From Paramecium tetraurelia (Eukaryota), in NCBI GenBank assembly GCA_000165425.1, contig CT868230.1, positions 124,001 through 188,000 on the forward strand: a stretch of DNA of 64,000 bases, written 5' to 3'. The position numbers and the translations under genes are program-made. This document shows positions 1 through 64,000 of the stretch, in pieces. Positions within the stretch are counted from its first letter, which is position 1; every line of letters starts with the position of its first letter. A model generated the notes under the pieces. It did no database searches, was not told where the DNA came from, and saw nothing but the letters and a program-made list of their open reading frames with translations.

Positions 1-148
1 TGAAATTATATTTAAATATCTGAAAAGGATTTGAAGGAACTACAGAAACAGAACTTAGGATTGATTTATTTAGTAATTATAATTATTCCAATTATATTAA
101 ACTAACTTTTATAGAGCATTTCATTTAATTATTGAAGATATTAATATT

Positions 149-494
149 ATGAATAAATTTTTAATTACATTAGCAAGAATTCCAAAGTGTCAACCAAGAT
201 TTGGATTCGCTGACATTTTGAAGGACAAAGATAAAGGAGATGAGAAAGTATTTTTCACAAGAGAAGATTGTATACTATCAACATAATTAATTAGAAAAGT
301 TGATGTAAAAATTACTCAAGAAAATGAAAGAAAATAATGAAAAGCCTAAATCATCAGGAAGCAATGATAAAGAGGACAAGGAAGATTTGCAAGTATTGAT
401 ATGAAATTAATTATAGAAAATATTTTCCAGATATAAGATTAATTATACTGATGCATTGGTTGAGGAAGTCTTAAATTGGAAGAGAGGAGATTGA
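149..494 (+). CDS. Mitochondrial ATPase inhibitor IF1-like small protein (~98 aa, 2 introns)
   Basis: Code-6 translation MNKFLITLARIPKCQPRFGFADILKDKDKGDEKVFFTREDQKLMQKLLKK...LQKIFSRYKINYTDALVEEVLNWKRGD*: presequence-like N-terminus and IF1-like E-x-x-F-F-x-x-x-D-x-x-L pattern; two ~25-nt GT..AG introns. Confidence 0.6.
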
Positions 495-566
495 TATATA
501 ATAAAAATATAAATAAAAAGAAGAATTATCATCATTTTTGTATCTAAATATTGAAGATTGAAAATT

Positions 567-1259
567 ATGTTTTAACATCAATTTCCACATCTCTTTGATT
601 GGAGAGTCAAAATTGAAAATATTTCTAACTATTATGATTTATTTAAAATAACAATGCTCTCATATCTGATATTTAAATATTTTTATAAGTTATAATTATT
701 ATGCTTAAGTGTGATCCATTGTTTGCGTTGATGAACCTTTCATTAAAATTGATTCCTAAATGAACTACTTTTCAGAATTAGAAAAGAATTAAACAAATAA
801 ATGTAATAAACTAGATATCAACGTAATTATTTAACAGTTCAAATATTATCTATATATTCAAACTATAACTAGAAACTTGAATTAAAATGCGATACAATAT
901 ATTAATAAATTCAAGCAGAAGGAAAGCTACATTATTATTGTATTAAATTAAAAGAGAGAGAGAGTATACGCATATGTAATCTAAGATTAAAGAAGTTATT
1001 TTATTATTTCAGATTTAGAATATTATAACTTGAGATAATAGAAATAACTAGATCGATTGCTTGTATTTTAAATTCATTAAGCAAGTTAAAAGAGTATATT
1101 TAGATTTCTACTTGTATAGATCATCTATATGTAAAAGTAAGCCAACTGAAAATAATTGTCAATAAAATTCTATCAACAAATCTTAATTCTTTAATGCATG
1201 TAAATAATATATGGACTTGTTTAACATATTTATAAAATAAAAGATATTTTGATACATGA
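567..1259 (+). CDS. Hypothetical protein
   Basis: Long TGA-free frame in code 6 from ~728 to TGA at ~1257; 5' exon structure uncertain; no motif recognised. Confidence 0.3.
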
Positions 1260-1798
1260 ATTTTTAGATTCAATTTATAAATCTCGATTAAAAATTTTTA
1301 TTCTTTTACTTGCATTAAACAGTGTTTCTTCAACTTATATTTAATTTATAACTATAAACAATTTAAATTCTCAAAATTTCTTAAAATTTTTATTCCTTCA
1401 TGAAAGTTATGTAATTCCTAAGATCTTTTGATTAAAATCAATAAGCGCCTTAAATTTTCATCTATTCAGTGATAAAATAACCAGACTGACCCTAAAGTAA
1501 AATAGGCTTGCGGATAGGATATTTAATTGATTTCTATTAACTTAATAAGTAAACATCATAATTATTGATTCTTTAAACAATTATGTTCCATTTGTGATGA
1601 TATTTGTTCGGCGACAACAAAACCGCACATTGCTATTAAATTTGGTTAAGTCAAAGCAAATAATTTCGATTTATAAGATCAAAGTTAGTCGATCTACTAT
1701 TTAAAAAGTAAAAGAATGTGATAACGTAGTGATATACAAAATCAGTTAGGGCTAATCATTTTGATTAAATATTTCACCAAGATCAATATCTATTAATT

Positions 1799-3789
1799 AT
1801 GTATTAATAATAATTATAATAGGAGAGCATTGAATTAGGTAATAAACGAAACTAGACGAGACTACTTGAGTCAATAAATGATCTTAGTTTGCAACAGAAA
1901 TAACAGCTCTTGATAAATATTTTACAAATCCCAAGACAAGAGAGAAAGGCAGAGATTTTATAGTTAATGAGAATCATAGTAATGAAAGTGGATTTTTTCC
2001 ATCAATTTTAAGTGGAGAATATTGATAATGAGGCGTATGATTATTGTTTGAGGCATCTGACATTTGAAGCCTTTTCCAAAGTATGAATCTCATTTACTAT
2101 GGTTTTTTAGAATACAGTTATATTTGAGAAGGGTGATTACCCTCACAATATGTATGTAGTATTGCGTGGATAAGTGTCCATATACTAGAATGATTATTAG
2201 TTGGATTAAAAAATGACAAAAAAGCATTCATTACCCGTAGATTAGGCTAGAGAATGCTCACCTACCAATAGAACCAAGTTTTCTGATTTTACGATGAAAA
2301 GGTATATAGACATATATCGTTAACTAGTTTGGTTCGTTTGACAGAATTCAAAGATTGGAAGACTTTTGGTGAGTAAGCAATTTTAGATTAGAGAATGAGA
2401 ACTAATTTTGCAGTTTGTGATGTTGATTCAACTTTGGCAATCTTGAGCAAAGAGAATTATACAATTGCTGTATAAATCTTGGAGAAGAAAAAAGAACTGT
2501 ATCGTATGAATAATTTTAAGTTGAATCCTAGTTTTTAAGGTTTAAATAGGAAATTAATCAATATAATGCTCTTTACCTATTAGTCATCAGATTACAAATT
2601 TAGAGATATAGTTTATAAGTAGGGTTAGACTGACTCTGATATAATATACATTATCAAATAAGGAGAATTCTTAGTGTATTAGGATTAAAGGTTGAATGAG
2701 TACCAGCAGATGAAAGTGAGAAAACAAATTGCAATAATGACAACAGGGGAAATATTCGGAGATTACGAAGCATTCGAAAGAATCACACGACAGTTTAATG
2801 TTTAGTGTAATTCTCACACTGGAAGCCTAATCATTATTCCCTTATAATCATTATCATAGAAGTTATCACAATTTAATGAATAACACTACATATAATAATT
2901 AAAATCTTTATGTTTGAAAAAGAACAAATGGTATCATGATTTCAAAACTAATATAGAACAGACTCAAGGGAAATATTCGCATTTCTTTACTATATAAGAG
3001 TAGAAATCTAATAATGCCAATGGATCATCTAATTTTTTAGATTCACCTAGTAAAATTATTAATGATAATAAACAATTCAATGATGCATCAAAATCAATAA
3101 GCCCTATACAAGAATTAAAAAATACTTTGAATTATCTGACATCAATAGATGATCAAACAAGTGAACAATTAACAGAAATAAATCAAAGCATTAATCTTTA
3201 AAAAATAAAAAATAAAAATACTATATATGTTGTATCTCCAGATAAATTGTAACCATTACCTAAAGTGTAATTAGTTTCTAGTAGATAAAAAGAGAGAAGC
3301 TAGTTATCAACGCCAGATCGATTCAAATAGGTTATCAAACATAAAATGACAATTTTAAAAAGAATGCACAATCTTTCACCTGAGGACTCTGTAAATATGA
3401 ACACTTTGTAACAGAAGACTATTTATGTCCAATTACCAAAATAAGTGAAGTTGGAATAAAACATTGAGAAGCATTGGCCAATCAAGGCTACACTTTATTT
3501 GAATGATTTGGATAATCGGATTAGATATCATAGCAATAATTAAAAGATGTAGAATTGCAACAGCAGCAGAGACTCCAGTGTGGTTTATGAACAATTTAGC
3601 ATGAGAATGGATGGGAGTGAGTAAAATTCACAAAGGACTAGCAGAATGGGAATATTGAATAACATACTATAACACTCAGTAACAAAGAGAGGCAAGAACA
3701 AAAAGAAAAGAGCTTTGACTTTAAAATATAGGGAGTACTTGGAGTCACAATTCTAAGAAAAAACTTAAAACTCTTTGCATTATTCTTGA
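1799..3789 (+). CDS. Cyclic nucleotide-binding domain protein
   Basis: VIFEKGDYPHNMYVVLRGQV, KTFGEQAILDQRMRT, second domain IVYKQG..IYIIKQGEF and GEIFGD; tiny introns. Confidence 0.8.
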
Positions 3790-3797
3790 TGATTGTA

Positions 3798-6463
3798 TCA
3801 TGATTCATTTTAAATAATTGATGATATAACGTTTGCTTTTTTTTCTGCTATTTCCTTTCTGGTCTTAATATTAATTAAAGCACTAACTGGTCTATGATCA
3901 CTATAAGTGACATTATGAGATTTGTAATATTGATATGAGTGTTCGCAATGTTCATTCTATGCCACTAAGATTCTGTCATTCCAAGATGGGGTTCTTGATT
4001 CATCATATCTTTCTGAAAAGGGATCAAATTTATACGTAGGGAGAAAGTTAATATCAGACTCTTAGTACTAATTTAAATATTAATTTTCTTCTCTATTGAT
4101 TTTAATTTCATCATATTTTTTCAAAGTTCTAATGTTAAATTAATAATATACTAAAATATTTCCTTGGCTTCTGCCATCTGATTTCTTTCTACAAACTATT
4201 AGTATCTTTTAATGGATGTGATAACCTTGTCTTTTTCAAGGTTGATTCTGAAATTTAGATTTCCAAGTAAGATTCGATAATCACATTATTCAATTTTCTC
4301 TTCTTTCTTCTTTCCTATCCCTGTTTGATTAAATAGAGTTTGATGAATGTCATTGAGATTCTACAATCTTGTATCCAGACTTTTCTCTCCATATTCCAAA
4401 TTACAATTAATAAAACATACCAAAGTATCATCAATAAACATTTTAATTGCTACAGCACCTTTGTTTGTAAAAGGATTGCCCCACATACTAAGTTTGATTT
4501 TATCATAACTAACTTTTGTGATTCTGTCTTGAAATCTCTCCTTAGCATAAATAAACAAACCTATTCCTTATAATTCCTTGGATTTAATATAGATATACTT
4601 ATCCCTCTATCTTAGATTATTGGCAATCAACTTATCCCAATTTTTTAGATACTAAGATGATCCACCCACCAGTCCAGTTGCAGAATTAACCATTTCTTGT
4701 AATCCAATTACAATAATGTCAGCTTAGTAATCAAGAATCTATCTATTTAGATCATACTACTATTGAACAGTTTCTCCTCCCACATTCCAAGTTGCCACCA
4801 GAATCGTGCGTTCAGAAAAGCTGCAGAACTCCTAACATCTTGATTTTAACTTTTCTACTATCTATTTACTGTATGAGGCAGTAATATCAGCATGATTGCC
4901 CAATAAAATATCTATTGCCTCTTATTTAAAATTATCCCAAATAGTCGACTCACCTACTCTCCCTATTGTTTTTTTTCCATGATCTAAAATACCATCGAGA
5001 TCTCTCTTTCCAGTTCTTGTAATATTGGTATGAGTTGATCCAGTACCTGTATATTGATTTGACAACATGTCGCCATTGTCAGCCCAAATGTTCTTGAAAT
5101 ACTAAACAAAATAATTTGTAATATGGCTTGAATTTTCATCTAAGGCTTCGATGGGTGACATTTTTAACAAGTTTTAGAAATCCACTCCTAATTTTTTAAT
5201 TTATATATCAAAAACACTCATGGCTATCTTGGTCTATATGAAATTGGTTCTATCAAGACAGTCCATACAATTAGTCCTAAAGATTCCATGTTGAACAGAC
5301 ACTACTTTTTTTGTTTTTAATTCTACCAAAAAGAATCCAAAGTTTTAGATATGATCCATCAATTTCCTTATCAATGGATTAGATAATGAGAAATCATTGT
5401 TTTTACATTCATGATGAAAGTCAAACCACTCATATTTGATATTTTCATTTAATTCAGTAGAATTTGCTTTTATTTGTTCTTCAAATCCTTGTGTAACCAT
5501 CTACTCGTCCTTTTTCTTTTTAGCCATTAAATTCAAACAAATAACCCTTGAATAATCTTCAAAAAGACTTGCGAAATGTTTCTTAAATGCCCTTTTGGTT
5601 AATTCTGCTGATCTCATTATTTTAGTCTCAATCAACCATCCTCTTTGACTCCAAAATATAGGAACACTCCCTCTCACTTAAAGATGAGAACAGCAATGAT
5701 TATTATAATATATGATCTATTCTGTTTCCACAAAGTTAGCAACATTGCCATCGTCATCTATACCTCTGGCGTTATACCTGGTACCTGCTCTTTGACTTGA
5801 TCTCCTGCTCATCAAATAGAAATCTAGTTTTTTTCCATTGATGTACAAATAAAAATAATTTATGAATCCTTGTATGATAGTAGTCAACCATTTTCTATCA
5901 ATTTATTATTTAAGATGATTTTTAATCAAATTCAGATTCCACAAGAACCTCTCATCAGTCTTCTCCTCAATATGTTGCTTTACTTTTGATAATGTCAAAT
6001 CATATCCATAAGAAAAATAGAAACCCATAACCAATAATTTCCTTAGCTCTGCAATCGTTTTCAAAATCGTATTAGCCTTAGCAGATTACATTATATTCGG
6101 CATATATGATAAGAATGAGACCGAAGCAATCTAAAATATATCTTATTCGTCTATTGTACAAATTAATTCTGCTTCATCTACAAATAATAAGAAAGGTTCA
6201 TTTAGAATATAAATTGTGCCTAAGAAAGCAGAAAAAGCCATTTATTCGTGTTTGCTCTATGGTGGTGCTCCAGCTACATATATACTCAAACAAAATACAT
6301 TTTTCATACAGATTTCCATTGTCCCTATCAATAATCAAATGTTTATCCAGTGTTATGGCTTTCTGATTTGTCTCTATTATATATTGCTTAGGATATAAAT
6401 GAACTTTGAATATTTGCGTATTTTGCTTCTTAGTTGAATTAGTTTAAGCGTTTTTACTATCAT
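3798..6463 (-). CDS. Synaptojanin-like protein: Sac1 phosphatase plus inositol 5-phosphatase domain
   Basis: [46 protein letters not shown] (CX5R); then [36 protein letters not shown]. Confidence 0.9.
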
Positions 6464-6504
6464 TGTTGATAGTTAAAGATGTGAATAATTACATTATTTT
6501 ATAA

Positions 6505-9500
6505 TCAATTTAATAATTCCTATAATTGGAGTAATGAGGATCTACTTGAGTATTCTTGTGTCGCTCCTATATAGAATGCCTCAGGACAATTCTCTACTAA
6601 TTCCTTTCCTATGATACCCAAAGAATAGATATCTATTTTATCTTATTCAATGTCATTTGCTGGGTAATATTTAGTCGTCAGTCCCTTTCCTCTTAGCCAT
6701 TGTTACAAGTTAGGTTCCCAATAATAAGAACAGTCGAAATCGATTATAACAGGATTCCCATTCTTCATTAAAATATTGTTAGGCTTTAGATCTCTATGAA
6801 AAATCATATTTTAATTGAGTATTTAAATCGATAGAGTCAAATCTTTTAATTATTAGATATCCATTTTAACCATAGGTTCATAATAAGGGAAGATCAAATA
6901 AAATTTTAAGCTACTTGCATAAGATTAGCTGATGTTTATTTGATATTACAAGGAAATTAACTGAGCAAATCCTCGATAATTACATTTGTTTACAAGTACC
7001 TATGCTAAAATTTCAATTAATAAATCTTTGAGTTTATTCTTCATTTTTTCAAATTGCATCTCCGTTATTTGTTTTGTTTTCATTACAATTGTCTCATTAT
7101 CATTACTGAAAACAGTCACATCTGGAGTTATCTCTTTGTAATTTGTATATTTGTCCTAAAAGCTCTGCTAATTCAATTATTAAACATTCGCAAATTCTTA
7201 CTCTATTCTGTCTATTAAGTCAACAATTTCTTAATCCATGAGGAAATACTTTAATTACCATAACGTATAATAGACAGAATCTTGAACTAAGGAATTGCTT
7301 CTAGAAATCTGAGATAAAGCCTGAGATTCTACTAAATAATTCATACTCCTTCTAGATTCTGCTTAAAAGGACTATCTCTGATATTCCATATAGTATGAAG
7401 TTCTTCGACTCTATGTAGATTATAATCTATCAAAATCAATTTATTTGAAAATGTCACCAATATTTTCTCGTAGATTTGAATTGCCTATTTCCAAATCTTC
7501 TCTTGATTATTAGACTACTTTTAATAGATGAGCAGTACACAAATCCTTAAAAGCAGGATTGCATGAAGCTCTCTTCAAATACTCTACTCCTTCTCTGTAT
7601 CTCCTATCTTTCAAATATCGAACACCAATTGAGTATTATATTTCTGCATAATCAGAAGTAGGTAAGCACTATTCCTAAAACGGTTCTTCTCGACTGTATC
7701 GTATTAAGGATTTACAATTATCCACTATCTTTTTAAAGAGTTGGCCTTCCTGAACAGTATATTTTTTTTTATTATCTTGTTTTGATTTTTCGAATTAAAC
7801 TAAACGATTCATACTTAAATCTTGCATTGAAATATACTGATAAACATAACTTAGTAGCAAATTCTCAATGCAGTCTTATGAGAATTAGAATTGTTCAATT
7901 ACACTTTGTAAAGTAATATACAATCTGCAATCTATATTTTACAAAAATCTTTCCATGATTTCCTACTTTTCATAATAGTGTTTGGTGGTCATTTAATCAT
8001 TTCTCATGTGACATACCAGGATTAAATAGAATTGTAGAATAGAGAAATAGGAATTCAGTTTGAATTCAAATTCTATCTTCTATTTTAGAATAACTTTTTG
8101 TATGTCTTTATCTTTTAATTCTATAACATTTGCCAATTGTTTAATGTCATCATTTGGAATTTAAATATTGTTCAGATTACTTCTGACTACTTTATATAGA
8201 TTTTTTAAAAACAATTCACATTTTCTATATTTATAAGTCTCATTAAATTATTTAGCATCTTACAAATACTGATTACAAAAATTAGTGAAAATACTAATGT
8301 GATATGGCATACTGCTACCATCAGTTAATAATTCATTAACCATTTCAACTGCCTTAACTGACTTTTATAAGTACAATGATAAAATCATTATTTTATACTT
8401 TATTTTGTAACAGAATAGTCTTGAATCCTTAATTTCTATGTACAAATTCTTATAATTCAATTGCTTGGACTTTTCATATGCTTTTAAATACAATTAATAG
8501 GCTTCATTGAATTAACCCAAATAAAGACATATCTTGGCGATTTGATAGTATAAATAGGGAAGATAGCAATTAAAATTGAATTGCTTTTAAAATACTATTG
8601 AGACTTTTCTAAAGAAACTATAAATGACGAGGGACAACCAATATTCCTTGAACCTTTTTAAATGTTTCCCTAGCTTAAGTAAACAAATGATGTATGAATC
8701 GTCATATTATTTATTAAGAAAGAAAATAAGGCTAGTAATATGAGAAAGACGTTATTCTCCATTTAATTTAACAAAATATATTTCCCAAAGCTTCTCAGTA
8801 TTGATTAATCCAGTAAACAAAATGGCTCCTATTTGGTTGATGTGAGTAGTATCTTATAGGTATGTCTGATATGTTTTAGTATGTATAGCATCTTCAGTAA
8901 TAGTCCTACTTAAACAGGCTAATTAAACCTAGCATCTATGCAGTTTCTTTTTTCTTTCGAGTACTAATTGGAATGAATTCTCATGGATTGTTTATGCAGG
9001 AAATTAAAGATTTTCAATTCCCTAGAGTATGGATTAGCAATTTCTAAGCAGAAACGATTTAACATTGGGATTTTCGATGGTTTCCAATTTTTGATAGCAC
9101 GACTTTATTATGTTAAGAACCTCTTCGCATACATCATTAAAATATTTGTTATGAAATCTGTAATATTCAGGTATCTGCCTTTTAAATATGTTGCGAGTAA
9201 ACTAATTGATCTTCTCAAACATTTAAAAATGTTCATTTGCTATTTGTTATTAGTTTTAGATCAAAAATTAGCAACCTTAGATAAAAAAATCAAATCCATA
9301 GAGAACATCCATCTCAACAGGAAATGCTTAATTATAAAAGTCATAGTGGTGAAACTGAAGATTTGAAATTCCTTAGTGTTTCATCATAAATTTTTCATCC
9401 TCATTCGTGAATTTCGAAACATATATGATAGGATTGAGTACATATTCTAAAAAACTAAAAGATAGATTAGAATCTGCAAAATCAATATTGTTGATAGTCT

Positions 9501-9552
9501 GTATATACTGTGATTAGTCGCATATTGGACAGAGAGAGTGAAATTATTACAT
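6505..9552 (-). CDS. Large protein with divergent C-terminal protein kinase-like domain
   Basis: Long code-6 ORF; C-terminal FHRDLKPNNILMKNGNPVIIDFD, DKIDIYSLG. Confidence 0.7.
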
Positions 9553-10965
9553 TTATTTATATTAATAGTGACTTAAAATTAAAACACATTACCTATGAAA
9601 GAAAATATAATCATTTTTATGTAAGTTGAAAAGAGATTCTATTTTTTTAGATGATTTCCTTATCTTGACTTTCTTAATTGACTTACTATTCAATTAGATG
9701 AATCAATGCCTCTTGATCCATTTAACTCAATCGCAAATCTTCATTCTCCTTAACCAAACTCTTATCCCTTTTCCAGAAAGAAACTCTGAATAATAAAAAA
9801 GAATTATGATTATGTTATAATTAAAATATGAGGGTATCTAATAGGTAAAATTGTATTCAGAAGATTAATTAAATAAATACTTTACCAAAATATGGCAGAT
9901 TTCTCTTTAAATTATTCAAGAATAACCAATTCTTATTTGATGGAAGAGTGATACTATATGTTCATATTTCTTTTAGAGAATCTGTATCCTGCAAAAGGAT
10001 GATGAATTATGCAAACTAGATTACATTTCACCTATGTTTGGTTTCTATTTTGTAAATTTATAGCATCCAAAGCAATTTTTAATTTATTGTTATTCTCAAT
10101 TTAGAAATAATTAAAGTAAAAGTAATTTTCATATTAAATTATTTTGTACTCATTCTTGTAATCGCAAATTTATTTATGAAATCTCACGTTATTTATTTAA
10201 TTAATTATCTATCGCTGGGTTTTTAAGAGCATCTTTCTTTAATAATAATTAGTTTTTTAATCAAGGATTTAATAAAAATGGATATAGTATTTCTTCAAAA
10301 TGATGGATTTTAATGTTGCTAATAATAATATTTCTAAAGTAATTAGATTTTGCATTTTTTACAAATTTAATAACCTCATTTTCAAAATATCCTTGAATTC
10401 AATATATCTTAGTTATAGATTTTACCTTCTTCATATTGTAATCTTTCCTTATTCTTTTATTTAAAAGTATGAAGAATAATAGTTTTATATTTTTTATCCA
10501 TTCACACAAAATGTATAAATATATATATTAAAATTAAATCTACAGTCATTATTTGGATTTAAATTAGAAACATTTTTTTGAAAATTCTGATTTGAAGTAG
10601 AACTAGCGCTATCTTTCTTAATAGTCTGGATATAAGAATAATAGTAAATAGTAGTGTTAAATTACATCAATTTATTTGTAAAGATAAGATTCCCTTGAAA
10701 CATCACTTTTACATTTTCAAATTTAATTTCTTTCTCTGTTCTTTGAAAATCAATCATATTCCAAATAGATTTATATTAAATATTAAAACATGAATATGGT
10801 TTTGGATTAACAAAATTATAAAAAATTAATACTGTTTTGGTTAAGTAAGAATAATTTACATGATAATTCCTTGCTAAATAGTATTATTACTATAGATTTC
10901 AAATAAACTTACTTATTTGTATCGATAATTATAATGCTATATTTAATTAATTATTTAATTTTAGA

Positions 10966-12435
10966 ATGAAAGGAAGGAAGCACTCTTAAAGCGGAAAAGT
11001 GAGCGTAAGTATAACAAATAAGCTAGGAAAGAAGCAGTAGAAGATAATTGGAAAATGAATAATTGGTCAATAAACCTGATTTTTTAAAAGCAGCAACTTT
11101 AGGATAAATATTTGTAGTTTGCACTTAATAATTGGGAGGATTAGAGGATGGTATTTGAAATTAGTAATATATAGGAAAAATAACTAAGTTACAATTTAGA
11201 AAGTTTTTGATGACAGAATAGATTTGTTTTGTTTTCAATTTAATGGGTTTGGGTTTGAGTGTTATGCAATATGATTTAGAATTTGAGGAAGAGGATGAGA
11301 ATGTAATAAGTATAAGATAGTAATTAGATATCCAATTGGTTATTGTGGATCATATTTATCTCTACATTGGCTTTATTAGTTTTAACAGTCTTACGTTATT
11401 AATAACATATGAATTGGTTGAAATCAAGAAAGTAAATTAGTTAAAATGATAAAATATGGTAAACAGAATAATGGTACCCAATGCTTATAGAATTGATAAT
11501 TTATTGTGTGGTTCCTTATCCTTTCACAATTGGGATGAGAGTGTACTTTTACAATAGTTTTCAAGATGCAACAGCCTACTATCATGTCAATGAAATTCTT
11601 GCTTTATTTATGATAACCAGAACTGTGTTTATCTTCAGAACTATTTTGGCATAGACATTTTGGTACAGCAACAGAACTCAAAGAGTTTGCAATCTTTATG
11701 CCTGTGAAGGCAATTATATGTTTGTGGCAAAATCTTTAATGAGAACTTCCCCATACACTTCATAATTCATAGCTCTTGTGTCTTTGATAGGCATCTTTGG
11801 ATATGGAGTAAGAATATGTGAGAACCCATTGGCTAGGAATGACCCTGCTAATAATAATTTAGGTAGATATGCAAATGCTTTATGGAATATCATCATTACA
11901 ATTACAACAGTGGGATATGGAGATTTCTATACAAGAACAGATTTAGGAAGATTTGTTATCTTTGTTGTTTGTATTTTGGGAATATTTGTTATTTCTGTTA
12001 TGGTGGTCACTCTTATCAACTCTTTGGTGATTTCAACTTTAGAATCCCATGCAATAACCGTATTAGAGAGAATTCAATTAAGATCTAATTTAACTAAATC
12101 AGCCTCATAGGTAGTGCTCTACTCACTCAAAATCCATGTTGCACTCAAGTACAACTATATCATTATTATTTAGAAAGGGAAATCTAAGTAAAGTCTAACT
12201 CAAAATATTGCTGATTAAATTAAGAAAGAATTTGAATGATTTCAAAATTGCTAGGAGAAAATACAGGAATAAACAAGATGTAGGCAACATGAATGAAGAA
12301 ATTACTAATTAATTTAGTTTATTAAAATCAGATTTTAGTGAAGTAATTGAAAAATAGAAAGGATTATTGTTATAAAATTAAGATATCATGAATAAATTAG
12401 GAGTAGAAGCCAAACCCTACATATCAAGTCCTTGA
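10966..12435 (+). CDS. Small-conductance Ca2+-activated K+ channel (SK/KCNN-like)
   Basis: Pore TITTVGYGD, ALWNIIIT, several TM helices, VRICENP, C-terminal helical region resembling a CaM-binding domain. Confidence 0.85.
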
Positions 12436-12468
12436 TTGTGATATATATATATAATCATTATTATTTCT

Positions 12469-13943
12469 ATGCAAAATAAAATATTCTTACAACTCCCAAC
12501 AATTTCATAAAACTATTTTTAATTACAATCCAAATTCTTAAACAAAAACAACAATCAAATTGAATTGCTCTGTTATGAAAATCAATTATATAGGAAGGTA
12601 TTTTCAAACTATATACTAAGTCGTAAAAATCCCTTAAATTTACAATTTTGAACAGCACTCTTAGATTCTCAATCAAACATGAACAGGCTTCCATCATCTT
12701 AAGATTAGAGAAAGATGAATGCAATTTTAAAGAATATGTATTTCTTGATAAAGCTGATCCTTGGGAAAAGAAATTAAAATCTAAAATACCTTAATTGGAT
12801 TATCAAACATATTATGAATTGGAAAAGTTAGTTGGAAATGGTAGTTTTGCTTCTGTGTACATAGCTAAGAAGAAATCAGATGGGTCCAAAGTTGCGATTA
12901 AGGCATTTCTTAAGAAAATGTTAATATAAAATAATCCTAATTCATGGAGAGTAGTATTTTCATTGTGATTTAGTTAACCATAGAAAATGAGATAAAGGTC
13001 ATGAAGTGTTTAGATCACCCAAGCCTCTTAAAGTTTTATGATCACTTTGAAAATAGAGCTTAATCCTATATTGTTATGAGTTTGGCAAGGGGAGGAACCC
13101 TAGAATAAGGATTAAAAAAATTAGAAGAGCCTTTGCCGTTTTTAAGTGTTAAAGTTATTTTTAGATAAATCGTAGATGCAATTAAATATCTACATGAACG
13201 AGGATTTATGCATAGAGATTTAAAGCCAAGCAATATTTTGTTAAAGAAACCAATGTCATTGAAGCAGTTTTCACTTGTAGCCTAATAAGATCCAAATATA
13301 GTTGTTAGTGATTTTGGGGTGAGTTCAGAAATAAAAGACGATATGGACATTGGAAATTATTGTGGTTCTATTGGATTCATGGCACCTGAAATAATTAGTT
13401 GTGAAGATGATAAGAACTTTACCTATAATGAAAAATGTGACATCTTTAGTCTTGGTTGCATTTTCTATAGATTGTAATTAATGAATATATGCTAGAATCA
13501 CTAATAAACCTTTGTTTAATGCATAAAATTAGATAGCTTTGAAATAGTTGAACAAGGAATGTCATTTTGATTGGATCAAAATTAGCGAAGAGTTGTATAA
13601 TAGTAAATAGTTGACACAATTATTGATGAAGATGTTGTCTGTAGATCCAACCAAAAGGCCTTCTTGTTCAGATATTCTCAAGGCCAAGATTTTAGAAGTA
13701 GAATATGATAATGAGGGATGTCCCTTATTTATCAATTACAAGAAGCCAAAATCTTAATCTATTTAATAAGCTAAAACCTCGAGACCTTCAATTAAATCGA
13801 TAAGTAACAACCGATTACCGTTTGTATCTCCTAATCTTTATTACAACATCCAAAACAACAGTAAACCTTCAAATGTAAGATCGGGTAATCTTCTATTACC
13901 TCCTATCAATAAGAAATTGCAAACAGAATAATGTTAATATTGA
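12469..13943 (+). CDS. Ser/Thr protein kinase (CAMK-like)
   Basis: [33 protein letters not shown]. Confidence 0.88.
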
Positions 13944-13989
13944 TGATACTCTATATTGTAACAAAATTTTCAACAATGAAAGTATAAAA

Positions 13990-16900
13990 TCACTTAACTG
14001 TTGTTGTAGTTGGTCTATCTAATTATTTATACAATCCTTATTATTATAGTCTGACCTCCTTATTTTTGATGCTATTATATTTCAATTTCTAATGATATTA
14101 TTTTAAAAGATTACTTAATTTTCATTGATTAAAAGAGTCTCTGATCCAATGATACTCTCTCTAATTTCCACAGTTCCGATTTAATCGATCAATCGTTCAT
14201 CTCTTGTAAACAAAACAGTAGTTTTATTATTGCCCATTATTCCTCTTACAGTTTGGGTCAAGGTTGATAAATTCAAATAGCCCTAAAAATAAGAGAATAA
14301 AATACTTAATAAATAATATTATCATCAATTGAGATTTCGCATTCCTTAACTCCTCTGACAGGTGTTTTACTATAGTTGTAAAAGGATATGGCAGATATTT
14401 ATTAAGGAGTGTCAAATAGCAAAATTAATTTATTGACTTGGTAACTAATCTGATCAAAAACACTCGAATTGATATTCGTTTTTAATCTATCTGTATATGT
14501 ATTAACGAAAGGAGATAACCACATTTACTTAGCATCTAAGGTGATATTCACATTGTTTAATAACTTATCTGGAGTTCTGACATCCATCTCCATTTGTGGA
14601 AGCTCTTTCACTGAGAATGGTTTTGCAAATAATTTAGGTTAAATCTATTCACCATTTGGATCAAATATCTCAATCCCATTCAATCCAATATAGTGTAAGT
14701 CCCCCCAAGTAGATAAAAGTTTGATAACTATCTTGGTGCCTTATGGTAATTGGGTCGTTTCATAATCTTAGTATATGTTTCTTTCGAATTAGTAATTTAC
14801 CTTCATTATTTCAATCTTTTTCTAATAAGGCAACTCAATCAATTGAGGTTCATTTACGTCACTCAATCCATGTCCTTTTCTCAAATAGATGCCTTACTTG
14901 GTATTTAGAATTTGATTATCCCCTTTGATATTAATCATTTACACTCCCTTCTCTAATTCATCCTCCTTATTATAATTCCAAATTGCAACTCTACTAATTT
15001 GAGTTGGTTAAATAAATACAAATTGGATCTTGATTTTCCCATTAGCCAATTACCATCTTTCATCACTATTGACAACAGTCTCAGATTAAGATGTGATTAC
15101 TTTATACTTTTTGATTTTCATTGACTATCCAAATTTATCATGAATATCAATCTTATCCAATCCAACAAATTTATCACCCCAATTTCTTATTATATACAAC
15201 GTTAATACTTTCACAGCAACTGTTGGTAAAACCTTAACATTAATCTAATTTTGAGATGAGAACAATCTTTTAGGAAATTATTGTAATTTGGATTCAGATT
15301 CCTATCTAACGATTTAAGGAATAGAATCTGATTTTTAATGTTAATAATCTTTGTTAAATTAAGAGTTAAGATTATTATTTGCAAACTTTTAAGCTGTAAT
15401 CTCACCTTTTGGCTTATTAAATGTGGCTGTATCAGGCCTACTCAATTTGACAGTATTCTCTAGAATGTGCTTTTACTATTGTATTTAACTTTCATGTAAT
15501 GTATTAAGCCAATCCTACTCTTAAATCTTCTCCATTATTTAAGGGTTATTAGTAAACATTATGTATTCAGCATTATCTATGCCACATGTTCCATTGGCTT
15601 ACTTGATTTCTCCACTAAAGATTGAATCTGTATCCAATACTATTTCAATGTTACGAACACATTTAGCTCTGTAGGTTCTGCCTTTGTTGTAATTCCAGAT
15701 TCTAATCATGGATAACTTAGTGTCATTAAACTTAATTGTAATTTCCATATTTTTATCTATTCTTTCAATGCACATATTTTTGTCGTCCTGAGTTAAATAA
15801 TTGTCATCAAATAAAACAGCAGCATTTCTGAAAAATCCAGATACTGAATTAATTTTTACTTTTTTGCCTTTATAATCAAATATTTCAATTCCAGTTAATC
15901 CAATTGAGTAGAGATCTCCCCAATTTTTAAGAAATTTGATTGTCAACGTAGATCCGAAAGGACATTCAGGTATTGAGATATTTTTAGTACGAGTGGATAC
16001 TGTTCCTGCTGCGATGTGAGCAACTCCTCTTTTAAAATTGAGTTATGGACTAGTGGAATCCTCTTCGGTTAATTATTTCTAGGAGAATAAGTTAATAGAT
16101 TTCTTGAAGAATCTCTATTAATGAATTGTCTATTTGGTTTTGACTGAGGAGGGTTCCTATTTTTATTCAAGTTTTTTGAATTTCTTATCATCATCAAAAG
16201 GATCAAATATTAATTTAGGTTTTGCATGCTTTTATTGACTGGAGGCTTTGGATAGGTTAATTCTAAATAGAAATATAATTAATATTACTCTTTATTTTCA
16301 TCAGATTTCTTGGAATTAATGGATTGTAATGATTAATTAAATGGTTGAGTAGAATCATTTTAATTCTTATTTCGAGTTTCGCTTTCCTTTATTGTGTTAA
16401 TACTTTGTTATGGTAATGGTTCTAATTCGATTGTTTGGGCATATTCTGAAAATGTATTGGCTACTCCTCTGGCTATTTGACCTGACCATAGTACAGTGTC
16501 ATTCTGTAAGATTTCCAAGTCACAAACACACTTATCCAATTCTTTTCTATTTTTATTAAAATTCCATATTTTAACAGATGTAAGAAATTCGGATTCTTCC
16601 TAAAGTAGATAGCACACTGTGATGGTAATTGGGAATTATTTAAAGTTGGTAATCCACATTTATTCAGGATATATAGTAAGATTGTGACCATTGATCAGAT
16701 TATTAATAGTATTATGGGAATCATCATCAGAATATATGCAGTTGATTTTGACATATTTTCTGTTATTATTCAACAATTCAATACTAGTCAATCCAACCTG
16801 AGTTTTGTTGCCATAATTCGAGTGGATTTTGAGGTGTATTCGTTTGCTTTTGAAGAAGGAGATGAGTTCTTCATGTTTAGGTTAACCAATTTCGATGGAT

Positions 16901-17329
16901 GCTAGAATTTGTAGTACCAATTCTTATTCATATTGCGGGAGCTTTTGTATTCTATTAAGTTCTTGTTAGTATGAAAAAAGAATACCTTGTTTCCAGATTA
17001 TTTAAAATTTATCTCTCTACGTTAGATGTTGGAATTGATTTTTATTGAGGAATGTAGGTTCTTGGTTTGATTAGAGGTTTCTAATTGAAATATCAAGTAG
17101 TTCTTACGTGTAGTTTTTCTCCATCTCTAATGGATCGATTGAGAATGCCTGCTTATTTGCCATCTAAAGATTTCATGAATGACAGGATTGTATTGTCAGG
17201 ATTCATCTCTTGTTGAACCTGAGGCGGCTTAGTAATTGTTCTTGCAGTACTTGAGACCTGTTGGATTGGTTTGGAACTGTAATGACGTGGAGTAGCCTAT
17301 TTTTCGAGAGGCAGTCTTTAAACACTCAT
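13990..17329 (-). CDS. KATNIP: Katanin-interacting protein KATNIP/KIAA0556-like (DUF4457 repeats)
   Basis: Repeated NWGDLYSIGLTGIEIFD, STWGDLHYIGLNGIEIFD and IRIWNYNK motifs. Confidence 0.8.
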
Positions 17330-17384
17330 ATTTTATTATTTATTAACTAAGTATAGGGATTTTTAGATTAGCAAATTTTAATTA

Positions 17385-18023
17385 ATGGGTGAGATTGTGT
17401 CTAATCAGCTTTTCGTAGCTGGATATAGTCGCAGCAAAGTGACTGACGAGAGAGATGTGAGAGAAATCTTTAGAAAGTATGGGTCACTCAAGGAAGTGGC
17501 ATACAAGGGCTCCTACTCTTTTATAGTAACTCTTTTGAATTTAAGTTCACAAAGACTTTCAGCAATGAGGATGAAGCTAAAGAGGCTCTTACAGAGATGA
17601 ATGGAACAACACACAATGGCCAGAAATTAAAAGTGGATGTTGTCGACAATCGCAAGGGGAGAAGAACTGGACCCAATGAAAGTGACGAATGTTTCAAATG
17701 TGGCAGAGGAGGTCACTGGTATTAAATTCATTCATTCTCAATAGGGCCAGAGATTGTCCCAAGGGCAGATCACCTCACAGAAGCAGAAGATACTCAAATT
17801 CCAAATCCAGGTTGTTAAGACATTCTATCATAGACATCACAGGAGAAGATCCGGTTCAAGATCCCGTTCATCTTACTCGTCTTCCCGTTCCAGAAGAAGA
17901 AATAGAGATCACCGCAATAGACGCAGATATAGCAACAGTCCAAAGAGAGGCGAAGAGCAAAAAAAGGGGAATTACAACAAGAGAAGGTCGCCTTCAGACT
18001 CTTAGCATCATTCCTCGTCTTGA
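17385..18023 (+). CDS. SR splicing factor: RRM + CCHC zinc knuckle + RS domain (SRSF7/RSZ-like)
   Basis: LFVAGY...KGSYSFI RRM, CFKCGRGGHW.RDCP knuckle, RSGSRSRSS tail; three tiny introns. Confidence 0.85.
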
Positions 18024-18154
18024 ATAAGCATGGGCAAAACAAAAACACATTTTATTATTCAACATTATTCTAATTTAAAAAATAAGCTCTTTTCCCGAAT
18101 TGATTTACAATATTCCCTGAACATATATAATAATAATCATTCATCAAATTTTGC

Positions 18155-18476
18155 TCACTAATTTTATTGTTAATTCTCTTACTTTCTTAAGCACCCATTC
18201 TTGATATCTATGATAATTCCTCGCTAACTTCCAAAAAGTGTGAAAATGCAAATGGAGCAATCAAAAATATTAATCCTTTTTTCTTTATCACAATTTCATA
18301 CCTGTTGTTCCAACCCACAACAACCTTCTTGACTGTCTATATAAAGTTCTTGGATTCAACCATCCTGTTTAGAAAAATCTAATCAACTTTCCCCACAACC
18401 CTTTGGCAGGCTTCAATTAGTTTTGGCTTTATGAAGCACCTGATCGATTTCCCACTCCATATCTTGATGAATTCAT
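18155..18476 (-). CDS. Tom22-like mitochondrial import receptor (short, basic N-terminus type)
   Basis: ...SRRLLWVGTTGLIFLIAPFAFSHFLEVSEELSQ..., matching the Tom22 W-x3-T-x7-P TM signature followed by an acidic/Gln tail; one intron. Confidence 0.55.
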
Positions 18477-18552
18477 TAAAATATTTAATTATTTATTGCC
18501 TTAATTATTTTTAATTAATCTTTACTAAATGCAAAAAAAATAACAAAAAATC

Positions 18553-18637
18553 TCCGAAAAGGCGGATTTGAACCACCGACCTGGGGATAACTGGATAACA
18601 CTACAGTCCCTCGCTCTACCAACTGAGCTATTTTCGG
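18553..18637 (-). tRNA. tRNA-Tyr(GTA) with 12-nt intron (18589-18600)
   Basis: CCGAAAA/TTTTCGG acceptor stem, GCTC/GAGC D stem, CT-GTA-G then intron then ATCCCC, GGTTCAAATCC T loop, T-run terminator immediately downstream. Confidence 0.95.
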
Positions 18638-18807
18638 ATGATAACATTTCCATAGCATATCTCCTTTTATTTCCATCAATAACATATTTACATAATTATT
18701 AGTTACTAAAACCACTCATTTCGTTTTTCTAGGAATTATCAAAAATCAATATTAATTAATTTCTATTAGCATTAATAAGATAAATGATTATTTATATATC
18801 AAGACAA

Positions 18808-20678
18808 TCACGATTGTTTAAAAGCATCATGGCAATTTTATAAATTTTTAAACGAAATCTCAAACACTGAATTCTAAGAGTGCTCCGCATTTTATAATAG
18901 ATCAGATTCCTTAATCAGATCGATCAATGACTAATCATTATGATTATATTGTTAAAATGATTGGCTACTTTTAGTTCTCGTATGTTAGGCTTAAGGAGTG
19001 ATTGAACTACTGATCAGAACTTTAAAAATCTACAATAAGAATTATCAATACTTTGATGCACTCCATGTTTTCTTCTCCCAATATTTCACTAACCAACTCT
19101 TTCTCTTAATCCAACATCTTCATAGGATTATTGGATGATTCCAAAAGAGTCTTCATCTATTGGAATCTCTCTTCTCCTATCTTCCTCTTTAGAAAATCTG
19201 TCAATAAAATGGATCTCTGGGGAGAAGTGGGAGCATTAGGATTTAAGAACTAGCCTGCAAATGAAAAGGTCTTAGGATTCTTTAGGAGAGTTGGTTGATT
19301 TTCATTTTCGTATTCATTTGTGCCTCGTTTCGTTGCGTCATCAATTTGAGTATTGATGGAGATCGATTTCTAATATCTTAATTATCTTTAAGCCATAACA
19401 GCTGAATTCTATTAGATGGATTCATTGATGACGTCAGGAAGAGTATGCAGATTAAATGATAAGGGCTTATTCTTATTGGCGTTATCAGCAGTGGCTAATT
19501 ATTTGAATGTAGGTGAGTTCTAGTTTGAAGAATCTTAAATTAATTATTGTAAAGAAACTTTTCTTCTCTTCTACTTGCAAACCTATGGTGATTGTTATTG
19601 TTATTATTATTGCTATTACTGTAATTATTTGGATTACTCAACAAGAAAATGAATAGAATTTTTGTGCATTTTCTTCTAAGAAGATTTATTGGACTGCATC
19701 GGTGAAACTGGTAATATGTAATTAAATTAGGTCTTATAAAGTCCTTGCAGCTTGTACAATTCTGATTGAATTTGTGGATATTAGATAATAGTCGAGATAT
19801 CTGGTCTTTTTTCTGGGTTCTTTTCTAGCATTTCATCTATCAGTTGTGAGATGAAATCTGAATAATTTCTGTGGATCTTGGGATGAGGTTCATTGATGAT
19901 CTTAAAAGCAATTTCACTGATGGATTCCCCTTTAAATGGCTTTTGAAGTGAACATAATTCATATAGAGTGCATCCCAACATCCAGATATCTATCTTATGA
20001 TTGTACTGTTGATTTTAACAGATTTCAGGAGAGAGATAGAATGGAGTTCCTTCGATATTAAAATAGCATAGTACCGATTGACGTTTAGGCCAGATCCAAG
20101 GTGTTGTCCAAAGTTCTAGATATTCCAAAATCTCCCAATTTGACCTTTAAATTTAATAAGGACTGTTACAATTCCGTTGGTGCAGAGGAAGATGTTTTGT
20201 AATTTGATGTCTCTGTGGATTATCTTCAACTAGTGGAGGTATTAGATGGCAATGGAGATCTAGGAAAACCAGCCAAGAATCTATAATATTGCATAAATCA
20301 AATACTAAACTGTATTTTCATCAATGTATGTTTATGTTTGTTTGGCTTGGTTGGTCATCATACTTAGATCGGCTAGGAGAATTGAATAAGAATTTGATAC
20401 CATTTTCAGCATATTCCATAACAATACACAATTTATTATTATGGGTGAAGGAGTCATAATGCGAAATAATGTTGGGGTGATCCAGACTGCGTAACAATTT
20501 GACTTCATTGAGTGGATCAACCACATAGCTTTCTCTAAAACTCAAATCTACTCTCTTTATAGCGAATAACTGAAAGGATAAATAAAAACAGTACTTTGTC
20601 ATCTGATTTTCTTTGCACCAACAACACATCTCCATAATTGCCTTTGCCTATTTTCTTGATTCTTTTAAATTGGTCCAT
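18808..20678 (-). CDS. NIMA-related (NEK) kinase
   Basis: IGKGNYGDV, FAIKRV, LDHPNII, HRDIK, GDFGISR, GTPFYLSPE, DIWMLGCTLYELC. Confidence 0.9.
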
Positions 20679-20784
20679 AGACTATGAAAAATTCGTTAAT
20701 TATAATAATTATTCAATTTCCCACAAAATTTATATTTAACATAAATGTCAATTATATAGTTTATGTAGATATCAAATGTAATCT

Positions 20785-21768
20785 TCAACCTAACTATTAT
20801 CTGCAAATAGGACAACTATTCGATATCTATACACTTAAGAACACTCACTTACATTGAACCAATTCCTGACACAATTCTCATGAAATTAGTGTTATCCACT
20901 GCAAGGTAATTGCAGAATACTTTCATTGTGAGCATATTCCTGCATACAAATACAACAATTCTTGTCCTCCTTCACCCAAGTGTCATCTAATCCTGTGTAT
21001 TTATGTGGGGGAATCGACTCCAAGTACCTCTTCAATCGTTGAATCGAATACAATTATTTCCCTTTTCTGTAGATCGATAAACAACAAAGCAATCTAAAAT
21101 ATTAACTATTGTGTTACGGCAATGCAATCACTAGAACAAACACTAAACAATACAGAAAGATGAACTCTAAAAACATTGATAATACTATTATGAATATTAC
21201 ATTCAATAAATGCGCATCACAAGTTTCTTAGTAGAATTCAAACATATTGAAATTAAATGGAGAATCCAACATCAAAATAAAAAATCGAATTATAATCACT
21301 TAAGCCAAAAAGTTCAAAAATTTCGATTCTCTCTATTTAAATATTACAACCAATTACATTCAAATCAGGACATTATGAAAATATTGATTTCTTTACTGTC
21401 ATCGTCAGTTTATTAAAGGATTATCTATCAGGAATCTGCTCTAAATTCATTCCTTGCTATTCCAACACTTATTGAATTAAGTTCAATTTCTCAATGTTTT
21501 CGAGTTCCATCTTGTACTTGAACTCGTGGTATAATAGGAAAATGCTATGCAATATCAATGTTGTGGCTGTCGAATGCGATTCTGAAAGCTCACATTTTAA
21601 AGCCTCTCCAAAAAAGATTAGAGTTATGAGCAATTTTGAGATTGTAAAATAAATGTAAATCTAAACACCCCTTGATAATTAACTAAACACTTCTTTCAAA
21701 ACACTTGGGTAAATTCCATATCTTTCCCTGGGTTGAGGAATCAATAATTATTTAATATTTTCCAACAT
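20785..21768 (-). CDS. RING-H2 E3 ubiquitin ligase with hydrophobic/TM segment
   Basis: CCICMQEY...LPCSGQHQFHENCVRNW...CPICR at C-terminus; 5' exon structure approximate. Confidence 0.75.
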
Positions 21769-22304
21769 TTTATATATAATTAACAATCATTTATATTATT
21801 TATTAAAATCCAATGTCCATGCTTTTAATTCATTTAATGGTTATAAATTTATCAATAATTTTTATAAAGATTCTTTTATGATATTTGATAATATTATGCA
21901 ATAACTAATTAGCAGATATACAAATGTAATTTCTATGAGTAAATCAAACAAAGTAAGTGTTTCTTTTTACAAACAACTTTTATATCAACTTTACTCATTT
22001 CATAAGTTTATATATATCACTTATTAAATTAGCTTAAATCTCTTTAGACAAGCATTTTTAGGATAATTTAAATTGCCATTACCTATATTTACTTGATTGA
22101 TAATATTCAAATACTGTAAGAATTAACAAGGAGAACTACAATTGAAAACTAGTAAATAATTAATGATATTAAATTTATAAAATATTCTTAAATGATGATG
22201 TTGATAGATTGAACATTTTATTGATTCTATAAATTTTAGATAATTTAGTTTATTATTATTAACATTCATATACTGATAATTTCTAAAATATAAATAATTT
22301 AAAA

Positions 22305-22960
22305 ATGGAGGAGTAAATTTTCAAGATAGTGATTATAGGGAATAGTGCTGTAGGGAAATCATCTTTATTGATTCGATATTGTGATGATACTTTTCGAGAT
22401 ATTTATTTAAGCACAATAGGAGTTGACTTCAGATTTAAAACAATAAAGCTAGATGGACAAGGAATTAAGTTGCAGATATGGGATACTGCAGGTCAGGAGA
22501 GATTCAGAAACATCACAAACTCATATTACAAAGGTATGGAGACAATGTTAAGGTCTAGGGGCTTAAGGGATTGTGATTGTGTATGATGTGACAAATGCAA
22601 AATCGTTTGAGGATGTAACTAAATATTGGATGGCAGAATTATCTCATTATGCAGACTAGAATGTGAAGTTGATGTTGCTTGGAAATAAGATAGATATGGC
22701 TACAGAAGAGACTAGATAAGTTAGTGAGGAGATGGCTGAGCAATTATCAAAAGAATTTAATATGCAGCATCACGTTGTGAGTGCCAAAACAGCTGAGCAA
22801 GTATGAATATGATAGCAATATTTAACAGGTTGAGAATGCTTTTATCAATTTGGCAAGATCAATATATAATGAGAAATCTTTGAGGGAGATGGTGCATCCA
22901 TAACAATAATAGTTGACTAGTAAAAAAAATAAAGATGAAAAGTAAAAGGTGTGTTGTTGA
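22305..22960 (+). CDS. Rab GTPase (Rab1/Rab8-like)
   Basis: [33 protein letters not shown]-terminal CC prenylation motif; two introns. Confidence 0.93.
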
Positions 22961-23003
22961 TTTATCTTTATTTCGTTTTTGTTTTAAGGATATTTATTAA
23001 TTA

Positions 23004-26000
23004 ATGTCATATACATCAAGATATTCATCAGCAAGACCATAGACTGTAAAAAGTTCAATAGAAACTAAACCAACAACTACTCCTGCTGCTTAAGTTAATA
23101 AGCCAGCAGAGTAATCGCCTTAACCAGTTTAAAGATCAGATGTGAGAAGATCGAGTCAACTCAGAGCAAGTGGATAGCCTACTGTAATTAATGTGTAAAT
23201 GTATTTCATAAAACCTTTAGACCTCCTCCTACTACTGAAAGAAAGTGGTTGGGCAAGAATCCAGAAGTTGTATGTTTTTTATTGGCTTTGGAAAATGATA
23301 GAATGATGAGGGAGAACAATGCATAATTCAATAGAATAAAGGAATTAGAAGGTGTCAACGAATAACAAGAGATAAGAATTAGAGAACTTTAGACTAAGTT
23401 GGAATCGTAAACTACAGAAATATCTAATTACAAGTTAAAGTATTTATATTTATTAGATCTGAAATCGAAAAGCATATTATTAGAATTAAATAATTAGAAT
23501 CTGAATTGAACGAATATAAATCCAAGTTGGGAAGTGTAGATTAAAGTCTTGCTGGTAGATTGAAGGAGGCAGAAAGGAAATTATAAGACAGTGATAAAGA
23601 ATTGACTAATTGGAAAAATAAATATAACACAGATAAAACTAATTGGGATAATGAGATCAGAAGATTGAATGACTTGCTCACTTAGAAACAGAAAGAATTG
23701 GATGATTATAAAAATAATTAAGGTAAAAATTATGAACAATTGTAATAACAATTGAGACAGTATGAAACCAAAATAAGAGAGTATGAAAGTTAAATAAGTA
23801 CCTACAAAAGTGATATTGATCGTTTGAATAAGTTGTTATTGGAGAGGAACTCAGAAATTGATAGATTGAAGAATGAATTGAAAACAAGATTATAAGAATT
23901 AGATGATTGGAGAAGTAAATTCACAAATCTATAAAATCAATTCAATACAATGAAATCATAATATGAATCTAAAATTAATGATTTAACTAACACACTCTAA
24001 AATAGAGATAGAGATTTAAATGATTGGAAAAATAAATACGCTAAGTTGGAAGGCCAATTCAACAATCTTGGAAGTCTTCAATCAGGAAGTGAATCTAAAA
24101 TAACTGATTTATAAAATAGACTTTCACAATTGCAATCCGATTTCGATAGATAGGCCACTTAATTAAGGGATAGGGATGCTTAGATTTAGGCATTAAAAGA
24201 AAAGTTACAGAGATTAGAATAAGACAACTTTAACTTAAATAATCAATTATAAGACTTGTAATCCAGATATAACAATTTGTTGAAGGAAAATGAGAAATTG
24301 TAAAATGAATTAAGGAACAGAAAGAATGAATTGGATTTCATGAAATAGTAATTGCAATAAGCCAATGATCAACTTAAGAGATATGAAGATTAAATCAATT
24401 AATTAAATGAATAAATTATGGAATGCAAGGATCAGATCATGGCACTCTAAAATTCTAAGGAAATGTTGGAAAGACAACTCTAAGATTTATATTCTAAATC
24501 CAATGATAATGTAGGCGAACTTAAAAGTGCAAATGATCAGTTGGAAGGAAAGGATAAGGACATTGCTGATCTCAGAGATCAATTAAACTAATTCTAAGTA
24601 GATAGATAAATTATGGAATCCATGATCAGCTCTTTGAATAATCAATTAGCTAATAAAAATGATGAAATTCAAAGATTATTAGCTTAGAACAAATTGAGAT
24701 TACAATAATTATTAGAATTGCAAAGTAGATATGCTTAACTAGATTATCTTCTAAGTGACCTCAAGGGAGTTGAATTACAAAATAAATAACTAATAGCTAG
24801 AATCAGTGAATTACAGTAATTGGTGGATGATCTCAAGAGAAAACTTGCATAATAGGAATTACAACTATTATAGTCTAAATCAAATGAATTTAAGATCTAA
24901 GAATTAGAAAATATCATCAAAGAGTTGGCTAAGGAAATTTAAAGATTAAATGAATTCTTGAATTAGAAATTATCTGAAAATGATAAATTGAATATGTAGA
25001 TTATTTCAATGGAGAATGAAATCAATAAACTTAAGAATCTAGAACCTTTATTAAGAGAATTGGAAAAGAAATTATAAACTCATTTGGATGATATTGCTAG
25101 ATTAAAGTAGTTGTTGGATTCAAGAACAAACGAATTGAATGAATGGAGATTGAAATACTCAAAACTTGAACCAGTCATTGATGAGAAAAGATAATTAGAG
25201 GAGAAGAACAGGTTGTTTGAAAATAGGATTTAAGGATTGCATTAGGATATTGAAAGATTGACTAAGCAATTGAGACAGAAACAATTAGATATCGATTAAT
25301 TGAACTGGATATTGAATCAGACTGAAGGGTTGTTGAGAAATAGAGATGATAGCATTAATTCACTTGAAACTAGATTGAATAATCTCTAAAGATCTTATGA
25401 TAATGAGAGATAGAAAACTCTTAACTTTGAGTAGATTTAAAGTTAATTATAATAAGCAGTCGATAAGATCAATCAATTAGAAACTTAAATCAAAGGATTG
25501 TAGAATGATTTAAATAGAGCCAAGAAGGAAGTAACTTATTAATAGAATGAAAATGATTAGATGAGACAATAGATTGCTAAATCAGAAATCACAATTTTGG
25601 ATTTGAAGTAAAACGAAGCCAGATTCAAAGAAGTTGAAAATAGGTTGAATCAAAGTCAAAAAGAAGTTGAAAAGTTAACAAGATAATTCAACGATAAATT
25701 GTAGGCTTATGAGGAATTGAAATAAAATAATGGTTTATTGGATACTAAGTACAAGAATCTATAACAATAATATTAAGAATTATTATAGAGATTAAATTAA
25801 TTGGAACAAATCAACAATTAATACTAAATCTTGAAGGCCAAGAATTTGGAATTAGAAAATAACAATAAACAATATAAAATCGATTAAGATAGATTGAATT
25901 CTACTTTGAATCAGAAACTCTAAGAATTGAATGAATTATAAAATCTACTTCCATAATTAGAGGACAAGATCCATCAATTGACTCCATTTGAAGAGAAAGT

Positions 26001-26292
26001 ATTAATTATTTTAATATATTCTAGTACGCAATTGTGTAGCCCAAATATGAACAGGAGTTGAATAAATCAGATGAATTACAAAGGAAGATCAGAGGTTAAG
26101 AGCAACAGTTACAAGAGTTAGAGAAAGTGAAGAAAATGTAAGAGTGTATAATTATAATATAGAGTACAAGATCAGACTGTGATGTTGACTGTACTTTTTG
26201 GAGAATGTGAAGGATTACGACAATAATGCACGGACAAAGATGGAGAGATCCAGGATCTAAGGTTTAATGTAGCCTAATTATCAGATTAGTGA
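23004..26292 (+). CDS. Long coiled-coil protein with recurrent W(K/R)xK(Y/F) motifs
   Basis: ~1050-aa code-6 ORF, heptad-rich (Q/E/L/K/N), several tiny introns. Confidence 0.75.
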
Positions 26293-26392
26293 TATAATAT
26301 AAATAATAAATAGTATTGAACTAAGATTAAATATTTCTATAATAACTTAACAATTAATTATACGAGTTTAATTTAAATTCAAAAAATAAATA

Positions 26393-28840
26393 ATGTCATA
26401 GAATGAAAATGAGATTTATAGGAGAATCAAATTACTGGGAGAAGGGTCTTTTGGAAAGGCATATTTGGTGGAAGTGCATCCAAGATGGAACTCTTTGTGT
26501 AATCAAACAAGTAGATTTAAATTAAATGAAAGAAGATGAAAGAAGAGAAACAATCAAAGAAGCAAGAATTTTAGAAGCTCTGAGACATCCTAACATAGTT
26601 AAATTTAGGGAAGTCTATAAAACAAAAAAGGGTAGGTTATGCATTGTAATGGATTATGCAGATGGTGGTGATTTAAGTAATAAAATCAAACAGACAGGAT
26701 CGTGTCTCTTTAGTGAAGTATAGATCCTTGATTGGTTCACATAAATATGTTTAGCAATTAAACATGTTCATGATAGAAAAATCATACACAGAGATTTAAA
26801 AACCTAAAATATATTTCTGACTCAAGATGGAATAATCAAACTTGGAGATTTTGGAATTGCCAGAGTTTTGAATCACACCAGAGAAAAGTGCAAGACAATT
26901 GTAGGAACTCCCTATTATTTGTCCCCTGAAATCATTGAAAGTAGGGATTACTCATTCAAAACCGATATCTGGTCTTTGGGCATTATACTGTATGAACTCT
27001 GCGCGCTCAAACCTCCATTTAATGCAGAATCCTTGCATGGATTAGCCCTTAAAATTGTTAGAGGCCAATACAACCCCATTCCTGACAAATTCTCCACCAA
27101 CATGAGGTAATTAATCTCTTCCTTGCTCCAAGTTGATCCCAATCGAAGACCCAATATTCATGAAGTCTTGAAGATGTAATTTATATTTATCAATTCAGGC
27201 CAATCATAGTCAATAGAATCAGAAGTGTCTTATCAGAAAGTATAAGGAATGCAGAGTTTTCCCATACTATTCTTCACAAACAGAACTTTGTTAATCATAA
27301 TTTGATAGTCCCATACGATACTGAGTTGAGAAGTGTATGTTCGTAGCCAAACCTTGGTAAAATTTAATAGCAATAACCATTACAATAATAATATTAATAA
27401 TAACAATAGCCAAGCAATTATTTATTGGCATTTAATGCAAGAGGCTAGCCATAAAATAATTTATTAAAACAGAAACAATTATATCAATAGCATCTACCAT
27501 AAGTAAATATCTTATTTAATTTATATTAGAACTATGACTACATATCTAAACCAACTCAACAAAATTATAATCCATATATGAATTATCAAAAATACCAATA
27601 AAACAAATAATAATAACAACAACCATAATAAATATAACCTTTATAAGTTAATAATAATAGACCTAATATCTCACCATTAAATCCATAAAGGAATGAAAAA
27701 TCACCTTATTATGATGATAGATCGCCATTAAGCAAATCACCATTTAATAAAGATGTTAGAGACAAATCTCCCTTTGAAATTTAAAGAGAATAAGTCAGAT
27801 AATAAATTAAAAGAAATGAAGAAAAATTTCAATAACTTTAAGAAAATAAAATAAAATACTTATAACCTGATAAGTATGAATTACCTAAGCTATCAAGGGA
27901 ACCATATTCATAACCATAAATCCAATATAAATATTAAAAATAATAATCTGATCCTGTGTCAGTCAAAGACCCAGTTAGATTGGAACCAATCAATAATAAT
28001 TAATAACAATAAAAGTCAGAATAATAATAATAGCAAAAAATTGATTTGCAATAAAAAATAGAGCAACAATTACAATCTCAATATCCTTCATCTTCTAGAG
28101 AACAAAAAGAATAAAGAGATAGTGTGTATCAAGCACCTCAGACTGAAAGAGTATAAGTAGCTCAATACATTTCCCAACCCCCTCCAACTCAATAATAATA
28201 ATAAGTTGATCCTATCTAAAAAACTGAATCAGTAAAACCAAGCAAACTACAATTAAAAGAAAGTCAACTAATCCTTTAAGAAATAAGAGAAATAAAAAAT
28301 GATACTAAGGATGATAGAGAAAAGATGAAATAACTAATGGAAATCAAAAGATAAAGAAATAGTAACACATAATCAGAAATCTAAGAAGTTATTAAGGAAG
28401 CATCCAAGAATTCAGACGAATAAGAAGATGAAGCATCTTAATTACTAGCAGAGTTAGAAGATATAGTTATAGCTGCTGAGGGTGGGGATGTGAAACATTC
28501 ATAAGTAATTAATGTAGGTGATGGTGATTTAATCAATATGTAACAATCAGTTAGGGAAAGTGTGGACAGAGAGGATGATGAGAGTTTGGAATAGAAATCA
28601 AATGCATCAAATGAAAACGGAGAAAGAGAAAGCTTTTAAGATGATGAAGACATCGTTTGTGAAACTCCTAAAGAATTGCTTTATCAATTACTCTTAAGAC
28701 AAATTGGTTAGGAATAATTGACCAAAGCTTTAAATAAAATATAAAATGCTTATTCCTAGGATTATGTCAATCTAATGCAAAACGGCCTAGATGAGTTGTA
28801 ATAATATAAGGCACTTATATTCATGTATGAATGCATGTGA
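26393..28840 (+). CDS. NEK1-like kinase with Q-rich tail; apparent +1 frameshift near 26472
   Basis: LGEGSFGKAYLV, CVIK, HRDLKTQNIFL, GDFGIARVL, GTPYYLSPE; the first codons are out of frame by one base with the rest. Confidence 0.85.
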
Positions 28841-28917
28841 TTTTAAATTTAATCATATTTTATATCTACAATTATCATATAAATTAATATTCATTTAAGA
28901 ATTATTACATTTAGTAT

Positions 28918-31468
28918 TCAAAAACTTATTTTTGATTCAAAATTCGATAAGATTCGACTTTCATGCATCAAAGTATCACAAAACATCTAAAATTATAAAA
29001 TTTATAAATTACCTCCAAGTTTTATATTTATTAATCTTTATCATTTAATTAATGTATATATTAATTTTTAGATTATTTACTTTAATTTTAAATTTTATTA
29101 GCTTATTGTAAAAATACTTATTAACTCTCTTTAATTTCTTATTCTTAATTCTATGCTTTTTGATTCACAATGATATCATTTAATTCATACGATGATTATT
29201 ATGATATAATATAATCGTTTTATTATTATTATTTCTCGTTTTCATCATGTACAAATGTATAAATAGAAAAATGATCAACTCTAACAATAAACTATTACTT
29301 TATTTGATCTATTTCTATCAACTCAATATTCTGCTCTTTACATTTTTATTGTAGAAATTTATGTTCAGTCTCGTAATTATCTTTGTTTATTGTGATTGGA
29401 ACCTTCAAAGTAATCAAACAGGATTTATTAAGTTTTTTATTAACTTTTGGTTTAAGATATTCATGAATTTGATCTAAATCATACACTTCGACCTTTGAAT
29501 CTTATATATCAACAATTCTATCTAAATTGATATACAATAAGTTTGTTGGAGAATCCCATCTCAATGAACCAAATTCATTAAAGATTGTAAAATCTTCAAC
29601 ATTTTTTAATTAATTAATTGTCAATTGATTGATATCTGGTAATGTGTAATATCCTTATTTTGTTAAGATGGGTCTATAAGTTTATAGGATTCTAAATGAT
29701 AGAGTTTGATGATTATCCTAATTATTATTTTCATCAATTATAAATTCACTTTTTTCAAAATAAGCTGCTTTATCACTCTTAAAGACTTGCATTTAATCTA
29801 TTTTTTGAAGTATTTTATCTTTAAAATCGATTTTTGATTTAATATCATTAAATTCTTCATTGAATGTTATAAAATTCTCACTTTCTTCGAAATAGATTTC
29901 AATTATATATTCTCTTTTAGATTTAGTTGACTTTTATGAGATTCTGCTTGTAGTAAATCCGCAATTAGATTATGATTAATGTTGAATACTAATTCTTGAG
30001 CTTTTTTAACTGTTGGCTAGATTCAGATTGCTAGAGGAGGGCATTGTTCTAAAGAGAGTGTGAGAATCATTTTTCTTTTTTGGTAACAAATTGATTTCTT
30101 ACTACTTCTTTTGTCTTTCAATTCTTTTTTTTTATTCTAGCTAATTGATTAGGTATTCTTGCTCCAAATATTTTTCTTCTTCTAATTTGTACAATTTTTC
30201 CATTTCTTAGATAGAATTATTTAATGTGGTTGTGAAATTGTTAATCATATCTACTGATTGTTTAATAAATTAAATAGGATTCATTTAATTTTGGTATTAA
30301 ATCATTTGCAAATCATTCGATAACATGTTGATAGTATTAACATTTTAAAATGGTTGAAATGGTTATTAAGGCATTTGTAATGGGTACATTTGTTGTGGTT
30401 ATTAAAATTATTATTATTAGAACATTAATTATTAAGAATTTTATTATTGTTATTATTAAAATGGTTATTACATGTTATTCATGAATTATTGTTATGGTTA
30501 CGAAAAGATTGAAAGAATGTTAGGATTATTATTATTATGATTATTATTACTTTAATTATTGAATAAGTTAGTATCATTATTGGACTAGTGTTGATTTGGA
30601 ATTTAGATTTGCAATTAGGGTTTGTTTTATTAAAATATGTTTCCAGTTTGTGATTATTATTAAGCCCAAGGGAGATTTAAATCCTTTGACTGATAGTTAT
30701 TAAATTCAGATTGAGGTTTGTTATTATTAAAAGAACTTTAATTGAAGATGTTTTATGGTTGCTGATCCTATCTAGGATTAGGATTTGAGAATATATTGAC
30801 TGAATTATTAGTGTTCATACTATTGTTTATTGGAGGGGCATTAAAAATATTTCCATATTACTACTTTTATTATTATTACTAATTATTTTAATTGTTCATT
30901 GAACTGAAAAAATTATTTTATTGTCTATTATCAGTAAGAGAGGAGGAGGCATTTGAATTAAATATATTTTGTTATTGTTAATTCTAGTTGTTAGATTCCC
31001 AAATGGAATTTGAACTTTTTTAAATGGGAAACATAGGTACATTAATGGCTAAAATAACATTTAGATTTACGTTGTCCAGCCACTTTCGAAATCAAAGAAG
31101 GATTGAATCTTTTGCATTGGATTGCATTTTGAATAGTTGATATATGGAAATCATCAATTTGTTATGCTCTAACCAAATAATAATCCTCTAATCTAATCAT
31201 TATCATTGACTATTATTGTAAGAAATGTTTACCATTTTATCATATTGAGGTTAGAAGATAATTGAAGTAGACAATACGTTTTTATCGTCCACAACTTGAA
31301 TTTTGATTTGTTCAAACTTAGCTCTATATGAACCTTGGACATCACGTTTTCTTTGTGTTCTTAAAATTAACATAAAAAATACTAAGGAATAGTCCAGGAA
31401 TTAGAATTGGATTGACTAGTTTAAAATATATTGGAACTGCCATTTCTTTGAAAGAGAGTGTTTGCCAT
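28918..31468 (-). CDS. NUP98: Nup98-family nucleoporin with NIFN repeats, GLEBS-like motif and autopeptidase domain
   Basis: STSIIFQPQYDKMSMIMIRLEDYY (GLEBS-like), NIFN/NIFS/NIFQ/NLFN repeats, KVEVYD..KPKVNQKLNKSCLITL, VRVDHFSIY. Confidence 0.85.
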
Positions 31469-31586
31469 TATTTTTGTTTAAAAATTATTTCCATTATATT
31501 GTTAATTATTAATGGTTTAAGTGAATATTGAGTAACAAAAATTAATATAATTCTGGAAATATTAATTATTATAATTTAATGATAGA

Positions 31587-32281
31587 TCAATATGAGGATT
31601 GGGATAAATTCTCATCTAAGGAAGACTTTCTTTTTCTTCCTTTCTTGTTGATATCATTAATATTCAACTTCTTGAAATTCTCTTCCTTTCTCTTCTATTT
31701 TACTAGTTCATTTTTCTTCTTTTTCTCCTATTTCATGGCCTAAAAACTTGATTCAAAATTTCTAATTTCCAACTTATTGTTTTTCTTATAGGTGTGTACT
31801 TTGTTCTAGCTCTCATCAAAAGAGACTTTCCTTTGAAAACCTTCGCTTGCAATTGAATTAGATCTCTTCCGTAGACTAGATGTCATAGATACTTAATCAA
31901 AATCTTATTAACTTTGAGTAGACCTTAATTTCAATGATTCGCCCATGTCAGCACAAGAATCTTCCTTGCTTAATGTAGGTTGTTCGTCCATTAAAGCAGC
32001 TTCCTTTCTTGGCCGCATGGGCGAATCTATATCTTTCATTTTCTCTTAGATTGTTTCTTATTGAGGCTGCGAAGGAATCTTTCTTCTTGTGTATAGATGT
32101 TAAATAACAACTAAAATGAGGGAAATCAAAATCCATGACATTGTTGATAATGTTAATTTAATATTAACAGTACCTTCATTTGCATCAAATTTTGAACTAA
32201 ACCTATTAAATAGATGAGTAAATCATACAACAACGATAATAGGACTCCTATCGTCAAAATTACTGAATGTTATTTTTCCAT
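31587..32281 (-). CDS. Hypothetical basic/charged protein
   Basis: Code-6 open frame with introns, K/E/R-rich C-terminus; no family recognised. Confidence 0.45.
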
Positions 32282-32310
32282 TTGATTTATATTATTAATA
32301 TCAATAATAG

Positions 32311-34485
32311 ATGAGCAGAAGAAAAACTAATACTAAGGTGGTTCTCAATGATAATGATGATGAAATCGCATAGAAAGAGCTGATGTATGCAGTAATTATA
32401 TTACTCATAATCTTAGCCTGTCATTTAGATATACACAGATAATCAATACTTGACAGAAATGCAAGTGGATTCTATAACAGGAATAATGTAAAATATAGAA
32501 ATATTTAAAACTTGGTGTCCAGAAACAAGCGCACTATCTGAATTCACAAGGTTAATATCTTAGAATTTATAATATGAGCGATTTCAAAAATAAAATGCTG
32601 TATTTAATTTAGGTATACGAATAATCCATTTTAGGTGATCAAGGAGATAAATTCTATATTATTCTGACAGGAACAGCTGCAGTCTACATCAAAAGACAGC
32701 CTCAACAAATTGAAACTGAAGAATAGGAGATCTTACCTAAAATTGAATAATATTTAGATAAAATGCAACTTAATTCGATAACAGAAATTGAATCTGACTC
32801 AAAATTCTCCTTTTTTGAAAAATTAATTAAAAAGTAAACTAAACCACTTAAATAAATTGAATCAGAATTGCTCTTATTAAATACTGGTAATTTTGATATG
32901 TATTTTACAAAATATGGAATTTGTAAATTCTAATAAATCTCTTAATTACATTCTGGACAATACTTTGGTGATATGGCATTAACTACTGATAAGCCTAGAG
33001 CTGCCAGCATTGTTACTATAACAGAACTCTAAGTACTTTCACTTAATAAAACGAATTTTAAAGTAAATTCTTTATTATCATATAGAAAATATTTGAAAAA
33101 TAAATCAAGGCATAATAAGAGAAAATAGAATATTTTTTAAAGATGTTTCCTTCAATGACTAAATTTAAAATCAGCAAATTGATAATGTATTTTTCTCAAT
33201 ACAAATATCCTCCAAATTATAAGATTTGGAAATAAAATGATATAGTAGATGGTCTGTTCTTACTGAAAGAAGGAGAAATCTAATTATAAAAAACAGTTGA
33301 TTTCCATCCTTTTCTTAAATCCGAATAAAATCAAATACCTAGTGAAACTAAAAGAGAGAAGACTTCACAAATGGATCTTATTACTGTAAAATAGAAATTC
33401 TAATAATTAGTTAGCTAATTTGACTGATGGTTGCTTTATTGGGGAAACAGACATCTTTCTCAAAAATGAAAGAAGGGATTACACAGTTAAAACAGTTACT
33501 CAATGTAATGTGTATGTCTTGCATATGGATAATTATTTGATAGTTAAAAGATAATTTCCTGAATTCATTAACCCTCTTTAATTGCTCTCTTAGAAAAATA
33601 TCAATCTATACAAGAAAAGATTGGATGAAATTGTACAGACCAAAGTTATAAGCCTCAATTTCCAAAAAAAAGAAGAATCTAATGTCATTGAAAGAAGATA
33701 CTTAAATGACATTGAAATTAATTAATAGCCTAATTTCGTTCATTAACATCAAATATCTTCTCCTATTTTAAGATCTTCGATTCATCCAAAAATGACAAAA
33801 CAGCAAATGGTTGAGTAAAATCAATCAATTGCTTTTTAACATTAAAAGAATGAGAAAATGTCTAATAAGTAAGAAGAATTCAATATGTTAAAAATGGCTG
33901 GTGATAATTTCTAAAAATGCTTATTTATTCGAGTTGAAAAATAGTTTGAGTAATTCTAACCAACAAAACCTAAGTATACATATTTTGATTAAACTTAGAG
34001 GCAAGACCCCTTTTTTTAGTAAACATCAAAAAGACATTAAAGACTTACTTAATTAAATTAAACGTAATTAGATAACATAAGAAACTACTATCAATCAATA
34101 TGAAGAATCAGATCAACATAGTCTACCATTTCTTACTTTGAGTAAAAGATAATTAAAAAATATAAATCCTTAAGTTTAATAGAAAATGGAAATTTTAAAA
34201 TAATGTTTAACTAGTCCGACTAGTTGTCATTCTAATTCAGTTTCTTAAACAATAGATTAATTTTATAAAATTAAAGCATAATAAGGATTTGTATTATGTG
34301 ATTCTCTTCATCCAATACAAGATCGAGGTCATACTCAATCAAGATTCAATAAACATTTGGCTAATGTCAAACTTACCTAAAGAAATTAAAAAACTATTTA
34401 ATAATGTTTGAATTCTCAAAAAGTATCAATTGATAATTTGGATACTAATATTTTTAGTTCTTAACCTACATTACAATACTTATGA
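32311..34485 (+). CDS. Cyclic nucleotide-binding domain protein
   Basis: GDQGDKFYIILTG, GQYFGDMAL..KPRAASI, second domain LFLLKEGEI, FIGE. Confidence 0.82.
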
Positions 34486-34525
34486 ATTTTTATTGAAAAC
34501 AGCGATAATAATAAAATGAATATAA

Positions 34526-37500
34526 TCAATTTAAACAATCTTTATTATTTTGAGATTCCTCCTTTAGACACTCATTCTTAGGCTATTATATATCAATGGC
34601 TTCATTAAGGGTTCTTGTTTTAAATATATTTATACTTTTTTAAATTTTATTCTATTTACTTATTTTGTATTTCAACCTATCTTTGTATATCGAAATTGTC
34701 ATCCTGCTTTTTTTCCAATTGCTATTAATCTGCAGTTTCTTTTTCATTATCAGAACCAAAACTATTACTATAATTAGATTTATTTATTATATGATCTTTT
34801 TATTAATAATATCTATTTAACTCTTCTTTTAAATCTTGAATCTCCTTTTCTTTTTACTCTAATATTTTGAATTGATTAGAATTCAAAGTGTTCAATTCTT
34901 CAATAACTTTATTTTAATTGTTCAATTAAATTTACAAATTTGATAATTCCTAGTTAATCTTTGTTTTTGCAAATTTTTAAGTTTATTCCAATTAGATTTC
35001 CATTCGTCTAATTTTTTCATCATTTTCTTGAAGAACTTTTTGTAATTTTAATTTTTCTTTCATTATTTCTTCTTCCTCATCTGATTATTCATTAATATCA
35101 TTTTCATCAATATCAGCAAACTCTTCAAATTTGACAATATTTTAACTCTTTTTAGAGTGATTACTAATCACAGACTTATTCATTCTTTATTCTATATGCT
35201 AATGAATAATTTTTAATTCCTCTTACAAATTCTATATTTCTTAATCTTTTTAATTTATCAGTTCTTAAAATGTATGCTATTCATGAGTTGATTATTATAG
35301 AATTCCTGCCATTTTTGATTTAAATTCATATTCTTATGGTTCTGCTTGCAGCTCCTCTCTAAAAAGGGGTAAACTTTCTATATGCTTTTATGGATTAGAT
35401 ACCCTTCCAGCACCCCGGCGGCNNNNNNNNNNNNNNNNNNNNNNNNNNNNNNNNNNNNNNNNNNNNNNNNNNNNNNNNNNNNNNNNNNNNNNNNNNNNNN
35501 NNNTAAACTTTTATTTTTTTTTTTTCAAATTAAAGATTTAATTTCCAAATTATTTAATCTGCTCAATAGCTTAATCCCGACTACTCTATATTTATGATTT
35601 TTATTGCAATGCACTCTCATTCTGTTCTTTTAATTGTTATAATAATATTTAGAGCTGCTCTTCAGATTAATTTGATTCAGGCAATAATATAGTTTCTATA
35701 TGTTGACCTCTTGAAGATGTTTAAACATCAAATAAATCCATAATATCTTAATTTTGTTGAATAGAACTCTTGTTTTCAGATATGCTCTGTAATTATTTCA
35801 TAAGATTAAGTGATTTAAGCTATTCTTCTTGTAATTACAACTAAATTTGTTCCAATTTTTTTAATGCCTCCTGTAATTTTTAATTGAGCTATTTCTATTA
35901 ATTTTCATTTTCCTTTGATTCATTTTGATATTATTTTATTTTGAATTAGAGTTATTCTATTTCTTAAATTTAAGCACTTTATTATGAATCATTTAATAGG
36001 GTTGCTTTTTACTCCTACTTATCTCTTTCTATATTATTAAGTTATAGAGTTAGTCTTTATATTTGGGATTTGCTTTCAGATATCTAGATCTCCTTTTGCT
36101 TTGAATCAATTAAATATTTTTTTATTTCTTCGACCAACTTTTGATTTCTATCTATTTCTTCTTCTAATTTGTATTCCAGTTCTGATATCCTTACTCTTAG
36201 CTTCTCATTTTCGCTAAATGCACTCTCTAAATGCTTTTCAGATTACACCTATTTTTTAGTTAGCATCTTTTACTGGTTTTGCCATTCATTAGTTTGTTAT
36301 TCTTATTAATTTAAATTATTCTAAATTACCTCCTCCATTTATTTGAGTAACTCTTAATTATGCTTTTATTGCTTATCTAATTATTACTCAATCTATGCTT
36401 TTTATTATTGATATTATAATCTATCATTTTATAGGTTTGTAATCAAAGTTTTAGTTTATAATTAATTTACTTATTCTTATTTAATTTATTTCTATAATTC
36501 AAAATTATCTGCTTATAGAATTTTAATTTCCGATTATTTATCTTCATAATTCTTCTAGAGTTTATAGATTTTTTAATTCAAACTCTCTCTTTCTTAAGGC
36601 TATTATTGCAATTAAATTTACTAATTCTTTCTTTGTAATTCAACAATTTTCTACTCAAACAAATTTTATTCAGATTAATAATTATTAATCATGTTTTCTT
36701 ATGATTAATTCTATTCTATTAAATTTTAAATTGTATAATTCTGTTTATTAATTTTAGTTTATAATTATTATATTTAATCCATTTAATCTTTGAATTTATT
36801 TGCTTCATTTCTAGATTGTTTAAGTAGATTTTCTAATTCTTATTTATACCTTTATAATGTATTATAGTTTTCTTAAAATTACGTTAACTTTTAATCTTTA
36901 GTTCTTATTTATTCTTATAATCTATTAGTTTAATATTACCATTCTTATTTCAATTTATCAATTTACAGTTATTGATTTTCATTTAGTAGTTATTAATGCT
37001 TAATCAAATCCACGTTCTCAATTTGGTATTTCTCAAATTACATTTGAAAGTATTATTTCTCTTTTTATAATGTTGATAAATCCATTTGATTTTTCTCGAA
37101 ATCATTTAAAAGACTATTATTATTCTTCTTCAATAATACTATCTAGTCATTTAGATTAATTTAGCTATTGTTACTTTCTGATAATTTAGCTTTTAGTTAC
37201 TATATTTCTTCTTGTTATTAGATCTAAATATCATGATTAAATTACTTGAAGCACTTTCAATTGATTAAAGTCATTTAAATCAGATATAATTAATTCCTTT
37301 TTCTGATTTTCACCTAATAAGATGCTGATTTATTATTCCAACTATTGAATTCTTGCTTGGAATTCCCTCTTAAGTGATTATTCTTATTAATATGCAATTA
37401 ACTTTTCTTATTCAAAATTATTAATAATATATTAATGATGTTTTTTTAATTCATTAAATTGTTTCTCCAGTCCCTAATTTTAATTCATAATAAAGTCTGC

Positions 37501-38301
37501 TTATTTTTTGTAACTAGGTTTAGATTGACCAACTGTGGATTTACTAATAGAATTGTAATTTGTTTGATTATGATTTTTTATTGAATTCAACTTAATAATG
37601 ATTTTGTTGAGTTGCTATTGTTTCAATTGTATTTTTTAATTTATTTAACTTTAATACAAATAAATGAATTGGAAGATTTCTGATTAAAATTAGTAGAAAG
37701 CCTATTGGATGTTTGGATGATGATTGGAATCAATCTAAATGGAATTAGTAAATTCATCCAAATCTGTTTATTGATATATTTTATGCATATTGTATCTAGC
37801 ATCTTAAAGTTATTAAGTTAATCCTTTTAAAGAATTTGATAAGCTGATATTTTCAATTGTTAATTAGTCCTAAGTATTTTAGAGATTGATAATTTAGGAT
37901 TAATAAAACTATTTAGCTTTTTCATTTTGTTGCTTAATCTCAGAAATTTCTAACAATAGTGAATCAACTCTTGATGGTGTATCTAACTTGGAAGAATTAA
38001 ATGGACTTTATTATTTAGGATTTTATATCGAAAATTTTGATGTTAATGTTGACAATTTCAAAGTATTTATCTATTTTTCAGTACTTTCATTATCATTTTG
38101 GTTAGGATCATGTTAAGAAGAGTGGCTTGTGTATTACACAATAGATTCATATATCTTTGTAGAGTTATTAGGTTATTGCGAGAACCATTATGTTTCTGGT
38201 TTATTTATATAATGCGTATTCTACATCTCTGATTTTGTATTTGCACTTCCTCTACTAGGTCTGTCTAATTAGAGAATCTTAGGATTTCTATAAGAATGCA
38301 T
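34526..38301 (-). CDS. Very long Q/E/K-rich coiled-coil protein spanning an assembly gap (could be two genes)
   Basis: Long code-6 frames on the minus strand either side of gap 35423-35503. Confidence 0.55.
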
Positions 38302-38954
38302 GAATTGTTAAATTTTATTAATAAAATAAAATAAGAATTCATTGATTTTCACCAATATCCTCTTCTATAATAGCCATCGTAATATTTATTAGCATAATAA
38401 GATGAATATTATGTTGGATAATCTAAGATCTTGGATTGAGCTGATTGTTAGCTACAGTAAAGGAGATAATTACAATTAAACAGGTTTAGAAGCATGTAAG
38501 GGGTGACTCAATGTTCTACTTAATGGTACAACCTAAGGATCAGGGATCAATGGAGGAGGAGTATAAGAGGGAGGTAACAAATAGGCAAGAATATGATGTT
38601 CAGGAGATCTCAATTCTAATAAAAAATCGTCAGCATATAAAAATGAATGAGACACAAATGAACCTATTGAATATATGATTATCGAAAAACATCGACCTAG
38701 ATTATAGAATTATTAATTACCATATTTTTCTTCCAGATTATGTCTAATGTAATCGGTTTTATGTGCATAGTGTTCTTGATGTAATGATCGATTATAAAAG
38801 TCCATAATATCTATTTTCATTTCATTACTTATTTAATATCCTTATTTGATGCATTCTATTTTAACTTTTGATGCCATGGAACTGTTAAATATTATTAAAT
38901 AAATTTATTTATTTTCTAAAAGCAATCATTTTCAATAAATTTTATTATAATCAT

Positions 38955-39832
38955 ATGCAAGAAAGCATTTATAACTTAATTCCCAAAGAGAAAACTCCTC
39001 CAAAGAAGGTTACTAAATTATATAAGTCAACAATCCCAGGAACCATAGCTCCTACTGGTAGTACATTTGGAACTCAATCCTTAATCATTCCAGTCACGAA
39101 TCTAAATGGATCATATATTATACAACAAAATAGATTCAGATCAGAGAGTGGCATCTTGGGTAAATCCAAAAATTGTACTAATCAATCTAAATTCTAGAAA
39201 AATTGGCCCCAATCAAACATAGACATATGGGAAATAATAGTCTAGATATTTGGGCTGAAAAGGGGTCAATTCATAGAAGTGTTGATCTTGGACATTAACA
39301 TTCTGCTACTAAACCTTAAATACCAAAATTAGATGATAAACCAATCATGGGATTAAAATAACATAAAAATTTTATTGCCACTAATGCAATAGATGTCATC
39401 TTAGCTAGTTATATTTTATAATATTTTATTACTACTTAGATCCTAAAAGAAAACAATCAGAACCAGATTGGACAAAGAAATCTGCTTATGGAAAAGTTCC
39501 TCCTTATCTAACCTAAATCAAAGATACCCTTAAAGAACAATTTTATGAGGAACAATATAGAAAATAATTAGAATAACAAGAATAGGATAATAAATTGTAT
39601 ATCATTCCTTTCTAATAGATAATAAATGGCTGAGGATGAATTAGAATAAATAAGACAAGGTTTAAAGAAGAAGTATGATGAATTGAATTATTAATACTAA
39701 CAATAAACACATTGTCGAGTATTTGGAACTATTGGAGTCAAAAGAAGAAAAGAAAATTATGAGAAAGAGTTGATATAATTGGAACAAGACATTGAGAAAT
39801 TGAATAAGAAATATGTTTTTATTTAGCATTGA
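38955..39832 (+). CDS. Enkurin-domain protein
   Basis: MQESIYNLIP, KPIMGL..KNFIATNA, YGKVPPYL, GLKKKYDELN..YQ, RRKENYEKELIQLEQDIEKL. Confidence 0.82.
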
Positions 39833-40175
39833 TTTCAGAATGTTTAAATCCTAAATTCTATTCAAAAAGGATATCTAGTAATATTAAACTGTTTTATATT
39901 TGATTTCCATTCGAACATTGAAATCAAATTAATTCTAAGGTATTCTTAATAATGTGTAATGATAATTTAATTTCATAAACTATTTAACGTATATAAACCA
40001 CATGGGATTTCGAGACCTATCAAAATCTAAGATGCATCTCTTTATGGATCCATATATTCGAAGGGATTTCTTAAAAATTAAATGTCTTAGTTTTATTATA
40101 TTATATAATTATATCTTAAGAAAAGAAGATGATGATAAGAAGAGGATCTCATGTTTAATAATAATATTATATCTA

Positions 40176-40496
40176 TCAACCCATCTTATAAAGTAAAATT
40201 GCCATCTATCCTTCATAAAAAAACATATAACGTTTGCTTTCATATGAAGAGTATGAATTGAAATGCTTTCCTTAAATTTTATTTAATGAAGATACCAACA
40301 ACACAATGCCAATTAGGACCATATTTCTCATCAAAAAACTTCTTGATATAATTAGAGATTTAAGATTCAACTTTAAAATGTTCTACTGCATATCTGGCCT
40401 TGAAGTTTATTTATTAAATACTTAAGTTCTAGCATCATTGATCATGTCAGATTATTCTGGCATATCAATTATTTAGTCCAAATTTTCCTCTGCCAT
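40176..40496 (-). CDS. Dynein light chain type 1 (LC8-family)
   Basis: [25 protein letters not shown]...AILLYKMG*; two introns. Confidence 0.9.
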
Positions 40497-41379
40497 TTGA
40501 AACTGTTATTAATTATATTATTATATATTGATTAAAAAAAAGAATTCAATCAAAAATTTATATTTATTAAGCTAATATAGTAATAAAGACTAAGTACATT
40601 ATTACATTTATAATTGCAATTAGAATATTGAGGATTCAAATACATTAAATTAGGAATTAGTTTATTCTTATTCAATTTTTATTAACTAAATAAATTACTT
40701 GATAAGCTTGAAATTAAAAGAGAAAATCTTTTAATATAATTTTACTTAGTTACCTGGATAGATTTTATAATGCGAAATATGATTTTTATTATATAAATTA
40801 ACATTATCTTAATCTTTCTAATTTTATGAAATGTTATTTTCATTTGTAAATTTTTAAATGATGTAATCAGATCTTTAAGGTATTAATAATTAACATTGAT
40901 GTTCTGGGGTAAAAAAATATAGAAGAAATGTTTCATATTAGACAATCAATTTGAATAGTATCGTTTTTATGATGTGAATTTTATGTTGTTTTTTTTAAGA
41001 TAATATGAACTGATGTATCAGAGTTTAAAATTTATAAATATCAAATTTTTAATAATAAATGAAGAAAAACTTTTCATTTCTATAAAATTTAAATCAGAAG
41101 GGAAAAAAGAACTCTATGGGAAAAGAATATAAAAACTACCAACTAGAGTATTTAATTATTTCTAATAAATACACTATATTGTTATTTAATTACGTTTTAT
41201 AAAAATACCTAAATTTCTTTGATTTATATTTACTGGTTAAAGAATAAAAATCAACTAATTATGTAAAACATGCAAACTTGTTCTTTAATTTAATAAATTA
41301 AATCTATAAATTCATAAAGAACAAACAACTTTAAATTATAAAACTTGTAAAATTATCTGAATAAATTATATAATCTTCT

Positions 41380-43095
41380 TCAATTTATTTTACTTTTTGT
41401 GGCATGTTATTTCTATTAATTTGTTTTGCTAGTTGTTTTTTTGCTAGTTGTTTTTTTGCTAGTTGTCTTTTTGCCATTTTTATCTTTTTTTTATTGTTAT
41501 TTCAATCTGCTAGTAGCTGATTAAGATCCACATATAAGGGAGTTCCTCCATTGAGAATTATTAGCATTTTCTATTTATAATCTTAGGTTTCTTTATTCTA
41601 AATCATGCTACAACATCATTTGTTATTTTTCTTTTTCTAAATTTTACATTTATAGCCTAACAGTTTCTTATTTCATTTTTTCTATTTCTACTTAATGTTG
41701 TATTTTAAGATTCTCTACTTCAGCTTATCTTTTTTCTTCTTCAGCTTATCTCTTTTCTTCTTCAGCTTATCTTTTTTCTTCTTCTGCTCTTCTTTTATCT
41801 TCTTCAGCTTATCTTTTTTCCTCTTCAGCTTATCTTTTTTCCTCTTCTGCTATTCTTTTTTCTTCTTCTGCTCTTCTTTTTTCCTCTTCTGCTCTTCTTT
41901 TTTCCTCTTCTGCTTTTTAAATTTTTTCTTAATACTATATTCTGATATTAAATAATTTTTGGACTTATTCTAGATTTTATTATGCTAGTTGGTTTATGTT
42001 TTCCAATTGCTAATATCCATCTATGAATTACTCGAATTATTCAAAATATTAGAATATTTTTAAAAAATCGTTGCTGGCTGATTTAAATTTATACTATGTC
42101 AATACTTCACATATTTGTATAAAATTTAAAAACCATTAAGAAGGCGAATAATTATTTGAATTATTCAATAGGCTCTAAAATTATACCAATTATAGATGTA
42201 GCTCTGAATCGTATTTTCCATCGTTTTGATTCTCATCTGAATTGAAAATAGATATAAGCTATTTTCCATATTCTTGAATTATTGTAGTTGCTTTAGAGAT
42301 GATATATTTACTAATGATTTCACTTTTAGGTATTATTCTAGGCTTGATTTGAGTTTTAGTCAATTCTTCAATTTCATTCCAAAAGATATTTCGTTATTCA
42401 TCACTAAAAAATATATCTAAGTCTTCCTAATGAGCAGCTCTTCTTTTTATAAGAATCTTATCAATTAATGATATTAAGTTAGGTTTATCTTTTTCTAGTG
42501 ATTTAACACTTTCTAAATCTTCTTTTATTTTATTTCTTAATTTATCATCTGGCCATTTAGCCATATAACAATTTAAGATTAGATTGATTTTTGGATTATC
42601 CAATTATTTAAGAAATTCTTAAAGGTCAGCCCCTCTGTTTTGAAGAGTATTTTGAGGATTATTTATAACATAAATAACTTTTAATGCACCTAAAGAAACA
42701 ATCTTGTTAAATAAAAGTTCAATTAATAATTGATCCCAATCCCCATTTGTATCCAAAAACCCAGGAAAATCAATAATGAGATGATTATTATTCTTATTGT
42801 GAAAAAAATTTGGCTGTTTCGTAACAGATATCACCCCAGCATTCATTTTAGAAAAGATATTTGAATGATTCTTTAATTCCAATTCTTCATTATGATCAAG
42901 TTTAAATTCTGCTCCACTTAGGAAATTGAAGGTTGTACTTTTCCCAGACCCTGTTGATCCAACAAACAAAACTACAGATCCTTAATTTTTTGTATTTCTT
43001 GTAAATTCTTCTACTAATTGTTAAATGACTGGTATCATGTCTAATAACATCTCTTCCTATGGCATATTATGAGTTTTCTCTTTTGGGTTATCCAT
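41380..43095 (-). CDS. P-loop GTPase (AIG1/GIMAP-like) with charged repeat coiled-coil tail
   Basis: FVGSTGSGKST (G1), SVT (G2), IIDFPGFLDT (G3); intronless-looking code-6 ORF; E/K repeats. Confidence 0.7.
41422..41475 (-). repeat. 15-bp tandem repeat (KKTTS x3) at the GTPase C-terminus
   Basis: ttgctagttgtttttt-like unit repeated three times. Confidence 0.75.
41715..41912 (-). repeat. 21-bp coding tandem repeats (EEEKRRA / EEKKDKL-type heptads) in the GTPase
   Basis: Interleaved units cttcttcagcttatctttttt and cctcttctgctcttctttttt. Confidence 0.85.
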
Positions 43096-43580
43096 GACTA
43101 AAAAATAATATGCTTTAAGTTGATTCAATACTAACTTTATATTTATAGGTAATAGAATTAGCTGAAAATTCAAATTTTATGGAATGAGGATTTTAATTAA
43201 AAATTAAATGAATATTAAAAACGATTGCATTATTCTTATTTGATTACAATAATATTAAATTAATTTGTAAATTCAATCACAAAAAACTACTACTGAATTA
43301 TGACTAATAGTTTATTGAATAATACGAATTTTCGCAAAAATATTATCTTCTTAGTTTCATCTATTGAATAGTAGAAATTAAAAACAATTCCTAAATTCTT
43401 CTTTAATTTAAAATATTAGACCTAAATAATATGAATGGATAAATTCTTCGATATATTAATTATATAAAATTATATTATAATAAAATAATAATCTTTATAA
43501 ATTTAATAAATAACACATAAGTTCTGAATAAATCCTATTATATTAATCTTAAGGTAATAAATATTCTCAATATTCCAGAA

Positions 43581-46534
43581 ATGTAAGAAGAGAAGTAGTA
43601 AAAAATCTCTGAGATATTAATAAAAGCATTTGTTGAAAAATCAAATTTGTAAAAAAATATAATGATAGTTCAAAGGGAATAAAATTATTCCTAACTAGTG
43701 GAAGCGGGGCTACAAACAGAAGAATTTGGATTAGAATTGGATAATGATCTTACTATTTTTTCAGAAAAAATTTCTTAATATTCTGTTAGACGATGTTGCA
43801 GTACTGATGATTTATTTATTATCTTGTATATCAAAGGACAAATTGCATATATTTTTAATGAAGCTATTTAGAGATTGTAAATGATTTATCCAATTAGTGA
43901 TAAATTAATAGATTATCCGAAAAGATAGTGGATTTTTAGAAATATATAATAATAAAATATCTAAAATGGGAATATACAGTTGGAAGTGACAACCATTGTA
44001 ATTGGAATGTCTTTTGGAAGGGAGAAAGAGTAGGAGGAGGCATCTAAGATTAGAATAGCTAAAAGTAGGGTAAATGGATAGAATTATACGAAAATTATAG
44101 TGAGTAAGTAAGCCTTGCTTGTGTTTTCTTTGTTGGAGAGTATGCGGATGGAAAGAGGAAATTGGTTGACTTTGTTTGATGGCAAAATCCTGTAATTAAA
44201 TCTAATCTAATTTAATTGCAATGGGTTGTATGATGAGTATGGACTTAAAACAGGAAATTGGGTTGAATTAAATTCAAATTTTTCAATGTTTCATATTTTG
44301 TAATTTTCGTTCAATTAGTTACAACAAACTATGGTTAAGAGGAGAATATTAAAAAGGACTAAAAATAAATTAATGGGATGCAATTTAAAACTATTAAAAA
44401 TTGTATGTATTTTACATGAAATAGTCCAATTGGATGCTACAATGCAATGCTAAAGGCCTTAAATAAGGATCTTGGAATGACTTGAGTGAAAAATTCATAT
44501 AGTATTATATATTCGCTTATCCAGTTATAAGAAACTTTACGAAAAGGGAGAATACGAAAATGGAAGGAGAATAGGGAAATGATAGATCATAATAAATGAT
44601 TAAGTAGTGTAAGAAATTTTATAGTTTTTTAGTGGTAAAACATTCTATGACTAAAATGGGTTAATATAAGGTAAGTAAATAGAGTTGCTCTAAGATTCAA
44701 CAAGGTATATACAAATATGTTTTAGGTTTTAGAGAAATTGGCTTTATGTAAGAAGGTGAATATTTAAATGGGAAAAGGGTTGGACAATGGTTCATAGTTT
44801 TAGATGAAAAAAAATGTATTTTATTATTGATCGAAATAATTTTAGAGTTGGAGGTGGTTTTTATGATGCTGATGGGTTAAAAATTGGGAAATGGGTTGAA
44901 ATTCTAAAAAAAATGAATTAAATTCCAAGTTTTACATAATAATCGGGCATTATAGTTAAATTTGAAGGGGAATACTTTAAAGGAAAGAGAGTTGGGAATT
45001 GGAAATTGAAATAAAATTAAAAAGCAATGTATAAAATGAGAAATTTAACTATTAGTGGCAGTGGCACATTCAATGAAAATGGTGACAAAAAAGGAAGATT
45101 TATTGAGTTGCACAAGCAAGAAGATTTTTCTGAGTAAATCTATAAATAATTCTAAAATTAGATTCAAGTAAATTTTAAATGTAACAGAATATAAAAATGG
45201 TCAAATAATACGATAATTAGAAACTCAATTATGGGGAAAATGATGTAAAGAGTATGTAGTTATAAAAGTGCTGGAGGTTTTTATGATCTTGATAACCATA
45301 AAACTGGAAAGTGGATTGAGTTAGGAGAAAGATCTGATGGGTAATTATTGATGATTATATAAATGAAGAGTCTCAGATGTGAAATACATAGGATATTACA
45401 TTAATGCAAAAAAAGTGGAAGATGGGAGATTCAATATGATAATAGTATAAGGTAAAAGAGATCTTGAATTCAAAATAGAGGAGGCGGGACTTATGATGAA
45501 AAGAACGAGAAAAATGGTGTATGGGATGAACTTCATTCTAACTTCTAAAGGTTCTCATTATATATCATCCTTTTTATAGTAATAAAGCAATTTAAACTGG
45601 AAATTACCAACATGAAACTAAAGTTGGAAAATGGGAAATAAAATAAAATGGCTATATAATGTATTAAGACAATCTATATTAGTGGAAGTGGGCAAATTGA
45701 TGAAAATGGTTTGAAAAACTCCGAATGGATAGATTTACACATGGATTATTCAGAGTAAGGATCTAAATAATTTAAGATTTACCAAAATCTTCAACATAGA
45801 ATAGTATTAATCTGGTCAATAAATGGGCATAAATTAGAGAATTCACAATAGAAATGTGATGTAATAATCAATGGATAATTAATAGGCAATTAAACTAGAA
45901 TGGATTGAAACATGGAAAATGGATGGAATAACACGAGTTCTACATCCAATAGTAACAAAAATATTAAATATTAGCTAGTAGATAATATTTAATGGAGATT
46001 ATAATAATGGTAGTAAAACTGGAAAATGGGAACTGTGTTTAAAAATAAATTATGTAGATTTTTTGATTTATCCAAAAGTAGTGGGGGTTTTTATGATGAT
46101 AATGGTCTGAAAGTTGGGTTCTGGATTGACTTATGCTAAAATTTCATTAAGTAATATTAATATAATTTATGTAGTGTTCGATAAGTTACTTTTGCAGGGA
46201 AGTACAATCATGGAAATAGAATTGGAAAATGGGATTTGATTTTCAAAGATAACATTATGTAATAAATTCATGTAATTTAGTGGAAGTGGTGAATATTTAG
46301 AATTTGATACTAAATAGGGTGATTGGATAGAATTGGAAAGTTCTTTTTAAGATTATAAATTGAAATTAATAGTTAATTAGTGGTAGATAACGTTTGGAAT
46401 TAGGGAAATACGAAGATGGCAATAAAATTGGAAAATGGATTATAGTGAAAGATTAAGCAAAATTGTAATGCGTTTGATTAACAGTATTTAGAGCTGAAAA
46501 AGAATATGATCTAAATGGATATCAAATTAAATGA
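43581..46534 (+). pseudogene. MORN-variant-like repeat gene A (GGxYDxxGxKxGKWxEL / GEYxxGxKIGKW), intron-rich and disrupted
   Basis: Many repeat modules separated by tiny introns; in-frame TGA at 44580-44582 replacing a conserved Trp, frameshift ~46030, dead donor ~46353. Confidence 0.7.
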
Positions 46535-46701
46535 AAATTTAATAATATCATGATATCAATAATCCAACTTATTTATATTATAAATTTCGATACTTCAAAT
46601 AAATTATCTTATCAAACTTATAATGATTAAAATAGTATTTATACATTCTTACTTTATTATTCGATGAACTACTGTATTAACTGCATTATAGAAAAATTTT
46701 C

Positions 46702-47391
46702 ATTAAGTATTCGAATATATTCACAAATATCTTTAAATGGGATTGTGTATATCATTTAAGCAAATAGTTGGAATCTAATTTTCAAGACTTGGTTGTATCT
46801 CAAATCTCAAAAGGAGAAGAATTTTAGAGATTAATTCTACAATATATGCATGCTCTTTTTTAATTTGTATTTTAGTATTGCTCTTTTCTATTTTTTCATT
46901 AAGAAGTCTAACATGAAAAAAGTAAAGAAAAATGCATCTTAATGAAGGGTTGATATTTGCGAAAAAGGTTTTTTTTCTTTTAGTTTGAGTTGGATTCCAA
47001 AAAAATTGACTTACATAGTCAGTTTTACCTTGATTGATAAATACTTTCTACATAACAATTATTATCCTTGGTTAAATTTTCTCTGAAAATATTGATTTAA
47101 TTTTGATTTTTATGTTTGAAGTGCCAGTTACATTATTTACTTTGCTTAAAATTGCAAATGAACAATCTTATGCAAATTTCTTGGGCTTTAAATGTCAAGT
47201 TTTTATTGAATTTGGGTAGATAGGACTTCTATCTTTTGGGATAATGGCACCATTAATAAAATATATATATCAAATCAATACTAAATTAAAAAGACTAATT
47301 TAAAAATGGATTCAATAAAAAGTAAATAAAAAATAACCTGCAAGTACCTCTCTTTTTTTATGAAATAAATTTTCGTTAAATATAACTTAAT
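46702..47391 (+). pseudogene. Inverted, degenerate copy of the TM-coding 3' end of the Cys-rich gene (55108-55796)
   Basis: Reverse-complement similarity by eye (e.g. tgtttgaagtgccagtta, gggtagatagg); frameshift and TGA in this copy. Confidence 0.8.
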
Positions 47392-47939
47392 GTATATATT
47401 AATATTCTTAAGTTAAAATATTGGCAATAAAACATTAAATTAAAATTAATTCACAATCTCTCTTATATATTTATAGATAACTTTAATAAACTAGTAGGAG
47501 TTGAAAGTATTCATTGGGAAAAGAAAGTAAATTTTCAAAATATATGTTTAAGAAAAATAATTTTTTTTTTCAATATTATAAAATAAAAAATTGAATAGGT
47601 ATTATCAGTTCAAGAATTAAGAAACTCCTAAATCAATTTGAAATACATCCAAAATTTTGACCTAGATAAATTTAATTTCGTTTCAAAACTTAAGTAAAAG
47701 TAGATAAATAAATAATATTAAATGTGAGGATGGTTTTATATTCTAAACTGAAAATGAATTGTTTTAATGTAAGATAGATCTAGCAAAAAACATGGGTATT
47801 ATATGAAATAATATTTTTTAATTTATATAATGATAGATTTAAACATAACAAATAGATATGAGAGATATAAAATTTGAGAATACGATGAGAAATTATTCAA
47901 TTATATTGAAAAACCATCTTACAAAGAGTTAATGATTTC

Positions 47940-49760
47940 ATATTATTTATTAAATTTTAAAACCACCTGGTTTTTCCCCGTTAACATATTCACCGACTAG
48001 GACTTTCTCCTGCCATGACTAACTAGAAAAGTTTTCAACCAAGTCTGTCCATAATCCATTTTTTAATCCTTTTACATAAGTACCACCCCCACTAAGAATA
48101 GTGATTAAAGGAAAATTACATAATCTTTTCTTAATTATCATTAGATTTGTTTCTCCAAATTATATCCCACCAACCATTCTTATTTCCTTTTGTATATTCA
48201 CCAGTCCAAACAAATTAATAATTACTAGAATTGTAGTTATAATATTGAAATACATACTTAAAATATATTTAATGCAACTCACAAGACTTTCCTATTTACA
48301 AACCATTTTCATAATATCCTGTTCCTCTTTAATTTTGATTTATTATTTACATATTTTAATGATTCTCTTAATTATTTATTCTAAAAAGGATTTTCCACTA
48401 TCCTTATTTTAAACCCTCTTCATATACACCAGTCTGAAAAACCTAACATTAACTTAAATAGGATAAAGCTACAATACTTTTGGAAATTAGTATGTAGATC
48501 TACCCATTATTTTATTTTTTTTCCATTAAAATATTGGCCTCCTCCTCTATTAAGATGGTGATCATTATATAATACATATTTATATATTCATCTTATCTGA
48601 TTCCTTTATACAATGTATTCCATTATCCAATTTTTACTCCATTAAAATATTCTCCAGCATAGATTACTTAACATTAACTAAAATATAAATCAATAAATTT
48701 AACTTATGAAAATTATCATGTATTTCCTTCCATCTTCCTATCTTTTTATCATTTAAGTATGAACCTCCACCTCTATTATATTTTAAGAAGTTTTTATACA
48801 TATCTTGATAATCAAATAGTTCAGTCATTTTGAACTAAATCTTCCAAAAACCAATCTTAATTCCATTTTAATAGTCTCCAATCTAAATTACTTAATTTTA
48901 TCTAATAACTCTTAATTGAAAATACTTCCAAAAATTTGATTCTAACTCCACCCATCTTCCATCTTTCAAACCTTTTTAATTATAATTTCCTCCACCCCTA
49001 AAATTTCACAATATTATTACAGTATAATCGATTATTTGCTTTAAATTTCCCATCTCCCAACCTTCTTACCATCTCTATATACTCCAAATTCAAAAACTTA
49101 ACAAAGACTTTAAAATCTATAATTTAATACTCCCAAAATTGTTCAGACACTTCAAATGACCTTCCTTATTATAATCCATCTTTGTCATAAGTGCATAAAC
49201 CTCTTTAAATTAGTTTTTGTAAAATAGCTTAAATTACATTATTTAAAATAATTCCCTTTGTTGGTGTCGATACTATGTTTCCCAAATACCGAATTTCTTT
49301 CCATTTTTGTATTCTCCTATGAGAATAACTTAACACCGACTTATAAAATAGAAAGAGTAATTTACTCCCAATATTAATTGAAAAACTCAACCCATTTCCC
49401 TGTTTTTAAATTACATTAATCATAATATCCTCCAATACCCAACTTTTTACCTTTCCAAAAAGCCTACCAATTTCCACATTTCATATTTTGATTGTTCAGT
49501 TCTCCATCCCATTTAGCATATTTGATCATTTCGATATTCTTGTTTATTTCAATTTTGTCAGTCTTTTTCTCTCTTAAGATTTGTTGATAAAATCAATACT
49601 TTTTTAATATTTCTCCATCCTATAAATAAAATTATTTCATTCTTGCTACTATGCTAAATGATAATTTTAATTTTTCTTAATTGCCAAAAACCGCCAATTA
49701 TTTGATAACCTTATATTGTTTCTACAATTTCCTCTTTAATTATATAAGAAATTTTGATGC
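47940..49760 (-). CDS. MORN-variant-like repeat gene B (possibly pseudogene; ends approximate)
   Basis: Same GG-Y-K-G-W modules, 69-72-bp exons (e.g. 48926-48997); apparent 1-bp frameshift near 49630. Confidence 0.6.
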
Positions 49761-50452
49761 ATTGTTGTAATAAATTAAAGAAGNNNNNNNNNNNNNNNNN
49801 NNNNNNNNNNNNNNNNNNNNNNNNNNNNNNNNNNNNNNNNNNNNNNNNNNNNNNNNNNNNNNNNNNNNNNNNNNNNNNNNNNNNNNNNNNNNNNNNNNNN
49901 NNNNNNNNNNNNNNNNNNNNNNNNNNNNNNNNNTTGCGCGCCATAATTGTTGTAATAAATTAAGAAGTAAAGAATTTAAATTTAATAAAAAATAGATTAT
50001 AAAAAATACACAATTATAAAAATGATTAATTACATTAAAATGTTGTCTTTTCTGAAGGAATTTTAGTAATCAAGAATTATTCATATAATACTAAGCAAAT
50101 GGTAGCTTAAATGTTGATAAAAATTTAGATTTATTCAAATCGAATTTAAAATGAAATTTGATAAATAAATAAACATTTCAAAATTTATTCTAAAAAATAT
50201 CATTTTAAGTAGATTATGGAAGAATGCAATGATTATTTCATATAAAAGTACTCCTTCATAATAAACATGGTTCCCAACACATCTAATTTGAATAAATGAA
50301 ATTTGTGATTATTTTTAATTAATAATTTTATTTATAGTTCCCTGATAATTTCTGTTATCGCAAAAGCATAAAAAGATTATTTTAATTGAACAAGATTAAT
50401 TTAAATAATTATAGTAAATTTTTTCATCATTCAATTACTACTTGTTTAACGA

Positions 50453-52095
50453 ATGACTGAATAGAAATTAGAAATCATTTAATAAAATTAAAAGTAGCAT
50501 TATAAGGAAGGAGTATATAAAATCTTAGGGATAAAAGAAATTGAATAGCCTAGCCGTGTTTCTTTTTTTATACCAGTCTAATATTTAGTAGAGTGTAAGA
50601 ATGGGGAATTCAGATATAGCATGGATGGAGAGATACTTAGAATGTGAGAATTAATTAATTTAGAGAGTAAAATACAAAGTATGCTACGATTCTTACTAAT
50701 ATTGATTAAGTGTAGAAATTAAAATGGGGAACTTAAAATTTACAATATACTGTTAAATGGTGTCCTATTTGGGAAGCAAGAATAATAATAAATGCAGGAG
50801 GAGAAGTAGATAAGAATAATCTTAAAATTGGGAAATGGGTTGAACTATCTGATAATTATTGCAAGTAATAATCATTTTCAAGATATTCATTTTAGTATAT
50901 CCTAAGTTACTCATGAAGGGATATATAATAATGGATTAAGAATTGGAAAATGGGTAACGTATTTTAAAGAAAATATCATGTAATCTATACGAATGTTATT
51001 TATATTAGCTGTGAAGGAGAATATAATTCAAAAGGGGTTGAAATTGGAAATTGGGTACATGTACATGATAGATTTTCAAAGTAAATGCCTAATTTATGTT
51101 TAGCAATTACCAAATAATTTATTAAGGAGAGTATAAAAATGGAAAAAAGTTTGGATAATGGAATATAATAGATATTAGTACTTAAAATAAATTTGTTATG
51201 TATTTCAAATAAACCAAATTTAAAGTGGGGGCGGTCTCTATGGAACTGAAGGAGAAAAAGTAGGAAAATGGACAGAACTCCACAATAATTTTGCGAACTT
51301 TAATAGTTCAAATAAATACGGTTGTTAAATTCTATGGAAAGGCAATTATAGGAATGGAAAAAAGATAGGGAAATGGGATATACTTTATTCAAAAGAACTT
51401 AAGTTTGTAGATAAATATGAATGCATGTAAACATTAATAAAGTGATCCTAGAGGAGGTGGCCTATATGACGAAACAGAATTAAAAAAAGGGATTTGGGTT
51501 GAATTATCTGAGAATTTTAACAAGTATTATTACTTGATTAGTCATATTAGTTGCAGTTAAGTTAGATCTTTTGGAGAATATGATAATGGTAAAAAAATTG
51601 GAAGATGGAATATTTAAATTAGAGATGAGAAAAAAGATAATTTTATAACAATGTAAACTACATATTTCATTATTATAAAGAGGTGGTGGTCAATATGATG
51701 ATGAAGGAAAATAAAAAGGGAAATGGATTGAGTTATATCAGAATTTCAGAAGGTGTCAAAAAAACAATAATTTTTTAGCGACTCCTAACTCAGATTTGTG
51801 GGGGATTATAAGGAAGGAATTAAACAAGGATTCTGGGGATTGTATTTTAGGAATTTTTTTCATAAAAATTTTCAATATTGGTAATTTTTAATTAGTGAAT
51901 TTATTAAGTTCAGTAGGTGCTTATAATTTTGGTTAGAAAAATGGTAAATGGATGGAGTCGGATTTATAGTTGAATTTTACTGCAGTGTATTGGTATTTAC
52001 ATTAATTCAATTTTAATTAATTAAGGAATAAAACTAATTACCATACGGTTCATTATTAGAATGGCAAGTTATTAAGTTTGAAAAAAGTAAATTGA
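50453..52095 (+). CDS. MORN-variant-like repeat gene C, apparently intact, 12 exons
   Basis: Continuous code-6 frame across 11 phase-2 introns; 72-bp exons alternate with 84-105-bp exons. Confidence 0.75.
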
Positions 52096-52759
52096 TAGCA
52101 TAATCCTAATCCTAATATATATCATTTTATAAAGAATTCAGTTGTAATTGATTTAAACAACTGCCTAAAATTGAACATTTTCCATTAATTTTCTAATTTA
52201 TCTTAATTAGCCCTTTGCCAATATTTAGGGATATTGTGTGCAAAGCTTACTTCATCTAAAATATTGATATTCCTTTTCATTGAATTATTGAGTGATAAAA
52301 TAAGAGTGTAAAGTTGAATCCTATCTCAATCGTTTTTCCTAATTTGTATATCCTGTTTAATAAAAAATCTTAAAGAAAATTTGGCTTAATATTTCATAAT
52401 TATTCTAAATGGTTATGATACTTTTATCAAATTACTTAGAAAACAAGCATAAAACTCACAAGGCAAAGTTCTAACTTAAAAAGGAAAACCAGCACCTAAA
52501 ACTAACAGCTCACTAATAAATATAATAGCATGAAATTTTATAAAAACCCATGTAATATTTTGGAATTTTTGATTGAATTATATTATATTTTAGTACACTT
52601 AAGCTGGCCTTGTTACTTATTCATTTTCAGTCATTTATATGTAATATGTTGAAATGAATATTATTGAATTTATCTTTATTTTTATAATTGATATATATAT
52701 CTCTTTATTTTATTGTCTCATAATAAAATTATGATGTAAAGAGAAAAAGACAAGGCATA

Positions 52760-53620
<861 letters not shown>

Positions 53621-53707
53621 AGAATTAGCTTTATGTTTCACAGAAAAATACAACAATTTAAGAAAATTTATTTTTTAATCGTTTTTCTTACCAAAAGTTA
53701 TAATGAT

Positions 53708-54333
53708 ACTCAATTTTAAAATTGTAAATAATAAAAATAATAATAATTAAATCAATAATGCTTTTTATGTAACAAATTTTTAATTTAATATATTAGACTT
53801 AAATAATATGAATGGATAAATTCCTCTATATATTAATTATATAAAACCATATTACAACACCAAAACATAATTCCCGGGGGGGGGGGGTGTGTGGTGTGGG
53901 TGGTTTTTTGGGAGTGAAGTTTATTACATTGAGCTAAATATTGGTTTAGGATATTGATCCAGGCTCAGGTTTACAGCTACTTATATATGATTAATTTGAG
54001 TTTCAAGAAGAAATTATTATTCGGGTAGGATAAGATGGGATTTGTTTAGGTGGGAATTTTTGATAACTTCAGAATTGAAGGAATTTTGTGATTGTTGAAG
54101 ATTCGAATATTTGTGACTTTAAAAGATTCAGATTTGTGTATAGTGTCGAATTGGGTAGTGAATTATGTTTGTTTGAAATTATGTGGGGGAAAAAAAAAAA
54201 ATGGATTTTGAAATGGATGATTTGGAATGGTCGTATTTCTTGTGAATGTTATGGGTGTTGGTATATCAGAGTAAAAGGTTTGAGAAAGATTGGGAATTAT
54301 TATTTTTTGATTTGGTATATTATTGATATTTTG
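53708..54333. repeat. Degraded direct duplicate of 54484-55075 flanking a gap (probable low-quality read/assembly artefact)
   Basis: Colinear match with many substitutions toward G/T and a poly-G stretch; abuts N run. Confidence 0.75.
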
Positions 54334-55089
54334 NNNNNNNNNNNNNNNNNNNNNNNNNNNNNNNNNNNNNNNNNNNNNNNNNNNNNNNNNNNNNNNNNNN
54401 NNNNNNNNNNNNNNNNNNNNNNNNNNNNNNNNNNNNNNNNNNNNNNNNNNNNNNNNNNNNNNNNNNNNNNNNNNNNNNNNNNNCTCATTTTAAATTGTAA
54501 TAATAAAATAATAATAATTAAATCAATAATGCTTTTATGTAACAAATTTTTAATTTAATATATTAGACTTAAATAATATGAATGGATAAATCCCCCCATA
54601 TCTCCATTATATACAATTATATTATACTCATATATTCTATAAATTATTTTTTAGAAAAGAAAATAATAACATTCAGCTAACTATTCCTTTAGAATATTAA
54701 TCCAAACTCAGGTTTACCGCTACTTATCTATGATTAATTTGAGTTTCAAGACGAAATTATTATTCGAGTAGGATAAAATCAAATTTGTTTAGGTCAAAAT
54801 TTTTGATCACTTCAAAATTGAAGGAATTTTGTAATTCTTAAAGATCAGAATATTTGCGCCTTTACAAGATTCAAATTTGTGTATAGTATCCAATTGGAAA
54901 ATAAATTATATTTCTTTAAACTTATATTTTGAAAAAATCTATTATGCATTCTGAAATGAATGATTCCAAATCCTCCTATTTCTTGTAAATATTATAAATT
55001 TTGATCTATCAAAGTCAAAGGTTTGAGACAGATTGGGAATTATTATTTTTTAATTTAATATATTATTGATATTTTAATCTAAGACTATT

Positions 55090-58000
55090 AATACAATAGA
55101 ATAAATATTAAGTTATATTAACAAAATTTATTTCATAAAAAAAGAGAGGTAGGGGGTTATTTTTCCTTTTCTTTTTATTGAATCCACTTTTAAATTTGTT
55201 TATGTAATTTAATTTTGATTTGATGCACATATTTTATTAATGGCGCTAATATACCAAAAGATAGAAGACCTATCTACCCAAATCCAATCACAATTTGGGA
55301 TTCATAGCTTAAGAAATTTGCATAAGATTGTTCATAAGCAATATTAAGCAAAGTAAACAATATAACTGGCACTTCAAACATAAGAATCAAAATTAAATCA
55401 ATGTTTTCAGAGACAATTTATCCAAGGATAATAATTGTTATGTAGAAAGTATTTATCAATGACAGCAAAACAGACTGTGTTAAGGAACTTTTTTGAAATC
55501 CAATTAAAACTAAAAGAAAAAAAAACTTTTTAGCAACTATCAATCCTTCATGGAGAATACTTTTTCTTTTCTTTAATCCCATTTAAGAATCCTTTATTGA
55601 AAAAATAGAAGAGAGCAATACTAAAATGCAAATTAAAAAAGAGCATGCAAGTATATTTTAGAATTAATTTCTAAAAGTGTTTTCCTTTTAAGAGTAGAGA
55701 TACAACAAAGTCTTAAAAATTAGATCCCAACTATTGGCTTAGATAATATACACAATTCCATTTAAAGATATTAGTTAATTTATTCGAATACTTAATTGAT
55801 TAAGTTTATGTATTATTAAGGCTATCTATTTGGTAAATTACAATTTATTGCTGTTGTAAATGAAAATCCTGAATTGATTATAGCACTTTTTAATGAAGAT
55901 CCAGAAATATATTTTGGATGCTATAAGCAATAATACTACTATCACTATTTAGGCAATCAATCCTGATAAATTACTGATTAATTCTGCATTGACATCATAA
56001 AATAGAAATTTTTCAAATGCTTAGATTTTCTCCTATCCAATCACAACATTAAATAAATCAAGAAATTATAGCTTTTCCAAAACTGGAACTATTGTTACTA
56101 CTTCAGAAGATTCAAAATAAATCATGACGTTTTCTGGGTAATTGGAATTTATATATTTTAGATTAGATTAATACTATAAGGTATCCAAAACTTCAAAGCA
56201 TTCAACAGGATTTCCAGACAATAAAATAATAAAGCTAGATACACCAAGCCCAATGAGCATATACATATTTAATGAGCTCATTTTATGAGATACTGTTCTT
56301 TCTATCTCGCTTAATACTATCGGATTTCTTAAATGTAATTTACAATATTAATTTTCAACTGAAAACCCATATTAATCTATAAGTTCTGTGTCGAATGAAA
56401 CTTAAAAGTAAATTTCCATAGTTTCTTATTTTAAAAATTTAATCTAAAACAAATAATTTATATCCTATACTGATATGACATTTGGCTCCACTAAAACATA
56501 CTCATAAATAATATAATGTGTGGGATCTATATCAATTAAAGAGAGTTGTAAACTTTAGGTTAAGTTTGAATAGGAATCTAGTAATTTGACTTAACTTGTA
56601 ATCTACATTTATATAAAGAAAGATTCATATGTTTGATTAATCAATAATAAGTTGAAATGAGGAGGCTTCATTAAAAGACATATGCTAGTTTCAAGATCTA
56701 TTTGTGAGCATGTCCAATTAATTTCAATTTTGCATTCATCAGAACATCCATCTTAAGAAATTAAATTTTTATCATCACATTCTTCTTTTTCTGATTTAAT
56801 ACCATTTCCACAAATGTCAAGACAAATATTATTAATTATTTCATATCCATCATCACATTTTATACATTATCCATCCATACAATCCAAACAATTAAAAGAA
56901 CAAGAGTATTTACATTAATAACATCCATCAAATGGAATTTCATTAGCATCATCGCATTATTCATCAGATGCAATAATTAAATCTCCACAAATTGAATGAC
57001 ATTAATCATCAATTAATTAATATCCATTTTAACATTAGTTCTCTCTAAGATCTAGACATTAGTATTGATCACATGTTTAACAATTTTATTTACATGAGAA
57101 TTAGCATTAATAACAACCATCAAATTCAATATCATTTCCATCATCGCATTATTCAAATCCTTCAATAGTGATTCCATCTCCACAAATAGGAACACAAATA
57201 TTATTCTATATTTCAAAATACTTCTAACATAATATACAATCTAAATTATGATTACAAAATAGGCAATTTTGTGTACATTCAAATTTACATTGAAAGCATC
57301 CATCATTACTTTTATTATTTTAGTCATCACACTATTCATCCGAGAGCAATGCAATTTTACCATCTCCACATTCAGAGACACATTTAAAATTAATTAAATC
57401 CCATCCTTCAATACATTCAAAACATTGAGAATAATAACATTCTAAACATTCTAATTGACAACTGCTATTGCATTAATAACATCCATCAAATTATTCTAAA
57501 TTAAGATCATCGCATTATTCATATTCTTAAATAATTCCATTACCACATTTGGGAATACAATAATTATTATTAGATAGATCATACTCATCTTAGCAAATCT
57601 AACATTAATTTAAAAAACCAATTTTGCAGTTCCGAGGTATTTCAAAAGGGCACATATCATATAAATAACCGAAAATTCCATAACTATTAATTTTACATAA
57701 ATCACTATCATATTAAAACTAAATATCAGTATTTAATCTAACATGTTGTAAATAAGGATTAATTAAAAAATTGGAAATTTAACAATAGTGACCTTCATTA
57801 TTGTTGTCTTAATATTGACTTAATTTTTCATCCTCTACACAAGTAAATTAGCATTTATTATCAATTAATTGATATGAATAGTTGCAAATCAAACATTTTC
57901 CATATTAGCAAACCATGCAATTTAAAGGACAAGAAAACTAACATTCATAACATCCATCATAAGGTTGCTAATTACCATCATCGCACTACTCAGAAGATAC

Positions 58001-59340
58001 AACTATTTAGTCTCCACATTTTGGGACACATTATCCTGAAATTGTATTTAATACCCAAGGAGATAAACATTAAATGCAAAGGCCCTTTACACAATTATTG
58101 CAACCTTCATTGCAATCGTAAATATAAGAAAAACACCCATCAAATGCATATATATTGTTGTCACTGCAAATGATGCTACCATCTAATACTTATTTTTTCT
58201 CTGCATCCGTAAATACTTCAAAATCTCTAATACCAAACAAGGGAGTTGAACTAGACACAGTGCTAAATGCTGAAATTTCTAAAGTAATAGTCAAAATTGA
58301 AGCACTGCTTGCAAATTCTCCTAAATCAATTTTATCTAATTTTAAATATGAACCACAAATGATATTAGTAGTAGTAATGATATTCAGAGGATATGCGAAG
58401 TTTGTAAGTTATACCCCATTACCTTCTACTCTTATAGTGATACCTCCAGTTACATATGTGCACAAAAATTTAAATTAAATTCTATACTTTGTGTGTGGAT
58501 CAGGTAAATTTAAATCAATTGAAATCTTTTCACTCATTTAAAAAGGCCCATAAAATTGAAAACCTAGATATATCTTGAATTTACTTCCACATTCGGCAGT
58601 TCCATCATAGAGAAAATAATCTCTTTCCCATCCTTATCCCCCAGTAACAAGAATTTAATTAAAAAATGCCAGCACTCTGTTCCAATTTAAACAGTTTCCG
58701 GTAATATCACAGTAATCACATCCCTTAGGACATTTCTACACATATAAGATGAAATCAGAAATTCCCCAATACGAACCTGTTTACTGAGAAATTAATGTTG
58801 CAATTGCACTGTTTCCATTATGGGCAATCTCTTTACTAATTTAATAAACCTATCCTTGAGTCCCAACACCGCAAATTTAAGTGCCTGTCGAAGTGTTTGG
58901 ATTGTCATCATGTGATTTGGAGCCATCGATGTAAAATATGTAAGGTGAACCAAACCAAGAAGTCAATCTAAATATAATTATTATAGGTACCTCCAGAATT
59001 TGAATTCGAGCTTCAATTTATAGTGAGGAGGAAGAATAAAGGTCTTTGTGATTGTTGTGTAGTAAGTAAAGACAGAAAGTCCACCAAAAATATATGAACT
59101 TCCACAATCTGTTATATAAGGTGAGGATTCAGCCAAATAAGTTTTCCAATCTAATATATTATCAAGAAATTTACTATCATCTGAACTAATAGGAGAGAAA
59201 AAGGACCTGCTGATTTCAGTTTAAGCCATTGTTAATTGAAATATTTGATTTTGTAAAATCAGACCAATAAATATCTAAAAGTTAAGGAAGCCTGGGGGTG
59301 TTCGCTTCTTGTTGAATGTCAACAGTATAAACAAAATCAT
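55090..59340 (-). CDS. Large Cys-rich membrane protein with six Myxococcus Cys-rich (DUF4215-like) repeats and multi-TM C-terminus
   Basis: CG(D/N)xI...EQCDDxN....DGC repeats at ~58010, 57550, 57370, 57185, 56990, 56810; hydrophobic N-terminus; TM-rich tail; stop position approximate. Confidence 0.8.
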
Positions 59341-60038
59341 CTTATTATTATTTTATTAATAACAAAAGATGCATTCAAAGAAATCAGAAATTTAAATGTA
59401 TCTGGTTACAAAGTATCTTATATTAATATTTATATATGAGAAACATTTATATAATAGTTAATAAATTGCGTAATCATATTTCAAAAACTTCTTATTTCAA
59501 ATTGCATAAGCCCTATAATAAAAAGAGTCAAGTTAAGAATGCTTGCAAAATTGTACTTCTGAGATTTCATTAATTCATTTTGATGTTATTATAATTATCA
59601 TATTCAATTAATACTTAAATAATGATTGCCACTTGTCTAGATTCTCAATGTAATAGCAAATTTCATTTTTATAAATAAATTCTAATTAGAAATTAGTTAA
59701 AAATGAAATATAAAACATTTTAATTTAATTGACACTAATTATTAAATTCGTATATCGCTAAGACAATACTAATAGCTATTCAATTCTAAACGCTTTTAAT
59801 CTATTAGAAGTAATTATTACTTATTTTTCATCATCTGATTGAATAGTGATAAAAAATATTGATTATTAATTTTGCTTTTTGTGAGATAAATTCCGATATT
59901 TTCGATATTCAAACGCTAAATATAATATCTTTTTTTTAATTGAAAGAAAAGCCAATCTAAAATATAGATATTCATATTCTGATATAAGAAGGAGAGGTAA
60001 CAATAGTAACTTTGATTCCTTCATATCAATATTTCTAC

Positions 60039-60437
60039 CAAAATATTAAATATTAGCTAGTAGATAATATTTAATGGAGATTATAATAATGGTAGTAAAA
60101 AGGGAAAATGGGAAACTGTGTTTAAAAAATAAATTATGTAGATTTTTGATTTATCCAAAAGTAGTGGGGGATTTTATGATGATAATGGTATGAGAGATGG
60201 GTTCTGGATTGACTTATGCTAAATTTCACTAAGTAATATTAATATAATTTATGTAGTGTTCGATAAGTTACTTTTGCAGGGAAGTACAATCATGGAAAAA
60301 GAATTGGAAAATGGGATTTGATTTTCAAAGATAACATTATGTAATACATTCATATAATTTAGTGGAGGTGGTGAATATTTAGAATTTGATACTAAATAGG
60401 GTGACTGAATAGAATTGGAAAGTTCTTTTTAAGATTA
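60039..60437 (+). pseudogene. Isolated duplicate of ~4 exons of MORN-like gene A (45957-46356)
   Basis: Near-identical sequence including introns; TGG->TGA at 60406-60408. Confidence 0.85.
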
Positions 60438-60849
60438 CATCCAGGTTCTATTAGTATTTACCTTAACATACAAACATGTAATCATTGATGTTGCACACTC
60501 TATACCCTAAAGTAGTTACTGAGATTATTTAAATTATTTCCATTCAAAATCATGAAATTATTAAATTATAAGAATNNNNNNNNNNNNNNNNNNNNNNNNN
60601 NNNNNNNNNNNNNNNNNNNNNNNNNNNNNNNNNNNNNNNNNNNNNNNNNNNNNNNNNNNNNNNNNNNNNNNNNNNNNNNNNNNNNNNNNNNNNNNNNNNN
60701 NNNNNNNNNNNNNNNNNNNNNNNNNNNNNNNNNNNNNNNNNNNNNNNNNNNNNNNNNNNNNNNNNNNNNNNNNNNNNNNNNNNNNNNTCCATACGTGTGT
60801 TTGTCGGTGGTAGCCAGATTAATATTATTTGATTGTGCAACTAACTATT

Positions 60850-61477
60850 TGAGAGTACTTCCATAGTCCATCCTATATCATCCAGAATTTAATTAATTTA
60901 TCATTATGATTTCTATTTAACATCCAATATGTTTTTATCATCAGCTTAGTATAAACTAATTCCATGAGAATCTCCAAGTGTTAGGAATTACTATAAATTT
61001 TTCATAAAAAAATAGGCAACATACTGGAGTTTTTATTATGTCGTAATTCTTGAATGAGATTAATTTATTCTTTATTAAATTCAAATAACTTGATAAAACC
61101 TGAATTATATCCCCCTACTATAATTAAAGATTTCTTGTTGAATGAAAATGCATAAGCTTCTTAATTATTGAAAATTAGCTGTGTCTAATGCTTCCGTCAA
61201 ATATGGCATTTTTATTCCAATAGCCTTAGTATTGATGGTTGTTATTCTTAAAAATTGATTATCTAAAATTAAGATTTTTTTATCCATTAACTTAATATTT
61301 CTTGTCTGACTTTGCGCTTGGATTCTAGCTCTTATTTGAATTATTGGTAATTTTGTTGATAAGTTCAATATGATTGCTTAAAGCATTTATTTTTATTCCA
61401 GCCATATCTGATTATTTACTTAAGAGATCAATTATTTCTAAATAGTCAGCATCATCATAAATCTTATTATTATCCAT
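60850..61477 (-). CDS. Hypothetical protein or pseudogene next to a gap
   Basis: Code-6 frame MDNNKIYDDADYLEII... of ~130 aa, followed by broken frames. Confidence 0.3.
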
Positions 61478-62408
61478 AGATTCAATTAAATTTAATAAAT
61501 TTTAAAACCTTTAAATCAAATGAATAAAATTATTCAGAATTTTATTTAAAACAACAGTAGATAAGCATAATAATTTTGTTTTTTGAATAAGAAAATAATT
61601 TAGAGTTCAGTGGAAATGTAATGATCAAAGAAAATTAATATATTAGACTATACTGCCTTTCATGATAAACAGAAGAATTTCTTTAAAAAATATATCCTAA
61701 GTTAAAAAATAATTATGTTATTAATTAAATAATATCACAAATCCCTTTATTTTTGAATCATAATAAAATATTTAGAAATATATGGACTGGGCTATAACAA
61801 AAGCATTATCCATCATGAATTTGAAAATCTGGGTTTAGGGGTTGGGGTGAAATCTTTATAATAAAAGTAAAATTTCCCCATAAATTTGATTTATATTTTA
61901 CAGACAATAATTATGATAGATTGTTCCTCCAGAAATGCAATTCAATGAAAAATAGGAATAACAGGAATAACAGAGATTGTGTTTTATTAGATTTTTACTA
62001 AATGATTTTGGGACTCAAATATATTGGNNNNNNNNNNNNNNNNNNNNNNNNNNNNNNNNNNNNNNNNNNNNNNNNNNNNNNNNNNNNNNNNNNNNNNNNN
62101 NNNNNNNNNNNNNNNNNNNNNNNNNNNNNNNNNNNNNNNNNNNNNNNNNNNNNNNNNNNNNNNNNNNNNNNNNNNNNAATATATTGGAACAAATAAAGCA
62201 AGACTATTTTTGTCATCACATAATACATTTATTTTGATTGTGAAGAAACTTATATAATAATATGAACTTTTACTTTAAATATAAAATTTCATTATCAATT
62301 AAACATAAATTTATGAAGATTTCTTAAATTCACTAATACGGCTATATCTTGAAATTAATATTAAAGTAAAATATTTTATACTGATTATTTTGAATATTTT
62401 ATCATTAC

Positions 62409-64000
62409 TCAATCAGATTGGATATTTTTTTGAACTTCTGCTTCATCATTTGATTCAACTTATTCATCGATTAAGATTTCATCTAAAATTTTTAAAGAAT
62501 TAGACCTATGAGTTTTTAAATTTTTATGTTCTCTGGGGATATATCAAGTACTGAGTGTAAGAGATCAATGGCTTCTTAATATTTTTTCAAATGAGATAGG
62601 GTAATGGCTATAAAATTATATTTTTATAACCTTTAAAGGATGCAATCCAAAAATTATACGGATCCCTAGATAAAGCTGCACTAAAAGTTAGTAAAGCTTC
62701 ATCATATTTTTTCTCATTCATTAAAATAAAGCCTTTAATCCAAAATAGAAATATCAATTGTGGAAATCTTATCAACAAATAGTCCATGTATTTAATTTGT
62801 TAGTCGGAATCTAATTAAGCTAAGTCCTAAGTAAGAGTGTTTTGATACTTAGAATCTTTCAAATGTTATACGAATGTTATCAGGATTAAATACTAATATT
62901 GATTCTAATAGCTCTAGAGATTAATCATTTTTGTTTTCATTTTTTAAAAACCTCACTAAAAATAAGCTCAAATACACCTTTTAAATGTTTAATCATCCAT
63001 GATGTTGGGTCGATTTCTATAAGCTTCTCTTAAATCTTTTATGCTTCTTCAATATTGTTATCCTTTATTAAAGATATTCCTTAAAAATAAATGGATTTAA
63101 TGCCTTTTAAGTACAATGCAAAAATATTCTATGGAAATTATTATATCATTTATTCAACTTCATTAGTGTCTTAGTGGAAATCACAGAACTCTCTTATAGT
63201 AAAAGTTGATATTGATGTATTCAACAAAAAGATGTCAAATTTTTGAGGAGAATTTTCTAAAATTTAATCAAGGATCTATTTAGCTTCTTCAGGATGTAAG
63301 GTTAGAAGTAACAAATTGCCTAAATTATAATATATTATACTTTTAGCTAGCAGAGTATAATTATTATCGGAATTAATTTTGACTACTTCTTCGAAACACT
63401 CTTTAGCTTCTGTAAAATTCCACAATTATAGTAAACAATAACCTGATAAAAGTTTTACAAATTACCCTTATAATAAATTGATGCAAAATCAGATTTATCC
63501 AAAAGTATGGCTTTATTATATACCTTAATTGCTGTATTAAATTAATGCAAATATCATAAACATTCTCCTAAAAATTAAATTGTTTTTAACCTTGTTTGAT
63601 ATATGCTTGAGCATTGTTGTTATTTATGAATTAAACTTTTTAATAACACTCTGATGCTTATTTAAATTATTGAATAGCTCTTAAACACTCGCCTGAAATT
63701 TAATTAGAATTTTACCTTTTCCGAATAAAGCTTATTCATTTTCTACATTCATATTTAAACATTCATCGTAGTATTCAATTGCCTTTCTGTATTATTATTA
63801 TTCAAATAAATAGCTACCTATTTTGTTATTCATTAACTCTTACCAATTTTTACTAAGATCTCTTCATCTTTCTAAATGAATAAGTTTAACTAAAAATTTT
63901 GATATGTATCTTCAATGGTTTTTCTTAATTTGTAAAGTGTTTGATCAATTGATTATTACATTGTTGATTTTACTCTTTCAAATAAGAATAAGTTTGCTAT
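62409..64000 (-). CDS. TPR-repeat protein (5' end beyond window) built from 102-bp exons
   Basis: KAIEYYDECLN...ALFGKG / ECLRAIQ, AYIKQG / ECL, YYKG / YCLL: 34-aa TPRs with an intron inside the conserved Gly codon. Confidence 0.85.

Follow-up and report, generated by a model that had tools for sequence, protein, structure and literature searches.

A Nup98-family gene of Paramecium tetraurelia with NIF-type repeats in place of GLFG repeats and a shortened C-terminal tail

The gene on the minus strand at 28918..31468 of the window, the 64,000-nucleotide stretch of Paramecium tetraurelia DNA analysed here, is by its domain content a member of the Nup98 family (peptidase S59 nucleoporins), and sequence comparison supports a full replacement of GLFG repeats by FX repeats of the NIF type. 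Only a short tail follows its predicted self-cleavage site, and alignment with orthologs shows this tail to be the remnant left by a recent in-frame loss of about 409 codons and a terminal frameshift. The best overall explanation is a Nup98-family pore protein with NIF-type repeats and a remnant tail that is likely micronuclear or MIC-biased, a reading to which we assign a probability of roughly 0.5. Of the mechanisms that could keep a germline and a somatic nucleus different within one cytoplasm, pore composition specific to each nucleus has the best support, although to our knowledge it is documented in Tetrahymena alone. A NIF-type Nup98 conserved in Paramecium would open the question to another species amenable to genetics, where one can ask whether the repeat code goes back to the ancestor of the group.

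Gene structure and transcription

The gene is real and expressed, being transcribed from the minus strand, on which all the features described below lie, and spliced at its last intron. It comprises five exons with 818 codons and a TGA stop, read in the ciliate code (TAA and TAG as Q), and its start at 31468 and stop at 28918 are both confirmed for the 818-residue product. The P. tetraurelia protein P0002 is 100% identical to this product across their common part; this public model has 794 residues and lacks exon 1 (MANTLFQRNGSSNIFQ..., 31383..31468). Residues 1–29, encoded by exon 1, are matched at 79–86% identity by three orthologs in tblastn comparisons, and RNA read depth extends into the 31432-31525 bin.

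Intron 1 (31360..31382; 23 nt, GT..AG) interrupts a segment that the orthologs show as the contiguous WTIPQTQ(K/R)KRD, and the junctions made by introns 2 (31210..31232; 23 nt) and 3 (31049..31070; 22 nt) are consistent with P0002 and with the orthologs. Support for introns 1–3 comes entirely from ortholog alignment, no spliced RNA reads having been found for them at the depth available (9 or less). Splicing of intron 4 (28987..29012; 26 nt) is seen in a 2226-nt RNA contig of run X17, which spans 28800-30279 minus exactly these 26 letters. The same 26-nt element was considered as a possible IES and rejected, given its GT..AG ends, its presence in MAC DNA and its absence from the RNA contig. 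Among the raw RNA reads, first mates map to the + strand, and the raw-read depth is low (9 or less). In run X22, four reads carry two mismatches to the window before they diverge, yet they still encode QVVDD; this points to a close paralog that is expressed.

Autopeptidase domain and cleavage site

The family assignment is carried by a Nup98–96 S59 autopeptidase domain (29256..29657), which matches Pfam PF04096 with an E value of 1.3e-22 (score 81 bits, cut-off 28.4 bits) over positions 2–147 of the 148-position profile. Fifteen solved Nup98 chains match the domain (E values of 2.4e-8 to 8.3e-6), and the match of the autopeptidase profile to human Nup98 extends through HFS. The HFS triplet (29265..29273, residues 710–712) is the predicted self-cleavage site, with the scissile bond at F711/S712. 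In alignments it falls on the HF[ST] of autopeptidase domains from human and other sources, and its H and F are near-invariant in a 12-sequence alignment of the domain. Coordinate arithmetic places the triplet at 29273-29265, where a sequence-only reading of this DNA had put it; this lies inside the PF04096 match. Canonical Nup98, Nup145N, Nup116 and Nup100 have an autopeptidase of the same fold family with the same HF[ST] site, and the domain of the Paramecium protein is 92–95% identical to that of the orthologs.

NIF-type repeats replace GLFG repeats

The FX-repeat domain (30321..31043, residues 120–360) contains 18 F residues, six N[IL]F[NQS] motifs and no FG. Its 241 residues are 48.5% N+Q and 5.4% charged, compared with 19–30% charged residues elsewhere in the protein. 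In this charge-depleted, N/Q-rich domain F recurs about every 13 residues as N-I/L-F-N/Q/S. The six motifs quoted in the sequence-only reading are all where it placed them: QNIFNSN (F codon 30962-30960), GNIFNAP (30845-30843), VNIFSNP (30791-30789), QNIFNQ (30746-30744), GNIFQQ (30635-30633) and TNLFNN (30563-30561). A seventh, SSNIFQT (F codon 31426-31424), lies in exon 1; the whole protein thus has seven N[IL]F motifs, three of them exact NIFN, and six of the seven fall inside the repeat region. The MicNup98s of Tetrahymena have more NIF motifs than these six or seven, which counts against a MIC-type reading.

These motifs are far more frequent than composition predicts: the repeat region holds five NIF and six N[IL]F[NQS], shuffling gives a mean of 0.22 for each, and none of 20,000 composition-preserving shuffles reached these counts. 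Of the 1521 F residues in the window's other open reading frames of at least 200 aa, 28 belong to an N[IL]F motif. An alignment of the four aurelia-species sequences shows five of the six repeat-region motifs at conserved positions in every one. GLFG does not occur in the protein, whose single FG lies within the autopeptidase domain, and Pfam Nucleoporin_FG has no match in it. The proposal of a Nup98 with NIF-type in place of GLFG repeats was therefore borne out by the motif counts, the shuffles and the S59 domain together: FX repeats stand where GLFG/FG repeats would be expected, with a spacing and composition typical of FG domains.

Like canonical GLFG nucleoporins, the protein has a disordered, charge-poor repeat domain with regularly spaced F residues, and its N-terminal RLEDY segment may be the counterpart of their Rae1/Gle2 site. 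However, its repeat domain has neither GLFG nor FG, the Pfam FG-repeat and GLEBS models are unmatched, and a charged segment defined by composition (29991..30320, residues 361–470) is interposed between the repeats and the autopeptidase domain. This segment is probably helical or a coiled coil; the part of the paralog P0004 aligned to it is modelled as one long helix with a pLDDT under 50.

The RLEDY motif belongs to an N-terminal segment (GSYRAKFEQIK ... QYDKMSMIMIRLEDYY; 31177..31334, residues 38–82) that spans intron 2 and had been described as GLEBS-like. The Y-x10-RLEDY arrangement is correctly placed, and RLEDYY is invariant, together with 20 or more other residues, in all five Paramecium sequences. 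The likeness to GLEBS is not significant: Pfam PF21240 matches neither the orthologs nor the paralog at E values up to 10, and a home-made profile from nine Pfam-positive GLEBS segments aligns PQYDKM..RLEDY in register at best-domain E values of 0.078-3.9. It comes down to one RLEDY motif and is the weak point of the original observation.

Nuclear location and the Paramecium Nup98 families

PMC5450191 describes NIFN-type repeats in the MIC-specific Nup98s of Tetrahymena and GLFG repeats in the MAC type. By this analogy, and from repeat type alone, a micronuclear or MIC-biased location appears the most likely for the Paramecium protein, although the odds are finely balanced. The autopeptidase domain would dock the protein at the pore and cut the F711/S712 bond, freeing a vestigial 107-residue peptide. 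A Rae1/Gle2 homolog may be bound by the RLEDY segment near the N-terminus, and the NIF-type repeats would contribute to the permeability barrier and alter its selectivity for transport receptors.

A possible but less probable account is that the protein is a general Nup98 rather than a nucleus-specific one, NIF/FX being the cohesive repeat of the Paramecium lineage and serving the pores of both nuclei, or those of the MAC. Our inventory bears on this point. An autopeptidase search returned 730 proteins at an E value of 0.001, and among the best 150, on which the inventory is based, only P0003 (an ortholog) and the paralog P0004, an older NIF-type family, have a Paramecium-like composition. Both families are of NIF type, and these 150 matches include no GLFG-rich Paramecium-like Nup98. 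The two are each other's closest relatives (SH-aLRT 98) among the 135 rows of an autopeptidase tree composed of sequences other than those of Tetrahymena. If they make up the whole Paramecium set, NIF repeats cannot mark one nucleus. Atypical FN/FQ/FS motifs, moreover, occur in both MAC- and MIC-specific Tetrahymena Nups according to PMC5450191. Yet a GLFG paralog could easily have been missed when the best 150 of 730 matches were considered: neither these 150 nor the word-indexed searches included a Tetrahymena Nup98. NIFN versus GLFG does, moreover, separate MIC from MAC in the single ciliate tested (PMC5450191). A literature search found no paper on Paramecium Nup98 paralogs; a 2009 Current Biology paper with its supplement and a 2010 review, which may mention them, lay outside it.

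The short tail is a remnant of a longer ancestral extension

The tail extends 107 residues past the F/S bond (28921..29267) and, as first noted, is short and holds no Nup96 detectable with Pfam. Orthologs in all three other aurelia species examined (P. octaurelia, P. pentaurelia and P. sonneborni) are 1242-1272 residues long, and in these (P0003, P0183 and P0184) as well as in the paralog P0004 about 500 residues continue past HFS. The presence of the extension in P0004, with invariant columns such as EWWL, indicates that it is ancestral, with a length of ~530 residues past the cleavage site in the ancestral gene. Residues 780–1188 of P0183 are absent from the window, whereas both flanks are kept in frame, as seen by tblastn and in alignments, which makes the short tail a derived state produced by deletion in P. 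tetraurelia. Within the tail, residues 712–779 correspond to the head of the ancestral extension and residues 780–818 to its end, with the in-frame junction, at which about 409 codons are gone, lying at approximately 29061..29066 (uncertain by a few codons) in TA-rich sequence.

A second change affects the very end of the gene. The exon 4 frame aligns at 28875..28925 with the orthologs' final ...NVFEYQMLQILDEYYFI, and the last 16 codons of the ancestral gene survive there out of frame (VFEYQMQQFLNEYQFI, followed by a stop). A one-base frame change upstream of this relic sets the present stop at 28918. Together with a read depth of 9 or less, the deletion inside the gene and the frameshift at its end would also fit a copy heading to loss.

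These results run against the suggestion that a MicNup98A-type architecture is conserved in the lineage: the orthologs and P0004 keep the extension, and the form without a Nup96 part arose through the P. tetraurelia loss. Tetrahymena thermophila MicNup98A is alike in being a Nup98-family protein with N-I-F-N/Q/S for GLFG and no Nup96 part (PMC5450191). The Paramecium gene differs from it in having only seven NIF motifs and in that the downstream domain went missing recently, in P. tetraurelia, so that the architecture is not one the two share. In Paramecium the ancestral form is the fused one, which includes a downstream domain, and a Nup98-only form can come from a single deletion.

A comparable product is known from human cells, in which a short isoform of Nup98 carries, instead of Nup96, a small C-terminal tail past the F/S site that is cleaved off. 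The human form is produced by alternative splicing of the Nup98–Nup96 gene, whereas the Paramecium one stems from a genomic deletion in the middle of the downstream region. Loss of the downstream half leaves Nup98 functional in other organisms, the human short isoform being an example. This last point weighs against a further, unlikely explanation, in which the gene is a redundant duplicate that has lost its C-terminal domain and is decaying into a pseudogene, its function being covered by another copy. The loss of ~409 codons, the frameshift that removed the ancestral last ~15 codons, the low raw-read depth and the X22 variant reads would all suit such decay. Nevertheless, the deletion preserved the frame, splicing of the transcript is seen, and what remains is a 2.4-kb reading frame that runs uninterrupted through four introns, all correctly placed; conservation extends to the NIF motifs, to RLEDYY and to the autopeptidase domain (92–95% ortholog identity). 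It is highly improbable that the short tail reflects an error of assembly or annotation, or that a segment kept in the germline is deleted during development in the MAC only: Paramecium eliminates germline DNA at TA sites and the junction is TA-rich, but assembly artefact is excluded by the finding of the short form in 19 runs from 10 studies (at least 0.79 of the sampled words of the present DNA form in each run) and by an RNA contig that crosses the junction with no other differences. No loose ends were reported at the junction, and a germline-only segment has no positive support.

Relationship of the extension to Nup96

Returning to the preferred reading, of a NIF-type Nup98 with a remnant tail, the arrangement of the ancestral gene looks more like that of Tetrahymena MicNup98B–Nup96 than that of MicNup98A. 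TtNup96 is expressed together with MicNup98B (PMC5450191), and the ancestral Paramecium gene would likewise have encoded a NIF-type Nup98 followed, directly after HFS and in the Nup96 position, by the ~500-residue extension. It differs from the MicNup98B–Nup96 unit in that this extension is not recognisable as Nup96 and has been deleted in the window gene, and from canonical Nup98–Nup96 in that the extension is shorter than the 650-1050 residues found there past the autopeptidase domain.

Searches for Nup96 similarity in the extension gave consistently negative results. Pfam PF12110 has no match in the orthologs' extension, and a PDB profile search with it retrieved no Nup96 chain. Comparison by hhalign with 15 canonical and eight short Nup96 regions gave probabilities of 0.5-4.8%, and hmmsearch profile scores were no better than those of shuffled sequences, since between 20 and 926 of about 1000 shuffles did at least as well. 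A canonical Nup96 profile matched none of the four Paramecium extensions, yet it recovered seven of 15 other Pfam-negative extensions at E values of 6e-14 or better.

It is conceivable, though doubtful, that Paramecium has no GLFG-type Nup98 and that its complement consists of two old NIF-type families, each with a ~500-residue extension unrecognisable as Nup96. If true, the GLFG/NIFN code for MAC and MIC in Tetrahymena would not be a general ciliate solution, and the P. tetraurelia locus would capture a MicNup98A-type, Nup98-only paralog arising from a Nup98–Nup96-type gene through one in-frame deletion.

At the level of structure, AlphaFold modelling of the whole P0004 from a four-sequence alignment gave a mean pLDDT of 31.9, and the model is unusable. 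In the ESM Atlas, Nup96 clusters are the top match for the extension, but at 0.76, under the level of a trusted lead. A local LxNALFG[ND] likeness of the extension to one Nup96-like protein was also seen and is anecdotal.

A Nup98-family gene with NIF-type repeats

The gene on the minus strand at 28918–31468 is securely a member of the Nup98 family in which FX/NIF repeats replace GLFG. Its sole Pfam domain is the Nup98-96 autopeptidase S59 (PF04096, E 1.3e-22), and it matches 15 solved Nup98 chains (E 2.4e-8 to 8.3e-6). The sequence-only reading had proposed NIF-type repeats in place of GLFG, and all the motifs that it quoted are found where it had put them: the whole protein contains 0 GLFG, 7 N[IL]F, 6 NIF[NQS] and a single FG, the latter within the autopeptidase domain. 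Residues 120–360 include 18 F; N+Q make up 48.5% of this region and charged residues 5.4%, as against 19–30% charged residues in the protein's other parts. Here F is followed by N (6), Q (6), S (3), P, F or M, without a single G. None of 20000 composition-preserving shuffles of the repeat region reached the observed 5 NIF or 6 N[IL]F[NQS] (shuffled means 0.22 and 0.22), and the N[IL]F context accounts for 28 of 1521 F in the window's other long frames. Five of the six repeat-region motifs have NIF at identical alignment columns in all four aurelia-species sequences, with variable spacers between them.

HFS, the predicted autopeptidase self-cleavage site, lies at residues 710–712 (29273–29265, minus strand), and the tail beyond the F/S bond comprises 107 residues, in agreement with the motif and the ~100-aa tail first noticed. 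The GLEBS-like motif proposed at the same time corresponds to a block (GSYRAKFEQIK...QYDKMSMIMIRLEDYY) that is mostly invariant across five Paramecium sequences. A profile from nine Pfam-positive GLEBS segments aligns on this block in the correct register, though the score is not significant, and a search with PF21240 (GLEBS) gave no match.

Gene model

The window is AT-rich (GC 0.22–0.35), and the ciliate code yields an open frame of 707 aa (28968–31091, minus strand), whose translation reads 87 TAA/TAG codons as Q and is 100% identical to P0002, the public P. tetraurelia protein model (794 aa, labelled macronuclear). Four GT..AG introns of 23, 23, 22 and 26 nt, placed from sequence, separate exons read at 31468–31383, 31359–31233, 31209–31071, 31048–29013 and 28986–28918 (minus strand), with a coding length of 2457 nt (818 codons and TGA). 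P0002 is concordant for introns 2–4 and starts at an ATG within intron 1 and lacks exon 1 (31383–31468); the 818-aa model matches newer annotations in three sibling species. Exon 1 (MANTLFQRNGSSNIFQ...) is backed by three orthologs starting MSNTLFQRN..NIFQ, to which residues 1–29 show 79–86% identity (tblastn); the gene coordinates first proposed, with their start in exon 1, are therefore exact.

Relatives and phylogeny

With the autopeptidase domain as query, an exhaustive HMMER search returned 730 proteins at E <=0.001, the best 150 of which were examined. The top two of these 150 are the ortholog P0003 (P. octaurelia, 1242 aa, 87% identity) and the paralog P0004 (P. sonneborni, 1172 aa, 37%), and a search with P0003 as query added the orthologs P0183 (P. 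pentaurelia, 1242 aa) and P0184 (P. sonneborni, 1272 aa). All of these are NIF-type, with 6–11 N[IL]F and 0 GLFG, and all four continue for ~500 further residues beyond HFS. Across 135 autopeptidase domains, the tree unites the four orthologs in a single clade (SH-aLRT 100), which P0004 joins (98); within the limits of this sample, the two Paramecium families thus go back to a duplication inside the Paramecium lineage. Tree paths from the window's domain measure 0.076 to P. sonneborni, 0.11 to P. pentaurelia and 0.19 to P. octaurelia; P. octaurelia is the sister species of P. tetraurelia, and the nearer position of the other two may reflect differing duplicates kept in different species.

Both Paramecium families share a charged segment (29991–30320; ...IQEMEKLYKLEEEKYLEQEYLINQLEQKKRIERQKK...) between the repeat and autopeptidase domains, which is probably a coiled coil and for which we know of no counterpart in canonical Nup98. 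P0006/P0154, metagenome records of one eukaryote, are Nup98-like, with 5 N[IL]F[NQSA] and 0 GLFG, and their extension is recognised by a canonical Nup96-region profile (E 1e-25); outside Paramecium, then, a NIF-type Nup98 does occur in fusion with a recognisable Nup96.

Loss of an ancestral extension

The window gene aligns with its orthologs to ~residue 779 and then again at ortholog residues 1189–1228, the ~409 intervening residues being absent through an in-frame deletion. After NFESK, a one-base frame change leads to the stop at 28918, and the final 16 codons of the ancestral gene (VFEYQMQQFLNEYQFI, then stop) remain legible in the other frame (28925–28875). Since both paralog families have the residues after HFS in common, some columns being invariant, this extension is, on comparison of the sequences, ancestral, which makes its absence at the window locus a loss. 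The short tail had been read as a conserved MicNup98A-type architecture; on the contrary, the conserved Paramecium form is fused, and the P. tetraurelia locus is a recently truncated derivative. This usefully corrects the origin of the tail, with the observation upheld and its interpretation partly supported. A rival reading, in which the missing segment would be retained in the germline, is very unlikely.

The extension occupies the position of Nup96 in Nup98-Nup96 precursors, and according to PMC5450191 Tetrahymena expresses its Nup96 with MicNup98B, which is of the NIFN type. PF12110 has no match in the extension, as against its presence in 15 of 32 long matches scanned; a PDB profile search with the extension returned no Nup96 chain, hhalign against Nup96 regions gave probabilities of 0.5%, 4.8% and 1.3%, and its profile scores were not above those of shuffled sequences. 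A canonical Nup96 profile detects 7 of 15 other Pfam-negative extensions and none from Paramecium (0 of 4). In the AlphaFold model of P0004 the extension is drawn as helical, a feature that carries little weight at a mean pLDDT of 31.9. On these profile comparisons, the most fitting description of the extension is a domain of unrecognised family standing in Nup96's position.

Expression of the short form

Nineteen runs from ten studies contain 0.79–0.99 of the sampled words of 28800–31600. A 2226-nt contig from the RNA run X17 lies on 28800–30279 and omits exactly the 26 letters 28987–29012, with otherwise zero differences; intron 4 is thus spliced, and the transcript extends past the junction left by the deletion and reaches the relic tail. 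Three 2026 runs of oligo-dT RNA give raw reads along the gene, at low depth, as far as exon 1's bin, with first mates on the plus strand, as expected of minus-strand-derived RNA; at <=9 reads per bin, no spliced reads for introns 1–3 are listed. Four RNA reads from run X22 carry two differences (31320, A>G; 31335, T>C) and diverge from 31300, past which QVVDD coding is retained, and thus probably represent an expressed close paralog (ohnolog) of the same organism; none of the protein searches returned this source.

Proposed nuclear specificity

A micronucleus-specific protein is proposed by analogy with Tetrahymena, where NIFN-type Nup98s are specific to the micronucleus, and we put the probability of a micronuclear or micronucleus-biased location at about one half. 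The key internal control would be a Nup98 of GLFG type encoded by the same genome. No such Paramecium protein occurs among the best 150 of the 730 matches, which also contain no Tetrahymena proteins; only P0003 and P0004 among them have a Paramecium-like composition, neither with GLFG. Set against the Tetrahymena precedent, a general Nup98 in a lineage using NIF repeats throughout is a possible but rather unlikely alternative. That the gene is a decaying duplicate, with its truncated frame on one side and its spliced transcript on the other, seems improbable. Paramecium Nup98 paralogs are undescribed in the literature searched; the 2009 Current Biology paper, which reportedly defined four Tetrahymena Nup98 paralogs, a 2010 review or their supplements may already list Paramecium homologs.

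Genomic surroundings

The neighbours of the Nup98 gene are unrelated to it. A small charged frame (31590–32222) and a cyclic-nucleotide-binding protein (32454–33155) lie on one side, and long coiled-coil proteins are found farther away; a coiled-coil-like frame (34605–37256, minus strand) is broken by an assembly gap, a run of unknown bases at about 35400–35500 (28 X in translation). A protein-kinase gene (26211–27302, plus strand; Pkinase E 4.6e-64) is overlapped at its 3′ end by a Q-rich frame of 558 aa with no Pfam family (27164–28840, plus strand), and the two (26211–28840) may be one gene joined via a small intron. The Q-rich frame converges on the Nup98 gene, their stops lying 77 bases apart (28841–28917), and the X17 contig spans the 3′ ends of both.
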